From: a virus
Lineage: Duplodnaviria > Caudoviricetes
Reading direction: 5' to 3' (one strand)
Virus record (IMG/VR): IMGVR_UViG_3300032290_000667
Coordinates: 1-48,518 of that record
DNA: 48,518 nt
In this document: piece by piece, positions 1-48,518 of the stretch
How the letters are laid out: each line of letters begins with the position of its first letter
Position numbering within the stretch: the stretch's first letter is position 1
Made by a program: the position numbers and the translations under genes
Notes under the pieces: model-generated
Told to the model about the DNA's origin: nothing
What the model saw: the letters and a program-made list of their open reading frames with translations, nothing else
Database searches by the model: none

Positions 1-13
1 AAATATATAAACT

Positions 14-238
14 ATGGACGGATATAAATTAACTATAAATCAAAAAGATTCAATTCAAGGTGTAATGTACGCCCCTGACCAGTACTTCAACTGTGTGCAA
101 GATATTAACGCAGATTGGTTTACTTTCTTGTCAGCTGATGACATCGTAATCGTAACTAATTCCGAATGGGCGTGGATTTTAGATTGTCCGTTTGTTGAGT
201 ACATACCACCAATTCCACCGACACCGATTAATGAGTGA
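14..238 (+). CDS. small hypothetical protein (Pro-rich C-terminus)
   Basis: 74 aa ORF with ATG after an A-rich leader. Confidence 0.6.
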   Translation: MDGYKLTINQKDSIQGVMYAPDQYFNCVQDINADWFTFLSADDIVIVTNSEWAWILDCPFVEYIPPIPPTPINE

Positions 239-308
239 TTATGAAAAAGAAATTATTTAACATACTAGAAGAAGTTGTGGCCTTCTTGACCACTTGGAAT
301 ATACTATA

Positions 309-512
309 ATGAAAGACATTCTCATAAATAAATTACACGATTACGAGGGATTGATGGCCTTCAGCAGTTGCTTCCTTATGATGCAGACAATAGATTGGAC
401 TAACGAGATCATTAAATACATCGTCAGTTTCACTATGTCGATCCTAAGCGCATATGTTGTAAACAGACTCAAGAAACGTTGGGATAAAAAAGAAAACAAT
501 ACAGAGTTATAA
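309..512 (+). CDS. small membrane protein, holin-like
   Basis: Two hydrophobic segments and a basic C-terminus (RLKKRWDKK); ATG at 309 preferred over TTG at 294. Confidence 0.5.
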   Translation: MKDILINKLHDYEGLMAFSSCFLMMQTIDWTNEIIKYIVSFTMSILSAYVVNRLKKRWDKKENNTEL

Positions 513-532
513 CAACCTATTAATTAAATTGT

Positions 533-540
533 TAACTTTG
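533..540 (+). promoter_or_regulatory. Bacteroidota -7 promoter element
   Basis: TAACTTTG matches TAnnTTTG in intergenic DNA. Confidence 0.55.
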
Positions 541-573
541 AAATCTCCTGTTTTTTTCATTGTATCATGGCTA

Positions 574-610
574 GAAATCCCCCTTGACTCACATCGAGGG
601 GTTTTCTTTT
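574..610 (+). terminator. intrinsic terminator
   Basis: CCCCTTGA-ctcaca-TCGAGGGG hairpin followed by TTTTCTTTT. Confidence 0.7.
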
Positions 611-620
611 AGTAAACAAT

Positions 621-1028
621 ATGGCAAAGAAGTGTACCGTCGAAGAGTGTAACTACCCAGTGTTTTCAAGGGGTTACTGCAAGATCCATCAAAGGCTTAG
701 GAAGGATAAGAAGCCTAAGGCTCCTATCAAGCAAGAAACAATAGAAACACTTAACGGTAAAACAGAGATAGATATATTCAACGAGATATGGGAGGAAAGA
801 CCTCACGTGTCTGAGTTATCTGGCAAGCCCTTACCATACGACAAAACAAATATGAAAATGTGGGTCTGTCAATTCCTTCATGTAATAAATAAGGGTCGTA
901 GCCCATCGCTTAGATTGGATAAGCGTAATATACTCCTAGGCACCCCAGAAGAGCATAGATTCCAAGATCAATACGAAATCTTTAAGATAAGAAAGATTGA
1001 AATGTTGAGAAAATTATATGTTAAATGA
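621..1028 (+). CDS. Zn-finger / HNH-like (NinG-like) nuclease
   Basis: N-terminal CxxxxC...CxxH (CTVEECNYPVFSRGYCKIH); C-terminal H...N...H pattern (FLHVI...RNILL...EEH). Confidence 0.55.
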   Translation: MAKKCTVEECNYPVFSRGYCKIHQRLRKDKKPKAPIKQETIETLNGKTEIDIFNEIWEERPHVSELSGKPLPYDKTNMKMWVCQFLHVINKGRSPSLRLDKRNILLGTPEEHRFQDQYEIFKIRKIEMLRKLYVK

Positions 1029-1069
1029 TGAATATATGATTAAATGGTGTATATTTGCATCAATTAATT

Positions 1070-1786
1070 ATGTATTACGTTTATATTCACACAAAATCAG
1101 ACATGACTCCTTTTTACGTTGGCGTTGCTAGGATAAATGAGTCAAGATCAAAAGGCTTTCGCACTACCTATGAAAGAGCGCACGCATTTGCTAAGAGGCC
1201 ATATTATTGGAAACAAATAGCATCACAAGGATATTTTATATCTATACACGGGACATATCAAACATTAGCGGAAGCTCATGAAATTGAAAAAGAATTGATA
1301 TTAAAGTATGGTAGAATGGAGTATGATGCAAATGGTATACTATGCAATAGGTCTGTTGGGGGCATAGATTTTAATGCGAAAAAAATAAGACAAATACCAA
1401 TTCTCCAAATTGACATTAACACTAATGAGGTAATAAAAGAATGGAGGCAGCCACAAGACATAGAGACAGCTACTGGATACCTAAGGACAAATATTGTTAA
1501 ATGTTGCAGGAAAAAACAAATTACTGCAAATGGTTTTAAATGGCAGTACAAAGAAGATACATTTAAACACATAGATGCCACAGCAGCTAGAAAGAAAACA
1601 ACCAACAAAGGACAAATTTTATTGGCCCATAATTTAGTAACAAATCAAACTATGGAATTTAGAACTCAAGAAGAATGCTGTAAACATACAGGCATCAGCA
1701 GAAGCTTGATCCATGCTATTTTAAACAAAGGCAAAAAGCACGATGTTTGGTCGTTTAAATATAAGGGCTGGAGCCTTATGCGTTAG
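1070..1786 (+). CDS. GIY-YIG homing endonuclease with NUMOD1-like repeats
   Basis: YYVYIH...PFYVG, LILKYGR...LCN and NUMOD1-like IVKCCRKK...ANGFKWQY; own TATATTTG promoter at 1050-1057. Confidence 0.8.
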   Translation: MYYVYIHTKSDMTPFYVGVARINESRSKGFRTTYERAHAFAKRPYYWKQIASQGYFISIHGTYQTLAEAHEIEKELILKYGRMEYDANGILCNRSVGGIDFNAKKIRQIPILQIDINTNEVIKEWRQPQDIETATGYLRTNIVKCCRKKQITANGFKWQYKEDTFKHIDATAARKKTTNKGQILLAHNLVTNQTMEFRTQEECCKHTGISRSLIHAILNKGKKHDVWSFKYKGWSLMR

Positions 1787-2123
1787 TGTAGCGTTTAATA
1801 TACTCAACACACTTATCATTTACCAATATAAACAGCTTGCCCTTCTTCTCATCTGGGAAAGGGTTACACAAGGTAAACCAACACGAAGCGACACCATTTC
1901 TTTTAACGGATGGTACGGATGCATTCCTTAGCTGACCCTCAGATACACCAGTGATCAATGCTAATTGTGGAAATGTAATTATATTATAAGCTAAAACTTT
2001 TTTAACTTCAGCCTCAGTCAAGCTTCTTGATAGAGCTATTCTCTTTATTTGTTCGTCGTTAAAAACCGTAAGTGGCTGAATATCAACAAAGTTCTTAAGG
2101 TTCAATTCTCTTAGATTTGCCAT
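1776..2123 (-). CDS. putative helix-turn-helix DNA-binding protein
   Basis: TFPQLALITGVSEGQLRN HTH-like segment; ATG at 2123 lies 5 nt after TATCTTTG (2129-2136, minus). Confidence 0.5.
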   Translation of the reverse strand: MANLRELNLKNFVDIQPLTVFNDEQIKRIALSRSLTEAEVKKVLAYNIITFPQLALITGVSEGQLRNASVPSVKRNGVASCWFTLCNPFPDEKKGKLFILVNDKCVEYIKRYTNA

Positions 2124-2213
2124 ACCTGCAAAGATACTAATAATCTTTTGCATAGTAAGATATATTTTAATAAATTTTAAACAACTTGACTATCCTATGT
2201 CTATCTTTGTGTC

Positions 2214-2441
2214 ATGGCAAATTTAATCACTGTAACCGCTGTAGGAAAGAATGGTATCGCTAGAACGTCTTTTACCATCGCTATCCCTGTTTCTCAAATC
2301 AAAGAAGTAACTGCTGAGTCTAAAGGTATCGCTACTGCTTTGTCAACTATTTACTTATTTGACACTAAAGCTTCTGGTAGCACTAATGACTATCAAGTAA
2401 CTATCAACCAAGCTGCTGTAGTAACAGCTGCTAACACCTAA
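2214..2441 (+). CDS. small Ala/Thr-rich protein, possibly virion-associated
   Basis: Own promoter TATCTTTG (2202-2209) and terminator; codon style (GCT/GTA/ACT) like the capsid gene. Confidence 0.7.
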   Translation: MANLITVTAVGKNGIARTSFTIAIPVSQIKEVTAESKGIATALSTIYLFDTKASGSTNDYQVTINQAAVVTAANT

Positions 2442-2464
2442 TCCTTGATTTGATTAGAAAAATT

Positions 2465-2496
2465 AAGCCCCTTCACTAGATGTTGGGGCTTTTTTA
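2465..2496 (+). terminator. intrinsic terminator, probably bidirectional
   Basis: AAGCCCC...GGGGCTT hairpin with T-tract, between a + gene and a convergent tRNA. Confidence 0.75.
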
Positions 2497-2500
2497 TTTG

Positions 2501-2573
2501 AGCCACTTGTTAGAATCGAACTAACGACAAACTGATTACAAATCAGTTGCTCTACCAGCTGAGCTAAAGTGGC
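2501..2573 (-). tRNA. tRNA-Thr(TGT)
   Basis: GCCACTT/AAGTGGC acceptor stem, D-arm TAGCTCAGCTGGTAGAGC, anticodon arm CTGAT-TTGTAA-TCAG, T-loop GTTCGATTC; CCA not encoded. Confidence 0.95.
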
Positions 2574-2629
2574 AACACCCAATTCACCTTGCAGGTGTGC
2601 ACCCTTACAAGATTCCTATTGGCCCTGTT

Positions 2630-2884
2630 CTAATGGGAAGGGGGTTGGGTAATGTCTACATATCTATTAAATATGTCTACTACCTTATTGTGAGCAATAG
2701 TTACCATGTAATTAAACTGATTACTATTTTCTGCTTCTCGTACTTCATCCTTAAGGTTCTCTAAAATACTGACAACCTCCTCTTTGATATTAGAGTCGCA
2801 CTCATCAAAATGATCGTTAATAAAATCTTCTAACAAGTAAATTGATTCGTACAAACTATCTGGCTCGTCTATTGTGTCAAACAT
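2630..2884 (-). CDS. acidic hypothetical protein
   Basis: 84 aa ORF in a tightly packed minus-strand operon. Confidence 0.65.
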   Translation of the reverse strand: MFDTIDEPDSLYESIYLLEDFINDHFDECDSNIKEEVVSILENLKDEVREAENSNQFNYMVTIAHNKVVDIFNRYVDITQPPSH

Positions 2885-2886
2885 AA

Positions 2887-3117
2887 TTAATCTTTATCTA
2901 CAAATGTAATGAACTCTGGGTCTACCAAAAACACCTTGCCTCTGTTATCCCTGCAAAGTGCTATGGTCTGAGAGTGGTATCTCCACTCACCGTTACTGTC
3001 TTGCTTAGAGACTGGAGTTAAGCCCCAATCAATAAAGGTTAAGTCATCCCATCCTTCTGGGTCTAACTGCTCGCCCTCGTCGTCAAAGACAGCTGGTCTG
3101 TATACTGATACTCTCAT
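2887..3117 (-). CDS. hypothetical protein
   Basis: 76 aa ORF, ATGA overlap with upstream gene. Confidence 0.65.
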   Translation of the reverse strand: MRVSVYRPAVFDDEGEQLDPEGWDDLTFIDWGLTPVSKQDSNGEWRYHSQTIALCRDNRGKVFLVDPEFITFVDKD

Positions 3118-3353
3118 TTGATTGGTGCTCCTTTGTCTACTCTAATGACATATCTCATGTCATCGGTTGATCTAATTGCGCTCCACTTGGCTTGCTCATC
3201 GTAGCTAGCAACCACTGACATAGACTTGTCGTTACCTGCCGCATCCACATACCAAACAGTATAGTTGAATGTCGTAGGTATGTTAACGAAGTTTGTTTCG
3301 TGGTCGTGCTCGCCTGGCTGCAAGTCATCGCTTGGCCTTCTTTCGTTAGTCAT
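3114..3353 (-). CDS. hypothetical protein
   Basis: 79 aa ORF, ATGA overlaps. Confidence 0.65.
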   Translation of the reverse strand: MTNERRPSDDLQPGEHDHETNFVNIPTTFNYTVWYVDAAGNDKSMSVVASYDEQAKWSAIRSTDDMRYVIRVDKGAPIK

Positions 3354-3568
3354 AGTAATTTAGTAATTTTATTAGGGATTGTTTTGTTTAACAAAGCCTC
3401 ATGCAACTCAATGTAACTTACCTCAACGATACTTTGTAAGTGTTGGCCATAGTAGAAATCTACCACATCCCCATAGATGTGAACGTTCGCATGGGTATGC
3501 TTGGCCTTCAACTTACTAAGTATTTCATTTATAATAGGTTGTGTTTCATTGAGTTGCGACTTTTTCAT
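3350..3568 (-). CDS. hypothetical protein
   Basis: ATG at 3568 downstream of TATATTTG promoter (3578-3585, minus). Confidence 0.6.
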   Translation of the reverse strand: MKKSQLNETQPIINEILSKLKAKHTHANVHIYGDVVDFYYGQHLQSIVEVSYIELHEALLNKTIPNKITKLL

Positions 3569-3613
3569 ATTTAATTGCAAATATAATAATAAAAAATTAT
3601 ATTATGTAAAATA

Positions 3614-3967
3614 TTAACTAATTAAATACCTTAAATTTTTAATCTTAATCTTGCTAGCCTCGATTCCAAGGTCTTTAAAGAACTCTCGTTTCATCTTGGA
3701 TATGCTAGCAGACGGTAACTTCTCCATCTTATCCTTAGTAAACTTGGTCTCCCAAGCCTCGTTGCACTTGTCTATGTAAGCCTCGTGCTGTTCGATCTCA
3801 TCTAGGATAAACTGCTCTCTTGGATCGGTCTCCATGTACATCTTCATTTCTCTCAAGGTAGTAAGCCTGCCTACTCCCTTCTTTTTGTCCTTGTCATCTA
3901 CCAGAGGATTGCTCAACTCTGATATTAACTCGTCAATGTCTCGTTGTATATCTGCTATTGTTTTCAT
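3614..3967 (-). CDS. helical hypothetical protein
   Basis: 117 aa ORF, translationally coupled. Confidence 0.65.
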   Translation of the reverse strand: MKTIADIQRDIDELISELSNPLVDDKDKKKGVGRLTTLREMKMYMETDPREQFILDEIEQHEAYIDKCNEAWETKFTKDKMEKLPSASISKMKREFFKDLGIEASKIKIKNLRYLIS

Positions 3968-4431
3968 ACTGCTAACTCTTGTTGTAGTGCTGGTGATTCC
4001 ATGACTGGCATTCCAAATTGTTTTTGATGCTCAATAATGTGCTCCTCTATCATGGTAACTAACTTGTCGTATTGATCACGGTAAACTTTGTTTGTATCGT
4101 AGTCGTCACAATGCTTTCTAACTGCATTTACAATTGTTGAGTGGTCTTGCATAAGGTTTAAGGACTTGCCAATCTCTGCTAGACTCATGTGAGTATTGTT
4201 TCTTACCCAATAAAAGTACATATATCTAGCCCTTACATAGTCAGACTTTCTGGTCTTAGTGTCTATGTTAATCCCAAAGAACTCGCAGATTACTTCCTTA
4301 GCTATCTCAGCATCAGAAAATCTTCTCAGTGGGGATGGGAATATGTTTACTCCCTGCATTCGTCTTCTTAAGATCATTAACTCTTGTCTCAATCTCATGT
4401 TCTCAATTCTCAATTCTTCTAATTTTTTCAT
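3964..4431 (-). CDS. DnaA C-terminal (domain IV)-like HTH protein
   Basis: TRKSDYVRARYMYFY...MSLAEIGKSL..QDHSTIVNAVRK matches the DnaA_C signature. Confidence 0.8.
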   Translation of the reverse strand: MKKLEELRIENMRLRQELMILRRRMQGVNIFPSPLRRFSDAEIAKEVICEFFGINIDTKTRKSDYVRARYMYFYWVRNNTHMSLAEIGKSLNLMQDHSTIVNAVRKHCDDYDTNKVYRDQYDKLVTMIEEHIIEHQKQFGMPVMESPALQQELAV

Positions 4432-5711
4432 AATATACTTGTAAATTTTTGTGTTGGTTTATTAAATTCTAAATCTGTTGACAGGCAAGCTCCGTTTCTA
4501 TGCTTAGCCCATATAAATTCTATCTTGGTTGTTTGCACGCTCTTGTCATCAGCGTTCTCGTCGTATAGGAATATAACTATGTCAGCATCCTGCTCTAAGC
4601 TACCAGACTCCCTAAGGTCACTTAGCCTCGGCTTGCCATTGTTTCTCTTCTCTACATCCCTTGACAGCTGAGCAAGGGCTAGTATCGGCACATTCAATTC
4701 CTTGGCTACCATCTTGAGTGTTCTGCTTATAAAGGATACTTCCTGCTCACGATTGCCTTTTACATTGGCAGTCATCAGCTGAACATAATCAACCACTATA
4801 AACTTCACCCCAAACTTTCTCACCATCCTTCTAGCCTTAGCCTTAAACTCAAGCACTGATAAGCCAGAGGTATCGTCTATGTATAAAGGCAGGTTAAAGT
4901 TTTGTTTGTGTATGGCTTGCCACTGCTTCTCACCAAGGTCAGCGTTCCTTAGTTTCTCTGAGCCAATGCCTGCTGAAATCGATAACAGCCTACCCATCAA
5001 TTCCCTTGTTGACATCTCTAAAGAAAAGAATGCAACGGGTATTTTCTGAGCAATAATATTGTAGGTAAAGTTTAGCGCTGATGCTGTCTTGCCCGTGCCT
5101 GGCCTCCCTGCCATGATGATCAAGTTAGGGGCGTGCCATCCGTTTGTAATCTGATTAATCTTATGGTAGCCAGTGTCAATGCCCGTGATCAATTTATCTG
5201 AGGCCTGTATGGTCTCCAATTCCTTAATGTAATCAAGGGCTGCCTTAGATAATGACACCGCCTCCCCCGATCCTTTTAGCTGAGTCTTCTCAAGATCGGT
5301 AAGCATTGTGGCTTGGATGTCAAACGGGTCAGCGTTCTCATTAAATGCCATATCAGCTGCCAAGCTAGACACCCTTATAATTTCCCTTAGGTTATACTTC
5401 TGTATTACTAGGGCTGAGTGGTATTCTATGTTGGCCGTTGATGTTATCTTGGCTGTCAGCTGAGCAAGGTAAGCCATGCCACCTATTGCATCCAATGTCT
5501 TATTCTTTTTAAGTTGTTGACTGACGGTCAGTATATCTATTGGACTGCTTTCAACTGCTAGATCTAAAACTGCTTGGTAAACATAGCCGTTGCTCTGGTC
5601 GTAGAAGTGTTCTGGTCTGAGCATTGGCACCTTGTCTACTGCATTCTTTTCTAGCATCAGAGCGCCAAGGATGACCTTCTCAACTTCAATTGCTTGTGGT
5701 TGTATATTCAT
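4428..5711 (-). CDS. dnaB: replicative DNA helicase, DnaB family
   Basis: PQAIEVEKVILGALM N-terminus, GRPGTGKT Walker A, FSLEM, IVVDYVQLM, LAQLSR, PRLSDLRESGSLEQDAD, AKHRNG. Confidence 0.97.
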   Translation of the reverse strand: MNIQPQAIEVEKVILGALMLEKNAVDKVPMLRPEHFYDQSNGYVYQAVLDLAVESSPIDILTVSQQLKKNKTLDAIGGMAYLAQLTAKITSTANIEYHSALVIQKYNLREIIRVSSLAADMAFNENADPFDIQATMLTDLEKTQLKGSGEAVSLSKAALDYIKELETIQASDKLITGIDTGYHKINQITNGWHAPNLIIMAGRPGTGKTASALNFTYNIIAQKIPVAFFSLEMSTRELMGRLLSISAGIGSEKLRNADLGEKQWQAIHKQNFNLPLYIDDTSGLSVLEFKAKARRMVRKFGVKFIVVDYVQLMTANVKGNREQEVSFISRTLKMVAKELNVPILALAQLSRDVEKRNNGKPRLSDLRESGSLEQDADIVIFLYDENADDKSVQTTKIEFIWAKHRNGACLSTDLEFNKPTQKFTSIL

Positions 5712-5923
5712 AAATTTTTAAGTTGTTGTAGTCTCATTAAGTAAGGTCTGTATCGTTCGTTCCCATTGTGCTCTCTGACTATTGCAAAGTGGCTTTTAAG
5801 AAATTGTAATACATCGGTTATAATCACCTGCTCTGTTAGTTTTATACTACCCTTCGGTAGCTTGTGGGTCTTAAAGAATATCTCTAGCTCCTTAATATCT
5901 GCATCCCATGGCTGTGGTTTCAT
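5708..5923 (-). CDS. hypothetical protein
   Basis: 71 aa ORF, coupled to dnaB. Confidence 0.65.
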   Translation of the reverse strand: MKPQPWDADIKELEIFFKTHKLPKGSIKLTEQVIITDVLQFLKSHFAIVREHNGNERYRPYLMRLQQLKNL

Positions 5924-6168
5924 AGCTCTCTGTACTCTTGATCGTTTCTGCTTAGCTCCTTTACCTTAGCCTCATACCACTGAGCCTTTTTTAAATCCTG
6001 CTCTACGGGTTGATCGGGCTTGCTCCCTAGTCTCATTCTATACTTGAAGGCACACATTTGGCAGTGTAGTTTAAAGGCTTCAGCACCCCATATGTCAACC
6101 ATCATTTGCCATACTTCTTTATTGTTTTGTTTGTAATGCTCTGGGTTTATGTAATCGTAATCTGTCAT
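5920..6168 (-). CDS. DUF3310-like phage protein
   Basis: INPEHY...AFKYRMRLGSK...QDLKKAQWY motif. Confidence 0.8.
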   Translation of the reverse strand: MTDYDYINPEHYKQNNKEVWQMMVDIWGAEAFKLHCQMCAFKYRMRLGSKPDQPVEQDLKKAQWYEAKVKELSRNDQEYREL

Positions 6169-6689
6169 ATCTTTGGTATTATAATTTCTCTCTCTTGTGG
6201 TTTGTTGTTCCCGAATTGTTTATTCCTGTTTGCCCATGTCTCAAGCCTTAAGTTTAGCGCCCAAGTCTTCTCCATCTCAAACTTTAGTTTTGTATTGCTT
6301 TGGTTAGGCTCTGACCAGTATCTGTAAAAGTCATTCAGCATATCCCTGCCGTACTTATCGACATAAGTCTTAAGCCCTTCGGCAAATGTTTGTCGTCTCT
6401 GCTCTATCGTAACTCGCTGATTATCATTCTGATTTTGCTTACTTTTGCTTTCTTTTGCTTTGGTTTGCTTAGTGTTCTTAAGGCCATTGTCCCTCATCTT
6501 TTCAGACTTAAGCTTGTCCTTCTCAAACCCATCCACAAACATCGTATGCAATATCTTTAGTCCACTTGGGGCTATGGTCACATCATTGATATGATAATCG
6601 TACAACGATCTAAATAGCTGGCCTAACTCTTGGTCGCTTAGGTCTTGTATATATTTATATGTATCTAATTTTATTGTGAACTTTTTCAT
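6165..6689 (-). CDS. replication initiator / replisome organizer
   Basis: N-terminal LSDQELGQLFRSLYDY, internal iterons, C-terminal FYRYWSE...EKTW...RLETW; upstream of dnaB. Confidence 0.7.
   Translation of the reverse strand: MKKFTIKLDTYKYIQDLSDQELGQLFRSLYDYHINDVTIAPSGLKILHTMFVDGFEKDKLKSEKMRDNGLKNTKQTKAKESKSKQNQNDNQRVTIEQRRQTFAEGLKTYVDKYGRDMLNDFYRYWSEPNQSNTKLKFEMEKTWALNLRLETWANRNKQFGNNKPQEREIIIPKI
6434..6470 (+). repeat. iterons (4 x TTTGCTT, exact 10-bp period), probable origin
   Basis: TTTGCTT at 6434, 6444, 6454 and 6464, inside the initiator gene. Confidence 0.75.
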
Positions 6690-6695
6690 AGTGGT

Positions 6696-6725
6696 AAAAA
6701 AAGGGGATGGCACATCATCCCCCTT
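6696..6725 (-). terminator. intrinsic terminator upstream of the initiator gene
   Basis: Minus strand GGGGATG-atgtgc-CATCCCC followed by TTTTTTT. Confidence 0.75.
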
Positions 6726-6762
6726 GCAACTTAAACTTTCAATTATGAATCCTTATATGTGC

Positions 6763-7062
6763 CTAAGAATTTTTTGCTCGGTATACATAGGTATACTCGT
6801 TGCTATTTGTTTCGGGGCATAGTTGCTTGCCTACTCTCACTATCTCGCCTTGTTGGTTTAATAGTGTAATCACTCGCCTACAGCTAACGATTAAATACCC
6901 AGTCTCCTTTTGAACCATAGACCCCGTGAACATTTTGTTTGGGTTGTCTTGGAATAACTGAAGGATGATTTTACGCTGAGCCATAGCTTTCGCTACATTC
7001 TCTTGAAGCTTTGCGCCACTCTCTTTGGTGGTATTGAAAAAGGCTACTATCCTTGAAAACAT
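6763..7062 (-). CDS. winged-helix-like protein
   Basis: ILQLFQDNP..FTGSMVQKE....SCRRVITLL...GEI pattern. Confidence 0.55.
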   Translation of the reverse strand: MFSRIVAFFNTTKESGAKLQENVAKAMAQRKIILQLFQDNPNKMFTGSMVQKETGYLIVSCRRVITLLNQQGEIVRVGKQLCPETNSNEYTYVYRAKNS

Positions 7063-7063
7063 A

Positions 7064-7495
7064 TTACACCTCCTTGTATTCTGATGTCGGCATTAATACC
7101 TTGCCACCCATCGCTTTAATAATCTGAACTGCTCTATCAAAGTCCATGGCATTGGCCTTTGTATTAGCCTTTGACTTAGCCTCGATGGCCTCTCTTAACT
7201 GCTGTCTCACCTTGATCGATTCTTTGTCTACTCGGCTTGCAATCTCTCTATCCTCTAAAGCAAAGAAGTCATTGCTATTAACTTTGTACACGCCTCTAGT
7301 AATCTTGGTAAGAAAGCCAGCGCTAGCCATGTAATAAAACACATTGTTGTTTACATTGTTTTGTTTCATGAACTTGCTAATCTCGGCTACTTCAAAGCCG
7401 TTAACTTTTAAGAAGTGGTCTCTAAGTAATTTGGTTAAGACTAATGCATCTCTGTAAGTCTTAGTGTTTTTTTGGTAATCTGCTTTTGTTGTCAT
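7064..7495 (-). CDS. hypothetical protein
   Basis: 143 aa ORF. Confidence 0.7.
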   Translation of the reverse strand: MTTKADYQKNTKTYRDALVLTKLLRDHFLKVNGFEVAEISKFMKQNNVNNNVFYYMASAGFLTKITRGVYKVNSNDFFALEDREIASRVDKESIKVRQQLREAIEAKSKANTKANAMDFDRAVQIIKAMGGKVLMPTSEYKEV

Positions 7496-7631
7496 TGTTT
7501 AAATTGGTTAAATAATTGGTTTGATTTTCTTGTCTAATGTAGTTCAACCACTTGGCGAACTCGATTGGATTGATGCCTACTGCACTGCAATAGTCAATCG
7601 TTTTGGTCTGAAGTTGTGCTATGTTACTCAT
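7461..7631 (-). CDS. small hypothetical protein (not in ORF track)
   Basis: MSNIAQLQTKTIDYCSAVGINPIEFAKWLNYIRQ..., ATGA overlap with the ATPase stop. Confidence 0.5.
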   Translation of the reverse strand: MSNIAQLQTKTIDYCSAVGINPIEFAKWLNYIRQENQTNYLTNLNNDNKSRLPKKH

Positions 7632-8857
7632 TGCATTATTTCGATTGTTAATTTCTCATTGCCTCTGTCAACCTGCTCCATGATAATTTGCCAGTCATAC
7701 TTCTGAGCCATCTCTTGTATTTCCTTAAGCCTCTTAGCTCCCAAGGACTCGCCTCTTTGTATGAATAGAATACCAAGGTCTTTGTTCTCAGCCATCTTTA
7801 GCTTGCATCCTAAATGCATAATCTCAGATGATGATAGGTTGTGGGTAGTAACGGGAATGCCGTTGTAGATTAAGCTATCCTCGTCAAAGGTAAGACCCTC
7901 GACGGGCACATCACAATCCCTAATTGCATCCTCGATCGCTTGCTTACTTGATTCAATGAATGCAGTCAGCTCACCGCTATCAGACTTCAAGGACTCAAGC
8001 ATGGCTTGTTGCTTTAAGAAGTCATCACGCTTTTCAAACGCTGAGTTAATCTCGTAAGCACCATCCTTCTGAGCCATCAATGTTGACACATCAATCTCTG
8101 AATTAGATACCAACCAATCGTTAGCGCTCTCATTCATCTTCTCCAATTCCTTACGCTTGTCTTCCAACTCTTTAATCTGAGCATTTAAAATCAGCACTTC
8201 GCTCTGGCGTTGGGCTAATCTTTCCTTCACCGATAGCACTTTCTTATTGTGCTCAAGCGCTGATTCTATTTGCTCGGTTAATTGCTTAGTGTCTACGGGG
8301 CGCTCAGGCATATCGAATATTTTCTTATACGGATGCTCAGCTATGTACCCTTCCAACATCTTAGCCTCTCTGTTCTTTTCGGTTCTCTCATCGTAGGCTC
8401 TCTTTACTCTTGCTTCTTGAGACTCCATGAACTCTCTTATCTCCTGCGGTAAGAAAGATTTGTATATCTCAATCTGCTTTTTGCGACCACTCGTTGAGTC
8501 AGACAATTGTACGAACTCATCAATGTCAAAGTCCATAGCGCCCACCACATTGGCTATAACGCTTTTGCGAGTGTCCTTAAATCCTTCAGGGCTTACCAAA
8601 GTAATCTGAGGCTTACCCTTTTTGAACTCGACATTAAATGTCCACTCTTGTCCGTTCTTGTCAACGATCACCTGACCTTCTCCTGTTTTTACTTCAGGCA
8701 GGTCGCTTGTCTTTCCAAGGGCAAGTTCAATAAATTGTATGAACGATGATTTGCCCACTCCGTTGTCTCCTAATAGCAATATGTTATTGCCGTTGATTTC
8801 TTTCTCAAGGTTCTTGATTACTTTGTAATCCTTAATCCTTACTTTTAAAACTTTCAT
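7628..8857 (-). CDS. SMC/Rad50-like AAA ATPase with coiled coil
   Basis: MKVLKVRIKDYKVI start, GDNGVGKSS Walker A, central coiled coil, LSSSE signature-like motif. Confidence 0.8.
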   Translation of the reverse strand: MKVLKVRIKDYKVIKNLEKEINGNNILLLGDNGVGKSSFIQFIELALGKTSDLPEVKTGEGQVIVDKNGQEWTFNVEFKKGKPQITLVSPEGFKDTRKSVIANVVGAMDFDIDEFVQLSDSTSGRKKQIEIYKSFLPQEIREFMESQEARVKRAYDERTEKNREAKMLEGYIAEHPYKKIFDMPERPVDTKQLTEQIESALEHNKKVLSVKERLAQRQSEVLILNAQIKELEDKRKELEKMNESANDWLVSNSEIDVSTLMAQKDGAYEINSAFEKRDDFLKQQAMLESLKSDSGELTAFIESSKQAIEDAIRDCDVPVEGLTFDEDSLIYNGIPVTTHNLSSSEIMHLGCKLKMAENKDLGILFIQRGESLGAKRLKEIQEMAQKYDWQIIMEQVDRGNEKLTIEIMQ

Positions 8858-8886
8858 TGTATTATGGTTTAAAATCCCTGCTTAAA

Positions 8887-9603
8887 TTAAAATGGCAATC
8901 CATCATCCTCCACATCATTAGCCTCAAAGATAGAGCTCTTTGATTCCTTGGCTAGCTGAGTCGGGATGTCATGCTTTGGCTCCTCTTGTTTACCCATGTA
9001 AGACACGAAGTACTCTTGTAACGCTTTGTCCATCTCAACTGCTTTGTCGTTGGCCTCAGATGATGCATCTCTTAAGGTAAACGCTGGCGTTGTATACTCT
9101 ACTTTGCCCTTCTTACCTTTGTCAAACGATGCAATCTCGATCGCTTTTGTCATGATAGAGCCTCTGTGGTTTTTAGAGAAGTCAGACCATGACTGCAATG
9201 AAGCACCCTTGAATTGTAGGCAACCAATAGCGTAGCTCTTGCCTTCTTTGTAGGCAATGTACACATTGGATGTGAACTTACCGCCTTGGCTCTTAACTGA
9301 GTCTTTAATGTCTGAATACAAGCCGTTGGCTAGCACTCCACCCTTGAAAGCTTTCACTACAAACTTGTCGTTCTTAGTGGACTTAACTTCGTTTGAGTAG
9401 ATACCGCTTTCACTTTGCTCATTGTAGCCCGTAATGGTGGCCGTTTGGTCTAGCACAAGGAATGTGAAAGGTAGTTTAAGGTGGATGTGTTTCTTCTCCT
9501 CCTTGTCGTAGTACTTAATTGTACTCTTGTCTGAGTCCCACTCGAACCATCGAGTTGCAGGATTCTTTACTTGGTCTGTTGTAGTGTTGTTACTTCTTGA
9601 CAT
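8887..9603 (-). CDS. ssDNA-binding / annealing-like protein
   Basis: Acidic C-terminal tail EDDGLPF typical of SSBs; adjacent to the ATPase. Confidence 0.55.
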   Translation of the reverse strand: MSRSNNTTTDQVKNPATRWFEWDSDKSTIKYYDKEEKKHIHLKLPFTFLVLDQTATITGYNEQSESGIYSNEVKSTKNDKFVVKAFKGGVLANGLYSDIKDSVKSQGGKFTSNVYIAYKEGKSYAIGCLQFKGASLQSWSDFSKNHRGSIMTKAIEIASFDKGKKGKVEYTTPAFTLRDASSEANDKAVEMDKALQEYFVSYMGKQEEPKHDIPTQLAKESKSSIFEANDVEDDGLPF

Positions 9604-9604
9604 A

Positions 9605-9796
9605 TTATTTATTATTAATTGGTTTAATATCTTCGTAGTATCTGACAATCTCTGAGTGTATGCCACCAAGGTTTGTCTTGATATGGTATTCAGTCACACG
9701 CTTTTTAATTACTATCTTGTAAATAGTACCGCGTCCCCATCTATCAAGCACCTTGAATGAGCGCCACTCAACCATGTCATTTACTCTATAGATCAT
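9605..9796 (-). CDS. hypothetical protein
   Basis: 63 aa ORF. Confidence 0.55.
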   Translation of the reverse strand: MIYRVNDMVEWRSFKVLDRWGRGTIYKIVIKKRVTEYHIKTNLGGIHSEIVRYYEDIKPINNK

Positions 9797-9881
9797 TTTT
9801 TCTTATTCTCGTTGTAGATTTCTATTACTCCTAAGATTAAGAAAAGCACAAACATGATGCTGTAAAAGATTTCTGAATTGC

Positions 9882-10097
9882 TCATAGGATTGTTACTTTA
9901 GTTACCTTGCTAAGCGCAGGGTTCTCCTTTTTGTAGTCGTTAATTAAGACACACTGCTCGGTAGTTACTTTTGTCTTATGCGCTCTTGCATAGGCAGTCA
10001 CTACTTGTGGAGATATGTCGGTTAGGAATGAGTCTCCGCTTTTTAGCTGAGACATCAGACTCATCATTGTGTTGGTATAAGATTTTACTTTGCTCAT
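9882..10097 (-). CDS. hypothetical protein
   Basis: 71 aa ORF downstream of TATATTTG promoter (10128-10135, minus). Confidence 0.65.
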   Translation of the reverse strand: MSKVKSYTNTMMSLMSQLKSGDSFLTDISPQVVTAYARAHKTKVTTEQCVLINDYKKENPALSKVTKVTIL

Positions 10098-10161
10098 TAT
10101 ATTGGTTTATATTGGTGTGGTAAATTGCAAATATAATATTTATATATTACTATGCAAATTT

Positions 10162-10386
10162 TTATTTTTCTATGTAATAAAATTGGTCGTTAAAAATAAA
10201 GCCCTCGAATAGCTCGCCATCCATCCCAAAGTTATGACGCTCTCGGTAGATGATTTCAGTCTCCTCGTATTGATCAAGTAGATTCACTACGATTTTGCTT
10301 TGACTGAGCCACATCAGAGATAGAGTCTCACCGCTTGGCAAGACTCTACTTTGGTCGGCAATGAAATTGCTTTTTGAATATTTCAT
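10162..10386 (-). CDS. hypothetical early protein
   Basis: 74 aa ORF. Confidence 0.6.
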   Translation of the reverse strand: MKYSKSNFIADQSRVLPSGETLSLMWLSQSKIVVNLLDQYEETEIIYRERHNFGMDGELFEGFIFNDQFYYIEK

Positions 10387-10676
10387 ATCTCTAAAGTTAC
10401 TTCGATTAGGCTATTGTCTCGGTAGTAGAATAGCACGGGTAATTGATGCTTTTTGCATACAAGTTCTACTGCATTCTGTCTCGCCTCCCATTTAATGTCG
10501 TTGTCCTCGTCTCGCAGTTTATCAATAAGATAAACATCCGCAGTCGTGGTCTTGTACTTTCGTTGGACTCCGTGGCTATCGGTTAGGGTTACATTTAGTG
10601 TGTAGACGCCGTCCTTGATTTGCACATAGCGTAAGGTGGCCTTGAGTGTCTCGTGGTTGTGTTGTGTTGTGTTCAT
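10383..10676 (-). CDS. hypothetical early protein
   Basis: MNTTQ start at 10676. Confidence 0.65.
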   Translation of the reverse strand: MNTTQHNHETLKATLRYVQIKDGVYTLNVTLTDSHGVQRKYKTTTADVYLIDKLRDEDNDIKWEARQNAVELVCKKHQLPVLFYYRDNSLIEVTLEI

Positions 10677-10677
10677 A

Positions 10678-10872
10678 TTATTCTGCAATTGATTCTATAA
10701 CTGATAAGTAGTAGTCGTACCACTGATTGAATAGGTCTTGAGCCTCCTCAGTGTAGAAGGTATCTCCGTTTGAGTGTAGTGAATAGATGTCAGACTCTTT
10801 GGTCATCTCATCTACCACTCGGTTGTTTGCTAGCTCTGAAGCTAATTCGATTTTGTTGATTGTAATATTCAT
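10678..10872 (-). CDS. hypothetical early protein
   Basis: 64 aa acidic ORF. Confidence 0.65.
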   Translation of the reverse strand: MNITINKIELASELANNRVVDEMTKESDIYSLHSNGDTFYTEEAQDLFNQWYDYYLSVIESIAE

Positions 10873-10891
10873 ATTGATTGTTGTTTGTTTA

Positions 10892-11179
10892 TTATTCAGC
10901 GCAGAAGGTTAAAGGTGGTATGCCTCGCAGTCTGCTTGGGGTTAATTCTAATAGGGCGCATATAACATTGGCTAAACGCTTATTGCCCTCAGTACCCTCT
11001 TGCAGTTGATTGGTGCCTATCATGGTCACCAAGGCTTGTGGTTCAATTCTTAATACCCTTTTGCAGAACTTTACATCTTGCCCAAGGTAAAAGGAATAGG
11101 TTTTACTTTTAGTGGTAATAGCCAGCGTCCAAAAGTGCGCTGAGCCATATTGCTCTGATATTTTAATCTCTGCTTTCAT
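10892..11179 (-). CDS. hypothetical early protein
   Basis: 95 aa ORF. Confidence 0.65.
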   Translation of the reverse strand: MKAEIKISEQYGSAHFWTLAITTKSKTYSFYLGQDVKFCKRVLRIEPQALVTMIGTNQLQEGTEGNKRLANVICALLELTPSRLRGIPPLTFCAE

Positions 11180-11325
11180 TGATTGTATTCTTTAATAAAG
11201 TATTGATATGCTTCTAGTTTAGTAAGTCTATTTTTGTATAGGCTATCTTGTGTCGTATAAAGATTGCGCCCCAATCTTATTATATTGTCGGAGCGCAACC
11301 AATCTTTAAAGTCTTGGCTATTCAT
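11176..11325 (-). CDS. small hypothetical protein (49 aa, not in ORF track)
   Basis: MNSQDFKDWLRSDNIIRLGRNLY...KEYNQ; overlaps both neighbours. Confidence 0.6.
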   Translation of the reverse strand: MNSQDFKDWLRSDNIIRLGRNLYTTQDSLYKNRLTKLEAYQYFIKEYNQ

Positions 11326-11740
11326 AGTGTACTGAGCCAAAGATTAATGTTTGTAATACCTCGTCAACATCGTTAGTGGTATAGTCGAATGACAATATCT
11401 TAACAATGTGGATAGGATTGCATATGTCAAAATTATTATTGAACTTATTGATGTCAAACTCAGCATAGGTTAAGCTATTCTCACCCTCTTTGAAGTCAAT
11501 AAACTTTAAAGTATACCCGTCATTGATCAATTGGGCTAATATCTCCTCGTAAGATGGGCGGTAAGATGTCTCTACGCCTTGCTCGTTTCTTATCTCGCTT
11601 AGGATGTGTTGCTTTGCTGATTGATAACTGCCGTTGCTGTGGACGACATGAAGCCCCCACATATTTACACACTCTTGTAAGGAGGCAAAGCAGATTTCCA
11701 ATAGTCGTTGTTTTTCTTGTGATGTGATTTGTAGTTTCAT
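11318..11740 (-). CDS. hypothetical early protein
   Basis: MKLQIT start; ends DEVLQTLIFGSVHYE. Confidence 0.65.
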   Translation of the reverse strand: MKLQITSQEKQRLLEICFASLQECVNMWGLHVVHSNGSYQSAKQHILSEIRNEQGVETSYRPSYEEILAQLINDGYTLKFIDFKEGENSLTYAEFDINKFNNNFDICNPIHIVKILSFDYTTNDVDEVLQTLIFGSVHYE

Positions 11741-11753
11741 TGTATTGATTGGT

Positions 11754-11975
11754 TTAAATTGATAGTGTGTCAAATCCTAGGTGCATTTCAATTACCTCAT
11801 TAGGATATGCTGAGGTAAGGGCGTTTACCAAATCGTAGTTGTCATATGTTCTATCATCTGACCTTACGATAGGGGTTAGTACGCTTTTGATTTGTTCGTC
11901 GCTTAGCGAAGTCAATAGATAAAAATTCTCTTCGCTGTACGCTGTCGTGTTGATTTCGATTACTCTTGTGTTCAT
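11754..11975 (-). CDS. hypothetical early protein
   Basis: 73 aa ORF. Confidence 0.65.
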   Translation of the reverse strand: MNTRVIEINTTAYSEENFYLLTSLSDEQIKSVLTPIVRSDDRTYDNYDLVNALTSAYPNEVIEMHLGFDTLSI

Positions 11976-11993
11976 ATTGATTAAATTTAAAGT

Positions 11994-12040
11994 TTGAAGG
12001 CGTGGGCGGAATCGAACCGCCCTTTATTCCAAAACGCCTT
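11994..12040 (-). ncRNA. armless tRNA-like element D
   Basis: AGGCGT-TTTGGAATAAA-GGGCGG-TTCGATT-CCGCCC-ACGCCT-T-CAA: 12 bp coaxial stem, canonical T-loop. Confidence 0.8.
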
Positions 12041-12046
12041 AGGATG

Positions 12047-12211
12047 TTAATTGGTTCTAAAGTATTCCGCTATTTCAATTAGTTCGTCAATTAATTGCTC
12101 TTCGCTCATCATGGCGTACTTTTTAGCGTCACTTACTTTAGTGATTTCATCAGATGCAAAGTCAAAGATTGCTTCGATTAATTTTTCTCGTGTGGTTTGT
12201 TTTGTGTTCAT
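12047..12211 (-). CDS. small hypothetical protein (54 aa, not in ORF track)
   Basis: MNTKQTTREKLIEAIFDFAS...EYFRTN with the shared leader. Confidence 0.65.
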   Translation of the reverse strand: MNTKQTTREKLIEAIFDFASDEITKVSDAKKYAMMSEEQLIDELIEIAEYFRTN

Positions 12212-12235
12212 GATATTTAATGTTTAAGTTGTTAA

Positions 12236-12781
12236 TTAATCCCTTTCAATTGTAGCCTCAATATTCCAATCGATAACCGCATCAATGTCAGTTAAGTTGT
12301 GCTGTTCTTTGAACTCGTTTAATATATCAAAGTATAAATTAGAATGCATTTGTGTAATGTCCAATGATATGCGCTTTGGCTCAGATTGGTCAATTTGCTC
12401 TCTTACCACCTCAGTTACAAAGTCGTAGGCACATCTGCGCATACGCTCTCTGTCATCGTCATCGCTGTAGGCGTACTCGATAAAGTTGTTTAACTCGTCT
12501 AGAAGGGCTTGCTCTGAGTCAGTAATCGCAACGCTGTGAGACGCTAATTGCTCATTGGTCAAGCTAATTTTTTCATTTAGGATATCCTTAGTATCGCTTT
12601 CGGGATTGCTCATGATTAATTGCCTTAACATTTGGTCGGTCATGCCAATTTGCTCTAGGACATACTCCATGGTTTCGCCATCTACATTAATACCTTTTAA
12701 TAAGGCAATTGCAGTGTTGACAGCTGTCGCGTTTACATCGCTTTGTGACATTAAGAATGTCTGATTTGTTTTTGTGTTCAT
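12236..12781 (-). CDS. hypothetical early protein
   Basis: MNTKT start at 12781; the upstream ATG lies inside the tRNA-like element. Confidence 0.7.
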   Translation of the reverse strand: MNTKTNQTFLMSQSDVNATAVNTAIALLKGINVDGETMEYVLEQIGMTDQMLRQLIMSNPESDTKDILNEKISLTNEQLASHSVAITDSEQALLDELNNFIEYAYSDDDDRERMRRCAYDFVTEVVREQIDQSEPKRISLDITQMHSNLYFDILNEFKEQHNLTDIDAVIDWNIEATIERD

Positions 12782-12799
12782 AATAATTGAATTTAAGTT

Positions 12800-12845
12800 T
12801 GGAAGGTATGTGGGGAGTCGAACCCCACCGAAGACCATCTACCTT
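12800..12845 (-). ncRNA. armless tRNA-like element C
   Basis: AGGTAG-ATGGTCTTCG-GTGGGG-TTCGACT-CCCCAC-ATACCT-T-CCA: 12 nt from T-loop to discriminator, encoded CCA. Confidence 0.8.
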
Positions 12846-12853
12846 AGTGTAGG

Positions 12854-13780
12854 CTATGCGCCTACGAAGTCATATACTTTTGATTTGCTCTGAGACGCTA
12901 ACCACTTCATGCACTCGTCATAGCCCATAAGATTGGTTTTGTAGCCACCACCTGCCATGATATACGATTGCTTTGCCTCATCACCCTTTGGTGAAGCGTA
13001 GTGATTAGTGTAACGCGTAACCGCGTTAAACAATGACCATATAGTCGCGCCATGGTCGTTCATTTCCTTGTTTAAGGCATTGCTAAACGCTTCCACTTGA
13101 TTACGCTTAACGGCTGACACCTCGGCTATCTTAGTGTCCTTTTGCACACCAAATATCTTGTTGATAATAGACTCGACCATGGAGCCATCTAATTTAGCAT
13201 CCGCCATGCGCTTGAAGTCTACCATCAATGCCTCGTCAAGTTCAATTGACCTTCTTAAGTCGTGCATGGCTTGTTTAACTCTATCCTCAGCGCTTGAAGT
13301 ATGTCTGAACTTGCTCAAATCCTTATGCGCTTTGTAGAATGTGTTTTGGCAGATAACAACCACATTGCTAGAGCCAAATGAGATAGACGATGAGCCATCG
13401 TGTGAGTTAAGCGCGGTAATGTTTCTTTTTACACCGCTGTTACCGATATACTCATCGGGTAACGCTACTTGCAAAAATACTTTGCGCCCACCATCTAATT
13501 GACCTCCGCTAGTGGTTACTTTGCCAATGCCCTCGGAGGCTTGTACGATTGTCTCGGCTAATTGGTGATTTTGAAAGGGTGTGTACTGATTACCTACACT
13601 GCCTAGCCATGACTGAGAGTCTGAGCGAAACATCCCGAAGGTCTCAGTGGTTTTGCCATCTGCGGTGACAAGTGGCTCCTTGGTTACTGACCAATTTAAG
13701 CCCGTTTTCTCTAGTACATCTAGTGTACGCTCGAATAGTGTGTTGTTGTTCATGTCGATTTGAAATTGATTTGTGTTCAT
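12854..13780 (-). CDS. DUF932 (TIGR03299-like) phage/plasmid protein
   Basis: GLNWSVTKEPL, LGSVGNQYTPFQN, GGRKVF, NSHDGS, VVVICQNT, RHT, TIWSLFNAVTRY motifs. Confidence 0.85.
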   Translation of the reverse strand: MNTNQFQIDMNNNTLFERTLDVLEKTGLNWSVTKEPLVTADGKTTETFGMFRSDSQSWLGSVGNQYTPFQNHQLAETIVQASEGIGKVTTSGGQLDGGRKVFLQVALPDEYIGNSGVKRNITALNSHDGSSSISFGSSNVVVICQNTFYKAHKDLSKFRHTSSAEDRVKQAMHDLRRSIELDEALMVDFKRMADAKLDGSMVESIINKIFGVQKDTKIAEVSAVKRNQVEAFSNALNKEMNDHGATIWSLFNAVTRYTNHYASPKGDEAKQSYIMAGGGYKTNLMGYDECMKWLASQSKSKVYDFVGA

Positions 13781-13801
13781 AATAATTAAATTGTTTAAGT
13801 T

Positions 13802-13853
13802 GATTAAGACGGGCAAACGCCCGTTTCGACTATTGAAGTCTCGTCAGTTAACC
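13802..13853 (-). ncRNA. type I hammerhead ribozyme
   Basis: GGTTAA-CTGACGA-GACT(TCAAT)AGTC-GAA-ACGGGC(GTTT)GCCCGT-C^TTAATC: intact core, three stems, GUC cleavage triplet. Confidence 0.93.
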
Positions 13854-14051
13854 TAGTTGAAACATTGCTATAGTATCGGGCAGTGTCTCGGTGTCATCGT
13901 TGTCAAATTGCTCATAGAAGTATGTAGCGTCTAGCCAATCAATGAAGTCTAGTTTAGATTGGCTGTCAAGGGCTTTGTACATGGCTATGGCGCTATCTTT
14001 GTCGCCATGCCCTAGGGTGTACATGATGTGTTCAAATGTGTCTAGTGTCAT
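13848..14051 (-). CDS. hypothetical early protein
   Basis: 67 aa ORF; its TAA forms part of hammerhead stem I. Confidence 0.65.
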   Translation of the reverse strand: MTLDTFEHIMYTLGHGDKDSAIAMYKALDSQSKLDFIDWLDATYFYEQFDNDDTETLPDTIAMFQLG

Positions 14052-14257
14052 GATATAAATAATTTGCTAATTTTGGTATCTAAGGCTTTTATGCTTTGGT
14101 ATTGCGCTTGGTCATCCAAAAGGGGATTCTCATTTAAGTCGGTGTACATCTCGCGCCATAGCGTGTTATAAATGTAACTTAATTGGTCAGAGTCTAGAGA
14201 CTCAATAAGCGCTACCCACTTGGCGCGTTGTTCGATGGTGTGTTGGTCGATTGTCAT
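14048..14257 (-). CDS. hypothetical early protein
   Basis: 69 aa ORF. Confidence 0.65.
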   Translation of the reverse strand: MTIDQHTIEQRAKWVALIESLDSDQLSYIYNTLWREMYTDLNENPLLDDQAQYQSIKALDTKISKLFIS

Positions 14258-14259
14258 GA

Positions 14260-14538
14260 TTAAAAGTATAAAATTGCTTCGTGTCTGCTATAAAATTGAA
14301 TGCTGTTTTCTAGTGTACCCTTAGAGCCTTTTTTAAGGTCATTACGGGACGGGATGCGATTGCCATAGTAGTCATAAAAGGGTATCGTTGGAAGCATACA
14401 AGCCCCACACTCTAGGAGTCTCATTGCCTCTCTACCCATAGAGCCTTCCATGTGCCATACTGAGCCATCATTGATTAGGCGTTGCATAGTGTCAAAGCCC
14501 GCCTCTTTTTGTCTTTTTTGAATTGATTTGTAGTTCAT
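14260..14538 (-). CDS. hypothetical early protein
   Basis: 92 aa ORF (MQRLINDGSVWHMEGSMGREAM). Confidence 0.7.
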   Translation of the reverse strand: MNYKSIQKRQKEAGFDTMQRLINDGSVWHMEGSMGREAMRLLECGACMLPTIPFYDYYGNRIPSRNDLKKGSKGTLENSIQFYSRHEAILYF

Positions 14539-14540
14539 AA

Positions 14541-14762
14541 TTAAAATTGATTTTTTACTATAGTGTTAAAATTGTCGCGTACATATTCGTATATCGCTTG
14601 GTTCTCCTCGGCGCTATAGCGAGACTCATCCCACATTAACTCATCTACATAGTTAACTCCGTGGTCATAACCTTTGAAGCCCCAACATTCGTAGCCACCA
14701 ATACCGCTATTCATGTAGATTGGTGTAAACTCGACATCGTCAAAAAATTCTTGTGTATACAT
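14541..14762 (-). CDS. hypothetical early protein
   Basis: 73 aa ORF (GIGGYECWG). Confidence 0.65.
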   Translation of the reverse strand: MYTQEFFDDVEFTPIYMNSGIGGYECWGFKGYDHGVNYVDELMWDESRYSAEENQAIYEYVRDNFNTIVKNQF

Positions 14763-14775
14763 AATAAAATAAAGT

Positions 14776-14821
14776 TAGAAGGCGTACGGGGAATCGAACC
14801 CCGTTACATCCAATACGCCTT
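14776..14821 (-). ncRNA. armless tRNA-like element B
   Basis: AGGCGTA-TTGGATGTAA-CGGGG-TTCGATT-CCCCG-TACGCCT-T-CTA: perfect 7 bp acceptor + 5 bp T-stem. Confidence 0.85.
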
Positions 14822-14827
14822 GGGTGA

Positions 14828-15046
14828 TTAATCGTTAAATCCTAGGTGCTTGTATACTTTGTCACATAAGCCCTCATAAATGCTAGGGGCAACTAAGCCG
14901 TTGTTCCATGCATCTGAGTCTTGCTTGAGGCTTTGTCTAGTCATGTCACTGATGGTCAATAGGCGCTCTCTAAGAATAGCCAATTCCATAAGGTCTAAGT
15001 CTTTTAATAAAGATTTGATTGCTTGGTCGTTTGTTTTTTGTTTCAT
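14828..15046 (-). CDS. hypothetical early protein (first gene of the leftward operon)
   Basis: 72 aa ORF flanked by tRNA-like elements. Confidence 0.7.
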   Translation of the reverse strand: MKQKTNDQAIKSLLKDLDLMELAILRERLLTISDMTRQSLKQDSDAWNNGLVAPSIYEGLCDKVYKHLGFND

Positions 15047-15066
15047 GATATTGTTTGATTAAAGTT

Positions 15067-15134
15067 TGGTAGACATGAGAAGGAGTCGAACCCTCTAGCA
15101 ATCCCTTGTGGGCAATTGCTGACCATCCATGCTA
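15067..15134 (-). ncRNA. tRNA-like element A with an extra hairpin
   Basis: TAGCATG-GATGGTC-AGCAAT(TGCCCACAAGGG)ATTGCT-AGAGGG-TTCGACT-CCTTCT-CATGTCT-A-CCA. Confidence 0.75.
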
Positions 15135-15214
15135 TATTAGTCGTTGTTAGTGCCTTCGCTTCGGGGTTATATCATGCCCTACTACTTAGTGCTGTCGCTG
15201 TCGCTTTCGCTGTA

Positions 15215-15249
15215 TGTCAAAGAACTCTTCGCCTCTAGAATCGCTTCTA
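15215..15249 (-). promoter_or_regulatory. boxB-like hairpin plus boxA antitermination site
   Basis: TAGAA-GCGA-TTCTA GNRA hairpin followed by AGTTCTTTGACA (rrn boxA TGCTCTTTAACA-like). Confidence 0.65.
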
Positions 15250-15724
15250 TTTTACACCCTACTTGGAAGTCAAGACTATGCACAGCACAATCGCTGTCTT
15301 TTCTGTCCGCTCAACTTGTTCCCCTCGCTCGCTTCACAGCGTGCTTTTCGGTCGGCATGGCCACCCACTTATTCGCAACATATGTAAACATATGAGGCTT
15401 TCGATGGTACGGGTATGATTATGATAAGTAACCGCCCGTTAGTGTGTCAGAACTGAGGGCAAAACAAATGCATAAAAATCATATAAAAAAATATTTGTGA
15501 AAAATAATTTGTAACTAACTGAAAATCAAGCCCGTTTTTTTCATTTTATTGGGTTTGAAGCATTTTAAAATTGTAAGTTCTTAGTCTCCCAAGGGATTAA
15601 GGCCTAAAAACAGCCTAAAATTGAGGGTAAAAAAACACCCCAAAAATATAAAAAATAGCCGTTTTGAAAAAATCCCAACAAAACCCCTAGTAAATGTGTT
15701 CAAAAACTCCGCAAACCCTTGATT

Positions 15725-16369
15725 TTACAAGGCCTCTAGGTCATTTAGCCATGAATTGCGAGTAAAATCCTTGTAAACCCTTGTAAACATTAGGTTAAAC
15801 TCATCAAAAATCTTATCAGTTTCACGAGTTAAACAATAGTACTTAGCATTAAGCATATGAGAAGGGACTATAAGCCCTGTCAAATCGTGTACCTCAGACG
15901 CTGAGAGGTGCCTAAGAAAGCCAAGGCTAACCAATTCCTTAAACACCTTATAAAAATGCTTCTTATTGCCCGTGTGTTTCATTAACTGAGAGGCCTTAAA
16001 CACATGGCTTAACTGCGCTAACACCCAACAATTGACAAGCATATCGAACTGAAGGTCATTCAAGCCCCTAAGCCCTACAACCTTCTCCCGTGCATCCTTG
16101 AGATGATTGTATGCTATTCCTATGAGATATCCGAAGGCTAGAGACTCTTTGCCATAGCGTATGCCCACCTCAACCCTATTCATGTGTTCTCGTTGCCTAG
16201 AAGCCTCCACACGAACCCTAGGGCTATTCATGATAAGGGATAAGGGGATAAGCGATAGGAGGGCATCAGCATCCAATTGACTCAGAGGGCTTGTAATATC
16301 AGCGGAGGGCTTAAACTTTCCAAGGTGTTCAGATAGATAGGCCAATTGTTTGGTGCTTCGTTTTCCCAT
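15725..16369 (-). CDS. hypothetical protein with winged-helix-like C-terminus
   Basis: FYKVFKELVSLGFLR...YYCLTRETDKIF; promoter TATATTTG at 16391-16398 (minus). Confidence 0.55.
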   Translation of the reverse strand: MGKRSTKQLAYLSEHLGKFKPSADITSPLSQLDADALLSLIPLSLIMNSPRVRVEASRQREHMNRVEVGIRYGKESLAFGYLIGIAYNHLKDAREKVVGLRGLNDLQFDMLVNCWVLAQLSHVFKASQLMKHTGNKKHFYKVFKELVSLGFLRHLSASEVHDLTGLIVPSHMLNAKYYCLTRETDKIFDEFNLMFTRVYKDFTRNSWLNDLEAL

Positions 16370-16597
16370 TGTTTCTTGGTGTATTGCTTGCAAATATACG
16401 ATAAAGGCATAAGAGATGTCCGTTTTTTTGGCTGATTTTGAGGCATGGAGAAAATAAGGGGAGGGAAACCATATTCTTTCACTTAAAACACCTAGATTTC
16501 ATGCGCTTTTGCGCCTTTTCCCCTTCCAAGATGCCCTTCCCTCAAGGGATGCAAGGCATAACCCTTTGGAGATTGGCTTGTGCCAAGGCTTTCACTT

Positions 16598-16625
16598 CTG
16601 TCTTATAATAAACATTATGTTAACC
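16598..16625 (+). other. XerCD dif-like recombination site
   Basis: CTGTCTTATAA-TAAACA-TTATGTTAACC: 11-6-11 layout, XerD arm 9/11 identical to TTATGTTAAAT. Confidence 0.75.
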
Positions 16626-17077
16626 AAGGGCTTTCTGATTCCGTTTGCCTCCCCTCCCCTACCCTACTGCCACAAGGCTTTCGCTTTGCTTTGGGCTTGT
16701 TTGTGTAAGGTATTCAAATGCAAGGCTTGAGTATGCATCGCATTTGCAAAACTGCAAAGGGGTGGGTGCTATCGTAACTTGTTGATTATCATGGGGTTAA
16801 AATGTAGGCGGATCATCTATGTCACCCCTCCAACACAGTTAAACCACCCCACCAGCACACTTAGATCTAGGTTATTGCATTCGGTACATACCCCTTTTGT
16901 GAATAACTTAGGTGCTAATAATCCAGCATAGGCTTTCCTTGCCACACGGTGGAGACAACTTTTTGCCAAATGGGCTGTTGATAACTTAAATGGGGTGGGT
17001 GGGTTATGTAAAACAGGGGGTGGGTGTAGTAAAAAGGGGTGTATGGTATACGTAACTGCTTGATTATCATGCGAAAT

Positions 17078-17124
17078 TTGCTATGTTTTGCTTCCGTTTG
17101 CTTTCATTTGCTCACGTTTGCTTC
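17078..17124 (+). repeat. second iteron-like array (5 x TTTGCT, 10-bp period)
   Basis: TTTGCT at 17078, 17088, 17098, 17108 and 17118, followed by an AT-rich tract and a promoter. Confidence 0.75.
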
Positions 17125-17185
17125 ACATAAATTATTTTTAGATAGTATAGTATATGTTGGATTTTTAATATATATTTGCTCCCAC

Positions 17186-17386
17186 ATGAAAACAACAGAA
17201 CAGATTATTGGTATGATGGATGAAATTAAGTTTGATCTACAGGAGATAGAGGGCTTGATTAAAAAGCATCTTGACAATCCAGGAAAGGCTGACATGGTTA
17301 GCAATGCTTACTTTGATGCACTGGTTGAGGCTAAGGTAGTTGCTGAAGAGAAACTACAACTTCTTAATTGGGTTATTGAGCTATGA
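17186..17386 (+). CDS. hypothetical protein (first gene of the rightward arm)
   Basis: ATG 7 nt after TATATTTG (17171-17178). Confidence 0.65.
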   Translation: MKTTEQIIGMMDEIKFDLQEIEGLIKKHLDNPGKADMVSNAYFDALVEAKVVAEEKLQLLNWVIEL

Positions 17387-17407
17387 CAACAAAACACACG
17401 GGGACAA

Positions 17408-17584
17408 ATGAGAGAAATCAGCTTTGAATATAAGGACGGGGAGTATACGGTTTTTTGCAGCCGATGCGGGAAGGTGATTCATAATCACAAAGAACTGTCT
17501 AAGTTTCAACTTAAGATGTTGAAAGAAAGCCCAGAATTATTGGTGCCAAGTTACTGTAAAAAATGCATATATGAATACAAATGA
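17408..17584 (+). CDS. small Zn-ribbon protein (not in ORF track)
   Basis: CSRC...CKKC in a 58 aa ORF. Confidence 0.6.
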   Translation: MREISFEYKDGEYTVFCSRCGKVIHNHKELSKFQLKMLKESPELLVPSYCKKCIYEYK

Positions 17585-17691
17585 TAGAATAGACTGGCTG
17601 ATAGAACAGCTGGAAGAAAATGGTTTTCTTTGCATAGAGGGTTATGAAGAAGACTTTCAAGAATTAGTAGAACAAGCCAAAAATATAAACA

Positions 17692-17961
17692 ATGAACATC
17701 AAGGATCTAATTGAAGAAAACTACGCTGGACACGTAGAGGGAGGGCCGCTATTTGCAGACGGCTTTGACGATGCCATCATAGGCATATGTCCAAACACAC
17801 TAAGGGTTATTTACTCAAGGACCAAATGCGCTCACATTTTAATGCAGGAAGAAAACATTGATATGATGGAAGCTCTTGACTATTTAGAGTACAACACATT
17901 TAATACGTACGTCGGGGAGTACACTCCTATCTTTATGGAGGACTTTGATTGGAATGAGTAA
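17692..17961 (+). CDS. conserved-looking phage hypothetical protein
   Basis: FADGFDDAIIG...YVGEYTPIF; paralog of 19280-19531. Confidence 0.7.
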   Translation: MNIKDLIEENYAGHVEGGPLFADGFDDAIIGICPNTLRVIYSRTKCAHILMQEENIDMMEALDYLEYNTFNTYVGEYTPIFMEDFDWNE

Positions 17962-18373
17962 AATTAAAAACGCATACTGGGCGGTCTATAGGTGGGTCAA
18001 GTGGGATCTGCCTTACATCCACTATGACCTATTCTATGGGGTCAAAAATTTGGCCAAATGGTTTAGGCTTATTTGGTCAGACAGAAACTATGATTACTCC
18101 TTTATGCTTGACATTCTTAAGTTCAAGCTGGAGGGAATGGCGAGTCTTCACAGGGAGCATGGAAACTTTCACAGGGAGAGCAGAATTAAAATATGCATCA
18201 AACTGATTGACAGGATTCAGAGTGACTTTTATTGGATGCCTCACTACGAGCAGATTAAAACCGACATCAGCATAGCGACTGATTTGGTAGATGCTTGCAG
18301 ATCTAAACACAATAAGGCGGTTAAATTGTTATTTAAAATTATGGAACAGGAAATGGAGACCTGGTGGATATGA
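17954..18373 (+). CDS. hypothetical protein
   Basis: Trp-rich ORF (NLAKWFRLIWSDRNYDY...METWWI). Confidence 0.7.
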   Translation: MSKIKNAYWAVYRWVKWDLPYIHYDLFYGVKNLAKWFRLIWSDRNYDYSFMLDILKFKLEGMASLHREHGNFHRESRIKICIKLIDRIQSDFYWMPHYEQIKTDISIATDLVDACRSKHNKAVKLLFKIMEQEMETWWI

Positions 18374-18582
18374 AAACAAGAACAACACCACTAGAGGATT
18401 TTATAGACGAGCTGGAGATCAGAGGGCTTAAGCTGCCACTTGACTTTGTCAACCACTACCTGCAAAGAGAAGAGGATGCCTTTATCGAGGCGTATGACGA
18501 GGGCAAAAAGGATGGCATTCTAAACGACGAGGATGTAAACTATTGGGGAGAACAATATTATATAGACACATATGGGGAATAA
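18370..18582 (+). CDS. hypothetical protein
   Basis: Ends EQYYIDTYGE; related to the next gene. Confidence 0.65.
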   Translation: MKTRTTPLEDFIDELEIRGLKLPLDFVNHYLQREEDAFIEAYDEGKKDGILNDEDVNYWGEQYYIDTYGE

Positions 18583-18787
18583 ACAACAAACGGCAGTGGA
18601 GTGGTTAATTGAGCAATTAGAACAACACCATGTTAAGATTGATATTAAAAACACAGTTGTATATCAACAAGCCAAAGCAATGGAGAAAAAGCAAATAATA
18701 AATGGATGGGACAATGGATTTTTAGATTATCAAATTTCAATGCACGAAGATGCAGAACAATACTACAGAGAAACTTATGGAGAGTAG
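18572..18787 (+). CDS. hypothetical protein
   Basis: QTAVEWL...AKAMEKKQI...EQYYRETYGE. Confidence 0.65.
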   Translation: MGNKQQTAVEWLIEQLEQHHVKIDIKNTVVYQQAKAMEKKQIINGWDNGFLDYQISMHEDAEQYYRETYGE

Positions 18788-18869
18788 CGTAGAGCAATTA
18801 GCGATGTTTGTGCTTGTTATAATTTTATGCTTTGCAATAATGTCTATAGAAAGAGATTAACTTTGCAGG

Positions 18870-19115
18870 ATGAAAACTACTATGCAAGAATATGTGGACT
18901 GGCTTAAGGCTCAGACCGCAGCAACAGACCTACACGACTGTCTTAAAAAAGCGCAGTCATTAATAGAAAAAGAAAAGAAGCAGATGATACAAATGGCTAA
19001 TCACTGTTTGGCGTCAAGCAGTATATGTACCTGCGGATGCAACAGAATAAACGTAGCCGTTTCACCAGAGAAATATTATGATAAAAAATACGATCAAAAA
19101 GAAAAGACCATATAA
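18870..19115 (+). CDS. hypothetical protein
   Basis: ATG 4 nt after TAACTTTG; distant member of the same small family. Confidence 0.6.
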   Translation: MKTTMQEYVDWLKAQTAATDLHDCLKKAQSLIEKEKKQMIQMANHCLASSSICTCGCNRINVAVSPEKYYDKKYDQKEKTI

Positions 19116-19254
19116 GAAGTACTTTAAACAACAAGACCTAGCAATGATATTTGGATACAGCAGCCCCAAAAGTTTTTCAGCTACCTCATCTAAGAGAAGA
19201 ATCTTAAAGGCTGTAGATGAGATTGTTAAACACATAGAAAAAAAATTACTATGA
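19078..19254 (+). CDS. small basic HTH-like protein (not in ORF track)
   Basis: KQQDLAMIFGYSSPKSFSATSSKRR. Confidence 0.5.
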   Translation: MIKNTIKKKRPYKKYFKQQDLAMIFGYSSPKSFSATSSKRRILKAVDEIVKHIEKKLL

Positions 19255-19279
19255 AAAATTTTTTGTATATTTGCATCGG

Positions 19280-19531
19280 ATGAAGTTAGTTGACAAAATA
19301 ATGACTGATTACGCAGGAGAGGAGTTAGTGTTTGCTAACGGATTTGACAGGGCGGTTTTGGGAATAGAGATGGACTCGTTAAGGATTATATACTCAGTTA
19401 AAAAGTGTATACATATATTAATGAGATCTGGTGACATGGATCACCACGAGGCGTTAGATTTTTTTGACTCAAAGATTGCCAACGTAGACTTAGGACCAAA
19501 GACACCAATATGGTGCGACGATTTAGTATAG
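19280..19531 (+). CDS. hypothetical protein, paralog of 17692-17961
   Basis: FANGFDRAVLG...LRIIYS..KC..ILM...LGPKTPIW. Confidence 0.7.
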   Translation: MKLVDKIMTDYAGEELVFANGFDRAVLGIEMDSLRIIYSVKKCIHILMRSGDMDHHEALDFFDSKIANVDLGPKTPIWCDDLV

Positions 19532-19532
19532 T

Positions 19533-19727
19533 ATGTTAGAATTTTCAAGACCAATACCAGTAATAGTAGAAGGAGGCAAGGATGGGTATGCCATATACGT
19601 ATCTGACTCTGGTCCATTTGAAAATGATATATGGTGCGTGGTTTTATGTGAGGGCGGAATAGTGAGACACTACGCTACAGACCAAATTAAAATTCACAAA
19701 AACAGTACATTAACAATAGAAAAATGA
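19533..19727 (+). CDS. hypothetical protein
   Basis: 64 aa ORF. Confidence 0.65.
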   Translation: MLEFSRPIPVIVEGGKDGYAIYVSDSGPFENDIWCVVLCEGGIVRHYATDQIKIHKNSTLTIEK

Positions 19728-20113
19728 AAGGCAAATTAAGAAAACAGGAGTACGGATGGGCTATTGAGTATATGGCCTATGACGAAATCTATGGCTCTAG
19801 CCAAGAAATCTATCCTATCACAAAAGATCAGTCAGAGAGAATCTACGACGAGCTTGTTGACTTGGATAAGTTTTATGACTTTGAAGTAAATAGCGCTGAG
19901 GGTGCTATTCTTAAAGATTTTCACTTGGTGCCAAACCAATGGAAAATTAGCGTAACATTCAGCATACCTACACTTGGAGTAGCGGTGCCAGTGAAAGTGT
20001 CAGCAGACATGACAGACATTGATCCGTACAAAATCCCACAGGTTATAGGCGAGCTAATGGAAAGGTACAAGGAGAAAAACCAAGAGCCAATAAACAGGTA
20101 TGTCAAGTTATAA
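19724..20113 (+). CDS. hypothetical protein
   Basis: 129 aa ORF. Confidence 0.65.
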   Translation: MKGKLRKQEYGWAIEYMAYDEIYGSSQEIYPITKDQSERIYDELVDLDKFYDFEVNSAEGAILKDFHLVPNQWKISVTFSIPTLGVAVPVKVSADMTDIDPYKIPQVIGELMERYKEKNQEPINRYVKL

Positions 20114-20339
20114 TACATTGGTAAATCCTTCATACCAAACCTTTGCTATGAAAAAGAAAAACATCGTGGCAGAGGTACACGTTTCAGATAAATTGGTTAA
20201 GTTTGTATTTAATCAATATAGGGATAAGGACACCTACACTGAGTATTATTTTGACGGCAAATTAATAGCCAAAGTACCTAATAATCAGATAGTTGTGTTC
20301 TCAGACTACCAAGATGAGACCCAGACGCATAAAGGATAG
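20100..20339 (+). CDS. hypothetical protein
   Basis: 79 aa ORF; start may be the ATG at 20148. Confidence 0.55.
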   Translation: MSSYNTLVNPSYQTFAMKKKNIVAEVHVSDKLVKFVFNQYRDKDTYTEYYFDGKLIAKVPNNQIVVFSDYQDETQTHKG

Positions 20340-20471
20340 AGACATTGAGCAAAAGGAAGGTAGCGGCTTCGAGTATAGAGGGTACCCAAAAAAGAAACGA
20401 AAGACCAAAAAGAAGAAAGACAACCCACCACCAGATGGGCCAAATGGATTTATAAGTTTTTACATTATTAC

Positions 20472-20789
20472 ATGAAAACAATATACGGTGTCATAGAGCC
20501 TCCATATTATAAGGTGTTGTTCTATGCTCAAAACAGAGAAACCAAACGTAAGTTTGCAAAGGAGACGGAGATCATGATATCTACGTTCTTACCTATTGAG
20601 ATGGAGTTCCTAGGATTGTTGTTCGACGAGAACGGCTTATCTTACATGGAGCTATTTACAGCATTCAACACCATCTACAAAGATGAGTGTGATCGATTGA
20701 AAAAGGAACACAAGTTCGAGTACTTAAAATTAAAGCCAGACTATTTTTACAAAGAATACTACCCACATGAGAGTAAAGCCATTAAATAA
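20472..20789 (+). CDS. hypothetical protein
   Basis: 105 aa ORF. Confidence 0.65.
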   Translation: MKTIYGVIEPPYYKVLFYAQNRETKRKFAKETEIMISTFLPIEMEFLGLLFDENGLSYMELFTAFNTIYKDECDRLKKEHKFEYLKLKPDYFYKEYYPHESKAIK

Positions 20790-21588
20790 TTTTGTTCTGC
20801 TAAAGGTAAAAGCGGACAATTCAAAGATCAAATTACAAGGAGGACAGATTTTACAATTAGACACTAGCTATGCTGTTGAAAGACACAGTAATGTTGTGTG
20901 CGAGGTTGTTAGCGTTCCAGACAGACTAATCTTCGGTTATTCAACAGACATAGGAGACAGAACAGGCAAGCCATTGCCTAAGCCTCACACTATGGACTGG
21001 AAGTGCGACATGGAGTTAAGGCCTGGCGACGAGGTTATCATTCACTACATGGCCTACGTTAATGCGTTTGGCGATGACAAACGTGCGTTTATCCTAGATG
21101 ACCAAGAATACTTCTTCTGTCCGTACAGTATGATCTATCTTGCAAAGCGCAGATGGACCAAGACTGAAGAGGATGTGTTTTGGAAGGTAAACACAACAGC
21201 CCCAACTAAAGAACAAAAGGAACAGTTGTCTATTGTTATAGATGGCGAAAAGATATACAATGTAATTATGTTGAATGGTTACGTACTGTGCCAGCCAATT
21301 GAAAAAGCATTGACATCTAAGTATCTTGAGCTTCCTGATCACCTAACCAAAACAAACAAGAAAAAGATTAAGGTTTGCTACGTGGGTAAACCTAACCAAG
21401 AATACTTAAACGGTGTATACTATGATATACAAGTAAGCCCTGGTGATGTTATTTATGTGGACAAGTCTATTGACGTTCCACTAGAAGCAGACGATCACAA
21501 ATCATTTAACGGTGACGAGCCATATTGGAGACTTCAATCTTGCTTGATATATGCAGTCGAATCTAAAGAAGATGTACAGGTTCAATAG
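20767..21588 (+). CDS. tandem GroES-like co-chaperonin
   Basis: MRVKPLNNFVLLKV...LRPGDEVIIHY and a second repeat MLNGYVLCQPI...VCYVGKP...VSPGDVIY. Confidence 0.7.
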   Translation: MRVKPLNNFVLLKVKADNSKIKLQGGQILQLDTSYAVERHSNVVCEVVSVPDRLIFGYSTDIGDRTGKPLPKPHTMDWKCDMELRPGDEVIIHYMAYVNAFGDDKRAFILDDQEYFFCPYSMIYLAKRRWTKTEEDVFWKVNTTAPTKEQKEQLSIVIDGEKIYNVIMLNGYVLCQPIEKALTSKYLELPDHLTKTNKKKIKVCYVGKPNQEYLNGVYYDIQVSPGDVIYVDKSIDVPLEADDHKSFNGDEPYWRLQSCLIYAVESKEDVQVQ

Positions 21589-21756
21589 AAATCTTGTATG
21601 GTATTCTAGACATTTGGGATTTAAATGTGTAAAACAGTTTAAGTCACACCCAAGATTCAGAGACTTTGTAAGCCTTTATTGGGATTTTACGATGAATGAC
21701 TGTGGGTATGACTTAAGCATTCCAATTAGAAACATGGAAATAGAGCTAAGACAAAG

Positions 21757-22182
21757 ATGAACCACAACGAGTACAAACTACAGGTAGCCGTATGTAAGTT
21801 TTTGGAGATGCAATATCCAGAGGCTATATTTTATTCTGACTCAATATCTAATATTAATCTAACCGTTCCACAGCGTGTTAGAAATAAAGCGATCCAAAAG
21901 AAAAACTTTTCATGTCCTGACTTATTAATATTAGAACCTAGAAATGGTTTCCATGGTTTAGCACTAGAGCTCAAGAAAGAGTCTCCATACAAACTAAACG
22001 GTGAGCTTAAGAAGCAAGTGGTCAAGGTTACCAATAAGGAGAAAAAGGTTATTGAGATTTACGACCATCTTCAAGAGCAGGAACGTGCCTTGAGAACATT
22101 AAAGTCAAAAGGGTATCAAGCCCACTTCTGTTGGAGTTTAGATATGGCTGTAAAGCTTATCAACGACTACATGAGAGAATGA
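21757..22182 (+). CDS. VRR-NUC (PD-D/ExK) nuclease
   Basis: EYKLQ...CPDLLILEPRNGFHGLALELK...EQ...LKSKGY. Confidence 0.85.
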   Translation: MNHNEYKLQVAVCKFLEMQYPEAIFYSDSISNINLTVPQRVRNKAIQKKNFSCPDLLILEPRNGFHGLALELKKESPYKLNGELKKQVVKVTNKEKKVIEIYDHLQEQERALRTLKSKGYQAHFCWSLDMAVKLINDYMRE

Positions 22183-22745
22183 TCTACACTGACTTCAAAA
22201 TATTTTTTAGCGACGACCCATCAGACAACTATAAAGAGTTGCATGAATTGGCGCAGTCTGTTGGAATTGATAGGGGGTACCACTGTAACTCTGGCGGTAG
22301 ACTATATTATATGGTCAGGCGAAAAAGGCGAGTGATCAAGGAGCTTCTATTAAGAAGGGCCATGGTAGTCAGTAAGCAAACCGTCAAGTATTATTTATTG
22401 AGCGGTTATTTAAATGTAACCATACAGACAAACTTTGAAAGGTATAAGAATGATGACTTCTTCGAGAAGCTGTTTAAAGAGATTTTAGACCTTTACGATT
22501 TACCCTACACAAGATTTAGCATACAGGTTAAGGTATACAACAATCAAATAGTTGCGTATAACTACGCAAATGATACAACCATAAAGTTTACAGCCAGACC
22601 GTCTAACCCAGAGGGTAAAATAACAATTAAACGTGAATATACGATAGAGGAAATAGACGTGCCTGCGTTTGCTAAGAAAAGATTGTTGGATAACGCCAAA
22701 CCATTGTCGCTGTTGGTCGCCAGAAATAAAACTAACATAAAATGA
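22179..22745 (+). CDS. hypothetical protein
   Basis: MIYTD start with ATGA overlap. Confidence 0.6.
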   Translation: MIYTDFKIFFSDDPSDNYKELHELAQSVGIDRGYHCNSGGRLYYMVRRKRRVIKELLLRRAMVVSKQTVKYYLLSGYLNVTIQTNFERYKNDDFFEKLFKEILDLYDLPYTRFSIQVKVYNNQIVAYNYANDTTIKFTARPSNPEGKITIKREYTIEEIDVPAFAKKRLLDNAKPLSLLVARNKTNIK

Positions 22746-22769
22746 ATTTAAATAGTTAAATTTGCAATA

Positions 22770-23396
22770 ATGGAATTTACACCAGACGATTTTAAACGGA
22801 TGATGTTTAACGTTTTTGAGGCTGACATGAGCAAAAGCTTTTTGGTCCAGTTTCCAGAACTTAAACTATACTCAGAATTTGAGAAAAAGCTAGCACCTCC
22901 ATTAGACACCAATAAGGTTATAAGGTATATAGCGTATGTTTACGATAAAAACTCACCGTATCGCGTTAAGTATAAAGACATAACCCAAAGAAAGGTTAGG
23001 GCTATTATTGACGCAGGCTACGAGCTGGAGGGTAAGACATTTAACAAGGAGGTTGAAGATGTTTTGCAGGGTCGTAACCACAAAGTGACCGACATGATTG
23101 TAGCATTTATAAAGCTGCACTGTAATGTGGGCTATGCTCACGTAGTTTTACTAGAGGCAATGTACTACCAAATTATGAAGGAGGTATTGCTTGGCCAATC
23201 AGCTAAAATTACAGACCTGCAAAAAACAAAAGAGGCTTACGAGGAGGCAATGAATGACGTGTTACAGCACGATCAAGATAAAGGGCTTATGAAGTCTTTG
23301 TACAAATCAATTAACAACGACAAGCTAAGACTAAGCCCAGAAGATATAGCAAACGAGCTAAAAGAAAAAGGCAAAATAAATCTTTCTGATGAGTAA
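22770..23396 (+). CDS. terminase-adjacent protein (small subunit candidate)
   Basis: Directly upstream of and overlapping the large terminase; own TAAATTTG promoter. Confidence 0.5.
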   Translation: MEFTPDDFKRMMFNVFEADMSKSFLVQFPELKLYSEFEKKLAPPLDTNKVIRYIAYVYDKNSPYRVKYKDITQRKVRAIIDAGYELEGKTFNKEVEDVLQGRNHKVTDMIVAFIKLHCNVGYAHVVLLEAMYYQIMKEVLLGQSAKITDLQKTKEAYEEAMNDVLQHDQDKGLMKSLYKSINNDKLRLSPEDIANELKEKGKINLSDE

Positions 23397-25575
23397 GGAG
23401 CTAGAGATTTACAAGAAGTATAAAAAGTTTGGTATTAAGCCAAAGGTGCTTGAGGGCTACAAAAAGTCCGAGAAGTTTATATTGTTTAATGAGGAGGATC
23501 CTGACCTGGACACTATAACCGTTCAAATGCCAGAGGAGCCAGACTGGAATCTTATAGCAGGATTTGGTAAAAAAGCTGAGGATCAACGATTTGAGCGCAC
23601 ACAAATACCTGTAAAATTATTTGAGCTACAGAACGCTCAGGACGAAGATGGTTTTTTCTTGACTCAAGATGAAATTTGGGCCAAGATAGAGGAGCAACCC
23701 GAATACTACAAAAACGAAATACAGTTTATAAAGCAAGAATGGCTTAGGCGTGTCTATGGTCATTGGTTTTTTAACAACGGTGTGCCTACATATATAGATG
23801 GGTGGCACTATATGTATTTAAACTACTACGAACTTGACATTGGGCTACCAGAATATCGTGATAGAGATAGGCGTTTTTTCCATTTTGCTAGATTTTGCTA
23901 CAATGATCCTAAGTGTTATGGGTTTATTTACCCTAAACATCGACGTGAGGGTGCAACTTACAAGACTAGCTGTATACATTACTGTATTATAAGCCTATTA
24001 ATTAAGGCAAGGGGTGGTATTCAGTCAATGACGGACGACTCTGGTCGAGACGTGTTCCAAAAACACATTGTTGATCCATGGAGATCAATGCCATTCTTCT
24101 TCAAACCTAACCACAACGGCGGCGATGACCCAAAGGCTATCCTAGCATTTAGAGCAAGCTCATCCAGGGGTAAGGCTGGTGTGAAATACAAGTCAGGCAA
24201 GTCGCTAGGTAGCGAGATTAGTTTCCGTGCAAGTGTAGAAACAGCATATGACGGAACAAAGCTATACTTCTACCATCATGAAGAGGTTGGTAAAGCTGTA
24301 AATGTAGACATAAACAAAAGATGGGAGGTTGTGCAGTTAACATTGTCAACGGGTGCTGGTGGTAAAATCCACGGTTTCAGCATACACACGTCTACGGTGG
24401 GTGAAATGGAGCTTGGCGGTGGTGAGCAGTTTAGAGATTTGTGCGAAAACTCACAGTATGGAAAACGAAACGCCAACGGTCAGACTGCTACAGGATTATA
24501 TGTACTATTTATTCCAGCTTGGGATGGTCTAGAGGGTTATGTGGACAGCTATGGCATGAGTGTAATTGACACGCCAAACGAACAGCAAGCAAAAGAGATA
24601 GGAACATCTATAGGAGCCAGGGAGTTTATCTTAAACACAATAGAATACCTAAAGACTCTGCCTAAAAAAGATAAGTTACTCCAATTCCAACGAGAACACC
24701 CAACAACTTACAGAGGTTGTTTCAGGTCTAACTCAAAAGATCCGTTCTTTAACATAGCCAAGATAGAAGACAGGCTAGATGAGATTAGAAAAGACAAAAC
24801 AGCTGTAACTAGAGGTAACTTTGAGTGGATTGGTACACCTTATCAAACTGGGGTCAAGTTTATTCCACACGAAAACGGTAGGTTTGAGATGTCTTACCAA
24901 CTGTCGCCAGACAAAGCCAACAAAGTTATTTGGGATCAGTCACTTGAGTCGTTTGTAGCCAACAATATAATGTATTGCGCTGGAGCTGACCCGTTTAAAG
25001 CCAATACAACCAAAGGCAAAAAACGATCAAACGGTGCAGGCGCTGTATTCTGGGGTCATGACATTATGATTGACTCATACGAAAAGCCACTAGAAGAATG
25101 GGAGAGTTGTAGGTTTGTTTGCGTCTACTCATTTAGGCCAGACACCAAGGAAGAGTACGGAGACGACATGATTAAGATGTGCGTGTATTGGGGTTGTCCA
25201 ATGTTCCCAGAAACAAACGTACCTTTTGTAAGAGAACACTTTGAAAAAAATGGTTATAGCGGAATGTTGATACACAAGTTTTCAAATGGTAAATACGATA
25301 ATGCAGGTGGTGCCGATACAACCGAAAAGGTAAAGCAAAAAATATTTCAACTTTACCAAACGCACATTGAGAGACACGCTCACAAAGAAAAGCACGCTCA
25401 ACTATTGCAGGAAGTGCGTGATATCAAAGGCGTTGACGATATGACCAACTGGGACTTGTTTACAGCTGGGGGTTATGCCATGCTAGGCATAGACAACTAT
25501 CTGCCAGACGTACAAAAACAACAAAAACAAGATAACGAAATTAACTATACCTTTGTGGAAACCTTTTATTATTAA
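23389..25575 (+). CDS. terL: terminase large subunit
   Basis: KHRREGATY Walker A variant, YHHEEVGK Walker B, TST coupling motif, GADP nuclease motif, position before portal. Confidence 0.92.
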   Translation: MSKELEIYKKYKKFGIKPKVLEGYKKSEKFILFNEEDPDLDTITVQMPEEPDWNLIAGFGKKAEDQRFERTQIPVKLFELQNAQDEDGFFLTQDEIWAKIEEQPEYYKNEIQFIKQEWLRRVYGHWFFNNGVPTYIDGWHYMYLNYYELDIGLPEYRDRDRRFFHFARFCYNDPKCYGFIYPKHRREGATYKTSCIHYCIISLLIKARGGIQSMTDDSGRDVFQKHIVDPWRSMPFFFKPNHNGGDDPKAILAFRASSSRGKAGVKYKSGKSLGSEISFRASVETAYDGTKLYFYHHEEVGKAVNVDINKRWEVVQLTLSTGAGGKIHGFSIHTSTVGEMELGGGEQFRDLCENSQYGKRNANGQTATGLYVLFIPAWDGLEGYVDSYGMSVIDTPNEQQAKEIGTSIGAREFILNTIEYLKTLPKKDKLLQFQREHPTTYRGCFRSNSKDPFFNIAKIEDRLDEIRKDKTAVTRGNFEWIGTPYQTGVKFIPHENGRFEMSYQLSPDKANKVIWDQSLESFVANNIMYCAGADPFKANTTKGKKRSNGAGAVFWGHDIMIDSYEKPLEEWESCRFVCVYSFRPDTKEEYGDDMIKMCVYWGCPMFPETNVPFVREHFEKNGYSGMLIHKFSNGKYDNAGGADTTEKVKQKIFQLYQTHIERHAHKEKHAQLLQEVRDIKGVDDMTNWDLFTAGGYAMLGIDNYLPDVQKQQKQDNEINYTFVETFYY

Positions 25576-28088
25576 TGCAAAATTTTGTCGATAATAGCAC
25601 GCCAAATCTTTACAATTTTCCAGCCCACGATGTGGACCCTTCTATTAAATTGAAAAAAGACTGGAATGTTCAGTACTGCCAAGCGATCCATTCATTATAC
25701 AGAAACAATCTGACTGGTATTAATTACTCAGATGTTGATATGTTCGCTAGATTCAGAGCGTACGGTAACGGTAACCAAGATAAGCTCCAATACATGGACT
25801 GGTTGGGTATAACAAAAAGACCAACGCCATCATTGCCTACACAAGCAACTGGTGTTAGTGGTCCAACCCAACAACCTTCTGACTTTGTTAGACAAGGTTT
25901 CATGAACTTAAACTGGGAGATCTTATCTGTTGCCCCAAATTTTAAAAACGTAATCTTAGGAACATTTGAAGACATTGAACACGACATTTATGCTGACGGT
26001 GTAGACGAGAAATCATCTGCTGAAAGAGAAGAGGCTAAGTGGATGTTGTGGATGGAAAGACAAATGAACGAGCAGATTGAAGAGGTTAAAAAAGCTGTTG
26101 GTTTAAAAACTCAAAGACCAGACTACATTCCAGAAACAATGCAAGAATTGCAAATGTTTGCGTCTTTAGGTGGTTTTAGATTAAAGAGTGAAATATCTAT
26201 TGAGGAAGCATTAAGATATACTAAGTATATATCTGAATGGAAAGAAATTAAGCGTAAAATATTTGAAGACTTGTATGAGTTAGGTGTAGCCGTTACTAAA
26301 GATTATGTTTGCCCACAAACTCAAAAAATTAAGGTAAGATATTGTGACCCAGCTTTGTGTGTTATTCCATATGTACAACAAACAGAGTTTGCTAATATGC
26401 CATTTGCTGGTGAATACATCTTCTATACAATTGCAGAAATCAGAGCGTTAAACAATCCTGACGGAACAGCTACATTTACAGAAGAAGAGTTGCAAGAAAT
26501 TGCGGCTAAGTCAGTTAACCAATACAACAACCCTGCAATTATCAACAACTGGTACATTGATCAATTTGGTCGTTACGAGTATGATACATTCAGAGTGTGT
26601 GTTATGGACGCTGAATATAAATCAGATGATTTTAAGTTTACAACTGAAAGAATTAACTCTAAAGGTGAAAAAATCGTTCACCAAGATGAGTATGGTAAAG
26701 TAAGAACTGGTGACAAGAGAAAAACTCATATCACTAAGACACTTATGGTTTACAAATGTAAGTGGATTGTAGGAACTGAGTTTGCTTGGGATTACGGTCA
26801 TCAATTTGACATTCCAAGACCAACTCCTTCACAAGCTAACTTAAGCTACCACGCCTATAGATTAAAGGGCGGCAGTATGATTAAGAGAATGATTCCTTTG
26901 TTGGATAGCATTCAATTATCTTGGTTAAAATTACAAAACGCAAAAGCAAAAGCAGCCCCAAGTGGATTAGCAATTGAGTATGGATCGTTATTAAATATAA
27001 GTATTGGTAATAATAAATTATCACCACTAGAAGTACTTAAAATTAGAAACCAAACTGGTGATATTCTATATCAAGCTACTACACATAGAACATATATGCC
27101 TAGTCAAACTAACTACAAACCTATCCAAGAGTTACAAGGTGGTTTGGGTGTACAAGGCCAGGAGTTCTTACAGTTAATATCTCACGATATTGATATGATC
27201 AGACAGATTATAGGTATTAATAGAATAGCTGACGCTAGCTCGCCTGTAAATGATCAGCTGGTAGGTGTATCAGAGATGTCACTTCAAGCTACATCTACGA
27301 CGCTAAAACCAATGTATTCTGCCTATATTACATTAAAGGAAAGAGTGTTTAGAAATGCAGCTCTAAGAATACAATTAATGGTTAAGTTTAGCGGTGAGTA
27401 TGAATTGAGTTATTTTAAGGCTTTAGGCAGCGCTATAACACAAACATTAAAAATTGGTTCTGAGATCAACAATGCAATGTTTGGTATTAGAATAGAAGCT
27501 AAGCCAGACGCTCAAGAAAAGCAAAACATTATCAATGCAGCTCTTGAAAGCTTGAGAGTGGGTAGACAAGGTACACCATTATTAGGCTACGCTGACTACT
27601 TGATGGTTCAAGACTTTGTATCTAAAGGACAAATTAAGTGGGCTAAGGCTTACATAGCAAATAAAGAGCAACAGACCTTGAAAAGAGTAGAACAGGAGAA
27701 GCAACAAGCTATCGAAGCTCAAGGTCAACAACAACAAATGTTGCAACAACAAAAAGGTGAGCAAGATCAAATGCTATCTCAAATGGAAATTGATAAGATC
27801 AAAGTTGAAAACGAAGAAAAGAGAAAAACTATTGAGCTTCAACACTATTTAAAGATGGATGAGATCAGACTTCAAATGGGTATGAAGGTAGACGAACAAA
27901 TGACCTTCAAATCAATTGAGATGCAGCACCAACATGATATGATGGAGAAACAAACCGAACAGGCAATGGTACAACAAGCAATGATGCAGCAGCAACAAGC
28001 TATGCAACAACAGCAAGGTGCTCCGCAAGGACAACCACCACAACCGCCTCAAGGTCAAGAAGTTCCACCAACTAATATTCCAGCATAA
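25575..28088 (+). CDS. portal protein (crAss-like)
   Basis: 837 aa after terL; RAYGNGNQ, MNLNW, IIGINRIADAS motifs; Q-rich coiled-coil tail. Confidence 0.88.
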   Translation: MQNFVDNSTPNLYNFPAHDVDPSIKLKKDWNVQYCQAIHSLYRNNLTGINYSDVDMFARFRAYGNGNQDKLQYMDWLGITKRPTPSLPTQATGVSGPTQQPSDFVRQGFMNLNWEILSVAPNFKNVILGTFEDIEHDIYADGVDEKSSAEREEAKWMLWMERQMNEQIEEVKKAVGLKTQRPDYIPETMQELQMFASLGGFRLKSEISIEEALRYTKYISEWKEIKRKIFEDLYELGVAVTKDYVCPQTQKIKVRYCDPALCVIPYVQQTEFANMPFAGEYIFYTIAEIRALNNPDGTATFTEEELQEIAAKSVNQYNNPAIINNWYIDQFGRYEYDTFRVCVMDAEYKSDDFKFTTERINSKGEKIVHQDEYGKVRTGDKRKTHITKTLMVYKCKWIVGTEFAWDYGHQFDIPRPTPSQANLSYHAYRLKGGSMIKRMIPLLDSIQLSWLKLQNAKAKAAPSGLAIEYGSLLNISIGNNKLSPLEVLKIRNQTGDILYQATTHRTYMPSQTNYKPIQELQGGLGVQGQEFLQLISHDIDMIRQIIGINRIADASSPVNDQLVGVSEMSLQATSTTLKPMYSAYITLKERVFRNAALRIQLMVKFSGEYELSYFKALGSAITQTLKIGSEINNAMFGIRIEAKPDAQEKQNIINAALESLRVGRQGTPLLGYADYLMVQDFVSKGQIKWAKAYIANKEQQTLKRVEQEKQQAIEAQGQQQQMLQQQKGEQDQMLSQMEIDKIKVENEEKRKTIELQHYLKMDEIRLQMGMKVDEQMTFKSIEMQHQHDMMEKQTEQAMVQQAMMQQQQAMQQQQGAPQGQPPQPPQGQEVPPTNIPA

Positions 28089-28090
28089 TC

Positions 28091-28243
28091 ATGGCACCTA
28101 AAGGTAAAAAATCATCAGCAGTAGCATCTACTCTACACAAAGAAAAACCTAAGAAAAGACGCAAAAACATACACGCTAAAACAAAGTGTTCTAAAACTAA
28201 GACTAGTAAGAACTATGTAAAGCTTAGCCGAGGTCAAGGTTAA
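28091..28243 (+). CDS. small basic protein ending RGQG (not in ORF track)
   Basis: MAPKGKKSS...KNYVKLSRGQG, 50 aa, very Lys-rich. Confidence 0.7.
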   Translation: MAPKGKKSSAVASTLHKEKPKKRRKNIHAKTKCSKTKTSKNYVKLSRGQG

Positions 28244-28295
28244 AAAAAATACAAATTTTATTTGCAGTGTAATATTTTTTTATTATACTTGCAAC

Positions 28296-28636
28296 ACATC
28301 TGCAAAGGGAAGGCGGTTTGAAGACTTAGCTAACCCTTTGTTAGATGATTAAAAACTTGGTTCTTGTCCCTACACCAAGAGTAGTTGTGCAGGCGTGCTA
28401 CAAAACAAAATGGGGGTAAAACAAATTGTTCAGTTCATAGCGAAAAGCACCTTTTGAGGCGTAAGGTCTTCGGTACTAGCAAACACAATGTACAGCCGAT
28501 AGCTAAAGTGGAGTTTATTGAATCCGTTGTTTGGCCACCGAACGAGCATACTGCAAACGAGAAAACAGATTAAAGAAATGGTATACCTTCGGTATATCTT
28601 TTAATAATCATTGTTTGCTTGTAATAGACCCCTCAT
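28296..28636 (+). ncRNA. putative structured RNA upstream of HNH gene
   Basis: TTTG (28261) + TATACTTG (28284) promoter followed by several nested helices. Confidence 0.6.
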
Positions 28637-28652
28637 GCACTGACATGAAAAA

Positions 28653-28988
28653 ATGGGTAAAAAGAGTCAAGAATATATCGACTATCTAAAGAGCCCTGAG
28701 TGGCAAGAAAAAAAAGAACAAGTTTTTAGGGAAAGAGGTCGCTGCTGTGAAAACTGTGGCAATACAGAAAGACTCTTTGTTCATCACATAACATTTAAAA
28801 GACTATACAACGAAAACACAGAGGATTTGTGTGTACTATGTTATACGTGCAACAAACAAATGTGGGCTGATATAAAAAAGGCTGAGTATATTGCTGAACG
28901 CAAAAAGAATAAAGAACAAGTCTTAATAGATAAAAACCTAATTAAAGTTAATGGCGTTTGGGTTGACGCAAAACCTCCAACTATTTAA
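28653..28988 (+). CDS. HNH endonuclease
   Basis: YIDYLKSPEW...CENCG...VHHIT...DLCVLCYTC. Confidence 0.85.
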   Translation: MGKKSQEYIDYLKSPEWQEKKEQVFRERGRCCENCGNTERLFVHHITFKRLYNENTEDLCVLCYTCNKQMWADIKKAEYIAERKKNKEQVLIDKNLIKVNGVWVDAKPPTI

Positions 28989-29064
28989 TAAAGAGCAAAT
29001 TATTTCACTTAAAAAAAACAACTTAGTGAAAAATTTACTTACTTTGCATCCAAATACAATATTT

Positions 29065-30234
29065 ATGACAGGAAATATGGACCAAATGAAGGCTGACTTT
29101 CTTAGCGGTTTAGGTGTAGAAGCCAATACACCAGAGCCAAAAGAAACTCCAGCTTCAGAACAAACACCAGTTGATACAGGTGTTGAACCACAAGAGCCAG
29201 TAGAACCACAGGCTCCAATTAGCTCAGAATCAAACGACAAAGAATCCGAATCAATCGACAGATTGCAATTGATTAACGAAACCTTTGGAACTAACTTTGC
29301 GTCTATGGACGATGTTGAATCTTTTAAAGGGGTTCTATCAGAGTTACCAGTTCTTCAAGATGCGAAGCAAAAGTATGACGAGATCAAAGGTCAGTCTGTA
29401 GCTAAGTTCCACTCAAAGAATATTGAGGAGATCAACAACTTTGCACTACAAACTGGTATTGAAGATCCTGCCTTTGTAAAACAAGTAAAACAGTTTTCAT
29501 TGGCTGATAAAAAAGATCCTGTTGAGGCATTAGCAATTGCCGAGATACTAAAAGACCCATCATTAGCAGACAAGAAAGATTTGTTAATGAAGTCAATTAG
29601 AAGGGAGTATAAAACATCCTACAACGAAGACCTATATGGGGATGACTTGGAGGAAGCTCAAGAGAGAGCACAAATGGAGCAATTCAGATTAGACCGTAAG
29701 GCTGCTGAGGCGACCAAATTAATTAGCGAAACTATGGACAAAGTTCAAAAGGCTGGTCCTGTGTTGACGGTGAACGACACTATACAACAAAAACAAGAGC
29801 TCAAGGCGCAATGGGCTAATATTGTTGAGTCTAACACTGATCAAATATTTGGGAAAGTTCCTGTTCAAGTACCGAAGGGAAAGGATAAGAATGGCCAAGA
29901 CATATTTGAGACAATAGACTACATAGAGTTATCACCAGCTGAAGCAAAAGAGCAAGCTCAATTGGTAGTGAATCGATTGGTAAATTCTGGACTGGAAATT
30001 AACCAAGAGAATCTAATCAATGCAGTAAGCGAGCAGTATGACATGATTAAAGCCAAGAATCTGTATCAGATTGTTGGAAAGGTTATGCAGCGAGCCGAGA
30101 GCGCTACGAAGCTAAAGCTAGAGAAGGAGATTTCAAATCCTTCCGCCCTAAAGGTAGAGACACCTGCTGCTGGCAAACAACAGAAAACCGCTTCAGACCA
30201 AATCTTGGAGAAGTGGGAAAAGTTGTTTAAGTAG
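29065..30234 (+). CDS. scaffolding-like protein
   Basis: Acidic, helical, Pro/Glu-rich N-terminus, directly upstream of the capsid gene. Confidence 0.65.
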   Translation: MTGNMDQMKADFLSGLGVEANTPEPKETPASEQTPVDTGVEPQEPVEPQAPISSESNDKESESIDRLQLINETFGTNFASMDDVESFKGVLSELPVLQDAKQKYDEIKGQSVAKFHSKNIEEINNFALQTGIEDPAFVKQVKQFSLADKKDPVEALAIAEILKDPSLADKKDLLMKSIRREYKTSYNEDLYGDDLEEAQERAQMEQFRLDRKAAEATKLISETMDKVQKAGPVLTVNDTIQQKQELKAQWANIVESNTDQIFGKVPVQVPKGKDKNGQDIFETIDYIELSPAEAKEQAQLVVNRLVNSGLEINQENLINAVSEQYDMIKAKNLYQIVGKVMQRAESATKLKLEKEISNPSALKVETPAAGKQQKTASDQILEKWEKLFK

Positions 30235-30289
30235 CGAATCTCCAAACAAACAACTTTAAAAACTTAAAACAAAAAATTAATTAAACAAA

Positions 30290-31687
30290 ATGGCAAACGT
30301 AGCAGCGCAGTATCAGAGTAATTATGTATCTGCATATGATGTACACAAACCAGACGTATTGAGCAAAATGTTCAACCGTTATGGTGATCAAGGATCTTCT
30401 TGGTTCTTAACTTTAGAAAAATTAGGCTTTGTTAAGCCTGTGGGAGCAACTAGCTACTCACACTATGAAAACGAATTGAAGAACCCAACTTTCAATTCTT
30501 TAGGTGCGGTTTCAAGTACTGGTACAGCTCCAGCTTTGACTATCACCGTAACTTTAAGCCCGTCTAACTTAGACAGCTTTAACAACTTCTACCCACGTTT
30601 AAATGATATCACTTACTTCAAAGGAGGTCAATTAGGTATCATTACAGCTATCAACGTAACAACTCCAACAGCTCCAGTTTTAACTATCACACAAGTTAAT
30701 ACATGGACAGGTGGTCTTAGCGTTGCTGCTGGTGAAGAAATCTCTTTGGTATCTAACGCTTTCTCTGAAGGTAGCGATCAACCAAAAGGTATCATGCCAG
30801 GTGCTGCTAAACGTACAAACTACACTCAAATCATGAAAGAAACTTTGGCTGTAACAGGTACAGAGTTAACTAACCAAACTTGGTTTGATGGTTGGATTGA
30901 AGTTCCAGGTAGCGTAAACGGTTCTGAGCAAATTGCTAGCGGTAACAGCTGGTACAACTTGAACTGGATGGACATGGAATGGAGAATTGGCAAACAAATC
31001 TCTGGTGCGTTATTGTTTGGTGAAACTACAGTTGGTACTATCACAGACCCTGTAACTGGTTTACCAATCAGAACAACTAACGGTTTAATCCCTACAATCA
31101 AATCTTTAGGTAACACTGATACTTATGTACCAGGTGCATTCTCAGTAACTGATTTCGACGCTTATGGTCGTATCTTAGATAGAGAATATGCTGGTGAGTA
31201 CGTAATGTCATTAGTATCTAAATCTTTCAGCGATGAAATCGAAAACACAATGGTTGCTTACTTAGCTAACACTAACATTATCTATGAAATCGAACAACAA
31301 TTAGGTTCTAGATTTGGTGTTGATGGTAAATCAATCTCTGTAGATTTCAGCTACTTGAAGAAATCAAACAGAACATTTATGTTCAAACGTATGATGGAGT
31401 TCTCTAACAGACAAACTTTCGGTATCAACGGTTCAATCACTGACGGTATGGGTGTATTCTTACCTATGAACAAAGTGAAAGACGCTAAGAGTGGTCAAAT
31501 GTTAGACAACATCGGTGCACGTTACAAAAACTTAAACGGTTACTCTCGTAAGATGGAAGTATGGTCAGTAAATGGTGCTGGACCAGGCATGAAAGTTAGC
31601 TCAGTGGACGTAAACAAATCGTTCATCAGAACTGACATGGGTGCTCACATCATGGGTGCAAACCAAATGATCTTGGTAACTACCTAA
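30290..31687 (+). CDS. major capsid protein
   Basis: 465 aa, strong codon bias, FSEGS...NYTQIMKE..VTGTE and LLFGE...TNGLIP motifs, followed by a terminator. Confidence 0.88.
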   Translation: MANVAAQYQSNYVSAYDVHKPDVLSKMFNRYGDQGSSWFLTLEKLGFVKPVGATSYSHYENELKNPTFNSLGAVSSTGTAPALTITVTLSPSNLDSFNNFYPRLNDITYFKGGQLGIITAINVTTPTAPVLTITQVNTWTGGLSVAAGEEISLVSNAFSEGSDQPKGIMPGAAKRTNYTQIMKETLAVTGTELTNQTWFDGWIEVPGSVNGSEQIASGNSWYNLNWMDMEWRIGKQISGALLFGETTVGTITDPVTGLPIRTTNGLIPTIKSLGNTDTYVPGAFSVTDFDAYGRILDREYAGEYVMSLVSKSFSDEIENTMVAYLANTNIIYEIEQQLGSRFGVDGKSISVDFSYLKKSNRTFMFKRMMEFSNRQTFGINGSITDGMGVFLPMNKVKDAKSGQMLDNIGARYKNLNGYSRKMEVWSVNGAGPGMKVSSVDVNKSFIRTDMGAHIMGANQMILVTT

Positions 31688-31703
31688 TCATAACTAAAAC
31701 TAG

Positions 31704-31736
31704 TGTAAGGGGTGTAAAAAGCCCCTTACATTTTTT
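31704..31736 (+). terminator. intrinsic terminator
   Basis: TGTAAGGGGT-gtaaaaa-GCCCCTTACA followed by TTTTTT. Confidence 0.85.
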
Positions 31737-31756
31737 AATTTAAAACCAAAAAATTT

Positions 31757-32707
31757 ATGCTATATATAAACAATGAATTGTTCAAAAGAACAACAAAAGA
31801 AGACAAGGACAGCTACGAAAAATTCTGTAGAGAATTTGACAAACACTTAGACCAATACGGTCGTATTAGACAAGACAATCCTATTATTTTAAAGTACGCC
31901 TCTCATTTGGTAAAACCAGATATGGATAACCCAGGCAAACTTGTAATGCCAAAAAGTATGAAGTTGAACTTTGTGGTTAACTCATTTTACAACGGTCAAA
32001 TGGCTGAGGTAAGATACTCAAGAACAGCTGGTATCCCACAAAGAGATGGTAGTTTAAAATTTACTGATAATGGAACTCAAGTTGTTGGTGGTAGATTAGC
32101 TATTACTGACAATGACTTAGCTTATTTTATTTGGAGATTTTCAAGCCAAATCGTAACCAAGGTTGAAAACTCAAGCAATCCTTTAGCATTCTTTGAAGTT
32201 GAGAATCCAGAAGGCGAAAGAAGAGCTATTGCTAGAAAGAAAAACATGGAATCTACAATTACAGCTAGATTGTGGAATGAAATGGAAGATGGCGGCTTAA
32301 GCGATGAGGCAATCAAAACTGTTGCTAAGAACTTTATGATTCCTAATGTTGATGCAATGGATGACATTAATGAATTAAAGTTAATGCTTGAAAAGTTAAT
32401 TAAGTTTAACCCAGCTAACGCTGATATCTTTTTAACTTTAACTGACAAGAAGAATGCTCCTAAGGAAGAAATTGCTGAAAGACGTAGTATCATAGCTAAC
32501 GCTATTGAGAACGGTATCATTTCTCAAGACTCAATTAGAAAGTCATTCTTTATGATGGGTCCAGATGGCAAGCCAGAAGGTAAGCCAATTTTTACCTACC
32601 AAAAAGGCGAAAAAGATCCTAAGGGTGCATTGTTCATCTACTTGGAAGGTAAAAACCCAGAGATGTTAGATGAGTTAAAAAACTTACTATCTTTGAGATC
32701 AGCTTAA
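31757..32707 (+). CDS. conserved post-capsid protein (crAss-like head module)
   Basis: 316 aa, highly expressed codon usage, position after the capsid gene. Confidence 0.6.
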   Translation: MLYINNELFKRTTKEDKDSYEKFCREFDKHLDQYGRIRQDNPIILKYASHLVKPDMDNPGKLVMPKSMKLNFVVNSFYNGQMAEVRYSRTAGIPQRDGSLKFTDNGTQVVGGRLAITDNDLAYFIWRFSSQIVTKVENSSNPLAFFEVENPEGERRAIARKKNMESTITARLWNEMEDGGLSDEAIKTVAKNFMIPNVDAMDDINELKLMLEKLIKFNPANADIFLTLTDKKNAPKEEIAERRSIIANAIENGIISQDSIRKSFFMMGPDGKPEGKPIFTYQKGEKDPKGALFIYLEGKNPEMLDELKNLLSLRSA

Positions 32708-32732
32708 AATAGACATAATTATATAATTGGTG

Positions 32733-32765
32733 AAGACCCCTGCATAACTGTAGGGGTTTTTATTT
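32733..32765 (+). terminator. intrinsic terminator
   Basis: ACCCCTGCA-taac-TGTAGGGGT followed by TTTTATTT. Confidence 0.85.
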
Positions 32766-32802
32766 GTAAACAACTTATTAAAATTTGGGGTATCTTTGTC
32801 AG

Positions 32803-33060
32803 ATGAAAAAGGAAGTATCTAAGTTTTTAACCTTAAACTTATTTGACCTTTTCAAAAGTTTAGTAATGTTTGTATTGGCCGCAATAGGAGAGTTATCGAT
32901 ACAAGTTTTTACCATATTGTTAGAGCACTTAAAGTGGGACTTCAATTGGTTTAGAGTGTTTAACATAGGACTAGTAACTCTAATATCGTATCTGATCAAA
33001 CAATACTTCACAGGAAGAAAGCAAGAACCAGAACCATTTAAGCCACAAAAGATAAAATAA
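32803..33060 (+). CDS. holin candidate
   Basis: Two hydrophobic helices, upstream of the endolysin; promoter TATCTTTG 32791-32798. Confidence 0.6.
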   Translation: MKKEVSKFLTLNLFDLFKSLVMFVLAAIGELSIQVFTILLEHLKWDFNWFRVFNIGLVTLISYLIKQYFTGRKQEPEPFKPQKIK

Positions 33061-33061
33061 T

Positions 33062-33556
33062 ATGGACAAAGTTACAATAGACAGGATATCTAACTTACAC
33101 CCAAAACTAAAAGACGAAGCATTAGAAATTTACAAAGAAATATGTGAAGCCCTAACAGGCAGAGCATTGTGTAGATTTGCATTTACTCTAAGAACAATAG
33201 AGGAGCAGAATGAGTTGTACGCTAAGGGTAGAACAAAGCCTGGCAAGATAGTTACCAATGCCAAAGGCGGTCAGTCGTATCATAACTACGGACTAGCAAT
33301 TGACATCGTGTTATTAGTCGATAAAGACAATAACGGATCGTACGAATCAGCCTCATGGGAAACCAATGTTGACTTCGATGGTGACGGCAAAGCTGATTGG
33401 ATGGAAGTTGTAAAGATATTTAAACTACACGGATGGGAATGGGCTGGTGATTGGAAATTTGTAGATATGCCACACTTCCAAAAAACATTTGGCAAGTCTG
33501 TTAAGGAGCTTCAGAAAATGCATAGATACGTAGGTACAAGTTACCCAATATTTTAA
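33062..33556 (+). CDS. endolysin, M15 family L-Ala-D-Glu peptidase
   Basis: RTIEEQNELYAKGRT, VTNAKGGQSYHNYGLAID, DMPHFQ. Confidence 0.92.
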   Translation: MDKVTIDRISNLHPKLKDEALEIYKEICEALTGRALCRFAFTLRTIEEQNELYAKGRTKPGKIVTNAKGGQSYHNYGLAIDIVLLVDKDNNGSYESASWETNVDFDGDGKADWMEVVKIFKLHGWEWAGDWKFVDMPHFQKTFGKSVKELQKMHRYVGTSYPIF

Positions 33557-33559
33557 ACT

Positions 33560-33823
33560 ATGATTAAAAAGATAATTTTATGGGCATCTAAACTGTTCCA
33601 CGATGAACACGGTGCTCCATCATCAAAAAGATTTGCAGGCATATTGTGTACACTTACACTATGCGCAGCCACAATTATTAACTCATTTTACCCAAACATT
33701 AATCCATCGGCTACATTGGTAGATGCGATTACACTTATTACAGTAGGAGCCTTAGGTTTCACATCTGTTGACAAGATATGGGGCAAACCTAAAACTACAA
33801 AAGAAGATGGCCAAAACGAGTAA
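33560..33823 (+). CDS. two-TM membrane protein (holin/antiholin-like)
   Basis: SSKRF followed by two hydrophobic helices. Confidence 0.6.
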   Translation: MIKKIILWASKLFHDEHGAPSSKRFAGILCTLTLCAATIINSFYPNINPSATLVDAITLITVGALGFTSVDKIWGKPKTTKEDGQNE

Positions 33824-34802
33824 AAAAGGTGAAATAGCTAGAGAGTATCTAGCTCAATACCCATCCTCATCAATTAGAACATTAGCTCAATTGTTGATGG
33901 AGCATTATCCAACACTGTTTACAAGCTATAATGCAGCTAGGACATTATTAAGCCAACACTCAGGAAGATGGGCAAAAATTAAAAACCCAATAAAAACTGA
34001 AAGAGTTCAATCTCGTGAAAATCCATTTGGACTACCTGAGTCAAAAGCAAACGTTAGAAAGTTTGTAAAGCTAGAAGGAGCTACAAGAGTATTGTGGTTA
34101 AGTGATATACATTTCCCTAATCAAGACAATGATGCCTTAACAGCCGCCCTACAATTTGGTTTAGACAATAAAGTCGATTGCATTGTATTAGGGGGAGATA
34201 TACTTGATAATGAGCCATTTACATCTCATGATGCGCCACCACCTTTGTATTCTGAGGTTAGAGAGTGGTTTGAAATGGTTGACAATTTTTTGGATATGCT
34301 TAACGAAAGATTTAAGTGTGCAATTCATTGGATCGAAGGCAACCACGACAATTGGTACAAAAGATATTTGATGAAAAAAGCTCCAGCTCTATTTCATGAC
34401 GAGTATTACACACTGTCGTCTAGACTAAAGTTAAGAGAAAAGAAAATTGTTTGGCACGATCAAAATGTGATCTTGATGGCTGGGAAATTACCGATGACCC
34501 ATGGGCATATGGTTGTTAGAGGAGCATTTTCTCCAGTTAATCCAGCTAGAGGCGTGTTTACAAGACTTAAAGGTCCTATGTTAATAGGTCACTGCCACCA
34601 AACGTCTGAACACTCTGAGAGCACGTTAGAAAACGCAATTATCACAACCTATTCAACTGGCTGTCTTTGCACATTAGCCCCAGATTACGATCCGTTTTGT
34701 GTAAAACATAACCAAGGTTTTGCAATGATTGAAATCCAAGAGAACGGTAATTACAAGGTGCACAACAGAAGAATTGATTATTTTACAAAGGAGATATACT
34801 AA
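33807..34802 (+). CDS. calcineurin-like metallophosphoesterase
   Basis: SDIH, GDILD, GNHD, HGH and GHCH motifs. Confidence 0.9.
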   Translation: MAKTSKKGEIAREYLAQYPSSSIRTLAQLLMEHYPTLFTSYNAARTLLSQHSGRWAKIKNPIKTERVQSRENPFGLPESKANVRKFVKLEGATRVLWLSDIHFPNQDNDALTAALQFGLDNKVDCIVLGGDILDNEPFTSHDAPPPLYSEVREWFEMVDNFLDMLNERFKCAIHWIEGNHDNWYKRYLMKKAPALFHDEYYTLSSRLKLREKKIVWHDQNVILMAGKLPMTHGHMVVRGAFSPVNPARGVFTRLKGPMLIGHCHQTSEHSESTLENAIITTYSTGCLCTLAPDYDPFCVKHNQGFAMIEIQENGNYKVHNRRIDYFTKEIY

Positions 34803-35230
34803 TGAGATATTTAATTGTTATTTTATTGTTGATAACTAGTTGTCAAGCTCTTAAAGATAAGAGAGCCAACAACAAAATGAACTGGTTAATAAAAAACCAT
34901 TACCTTGGTGATACTACCCGTTGGGTGCACGATACAATCCAAGGCTTTAAAATAGATACAGTTTTTAAGGGTGATACCCTCAAAGAAATCGATACATTTA
35001 CAATTGTTAAGGACGGAATTAAAACTGTCTCAGTTGTCAAGTGGAAAGAAAAAATCCTAGAGCAAACCTTGGTAAAAACCGACACGATTATCTCAATAAA
35101 GGTAAAAGAAAAGGTTCTGTATCAGACTGAAAAAAAGAAATGGTGGGACAGATATTGGGCAGGATTTGCGTTTGGAGTTGCTCTGATGATTTTACTTATC
35201 TTCTCAATATCGAGAATAGCCAAAAGCTGA
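34802..35230 (+). CDS. spanin candidate (lipoprotein with C-terminal TM)
   Basis: Lipobox LLLITS-C and C-terminal TM WAGFAFGVALMILLIF. Confidence 0.6.
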   Translation: MRYLIVILLLITSCQALKDKRANNKMNWLIKNHYLGDTTRWVHDTIQGFKIDTVFKGDTLKEIDTFTIVKDGIKTVSVVKWKEKILEQTLVKTDTIISIKVKEKVLYQTEKKKWWDRYWAGFAFGVALMILLIFSISRIAKS

Positions 35231-35292
35231 AAGTAATTTATCAAACAACATATCCTTAAAAATGCTAAATTTGTTCCCAATAAACAAATACC

Positions 35293-37494
35293 ATGGCATT
35301 TTCTGCTTCACAATTAGCAATAGCCCTTGAGTTTAACTACACAAACGGGCCAAAAAATTTCAGATTTACAGATAGCTCAAATTATGCTACCGTAGGTGGA
35401 TACACCAACGTGCTAGGTAATTTAAAGGCTGTTGATCCATCAGGACTTCAGTTCTATAACAATACTTCGTATACCACACCAAACATCACTTATAACACGT
35501 CTCACACTTCAGCGTACTTAGGCGCATTGCCTTTGAACACTGATGGAACGGTTAAGACTGGTGACTATACGTTTACATACACAGCTAAGATTTTAAATGC
35601 TCAACAATCTAACTTAATTACATCTAACAACTCAGCTGCAAAAACACTTACAATCTCTGGTGACTATACTTCAGTTATTTTAGATCCATCAGCTGCTAGC
35701 TTTTATTGCGTTGATACGGTTACTACAGCATTAACAATTGTATCTGCTACATATAACGGTTCAACTAACTTAACAACCATAACTGTAACTCAAACTTTGG
35801 GCACATTAACTGCGTTAGCTACATTAACTTACACAGTTAACCAAATCTTTACAAATACATTTGTACAAAACTATAGCTACGTATCACCTACAGTTTGCTT
35901 AAACTGGGTAACAGATGAGTGCTGCTCAAGCATGACAATCACCGACGTTACAGTTTATCCAGCTGCGGCAACAGTAACTAGAAGCCACACTGTTAGCTAC
36001 CCTGTGGGCATAACTCCTGCTAAAGCTGATATTCTTAGCCCATTGCAAGAGTTAACCATCAATCCAATTTGGACTGGCACTTGGACAGACATATTTATTG
36101 CCGATATTACCAGTACTACTGGAATAATAACTACAATTGATGAAATTAAAGGAGTTAAAGAACACTTAGTGTCTTCAAGCGATAGCTTGTGTCAAGTATA
36201 TGGTTGCTTAACAAACATGGCAACTAAATATGCTGCTTACTTAACTACTGCTCCACAAAAAGCCCTTGAGATGTCTAAATACATTTCTCAAGCTTCAGCT
36301 GCTTACATGGCATACACAGTAGGTAAGCAATGTGGTAAACCAGACTATGAGCAATACTTAACAATTATCAGCGACATTGCAAATACTTGCGGCTGTGGTT
36401 GTGATTGTGCAGATTGCGCTGATGGATTGCCTCAAGAAGTTGTAGGCTGCTGCCAAAACGTAGGTGGTTCAGACTACACAATCGCAATGACTTCAACCCC
36501 TAGTGGTTCAATTGCAATAAGTGCAACTACAGTTGGGACTACCACTACATTTAACATTGAGGTAAATGGAACTTGGTTGACAACTCAAATGAATACATTC
36601 ATTGGAGCAACTAGCATCAATGCATTAAGTGATGTAAACACTGGTAATATTGCTAGCGTTACAGGTCAAACTTTGATTTGGAATCAAGGTTTAGGTCAGT
36701 GGCAAAGAGGTTTACCTCAGTTGGCTTTGGTTAACTTAACTGATGTAAATAGCACAGGATTATCTGATCAAAAAGTGTTATATTGGGACGCAACAACTTC
36801 TTCATTTAAGTTTAAGTTAATTGCCTCTCCATCAATTGCCAATTGCACTGATGTAACTTTAACATCTTTAACTAACGGCCAAATATTAAAATGGAATGGC
36901 ACTGCTTGGATTAACGCTAATAACTTATTTGCCTCATTAGGCGATGTAAACGTTGGAGGTGTTGTTAACGGTCAATCAGTGAAATGGGATAGCGGCACAT
37001 CTAAATGGATTGTATACACTCCACCTACAACATTGGCTGCATTAAGCGATGTATCAATTTCTGGTTTAGCCAATGGTGACAGATTGCAGTATGTGACAGG
37101 TACAGGTTGGAAGAATGTTGCTCAACCTTCATTTGCAGCTATACCACCTGGTAATTTTGCATCTGGTTTTGGAAATTCAGCTGTTGGTTTTCATCAAGCA
37201 TCATATAAATTTGATCCCCTAACCAATACAACATATTTAAGAGGTGTTATTAGCAATTCAAATCCAGCTATTGCAACTGTAGGCGTTTTATTATGCACTT
37301 TACCATCTGGATATTGGCCTTCATCTCCTGTTAATCTTATAACAACTGTAGGTATCAATAGCACTAATTATATGGCATTTGGCGTAATAAATTCATTAGG
37401 TCAATTAATAATTTACAGATATTATGACGCTACTGGGGTTATCCAAGGTGGCTTGCCAACTGGCGACATTAGCATTGACGGTATATACTTTTAA
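35293..37494 (+). CDS. virion structural / fibre protein
   Basis: Thr-rich beta domains, Cys-rich segment, five L.DV...GQ.L.W repeats. Confidence 0.7.
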   Translation: MAFSASQLAIALEFNYTNGPKNFRFTDSSNYATVGGYTNVLGNLKAVDPSGLQFYNNTSYTTPNITYNTSHTSAYLGALPLNTDGTVKTGDYTFTYTAKILNAQQSNLITSNNSAAKTLTISGDYTSVILDPSAASFYCVDTVTTALTIVSATYNGSTNLTTITVTQTLGTLTALATLTYTVNQIFTNTFVQNYSYVSPTVCLNWVTDECCSSMTITDVTVYPAAATVTRSHTVSYPVGITPAKADILSPLQELTINPIWTGTWTDIFIADITSTTGIITTIDEIKGVKEHLVSSSDSLCQVYGCLTNMATKYAAYLTTAPQKALEMSKYISQASAAYMAYTVGKQCGKPDYEQYLTIISDIANTCGCGCDCADCADGLPQEVVGCCQNVGGSDYTIAMTSTPSGSIAISATTVGTTTTFNIEVNGTWLTTQMNTFIGATSINALSDVNTGNIASVTGQTLIWNQGLGQWQRGLPQLALVNLTDVNSTGLSDQKVLYWDATTSSFKFKLIASPSIANCTDVTLTSLTNGQILKWNGTAWINANNLFASLGDVNVGGVVNGQSVKWDSGTSKWIVYTPPTTLAALSDVSISGLANGDRLQYVTGTGWKNVAQPSFAAIPPGNFASGFGNSAVGFHQASYKFDPLTNTTYLRGVISNSNPAIATVGVLLCTLPSGYWPSSPVNLITTVGINSTNYMAFGVINSLGQLIIYRYYDATGVIQGGLPTGDISIDGIYF

Positions 37495-37497
37495 TAA

Positions 37498-38181
37498 ATG
37501 AACGTAAATCAAATAAGAGATTGGGTCAACTTTGAGCTTAACAAGCATCAATCAGGGAATACTCTAAACAAAGAGGAGTACAATCTCTGTTTGGCTTGGG
37601 CTAATGCTGAATACTTTAAAATTAAGTATGGCTTACCAGAGGAGTATAGACCAGGTATGCCTTTGCCTAGACAAGCATGGGCTGTGTCTCAAAAAATAAT
37701 AGACGACATGAGAAGATTCTTAGTTGGCAAAGGTGGCAAAAACCTGCCTCAGTTAACTGTAGATATCAACGGTTATGCCGATCTTCCAGACGATTATATT
37801 CACTACAGCTCTATCAGGTATAATGGCAGAGCGGTAGAAACTATTAGCAATGATGTTTTGGGTGACAGACTCCAAAGCAGCATTGTGTACCCAGACAAAA
37901 GTTACCCATTGTGTGTATTTTATGATACATACCTTCAATTTTATCCTAAAGATTTAGGTTATGTAGACTTCGATTATTTAAGAATGCCAATTACTCCTTA
38001 TTGGGATGCTGTCATTGTTGATGATGAGTATGTTTACAAGCCATCTAGCAGCGTTCAATTGGAATGGCCAGATGATACTCACACAGATATTGCTAACTTA
38101 ATTATTAAATACGCAAGTGAAAACATCAGAGATTTTGGAATGACTCAACTTGCTAAACAAAGACAAAACGACGGACAATAA
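37498..38181 (+). CDS. tail ring / tubular protein
   Basis: LPDDY, YLRMP motifs; position in the crAss-like tail module. Confidence 0.6.
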   Translation: MNVNQIRDWVNFELNKHQSGNTLNKEEYNLCLAWANAEYFKIKYGLPEEYRPGMPLPRQAWAVSQKIIDDMRRFLVGKGGKNLPQLTVDINGYADLPDDYIHYSSIRYNGRAVETISNDVLGDRLQSSIVYPDKSYPLCVFYDTYLQFYPKDLGYVDFDYLRMPITPYWDAVIVDDEYVYKPSSSVQLEWPDDTHTDIANLIIKYASENIRDFGMTQLAKQRQNDGQ

Positions 38182-38825
38182 TGACTAAAGCACAATGGAT
38201 AGAATTGATCAAGCGTAACCTAGACGGTGGCGACGCTCCTGCTGAACTTCGTGGACGAAATCACGAAAGAGAGATTGAGCTTTACTTGACAATGGCATTT
38301 GATACTGTACTAAACAGAAAGCAAACACAAACTCAAGAGATGCTTGCTGACATGGGCAAAGACTCATGGAGATACGATTCATTAACCAAGTCGTTTGTCT
38401 TAGACATCTTAGAGGATACCACTAGAAACAGATACTACTCTACACTTCCAGTGACCGTTATGTCAATTATTAATAACAACGGTATTAGAATGATCACACC
38501 GACTCAAGACGAGGGTGTAGCGTTCTTCCCAAGATGGCAAACAGATACATTCTTGATGGATGGATTAGACGTTAACCAAATGGTTGGTCTAATTTATTAT
38601 ACACTAGAAGGCAAGAAGCTATACTACTCTGGTGACATTGATTGTCATTGGAAGCAAGTATTGGCTAAGTTGGTTTTAAAGTTTAATGAATTTGAATTAA
38701 CTGACGATATAGTAGTTCCTGATGGTAAGGAACTTGAAATAGTTCAAGTTACATTAGGATTAATGGGTGCTAAGGCTCCGATGGATATTGTTGACGACGG
38801 CACAGCAATACAAACAACTAAATAA
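38181..38825 (+). CDS. tail ring protein
   Basis: 214 aa, coupled within the tail module. Confidence 0.5.
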   Translation: MTKAQWIELIKRNLDGGDAPAELRGRNHEREIELYLTMAFDTVLNRKQTQTQEMLADMGKDSWRYDSLTKSFVLDILEDTTRNRYYSTLPVTVMSIINNNGIRMITPTQDEGVAFFPRWQTDTFLMDGLDVNQMVGLIYYTLEGKKLYYSGDIDCHWKQVLAKLVLKFNEFELTDDIVVPDGKELEIVQVTLGLMGAKAPMDIVDDGTAIQTTK

Positions 38826-38830
38826 ACGAA

Positions 38831-39589
38831 ATGGCGAACCAAGTAACATCATATTTAACTCTTATACAAGTAGTTAAGGCTTTCATGAATGAAAGAGGTG
38901 AGAAGACTCTTACCAACATGGAAAAGTATATCCAAATGGCTATAGAAGGCTATAGTGATATGCAATTGTTTGAAATAAACACAATTGATGTTGCCTACTT
39001 AACGGTTAACCCAGATACATTAACAGCCGAGCTACCAACTGACTTTGTTACAATGACAAAGATAGGTGTTAAGGTTGGTGACAGAATGTGGACCCTTACA
39101 ATGAATAATGACATAATTATTCCAAGACCAGAGACAATCTGCCCACTGCCAATTGAAGATGTTAATGAACAAACAATGATTGAGGGCGGATACTTCTTTG
39201 CTCCTCACTACAGATACGGTAGATACACAAACACTCTTTATGGTGTTGGTGGTGGTTTTAATATAGCCTACTACAGAATAGACATGAACCGTCGTGTGAT
39301 TTACTTCCACGGCAATGTGCCTAACAACGAGGTTATATTAGAATACAAATCAAGCGGAGTAAAAGCTGGCGGAGCATTAGTTCCAAGAGATGCAGCTCCT
39401 GCACTAAAAGCATATCTTCATTGGAAGACAGCTGAATATGACTTCAGAATCCCAATGAACGAGAAAATGAGAAAAGAACAATTGTACGACAAAGAGCTAT
39501 ATAAGTTAAAGACTATTGAGTGTTCATTTAATATTACTGAATACCTTGACAACCAATATGCTACAATGTCTCAAGCACCTAAGCGTTAA
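38831..39589 (+). CDS. tail ring protein
   Basis: LPTDFV..TKI, VILEYKSSG; precedes the stabilization protein. Confidence 0.55.
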   Translation: MANQVTSYLTLIQVVKAFMNERGEKTLTNMEKYIQMAIEGYSDMQLFEINTIDVAYLTVNPDTLTAELPTDFVTMTKIGVKVGDRMWTLTMNNDIIIPRPETICPLPIEDVNEQTMIEGGYFFAPHYRYGRYTNTLYGVGGGFNIAYYRIDMNRRVIYFHGNVPNNEVILEYKSSGVKAGGALVPRDAAPALKAYLHWKTAEYDFRIPMNEKMRKEQLYDKELYKLKTIECSFNITEYLDNQYATMSQAPKR

Positions 39590-42500
39590 TGAAAGATCTA
39601 AGAGCATTTACTGGAGGATTAGACTACGACTCTGATTACAGATTGGTAGGACCGACGGACTACGTCGATGCAATAAACGTAACCACTGGTACGTCTGCAA
39701 AAGGTAGTTTAAAGAATATGTTTGGAAACGTAGAGATAAACTTTACGCTTCCAGACGGTGACAATACCTGTATCGGATCGCTTAGAAATATCAAGGCAAA
39801 CTCAATAATTTATTTCGTATACAACTCACTAGGCAATCATTCTATTTTAGAGTATATGTGCGAAACCAAAATTGTTGAGCCAATATTAACACCAGTTGCA
39901 TCTATACCTTTTACAACAAATTTTCTTGGTTTTACAAAAGAAAATAAAATCCATTCATCTAACATTGTTGACGATATTTTAACTTGGACAGATAACAATG
40001 TATCTCCTAGGAAAATAAATGTAAAAAGCGCTAAAGAATTTTTAGCACAATTGCCACCAAGTGCAGCAACTCACCCGTACGACAATTTAATAGCCACAGG
40101 CACAGACGCTCAAAAAGTTCAATTTATTGAATTTATTAAATACAAACCATCTATCCCTCCTTCAATTGAATCTCTTTTTAACCCAGCTAGAAAAACTAGT
40201 TATATAAAAGAAAAGATGATACAGGCTAAATATAGATATATTTATGACGACAATGAATATTCTAGATGGAGCACTGGTTCAATTACTTCATATCCTGGCT
40301 TAGAAAATGCTACTGGTGAATTGCCAAATAGCAACAACTATATTAAAGTAGGATACAATACAGGACATCCAACTGTAAGAGAAATAGAAATAGCCGTAAG
40401 ATTTGGGAATACTGGTGTTTGGGGTAAAATAGACACGCCTATAAAAAAATACGATCAAAATAATCAAAGGGTTTTAAACGACTACACTGATTATTACTTT
40501 GATTTTTATAATGACTCTGTTTTAATAGAACTGGCTGAAGATTTTAATAATTATGACTCAGTACCACAAGTTTCAAAAACTCAAGAAATAATAGATGGCA
40601 ATAGAATAATATTTGCAAATAACGTTGAAGGGTATGAAAACCCAAATATGTCAGTTGAATTAGACGTGACAACTAATGTTGTAAATATAGAGGAAGCGTC
40701 TATTCCAATTGGGTCCGTTGTGCCACCGTCTGGATCAAATACTTTTTATTACACTGGGGCTTCGTCCGATGTATTTGACTTATACATACCAGTTATAAAA
40801 CCAAGCTACATTGTAGTTGGATCAACAATAAGGTTTAAATTTAGAGTATACGACTCAACAGTATCATACGAAAAGTTTTATGATATTTCATATGTAATAA
40901 CTTATGATGATATAGCTGGCTATCCTTCTATGTTAGCTGAGCATTTAATGGAGGTTATTGCTTCTGCAACAGGCATAACTACTTATTCATTTGGCCAGTA
41001 TAGTACAACTTATTGGTTTGTGTCTATTGGTAAGGCTGGTGATGGTGAATATATCGATGTAAATTTAGCAACAATTACACCGCCTCTAAAAAAGATCCCA
41101 TCTTTTAAAAAGGGAGCCAACCATGTATTTGGCATTGTTTACAGAGATGCTCAAGGTAGGGATGGCGGTGTTGTGACTGGCGATTATATGTCTATATATA
41201 ATCCTTATTTACCAGAATCAAATCCATCTGCTACCGTAAACAACAAAGTAGCATATAAGTCTAGTATTAATGTATCTATTTCAAATCAACCGCCAATTTG
41301 GGCTCATTCGTATGAAATAGTTTATGGCTTAAGCGATATACAAAAATATACACAATTTTTAATCAAAGGATTGTCTGCACCAAATGCACAAGGTAATTAT
41401 AGCATTGACTGTAGTTATATAATAGACTACATTACAAAAGAAAGGGTAACCACATCGGTTGATTTTCAATTTGAAACAGGAGATATTTTAAGATTTATAT
41501 CTAATGCTCAAAAAAATGTGCCATCTTATACAGAGGTAAAAGTACTATCTTTTGACACTACTACAAACATATTAACAGTAGCTCCATTCTCTAGAAGCGT
41601 TATGGAAACTGGTATGACTGTTGGGACTACTGAGGGAATGCTTGTTGAGCTTTATAGCATAAAACAAAAATCAAGTTTAACAATTAGACCATATTTTTCA
41701 TTTGGAAAAGTGTTTGAAGTACTCAATGCAGGAACAGCAAATAGAGTACACGCAGGTGACATTGATCAAGATTTAACCACAGGTACTCCAGCTGAAGTGC
41801 TTATGGATAGAGGCGATTGTTATATTTATAGGAGAATATTTAAAAACAACACCTTATTAACTGTTGTGGAATCTGAAAATTATTCAGATTTTTATAGTTC
41901 ACAAAACATAGACATATCATCTGTTTATGGTGTAATACCAAACGGTAAGACAACTAGATATGAGCATGGATTAAGATATGGCGGGAGGTATTTCCCTAAC
42001 ACCAATATAAACAATTTGTGTCAATTCAACGGTGAGGATTATGATACATTAACCGCAAGGTACGGACCAATTAATAAGGTTGCTACCGTTGGGTATGTAT
42101 TAAAGGTTCTTCAAACTAAAAAGAATACATCTATTTATATTAATAGAAGTATGATATTTAATGCCAATGGAGATGATCAATTAACATTGACAGATAAAGT
42201 ATTAGGAAACAAAAACCCAAGCGAGTTGGACTTTGGTTGCGAGCATCCTGAAAGCGTTTGTGTTGATGATAGACAATTGTATTTTTACGATGTAAACAAT
42301 GGAGCTTTTATCCAAGATGCGGCTAACGGTATGGTTCCTGTTTCTGAATACAAGGCTAAAACCTATTTTAGGAATATATCTGATAAGATTAAAAACAATC
42401 CAAACATATATGTATATGCAGGTGTTGATAACTTTAATAATTATATAAATGTTAGCTTTGTTGACACTAATGAAGTTCCATTAATTGAGGATCAGACTAT

Positions 42501-43035
42501 AGTTTACCACCCAATTGACAACAGATGGAAATCTAGAATGTCTTATTCTCCAGAATATTATGGTAGCAATGCCTTAGTGTTTGTGTCTTTTATGAATGGT
42601 AAGCTATATGAACACAATAGAATTGATGCCCCTAGATGTAATTACTATGGCAATCAACACTCAATGAAGGTTAAGCTAGTGTCTAACAAAGACTACCCTA
42701 AAGTAAAAGTATACACCTCAATTGCAGTATATGCTGATAAGACATTTAGTTCTCCAGTTCTAGGCGACATCTCAATTGAGCCAAGTGTTAACTACCCTAA
42801 CGGTATGGAGTCTAGGCTTGTAGAGGCTAAGTGGAGATGGAAGGAAGGTGTGTTGTATGCTCAGTACTTAAGAGATGGCTTAACTCCTAACTTCCCAACA
42901 GTTGACGAGGCTATTATGGGTGGTCGTAAATTAAGAGGCGAAACACTGGTTCAACAAATAGAAAACACAGACACAGATGAGGCTACATTGTACTCGGTAA
43001 TTGTGCACGGTGTGGACAGTGAATTGAGCAAATAA
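39589..43035 (+). CDS. tail stabilization (muzzle, P22 gp10-like) protein
   Basis: FTGGLDYD...YVDAINV, WTDN...PRKINV, YRYIYDDNEYS, NRIIFAN, FG.EHPES, WKEG..YA, G.KLRG. Confidence 0.75.
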   Translation: MKDLRAFTGGLDYDSDYRLVGPTDYVDAINVTTGTSAKGSLKNMFGNVEINFTLPDGDNTCIGSLRNIKANSIIYFVYNSLGNHSILEYMCETKIVEPILTPVASIPFTTNFLGFTKENKIHSSNIVDDILTWTDNNVSPRKINVKSAKEFLAQLPPSAATHPYDNLIATGTDAQKVQFIEFIKYKPSIPPSIESLFNPARKTSYIKEKMIQAKYRYIYDDNEYSRWSTGSITSYPGLENATGELPNSNNYIKVGYNTGHPTVREIEIAVRFGNTGVWGKIDTPIKKYDQNNQRVLNDYTDYYFDFYNDSVLIELAEDFNNYDSVPQVSKTQEIIDGNRIIFANNVEGYENPNMSVELDVTTNVVNIEEASIPIGSVVPPSGSNTFYYTGASSDVFDLYIPVIKPSYIVVGSTIRFKFRVYDSTVSYEKFYDISYVITYDDIAGYPSMLAEHLMEVIASATGITTYSFGQYSTTYWFVSIGKAGDGEYIDVNLATITPPLKKIPSFKKGANHVFGIVYRDAQGRDGGVVTGDYMSIYNPYLPESNPSATVNNKVAYKSSINVSISNQPPIWAHSYEIVYGLSDIQKYTQFLIKGLSAPNAQGNYSIDCSYIIDYITKERVTTSVDFQFETGDILRFISNAQKNVPSYTEVKVLSFDTTTNILTVAPFSRSVMETGMTVGTTEGMLVELYSIKQKSSLTIRPYFSFGKVFEVLNAGTANRVHAGDIDQDLTTGTPAEVLMDRGDCYIYRRIFKNNTLLTVVESENYSDFYSSQNIDISSVYGVIPNGKTTRYEHGLRYGGRYFPNTNINNLCQFNGEDYDTLTARYGPINKVATVGYVLKVLQTKKNTSIYINRSMIFNANGDDQLTLTDKVLGNKNPSELDFGCEHPESVCVDDRQLYFYDVNNGAFIQDAANGMVPVSEYKAKTYFRNISDKIKNNPNIYVYAGVDNFNNYINVSFVDTNEVPLIEDQTIVYHPIDNRWKSRMSYSPEYYGSNALVFVSFMNGKLYEHNRIDAPRCNYYGNQHSMKVKLVSNKDYPKVKVYTSIAVYADKTFSSPVLGDISIEPSVNYPNGMESRLVEAKWRWKEGVLYAQYLRDGLTPNFPTVDEAIMGGRKLRGETLVQQIENTDTDEATLYSVIVHGVDSELSK

Positions 43036-43090
43036 TTTAAACAAGAGTATAATAAATTCATTACTTTTGTAAAATAAACGATTTATTACT

Positions 43091-43978
43091 ATGGATCCAG
43101 TTACAATGATGTTGTTAGCTCAAGCAATCCCAGCAGGGATTCAGCTAGCCAAATCTTATAAGCAATCTCAACAAGCTAAAGAGTTAGAGAAGGTTGGAAG
43201 ACCAAAATATGAGATTCCTGAAGCTGTTCAACAACAAGTTAATCAAGCTAGATACCTAGCTGGCATGAGAGAGCTTCCTGGGCAAAACTTAATGGAAGCT
43301 AAATTGGGTCAAAACACCGCTAAAGGTATTTCTCAATTACAAAATGCTTCAGCTAATTCAGCTGACTTGGCTTCAAACATAGCAAGATTATATGGCGCTC
43401 AAAATGAGGGTGTTCAAAATATTGGCTTAAAAGCTGGCCAAAACTGGCTAGGTCAACAAGGCCAATTAAGCAATGCGTTGAGAATGCTGGGTCAATATCA
43501 AAACCAACAATGGGATTACAACCAAAAGCAACCATACGAAGAGGCCAAAGCAGCTGAAGCGGCATTAAGAGAAGCATCATTCAGAAACTTAGCAGCAGCT
43601 TCAACAGGTATTGCAAGCGGTATCAGCGGTGCAGCAAATATGCAATATCAAGATGACAGGTTTAATAAATTGTTAGCAGCTGGAGCTTATAATCAGTATC
43701 CAAGCTATACAACAAATACTACAACTAACACTAGTTCTAATCCTCTTCAATATACAACTGCGCCAGAAGTAAATCTACCATCACGTGGATATGATTTTTA
43801 TGGTCAACAAAATAAATACGCTCCAACTCCTGGGCCTTTTGATTATACTACAGATTTAGAAATAAGTTTCCCAAAAAGAGGATATTATTCTGATGGTGTT
43901 ACTCCAATAAGAAATGATTTTTATGGTATGCAGGCTACGGGAAAATCATGGGACCCAATTGCAAAGAGGTTTAAATAA
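43091..43978 (+). CDS. internal virion / ejection protein candidate
   Basis: MDPVT start, Ala/Gln/Gly-rich helical sequence, after the tail genes; promoter TACTTTTG 43062-43069. Confidence 0.55.
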   Translation: MDPVTMMLLAQAIPAGIQLAKSYKQSQQAKELEKVGRPKYEIPEAVQQQVNQARYLAGMRELPGQNLMEAKLGQNTAKGISQLQNASANSADLASNIARLYGAQNEGVQNIGLKAGQNWLGQQGQLSNALRMLGQYQNQQWDYNQKQPYEEAKAAEAALREASFRNLAAASTGIASGISGAANMQYQDDRFNKLLAAGAYNQYPSYTTNTTTNTSSNPLQYTTAPEVNLPSRGYDFYGQQNKYAPTPGPFDYTTDLEISFPKRGYYSDGVTPIRNDFYGMQATGKSWDPIAKRFK

Positions 43979-43986
43979 TATCAATA

Positions 43987-45432
43987 ATGTTAGACGGTAA
44001 AGGTTTAGTATATCAAAAACGAGCAGGCACAGGTTCGGCAGTTTACACAGGCCCAGCTGCTCAAATAGGAGCAAATCCTTTAGATGTCCTTGCTAATCAA
44101 ATTAGAGCGGAAGGCAAAGCTAAAGCAGCAAATGACGCTAAAACAAAAGCGGCTAATCTTAAGACCTTAAATGTAGACTTAGAAGGTTGGGACTTTGACA
44201 ATAAGAGATATTTTGCTCAAATGGAAGACCAACTTAAAAAAGAAGGAGCTGCAATATCTTTAGTAAAAGATATAAACAATTTAGCGGACGATCAGGTTGC
44301 TGATTGGCATAAAAGAGTTGACAAATGGGAAAAAGCAGCTAAAGCATCAGCCAATCAAGGTGAGATGTATAAAGCTTTAATAGACACAGCCGCAAAGGAT
44401 CCAGACAAATATGATTTAGAAGCGACTATGATAGGGGGCAAGGAGTATCTGTATATGACTCCTGACAAAAGATTAGAAATAGACCCACAAACATTATTGG
44501 TTCGTAGATATGATCCATACGGCCCTATAGAAGGTTTAAATGTTGAATCGTTTGGAGGCACAACTGCTTGGAGAGGTTTAACTAGCTTTAGCGAAAAGAA
44601 AAGTTTAAATGCTAAGCAATTAAGAGAAGAGATTAAGTCAAGAGTTAACAACCCAGAAAATATTAAGTTTTATAATTACAATAAAGAAAGATTGGGCTTT
44701 GAAACTCTTAAGGACTACGAAGACTACTTATATAGGTATAAGAAAAATCAGTTTGTTGGCGATAATAGAGGCGGTATTATTGATACTGGAAAATCATACG
44801 GTTGGAGCGATAGCGATTACGAAACAAACGTTGCTAATAGCGCACCTTTAAAAGTTAATTCAGCTATGTCACTTTACACTGGATGGTATGGCGAGCCAAC
44901 AGATATCTATTTGCATAATGCTCAAGGCGTTAATGGTGTAAATTTGGTTATCCCTGGATCCGAAGCTCTTAGTCTATCTAAAAATTACAAAGGTATCGGT
45001 CCTTTAGAAAAACAAGGTAACTATGAATTAAATGAAGCTAATATGGCTATTGCCTTAGTAAGGACTGATAATGGTCAGCTTATGGGTATAAATAAACAGC
45101 CAATACTAAAAACTTCGACCTTTAATTTACCTGGTAGTGATGGGAAAATGGTTACATACACAGCCAAAGAAGCGTTTGATAAAGGCTTAGTAAAATACAT
45201 TCCAGTTATACAAGGTAACGGTAAATATTCCGAAGATGGTGAAATTAAATACGAACCTATTGTAGCTGAGGCTGATAAATTTATAACACCAGACATGGTG
45301 CAAAGATCGGCTGCTGAGAACGATGCTTACAAAAAATATGAAGCATTGAAAAAACAAGCTGATAAGTATAACGAGGAGAATAAGACTAAAGGAGATAAAT
45401 CTAACGAGTATCGAAAGAAATATGAGTATTAA
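43987..45432 (+). CDS. internal virion / ejection protein candidate
   Basis: 481 aa between ejection-like genes. Confidence 0.5.
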   Translation: MLDGKGLVYQKRAGTGSAVYTGPAAQIGANPLDVLANQIRAEGKAKAANDAKTKAANLKTLNVDLEGWDFDNKRYFAQMEDQLKKEGAAISLVKDINNLADDQVADWHKRVDKWEKAAKASANQGEMYKALIDTAAKDPDKYDLEATMIGGKEYLYMTPDKRLEIDPQTLLVRRYDPYGPIEGLNVESFGGTTAWRGLTSFSEKKSLNAKQLREEIKSRVNNPENIKFYNYNKERLGFETLKDYEDYLYRYKKNQFVGDNRGGIIDTGKSYGWSDSDYETNVANSAPLKVNSAMSLYTGWYGEPTDIYLHNAQGVNGVNLVIPGSEALSLSKNYKGIGPLEKQGNYELNEANMAIALVRTDNGQLMGINKQPILKTSTFNLPGSDGKMVTYTAKEAFDKGLVKYIPVIQGNGKYSEDGEIKYEPIVAEADKFITPDMVQRSAAENDAYKKYEALKKQADKYNEENKTKGDKSNEYRKKYEY

Positions 45433-45434
45433 TT

Positions 45435-48400
45435 ATGGCAAAAGACGATTTAATATTAAACGAAAAAGACAGAGCAAAGCTTGATGGAATTGTTAGTAAA
45501 ATGGTTGCTAACAAAGAGTCTGATGCTGATATTCAATTTGTTGTTAATGATTTTAAAAGCAAATATGGATTAAAAAAAAAAGAACCTACTCAATCGGATT
45601 TGGCAGCTGGCGAATCGTTATCTCCTTCTACGGAGGTTAAACCACCTAAGGTTGAGGCAGCTGATGAGACACTAGAAAAACCTGTATCTATTCTAGATCG
45701 ATACAAAGTAGGCGAAGGGCTTGATAGGGATAGGAAATTTGCGGAGCAAGATGTACTATCTAGGAAACCCATTCCGCCAAAATTTGAAAAAACAATAACA
45801 GTTTCAAAGGATCCAATATTTGGCCTTCCAGTCTACAAAGAAGAAAAAAAGGTAATAAAAGAAGAAAGACCAAAATTATCTCCTACAATAGAAAAATATG
45901 CTGGCACTGGAGTAAATGAAGTGGAATCTCAATTGGAGAAAGAGGCAAAAACAAAGTACCTTTGGGATTCAGTACAAAAAGATATTGATGAATCTTACAG
46001 TATTACTTCAAAAGAGCATTTTCGCAGACTATCTGGTGCTTTTGCCAATGCTTATCTTGATGAAGCTCAATTGCAAGAATATAGCTTTGTTCAAAACTTA
46101 AGAGATGCTGACGAGCGACTTAAGAGCGCTCAATCAGTATTAGAAAAGCACCCAAGTAACCCAGCAGCTCAATTAAGTTTAAGTAAAGCAATAGCTGACA
46201 AAGCTCAGCAGGAAGCTCAATATACTAAATTTAAGGAAGACAAGTATAAGCAAATTGACGCTGAAATTAAAGACCTTGAAGAAAAGATAAATCTTAACCC
46301 TATTACTTCAACTTATTGGGATGCGTTTCGTAGGGATGATTACATTAATAGAATCAAAGATCTTAAAGCTCAAAAAGAAAATTTCTTCTTAGACGAAAAT
46401 GCATTGATTCAAAAGAAATACTCTGAAAACAAATCAACTTTAGATAAATTTCAAATACCTGGCGATACACCAAGAGAAAGGTTGCAAAATTATTACTTGA
46501 CCTTAAACAAGGAAAGGGATTTAAAATTACAAAGGCTAAAAAATACATATGGCGAAGATGTATTTAAAAGTACTAGTGGAGCTACAATGGCTTCACTAGC
46601 ATCCTTTATAGGTACGGATGCTACTCTTGACAAATTTTTTGCTATAGAAGAAAAAATGAAATCTTTAGCACCTGCGGTGTTAATTAATAGAAATCCAGTT
46701 AAAGATGTAAATCAAGGCTTTTTTGAAACTACACTTAAAAATGCGGTGCAAACTATAGCTCCTGCCTCCCAATATGTAATTTCAAATCCTAGCGAATTAG
46801 CTAGTTACGTAAAAGAATCATTAGCTTTATCAAGTCTGCCAAACGATGTTTTATCAAAAGCAACAGGTAAAATTGTTTCAGAAAAAGCTAAAGGACCAGA
46901 ATCATACAATAAAGAATGGTGGGGTAATTTTATTGGTACTTCATTAGGTATGATTCCATACTTTACAGTTGGAACAGGTTTAGTAAAATCAGCTTCTGTT
47001 GCAATGGATTTTGCAAAAATTAGCAAATATTTAGCAGGCGCTAAGTTTGGTAAATACCTTGTTTCTTATCCCGTAATGACTGGATTGGGTTACAAAACCG
47101 CTGGTTATTTAATGCCAGCAAATTCATTGGTTAAAGATGAAGCAACTTTTTTATCTGGTTTTTTTGGTGGGTTAGGTGTAGTTGGTGTTAATAAACTAAT
47201 AAATACGAGGTATGTCACTCAAATGTTTAATAAACTATTTGGTGACAAAGCTGAGTCTATGGCATTAATGATTGCCAAGAGCGGTGAAAGAGTTGCTAAT
47301 GGTGTCGGTGAGACTTTTGAAGAGGCTGGTAATAATATTGGCCCAATGATAGACGCTTGGATTACAACGGAAGACTTTCAAAAATTAAAGTCAGATTTCA
47401 ATGAAAATTTTGGCTCTATGGATAAAAACTTAGAGTTATTTGTAGCTTCGTTTACTATGGGGGCTATTATGGGTCATGGCAATGTTTATGGTAAAACCGT
47501 TGATGCTAGAAGTAAAGATTATTACAATAATTTATCAGCTGAAGACAAAAAGAAAGCTGATTCTTTTGTAGAAAGATTAACTCAAGAAAGATACAACGCT
47601 ATGGTTGCGGCTAAAAAAGCCGAAATAAAAGAGACAGGTATTAAGCCAAAGCCAGTTACTGAAAAAGATTTAACTGACAAACAAGAAGCAATAAATGTTT
47701 TAACTAATCCACAGGCTGCACCAGATCAAAAGAAAGCTGCATTATCGGTATTGGCGGACGTTAATTTAAAAATCGAAAATGATAAATTAACTAAAGCAGC
47801 TGAGGCAGAATTAAAAGCTGGCAACACTTCAACGGAGGTTAAACCAGAGGATGCTGTTATGGAGCCTATTCCAAGCGCTGAGGGTACAATAACTACAAGC
47901 GAAGGAACAGTTAAGCCGACCTTTACCGAAACTAAAGTAGAGCCAGCTGTTTACGAAGAGTTTGTTAATACAGGCAATGTTCCTGATGCGGTATTAAAAG
48001 ATATTGCAACTAAAGTACAGGACAGAACAAAATTAACTGAAGAAGAACAAGCCATATTTGCAGGTAAAACTGCTGATATTAATAAAATCATCTCAACTGA
48101 TTTTGCTCAGAAAACTGAAGCAAAACCTTTGGCCGAGGGTGATCAAGTTCAACTTGAACCACAGATGAAAGGTGGTATGCCTAGAATCATGGAGTTCAAG
48201 GACAATACATGGCAACAAAAGGTAGGCAACGAATACACAGCAGTATCAAAAGAAGTACAACAAGAAGCACAAAATTTATATGATAGTCAAAACAAGCAAA
48301 GGGTATCAGGTGAAGTCGGAGTCGGGCAAGAACCTATCCAAACCAAACCTATCGAAGGAGGCCGCCAAGAAGCGCCTAGCCCAAGTGGAAATGTTCAAGC

Positions 48401-48518
48401 ACCTCAAGAAGTAGGTCCTGAAGTAGCTGGCACTGTGGAATTAAAGTCCATGGAAATGGCCAACAAAAATGTATCTAAGTTTTTACAAGACTCAGATATT
48501 GATATAAATATCCTAGAC
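45435..48518 (+). CDS. large ejection / polyvalent protein, 3'-truncated
   Basis: ATG at 45435, same frame open at the window end (1028 codons if uninterrupted); Gly-rich hydrophobic segments around 46.9-47.5 kb. Confidence 0.7.
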   Translation, partial: MAKDDLILNEKDRAKLDGIVSKMVANKESDADIQFVVNDFKSKYGLKKKEPTQSDLAAGESLSPSTEVKPPKVEAADETLEKPVSILDRYKVGEGLDRDRKFAEQDVLSRKPIPPKFEKTITVSKDPIFGLPVYKEEKKVIKEERPKLSPTIEKYAGTGVNEVESQLEKEAKTKYLWDSVQKDIDESYSITSKEHFRRLSGAFANAYLDEAQLQEYSFVQNLRDADERLKSAQSVLEKHPSNPAAQLSLSKAIADKAQQEAQYTKFKEDKYKQIDAEIKDLEEKINLNPITSTYWDAFRRDDYINRIKDLKAQKENFFLDENALIQKKYSENKSTLDKFQIPGDTPRERLQNYYLTLNKERDLKLQRLKNTYGEDVFKSTSGATMASLASFIGTDATLDKFFAIEEKMKSLAPAVLINRNPVKDVNQGFFETTLKNAVQTIAPASQYVISNPSELASYVKESLALSSLPNDVLSKATGKIVSEKAKGPESYNKEWWGNFIGTSLGMIPYFTVGTGLVKSASVAMDFAKISKYLAGAKFGKYLVSYPVMTGLGYKTAGYLMPANSLVKDEATFLSGFFGGLGVVGVNKLINTRYVTQMFNKLFGDKAESMALMIAKSGERVANGVGETFEEAGNNIGPMIDAWITTEDFQKLKSDFNENFGSMDKNLELFVASFTMGAIMGHGNVYGKTVDARSKDYYNNLSAEDKKKADSFVERLTQERYNAMVAAKKAEIKETGIKPKPVTEKDLTDKQEAINVLTNPQAAPDQKKAALSVLADVNLKIENDKLTKAAEAELKAGNTSTEVKPEDAVMEPIPSAEGTITTSEGTVKPTFTETKVEPAVYEEFVNTGNVPDAVLKDIATKVQDRTKLTEEEQAIFAGKTADINKIISTDFAQKTEAKPLAEGDQVQLEPQMKGGMPRIMEFKDNTWQQKVGNEYTAVSKEVQQEAQNLYDSQNKQRVSGEVGVGQEPIQTKPIEGGRQEAPSPSGNVQAPQEVGPEVAGTVELKSMEMANKNVSKFLQDSDIDINILD

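Follow-up and report, generated by a model that had tools for sequence, protein, structure and literature searches.

The window, by which we mean the whole 48,518-nucleotide stretch of DNA analyzed here, is a linear virus record that is about 70% complete and that encodes terminase, portal, virion and DnaB-like genes. Relatives of the window are found in freshwater runs from several studies. Its minus strand harbors, at 10162-15046, a mosaic run of small co-oriented genes that is likely one early operon, and this run is punctuated by a hammerhead ribozyme and four tRNA-like elements. The gene content and gene order of the run vary among close relatives (93-99%). The hammerhead, which is of type I, is found at 13802-13853 (minus strand), at the junction between a 67-aa ORF of no known family (13848-14051, minus) and a gene for a DUF932 protein (PF06067, E 5e-33; phrog_1221), which one source names as a member of the TIGR03299 family. 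The DUF932 gene occupies 12854-13780 (minus) and encodes 308 aa when read from the ATG at 13780; this start is favored over the listed TTG because the two closest DUF932 homologs are also 308 aa in length. No solved structure was found among the DUF932 relatives.

Read along the minus strand, the 5' strand of stem I lies at 13853-13848 and is followed by the core CUGACGA (13847-13841), by a stem II of 4 bp with a 5-nt loop (13840-13837/13831-13828), by the GAAA at 13827-13824 and then by a stem III of 6-7 bp with a 4-nt loop. The GUC ends at C13808, and the 3' strand of stem I takes up 13807-13802. Stem I consists of 6 bp, one of which is a G-U pair, and the two adenines that flank the ribozyme, A13854 and A13801, form part of a subfamily signature that is described below. 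All three stems are paired beside the core, with stems II and III closed by loops and stem I open, as in the type I topology, and the core carries every base expected from the criteria of PMC3088659, namely C3 U4 G5 A6 N7 G8 A9, G12 A13 A14 A15, U16 and H17. Among the 21 CUGANGA words in the window, only this one lies in a hammerhead-shaped site, and our own descriptor found no other hammerhead there. An equally good site was produced by none of 200 dinucleotide shuffles of the window, and a loose site by 3 of the 200. The initial annotation, which had reported a complete type I hammerhead with these stems, core and GUC, is therefore borne out.

Comparison with the Rfam hammerhead models, which had been suggested alongside that report, gave a divided answer. 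The model RF00163 (Hammerhead_1) aligns to the element in both topology and core, but the score of 19.3 bits falls below the cut-off of 34, which is a limit of that model and not of the ribozyme class. No Rfam hammerhead match was obtained at the cut-off in ten further loci, most of which carry such hammerheads. In folding calculations a 60-nt fragment around the window copy adopts the hammerhead. The predicted pairing of its stem I is 0.62 in minimal context, a value that only 8 of 107 family members equal or fall below. With longer contexts it drops to 0.15-0.48, close to the family medians of 0.29-0.44; stem I is not formed in the minimum-energy fold of 106 nt. Judged from sequence alone, the element is confirmed as a real hammerhead of a known kind, and a lone hammerhead, as first reported, is ordinary.

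It had also been proposed that stem I extends through an internal loop into a distal helix, UGUUU/AAACA. The letters are present in the window, but the helix is not supported. Its positions are 61% paired in 11 relatives, as against 91-100% for stems I-III, and across the family (n=106) the distal duplex has a mean of -2.52 kcal/mol compared with -2.42 +/- 0.19 kcal/mol for shuffled partners, with 60 of 200 shuffles as good. The distal pair of the window itself ranks 57th among the 106, and the helix is thus no better than chance. The cut is predicted between 13808 and 13807, and the associated claim that it would provide the DUF932 message with a 5'-OH end and a short leader holds up: the leader (13781-13807, minus) spans the 27 nt between the predicted cut and the ATG at 13780, is A/U-rich, carries no Shine-Dalgarno motif and is essentially unstructured, with a fold of -0.4 kcal/mol.

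The extent to which this hammerhead is kept beside DUF932 was assessed over 161 DUF932 locus ids, which were reduced to 114 distinct loci by the removal of duplicates on the basis of upstream sequence. The hammerhead lies directly upstream of DUF932 in 12 of the 114. The three closest relatives (93-99%) retain it with compensatory changes, and in two loci, L188 and L189, a compensatory replacement of A-U by G-C turns the TAA of the upstream gene into TAG, such that both the stop and the pair are kept. In 11 aligned DUF932-linked copies, stems I, II and III are 91, 100 and 91% paired, respectively, a score reached in none of 500 shuffles, and double-change cells number 25 compared with 9 in shuffles, a count that takes in the distal helix. 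The G-U found in stem I of the window is the commonest state of that position in the 11 relatives. The stems are kept by compensatory change, both in these 11 copies and in the family. One relative, L113, is without the hammerhead, and its flanking genes are intact and the loss is exact. Since only 12 of 114 loci carry the element, and since this loss is exact, the hammerhead is dispensable at the DUF932 junction. A locus search with a single protein returned two distant loci, neither of which has any of the elements.

Beyond DUF932, hammerheads of this sort are widespread in IMG/VR. A first scan used a pattern that fixed the 3' strand of stem I, and so forced a TAA; it recovered at least 105 loci and at least 150 distinct hammerheads, that of the window included, with at least nine in a single contig (L004/L005), where they separate one small gene from the next. 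An unbiased scan, in which the core pattern was applied without stem I to 2 of the 64 IMG/VR parts, returned 133 loci; around 5,200 IMG/VR stretches are estimated to match the core pattern. The 148 matches in this sample yielded 108 distinct type I folds. A start codon is located 18-42 nt past the cut in 72 of the 97 that have a downstream ORF, and an upstream stop falls within -13 to +3 of the core in 78 of 94.

A signature set of 59 members was defined by a stem I of at least 6 bp and a domain II of 13 nt, with the signature bases themselves left free by the pattern. These bases are A2.7 (59/59), the pair G2.6-C1.6 (56/59) and A1.7 (53/59), together with a U at the first position of loop II (59/59) and an A at the third (56/59), and pairs 2-5 of stem I covary among the members. 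The window copy carries the full signature. The conservation of A2.7, A1.7 and the loop II U suggests that stem I makes a compact tertiary contact with loop II, which would differ from the contact between U1.7 and an A of a GNRA loop described in PMC9217987. A second subtype of hammerhead (L267-L399) has a stem I of 5 bp and a longer domain II of 17-18 nt; a 5-bp stem I is observed in 23 of 107 copies, and the lengths of stems I and II seem to trade off.

The best matches to the ribozyme in cultured phages are in Flavobacterium and Cellulophaga phages. Cellulophaga phage phi19:3 has the same kind of hammerhead, in which the stop of gp051 abuts the core, as in the window, and the start of gp050 lies 34 nt past the cut; in Flavobacterium phage elemoA_7-9A, one such hammerhead precedes a start by 28 nt. 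The latter is overlain in GenBank by a 35-codon minus-strand "hypothetical protein" (L521:7968-8075), which is probably a false gene call. No hammerhead was found in the stretch of Polaribacter phage Danklef_1 that was examined.

The other punctuation of the run, which the initial annotation had overlooked, is tRNA-like. Three mini tRNA-like elements, referred to here as mini-tRNAs, lie on the minus strand at 14779-14821 (16 nt before the ATG at 14762), at 12803-12845 (just past the DUF932 stop, 21 nt before the ATG at 12781 and followed by CCA) and at 11997-12040 (21 nt before the ATG at 11975). They are 43-44 nt in length, are 62-79% alike, and comprise an acceptor-like stem, a linker of 10-12 nt that contains GG, a T stem of 6 bp and a T loop, with no anticodon arm; the element at 14779-14821 has an acceptor-like stem of 7 bp and, in tRNA numbering, a C at position 74. 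The listed ATG of ORF 12838-12236 falls within a mini-tRNA, and the ATG at 12781 is more likely to be the true start. A longer tRNA-like element at 15067-15133 (minus), before the ATG at 15046, has an extra hairpin between the 5' strand of the acceptor and the T arm and ends in ACCA; its fold support is weaker (z -0.78; 15.4 bits, for the T-arm part only). Further long elements with an insert were seen at L109:2615-2692, L189:1578-1655 and L190:4128-4198, and these tend to come first in their run, as in the window. Six perfect T-arm hairpins were found in the window, and four of them belong to the run at 10162-15046. All four are on the sense strand and follow a gene end or sit in a leader, with a start 16-24 nt downstream.

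For a comparison of pairing, 30 mini-tRNAs were chosen by hand from 37 candidates plus the copies of the window and of L190. As they were chosen for pairing, the figure of 92% paired cells is partly circular; double changes in this pairing-selected set number 119, compared with 32 in shuffles. Among the features that were not selected for, GG is present in the linker of 35 of 36 and C at position 74 in 33 of 36, which may be set beside the 63 of 75 tRNAs found by ARAGORN that have C74. At the other 3' positions, C75 is found in 3 of 36 and A76 in 32 of 36, position 73 is usually paired and the CCA is mostly incomplete. C74 is weaker in a broader IMG/VR set (29/55). A pattern scan that covered 1 of the 64 IMG/VR parts gave 129 matches, of which 47 lie inside tRNA or tmRNA genes and 34 are compact mini-elements, and a rough extrapolation would put the total at one to two thousand in IMG/VR, redundancy included. 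Eight matches to the pattern, outside the filter for compact elements, recur with a period of 125 nt at L473:1501-2398. A search with model R1 gave 16 matches in 9 of 80 hammerhead loci, a number that includes several duplicates as well as some members of the training set of the model, and found no mini-tRNA in three cultured-phage stretches.

The mini-tRNAs are not tRNA genes, in that they form no cloverleaf with an anticodon arm, and Rfam at its cut-offs returns a single tRNA in the window, at 2501-2573. They also score below the cut-offs for tmRNA (12.8 versus 47 bits) and mascRNA (23.4 versus 42.5 bits). What they do display is the shape of an RNase P substrate, with an acceptor stem and T stem stacked coaxially over about 12 bp, a T-loop cap and C74, and RNase P cleaves model substrates that consist of an acceptor stem and a T stem-loop (PMC11143913). 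The mini-tRNAs are probably processed by the RNase P of the host, with a cut where the acceptor stem begins on its 5' side. They may instead be cut by RNase Z, or remain uncut as a stabilizing or decoy fold.

The promoter word TANNTTTG occurs 83 times in the window compared with 61 +/- 7 times in shuffles. On the minus strand it is found at 15641 and does not recur until 13472, within the DUF932 gene, so that the part of the run that precedes the ribozyme contains no copy. Scans of the window for sigma-70 promoters and terminators gave results at chance level. A single transcript would appear to pass through 10162-15046. We infer a Bacteroidota host because the leaders are A-rich and without Shine-Dalgarno motifs, because the promoter word is in excess and because, among cultured phages, those of Flavobacterium and Cellulophaga match the ribozyme best. 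In Flavobacterium, initiation regions are A-rich, have no Shine-Dalgarno motif and depend on unpaired sequence (PMC6847099).

Two other parts of the region merit description. Around 400 nt without a sound ORF (15470-15067, minus) precede the first small gene and end in the long tRNA-like element with its ACCA; this region is 77% alike over 505 nt in L188 and is represented by patches only in L189. It may be a structured leader or a small RNA whose 3' end is marked by the tRNA-like element. At 11260-11300 (minus) there is a strong hairpin of 13-14 bp (z -4.8; equaled in 0 of 200 shuffles), positioned just past the stop of ORF 11740-11318 and overlapping the small ORF 11340-11176, which could represent a further processing or stabilizing signal.

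The two kinds of element replace one another at matching positions. The slot past the DUF932 stop holds a mini-tRNA in the window, L113, L117 and L118, and a hammerhead in L114, L198 and L146; L114 (hammerhead) and L117 (mini-tRNA) share homologous downstream genes, and the replaced segment has sharp edges in this pair. Over the 114 distinct loci, the slot after DUF932 contains a mini-tRNA in nine and a hammerhead in three. The slot before DUF932, which contains the 12 hammerheads already mentioned, has one mini-tRNA, in L190, where it stands directly before DUF932. Both kinds of element are present in 9 of the 114 loci. In L146 (3958-7261), four hammerheads and three Rfam pistol ribozymes occupy slots of the DUF932 gene run. 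A comparison of L113:4655-4670 with L198:3997-4052 reveals a hammerhead lost or gained exactly between two TTAA copies of stem I, with a short palindrome left. In run X7, four contigs cease to follow the window at 13854, which is where the ribozyme has its 5' edge. A joint from 13787 to 11993 in runs X7 and X10 resembled a mini-tRNA that had taken the slot of the hammerhead, but was set aside as a swap, as loose ends at 13767-13774 in X10 show that another gene follows. The case for direct swapping rests on one clade (L113, L114, L117, L118 and L198), on L190 and on L146.

The reading that we favor, and consider reasonably probable, is that the hammerhead likely cuts a long early transcript at a point 27 nt ahead of the start of DUF932, and that it is likely one of a set of interchangeable message-cutting joints, the other common form of which is a tRNA look-alike of 42-44 nt that is predicted to be cut by host RNase P. 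It is also the simplest reading. One transcript would run through the region, and the ribozyme would cleave as that transcript is made, so that the upstream piece ends, at its 3' side, in the ribozyme hairpins and a cyclic phosphate. The downstream DUF932 piece would acquire a 5'-OH and an open, A-rich leader suited to initiation on unpaired, A-rich sequence. The mini-tRNAs, cut at their 5' edge, would instead place a paired 5' end on the downstream piece. Either cut would provide each downstream gene with a standard, protected 5' end, whatever gene recombination, which is frequent in this region, had placed upstream. Against this reading, a 5' cut at a mini-tRNA would differ in polarity from that of the hammerhead, the predicted stem I of the window copy is weak, the element is optional and the swap is found mainly in one clade. 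Covariation, anatomy, the matching slots and the three states (hammerhead, mini-tRNA and empty) at orthologous junctions in relatives are what the DNA itself displays, and the steps of cleavage are what we infer.

The position of the stop codon invites a different account. The TAA of the 67-aa ORF forms the last three bases of the 5' strand of stem I, where it makes up pairs 2.1-2.3. The initial annotation had placed this stop within stem I and proposed that a terminating ribosome could modulate folding. Expanded into a translation-coupled switch, the proposal would have a ribosome that ends on the stem I stop either hold the ribozyme open or release it, such that cleavage and DUF932 expression report on upstream translation. 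This we regard as unlikely. The TAA to TAG change in L188 and L189, which preserves stop and pair together, lends it some weak support, and the weak stem I of the window copy competes with the upstream coding sequence. Stops lie no more than 13 nt from the core in 78 of 94 unbiased ribozymes, near enough for a terminating ribosome over stem I, since the footprint of such a ribosome would reach stem I from these stops. The exact fusion, however, is uncommon. In the same 94 ribozymes, all with an upstream ORF of at least 40 codons, the stop is at -1 in 7, at -3 in 1, at -5 to -13 in 47 and is provided by the UGA of the core in 23. A stop triplet occupies -3 to -1 in 30 unbiased ribozymes and is the real stop of the gene in only 7 of these. 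Stop fusion was accordingly rejected as a rule of the family, the 59 of 123 at -1 in the first scan having been forced by its pattern. Moreover, mini-tRNAs are abutted or overlapped by stops just as closely, and the upstream partner changes freely among relatives, a poor fit to a dedicated sensor. The rule of layout is that gene end, ribozyme, short leader and gene start are tightly packed, with stop fusion one solution among several. The stop within stem I is read here as tight packing, and modulation by the ribosome as at most incidental.

A second alternative places the role of these elements in the DNA, as repeated hairpin joints that help gene cassettes to be exchanged, in the manner of integron attC sites or of the repeated promoter stem-loops of phages, with RNA cutting incidental. 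The variation in gene order among relatives that are 93-99% alike would fit such a role, as would the divergence of contigs at the ribozyme edge and in leaders, and the likeness of 62-79% between the mini-tRNA copies of the window. What is kept, though, is the catalytic core, the tertiary-type signature, the T loop, a GG like that of a D loop and C74. Each of these lies on the sense strand, whereas the sequences of the stems covary freely. Conservation of this sort therefore points to selection on RNA function rather than on DNA homology, and we consider the DNA-level role quite improbable.

The hammerhead could alternatively be a small mobile or neutral passenger that inserts between genes at sites of the TTAA type, in which case the pair of TTAA copies in stem I would represent a duplicated target. 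The clean empty and filled pair formed by L113 and L198, bounded by the two TTAA copies, has this appearance, and presence is patchy (12 of 114 DUF932 loci). Yet stem I varies widely in the unbiased set and TTAA is absent from most copies, the outer bases of the stem I signature are still present at the empty site, as would be expected had a filled ancestor undergone deletion, and both position and strand relative to the genes are strictly kept; the passenger is thus very unlikely. Hardly any likelihood attaches to the idea that the window copy has decayed or misfolds and so seldom cleaves, for although its predicted stem I pairing is low, one pair in that stem is G-U and 4 of 18 consensus-matching hammerheads that were tested proved inactive (PMC3088659), the core and signature are intact, the closest relatives have compensatory changes, G-U is the commonest state in the 11 relatives and the 60-nt fragment folds as a hammerhead.

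The reading as exchangeable message-cutting joints can be carried further, to a proposal that we advance tentatively and to which we give a little less than an even chance. The ribozyme and an uncatalogued, armless tRNA mimic of 42-44 nt would be alleles of one junction, a plug-and-play form of RNA punctuation and a phage version of tRNA punctuation that would be present in about a thousand or more viral contigs, and shuffled early genes would obtain a standard protected 5' end either from their own ribozyme or from host RNase P. Natural junctions that occur in three states between the same genes are ready-made controls, and suggest that it is the cut that matters and not the catalyst. Few natural RNase P signals used within messages would be as small as the mini-tRNA, and neither RNA family reaches the Rfam cut-offs. 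The cultured phages phi19:3 and elemoA_7-9A, with the same kind of hammerhead, make the system testable.

Several known systems resemble parts of this arrangement. Clustered hammerheads flank individual prophage genes or small groups of them (Perreault et al. 2011; PMC3088659); they cleave in vitro, during transcription and in E. coli, and the processing of long phage transcripts into gene-length mRNAs was proposed as their role. They share the core consensus and the intergenic position in phage operons with the elements described here, and HHphage lies 13 nt before a start codon. The text of that paper, as far as it was covered here, describes no stop codon in stem I, no A2.7/G2.6-C1.6/A1.7/loop-II-U signature and no exchange with a tRNA-like element, although the alignments of its Dataset S1 and its Fig. 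S5 may hold members of the subfamily. The purpose of such hammerheads was still called undefined in a 2019 review (PMC6765202). The type I hammerheads of fungal RNA viruses (PMC13725137) occupy the same kind of short intergenic gap and have cut sites that precede a start codon by anything from a few bases to tens of them, but belong to eukaryotic RNA viruses with cap-independent initiation and are reported without loop-loop contacts. The mini-tRNAs, for their part, share a stacked acceptor-like stem and T arm, a T loop, a GG linker, C74 and the lack of an anticodon arm with RNase P model and non-tRNA substrates (PMC11143913), the tRNA-like domain of tmRNA and mascRNA. They differ from these in being repeated between the protein genes of a phage operon, in their 6-bp T stem and in that their cleavage is only predicted.

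The RNase III sites of the T7 early operon, RiboJ-type hammerhead insulators and the theta ribozymes found at phage tRNAs likewise cut a long message, whether phage or synthetic, so that genes receive standard 5' ends, each with one kind of signal. In the T7, RiboJ and theta systems, a ribozyme and a tRNA mimic are not known to us to replace one another as alleles. Our literature search found neither the mini-tRNA linker nor the swap nor the signature described, although the sequences may appear in the supplements of Perreault 2011 or in those of the motif catalogues of Weinberg 2015 and 2017 and Fremin 2023. Hammerheads between phage genes are already published, and it is their exchange with an uncatalogued tRNA mimic that is the new part.

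Follow-up and report, generated by a model that had tools for sequence, protein, structure and literature searches.

A likely structured, uncatalogued phage RNA and an adjoining, probably mobile HNH endonuclease gene between portal and putative scaffold genes

When a small HNH endonuclease gene follows a stretch of apparently non-coding DNA within a phage head operon, do the two form one RNA–protein system, or do they simply adjoin? The question is raised by positions 28261–28988 of a 48.5-kb virus record (48,518 nt, completeness about 70%), all of which we call the window, where an initial annotation proposed a promoter-driven structured RNA coupled to a small HNH nuclease. Together with the portal gene, genes for the terminase (phrog_6681) and the capsid protein (phrog_13704), recognized by profile match, flank the site. 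The nearest cultured terminases are 27–31% identical and belong to phages of Flavobacterium, Cellulophaga and related phages. The most likely verdict is that this Bacteroidota-type phage carries an RNA missing from the catalogues, next to which lies the gene of an ordinary mobile nuclease.

The features of the locus are collected in Table 1. A capsid-protein search gave four viral and five metagenome loci for comparison, L006 being the same contig as L001. The description of the head operon as otherwise gapless needs some qualification, as a conserved basic ORF of 50 aa precedes the RNA. This ORF is kept in L001 and L007, is 47 aa long and diverged in L002, and is apparently missing from L003 and L004. 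Between it and the HNH ORF lie 409 nt without a real gene. Family searches with the 50-aa and the 389-aa proteins returned no match.

Table 1 Features of the portal–scaffold interval and its flanks (window coordinates)
Feature	Position	Strand	Remarks
Portal gene	25575..28088	+	phrog_6547, E 7.7e-57; left flank of the RNA
50-aa basic Lys/Arg-rich ORF	28091..28243	+	Ends in RGQG; directly 3' of portal
Bacteroidota-type promoter-like motif	28261..28291	+	−33 TTTG at 28261, 19 nt, −7 TATACTTG at 28284; putative activity
Non-coding, likely structured RNA	28295..28645	+	~350 nt, probable ends; HNH+ and HNH− alleles ~90% identical
Hairpin A	28297..28347	+	8-bp core GCAAAGGG/CCCTTTGT predicted in 3/3 alleles
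Hairpin B	28356..28379	+	CTTGGT/ACCAAG, invariant 12-nt loop
Hairpin C	28381..28401	+	Stem kept; between alleles the loop has 4 substitutions and 1 insertion
62-codon ORF, not a gene	28385..28573	+	L001 and L007 lack the start and have a disrupted frame
Core domain	28455..28635	+	Closing helix 28455-59/28631-35 stacked on 28465-69/28626-30
Hairpin F, then TTTT	28580..28602	+	Terminator-like in HNH+ allele only; HNH− tail is TATTC
HNH+-only segment	28646..28975	+	~330 bp; empty allele has 12–15 unrelated nt instead
Zinc-finger HNH endonuclease gene	28653..28988	+	111 aa; CxxC..VHH..CxxC; no own promoter seen
Second promoter-like element	29003..29046	+	TTACTTTG at 29039, before putative scaffold gene, with 7-bp inverted repeat
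389-aa gene, putative scaffold	29065..30234	+	In the portal–capsid interval; scaffold by position only

The Bacteroidota −7 consensus is TAnnTTTG, from which the −7 element TATACTTG differs by one mismatch. The whole promoter-like motif was found where the initial annotation had placed it, is identical in the HNH-less L001 and L007, and is 80% alike over 35 nt to an intergenic motif at 10159–10125 of the same phage. From sequence we infer that the segment is promoter-driven and transcribed as an RNA. None of the RNA sequencing runs listed contained the stretch 28261–28988, and runs X18 and X19, guessed to be RNA and probably DNA, were excluded as expression evidence. In every close relative the second promoter-like motif immediately precedes the scaffold gene, and its −7-like part is also found in L002 and L003. 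An operator-like 7-bp inverted repeat (29003–29031) lies across the −33 region of this scaffold promoter-like motif.

The region had been called non-coding, with purifying selection on the 62-codon ORF named as the sign that would speak against this; that ORF is broken in both close relatives and a homologue search with it gave no match. The helices initially listed fared less evenly. All 62 of their pairs are standard pairs at the places given, but the long nested helix and the GTGG/CCAC pairing are poorly supported in folding. Folding the core in isolation gives the long nested helix as the MFE structure, whereas in the full-length ensemble the AGCAAA..CAATG arm of this helix scarcely pairs with the opposite arm (0.17 of 13 nt). 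A second segment, also upstream, competes for the 3' strand of the helix. Taken as a duplex, the helix does not go beyond chance, being equalled by 25/60 shuffles of the window sequence and 5/60 of L001. The GTGG/CCAC pairing has near-zero probability in the ensemble, and a pairing of ATGGGGG with CCCTCAT rivals the better supported closing helix of the core, whose inner pairing is ambiguous between two alternatives, 28474–90/28609–23 on the one hand and 28470–74/28495–99 with an extended hairpin F on the other. Folding z-scores were modest, at −1.44 for 28290–28660, −1.78, −2.10 and −1.33 for the whole length of three alleles (weaker on the minus strand), and −2.56 for the core at 28455–28645 (2/200 shuffles).

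Since these helices had been drawn from the window sequence alone, the alleles of L001 and L007 provide a fair test of them. Between the window and L001, paired bases account for 6 of the changed positions where 10.8 would be expected (23/344 circular shifts as low), three of these 6 being C>U changes opposite G, and 3 pairs are broken against 7.8 expected (p 0.017), one break being an alignment artefact at a TT bulge. The comparison with L007 (3 broken pairs against 8.4 expected, p 0.009) is not independent of that with L001. Pair 28456:28634 of the outer MFE helix, likewise predicted from the window alone, reads G-C, A-U and G-U across the three alleles, and a pairing-preserving change of this kind occurs in just 3 of 330 possible helices of at least 5 bp. 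Positions 28460:28630, C-C in the extended register, are A-U in L007, so that a pairing-preserving change also arises among HNH-less alleles. A formal covariation control, uninformative with three rows and just two main RNA alleles, had 336/500 shuffles reach the observed score. A looser test, with helices added after the alleles were known, gave stronger numbers that we do not rely on. As most of the differences between alleles leave the predicted helices intact, the RNA is likely folded; we consider a functional folded RNA at this locus quite probable, and the comparison supports a constrained, non-coding structured element.

Which RNA this might be was approached through catalogues and pattern searches. 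Rfam gave no match at the gathering score, with none to HEARO at E ≤ 10, and Rfam 15 (tRNA, tmRNA, group I/II intron, 6S, ribozymes) and ARAGORN found nothing at the RNA locus. BLAST of the region against cultured phages and plasmids yielded no meaningful match. An exact pattern search for homologues recovered the L001 contig only; none of the 119 loci recovered with a loose pattern matched the RNA HMM. Two genome matches were rejected as chance matches within coding DNA, and HDV-like, hairpin and pistol ribozyme folds were dropped because by eye their cores were missing. Searching the phage genome for antisense matches to the RNA gave none, and no 7–9-mer suited to multi-target antisense pairing was enriched in 69 gene-start regions (best 30/200 shuffles). 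In the literature searched the RNA is undescribed, and the searched files of the PMC10690425 supplements showed no motif, although other files there may contain a short candidate.

Comparison of the same slot in relatives places the RNA in a wider pattern. The slot of L002–L004 (capsid 80–85% identical) contains a different uncatalogued RNA together with promoter-hairpin units, and in L008, L010, Elemovirus and MW202828 it lacks an RNA, with 3–57 nt from portal to scaffold in distant relatives. The window RNA is therefore accessory and replaceable. For an uncatalogued phage element of ~350 nt, the point of interest is that unrelated structured RNAs replace one another in this head-operon slot, which suggests interchangeable RNA accessories under selection. 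In L002 (4100–4450) and L003 (4180–4460), two short promoter-hairpin-terminator units were observed 5' of the L002-type RNA in the same slot.

Members of the L002-type RNA family are found at L002:4475–4720, L003:4483–4725, L011:1500–1745 (Flavobacterium phage FL-1) and in L132–L180. The plan of this widespread family is a conserved two-stem hairpin motif followed by a 7–10-bp helix of varying sequence that closes a 100–190-nt arm, and then a purine-rich segment. A pattern search gave 49 viral loci, 30 of them distinct, from which 5 judged to be chance were dropped to leave 25. A strong long-range helix directly after the motif is present in 18 of these 25, as against 12% of 99 control positions. 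The genes that follow are varied (helicase, thymidylate synthase, scaffold), and Rfam has no match to the family. By eye, the window RNA resembles these RNAs in layout, with a closing helix, a long arm and a similar last 15 nt. Membership was nonetheless rejected: the window RNA lacks the hairpin motif, HMMs were negative, and the covariance model, which is biased by the pattern used to collect its members, gave no match with filters off. On one phage contig in this set of loci (L134:42–153) we observed a SAM-I/IV riboswitch-like match at the gathering score.

GOLLD RNA occurs with HNH and tRNA arrays. GOLLD and ROOL resemble the window RNA as promoter-led non-coding phage elements with nested long-range helices and orphan function; the window RNA differs in having no Rfam match, a much weaker folding signal and a distribution limited to one narrow clade.

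The HNH ORF starts 16 nt past position 28636, as first described, and the statement that its product lacks RuvC holds for this 111-aa protein, which has the HNH core only. Its predicted structure (pLDDT 89.9) consists of the core, a long helix and a beta-hairpin, with no further domain. H44, H45 and the four Cys are kept. Position 67 is N in all 9 members of its cluster and H in 157/161 family rows and in a 74%-identical cluster; position 71, H in the family, is W in both clusters. From this sequence the enzyme may be partly decayed (H67N), although HNN variants of small HNH enzymes exist according to a passage of PMC3592412. The family is large, with 15,795 clusters at E ≤ 0.001, of which only two are close (9 and 4 members, one 74% identical). 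Profile matches in the PDB are to the HNH domains of IscB (9k2z, E 3e-6) and Cas5-HNH and to the phage HNH 5h0m (E 1e-4). The IscB match is confined to its HNH. No PF14239 match to a PLMP/RRXRR domain appeared at E ≤ 0.1, and the HNH-family match begins at residue 4–6.

If homologous HNH genes shared a conserved upstream structure, as had been suggested, it should recur at family loci. The window RNA was found upstream at 0 of 43 such loci (40 viral and 3 cultured, E ≤ 10, four pairs being near-duplicates), an outcome that the initial annotation had itself named as counting against its reading; it applies to the family rather than to its closest cluster, because the relatives tested are just 29–47% identical and the 74%-identical cluster lies outside the set. 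At 24 of the 40 viral loci the gene begins no more than 70 nt from the ORF before it (at least 70 aa), and 3 have an upstream gap of at least 300 nt, with 2 not measurable. In the 74%-identical cluster an in-frame ATG lies six codons upstream; the window likewise has an ATG at −18, inside the 3' end of the RNA, which hints that this cluster may also follow a window-type RNA. Four records were searched, among them one 47% complete that has the RNA, and none contains an HNH relative elsewhere.

The search for empty sites in related phages, proposed with the initial annotation, succeeded in L001, L007 and a contig of run X13. L001 (DNA 97% identical) and L007 align with the window up to 28641–28645 and resume at 28976, keeping the promoter and RNA and missing the HNH gene. 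Neither target-site duplication nor terminal inverted repeat was seen at the junctions of the HNH+-only segment. Run X13 contains an HNH− contig (depth 12) that joins 28645 to 28985 through 15 other letters, and also an HNH+ contig (depth 6), so that both alleles are present in one sample; one contig of run X2 carries the HNH+ form. The window-type RNA accompanies the HNH gene in the window, X2 and X13 records 3/5, and the other RNA allele stands without HNH in L001, L007 and X13 record 6. This linkage holds in all contigs seen, although in X13 it rests in part on depth. Over 28298–28645 the HNH+ allele is ~10% different from that of L001, as compared with 0–5% in most flanking 100-nt bins, and the RNAs of L001 and L007 are nearly identical. 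L007, otherwise 95% identical, also has mosaic patches of 10–30% divergence in the scaffold and capsid genes (window 29100–29200 and 30400–30800). As its coding genes are mosaic too, the linked haplotype may reflect ordinary recombination and is no proof of homing. The absence of the HNH gene from close relatives that keep the RNA stretch makes a separate selfish passenger its most likely status. Gain and loss of HNH are not polarised, because relatives outside the clade have neither RNA nor HNH. This side of the locus is ordinary phage biology, and filled and empty alleles in one population make a clean natural test pair.

We favor, with a probability of about 0.58, the reading that the slot between two promoter-like motifs holds an accessory folded small RNA, and that the HNH gene, a passenger separable from it, relies on the transcript of this RNA and would propagate through nicks made in HNH-less alleles. 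Host RNA polymerase would start near 28297 and produce an RNA of ~300–350 nt that would end at ~28600 or ~28640. The activity of this RNA would depend on its fold and would most likely be exerted in trans, on a host or phage protein to which it binds; action in trans with a protein partner is suggested by the lack of an antisense target and by the downstream gene having its own promoter-like motif. The HNH gene would have entered at the 3' end of the RNA and, being promoterless, would owe its low expression to transcripts that run through the terminator-like hairpin, a feature of the HNH+ allele only. Computed accessibility of the HNH start is unchanged by RNA length, so gating of its translation by the RNA is not supported. 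During mixed infection, the enzyme would nick or cut within or close to the RNA gene of the empty allele; the ensuing repair would copy HNH along with ~350 bp of its upstream RNA allele, as for T4 mobE and segB, which would give rise to the linked RNA–HNH haplotype.

Homing enzymes typically have a separate DNA-binding domain, and the window HNH has none, which counts against the homing reading. The HNH gene does show homing-type present/absent alleles at a homologous intergenic site. The T4 genes mobE (an HNH nickase) and segB are alike in being intergenic, present or absent in close relatives and promoterless behind another transcript, as passages of PMC2790892, PMC2330249 and PMC2988022 describe, with terminator-like control. 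They also have linked flanking polymorphism, to which the ~10% divergent tract beside the window HNH may correspond. In these accounts mobE is a promoterless nicking enzyme under terminator control (PMC2790892), and segB spreads tRNA genes, carrying neighboring RNA genes along (PMC2330249). Homing endonuclease genes near structural genes are described in PMC10448857, and nick-driven conversion as a route of spread is also treated in PMC12724721. The window HNH departs from mobE and segB in its 111-aa size, its short helical and beta-hairpin tail with no recognized DNA-binding domain, its H67N change and its orphan RNA neighbor, and its own cleavage and homing are putative.

A fairly unlikely alternative is that the segment is a cis-acting leader (attenuator, processing or antitermination) of the scaffold-capsid transcript, or weakly constrained intergenic DNA. 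No terminator was seen 3' of 28640 in the HNH− alleles, as a leader would have it, and the competing pairings for the 3' strand, the modest z-scores and a long duplex within the range of shuffles fit either version. A leader is hard to reconcile with the second promoter-like motif directly 5' of the scaffold gene in all close relatives and with a 330-bp insertion tolerated between RNA and gene, and both versions conflict with allele changes that avoid the helices.

It is unlikely that RNA and HNH form one co-evolved module, whether a ribonucleoprotein or an RNA-gated or RNA-guided nickase, with the HNH-less alleles as deletion derivatives. The linkage of RNA allele and HNH in all contigs seen agrees with this, as do the possibly similar RNA 3' end before the 74%-identical cluster and the relatedness of the HNH core to those of IscB and Cas5-HNH. 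The HNH+ RNA tail also pairs with upstream RNA at −20.1 kcal/mol (5/300 shuffles), compared with −15.0 and −13.4 for HNH− alleles. Against these points, the fold persists under structural constraint in three HNH-less alleles, the count of family loci with the RNA is zero, and the records searched hold no HNH relative elsewhere. The guide-like variable segment that the initial annotation suggested looking for did not emerge: there is no hypervariable segment, and no 13-nt target match besides two isolated 13-mers in about 93 kb. Neither a dedicated RNA–HNH ribonucleoprotein nor an RNA-guided nickase is supported. HEARO/OMEGA systems (IscB, IshB) share with the locus a structured non-coding segment 5' of an HNH ORF and a related HNH core. 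Parts of PMC9755519 and PMC10734217 define HEARO/IscB by RuvC, HNH and PLMP, and IshB by PLMP and HNH at ~180 aa. The window protein differs in lacking RuvC, PLMP/RRXRR and a TAM domain; its locus has no Rfam HEARO match and no guide, the RNA is found where the ORF is missing, and the ORF family where the RNA is missing. Were the RNA truly a partner of the 111-aa enzyme, no RNA-associated HNH system would be smaller, although comparison among relatives argues against such a partnership. A more elaborate version appears distinctly unlikely, namely a two-part mobile module whose RNA would bind or gate the 111-aa nuclease and which would invade promoter-bounded head-operon slots and displace other RNA modules, HNH-less forms being non-autonomous derivatives.

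A replication primer or R-loop-forming origin RNA of the ColE1 kind is very improbable: a G-run and a 3'-end motif resemble ColE1 RNA II by eye and some L002-type RNAs precede helicase or nucleotide genes, but a covariance model and three HMMs gave no match to the ColE1 primer region, no plasmid matched, and helicase and initiator-like genes lie elsewhere in the phage (by eye). Equally remote is a packaging role, as a pRNA-like RNA or a gp74-like terminase cofactor, which the initial annotation had entertained for the RNA: the site adjoins the portal and small phage HNH enzymes often adjoin terminase genes (a portion of PMC3592412), but sister phages whose capsid protein is 100% identical do without the HNH gene, and related head operons have 3–57 nt at the site or swap in an unrelated RNA. 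A prohead RNA of the phi29 type, which every related phage would need at its portal, was rejected with the RNA missing from related head operons. Zinc-ribbon nickases of the N.phiGamma/HK97 gp74 type (PDB 5h0m) are similar to the window HNH in size, two CxxC pairs and the HH catalytic pair, as set out in a section of PMC3592412; the window HNH differs in lying beside neither terminase nor cos site and in being dispensable and polymorphic in the population.

Elsewhere in the window, a tRNA-Thr(TGT) gene is located at 2500–2573 on the minus strand. Between divergent gene blocks, positions 15046–17190 comprise ~2 kb without a convincing gene, which is likely a control region or a genome-end or origin region.
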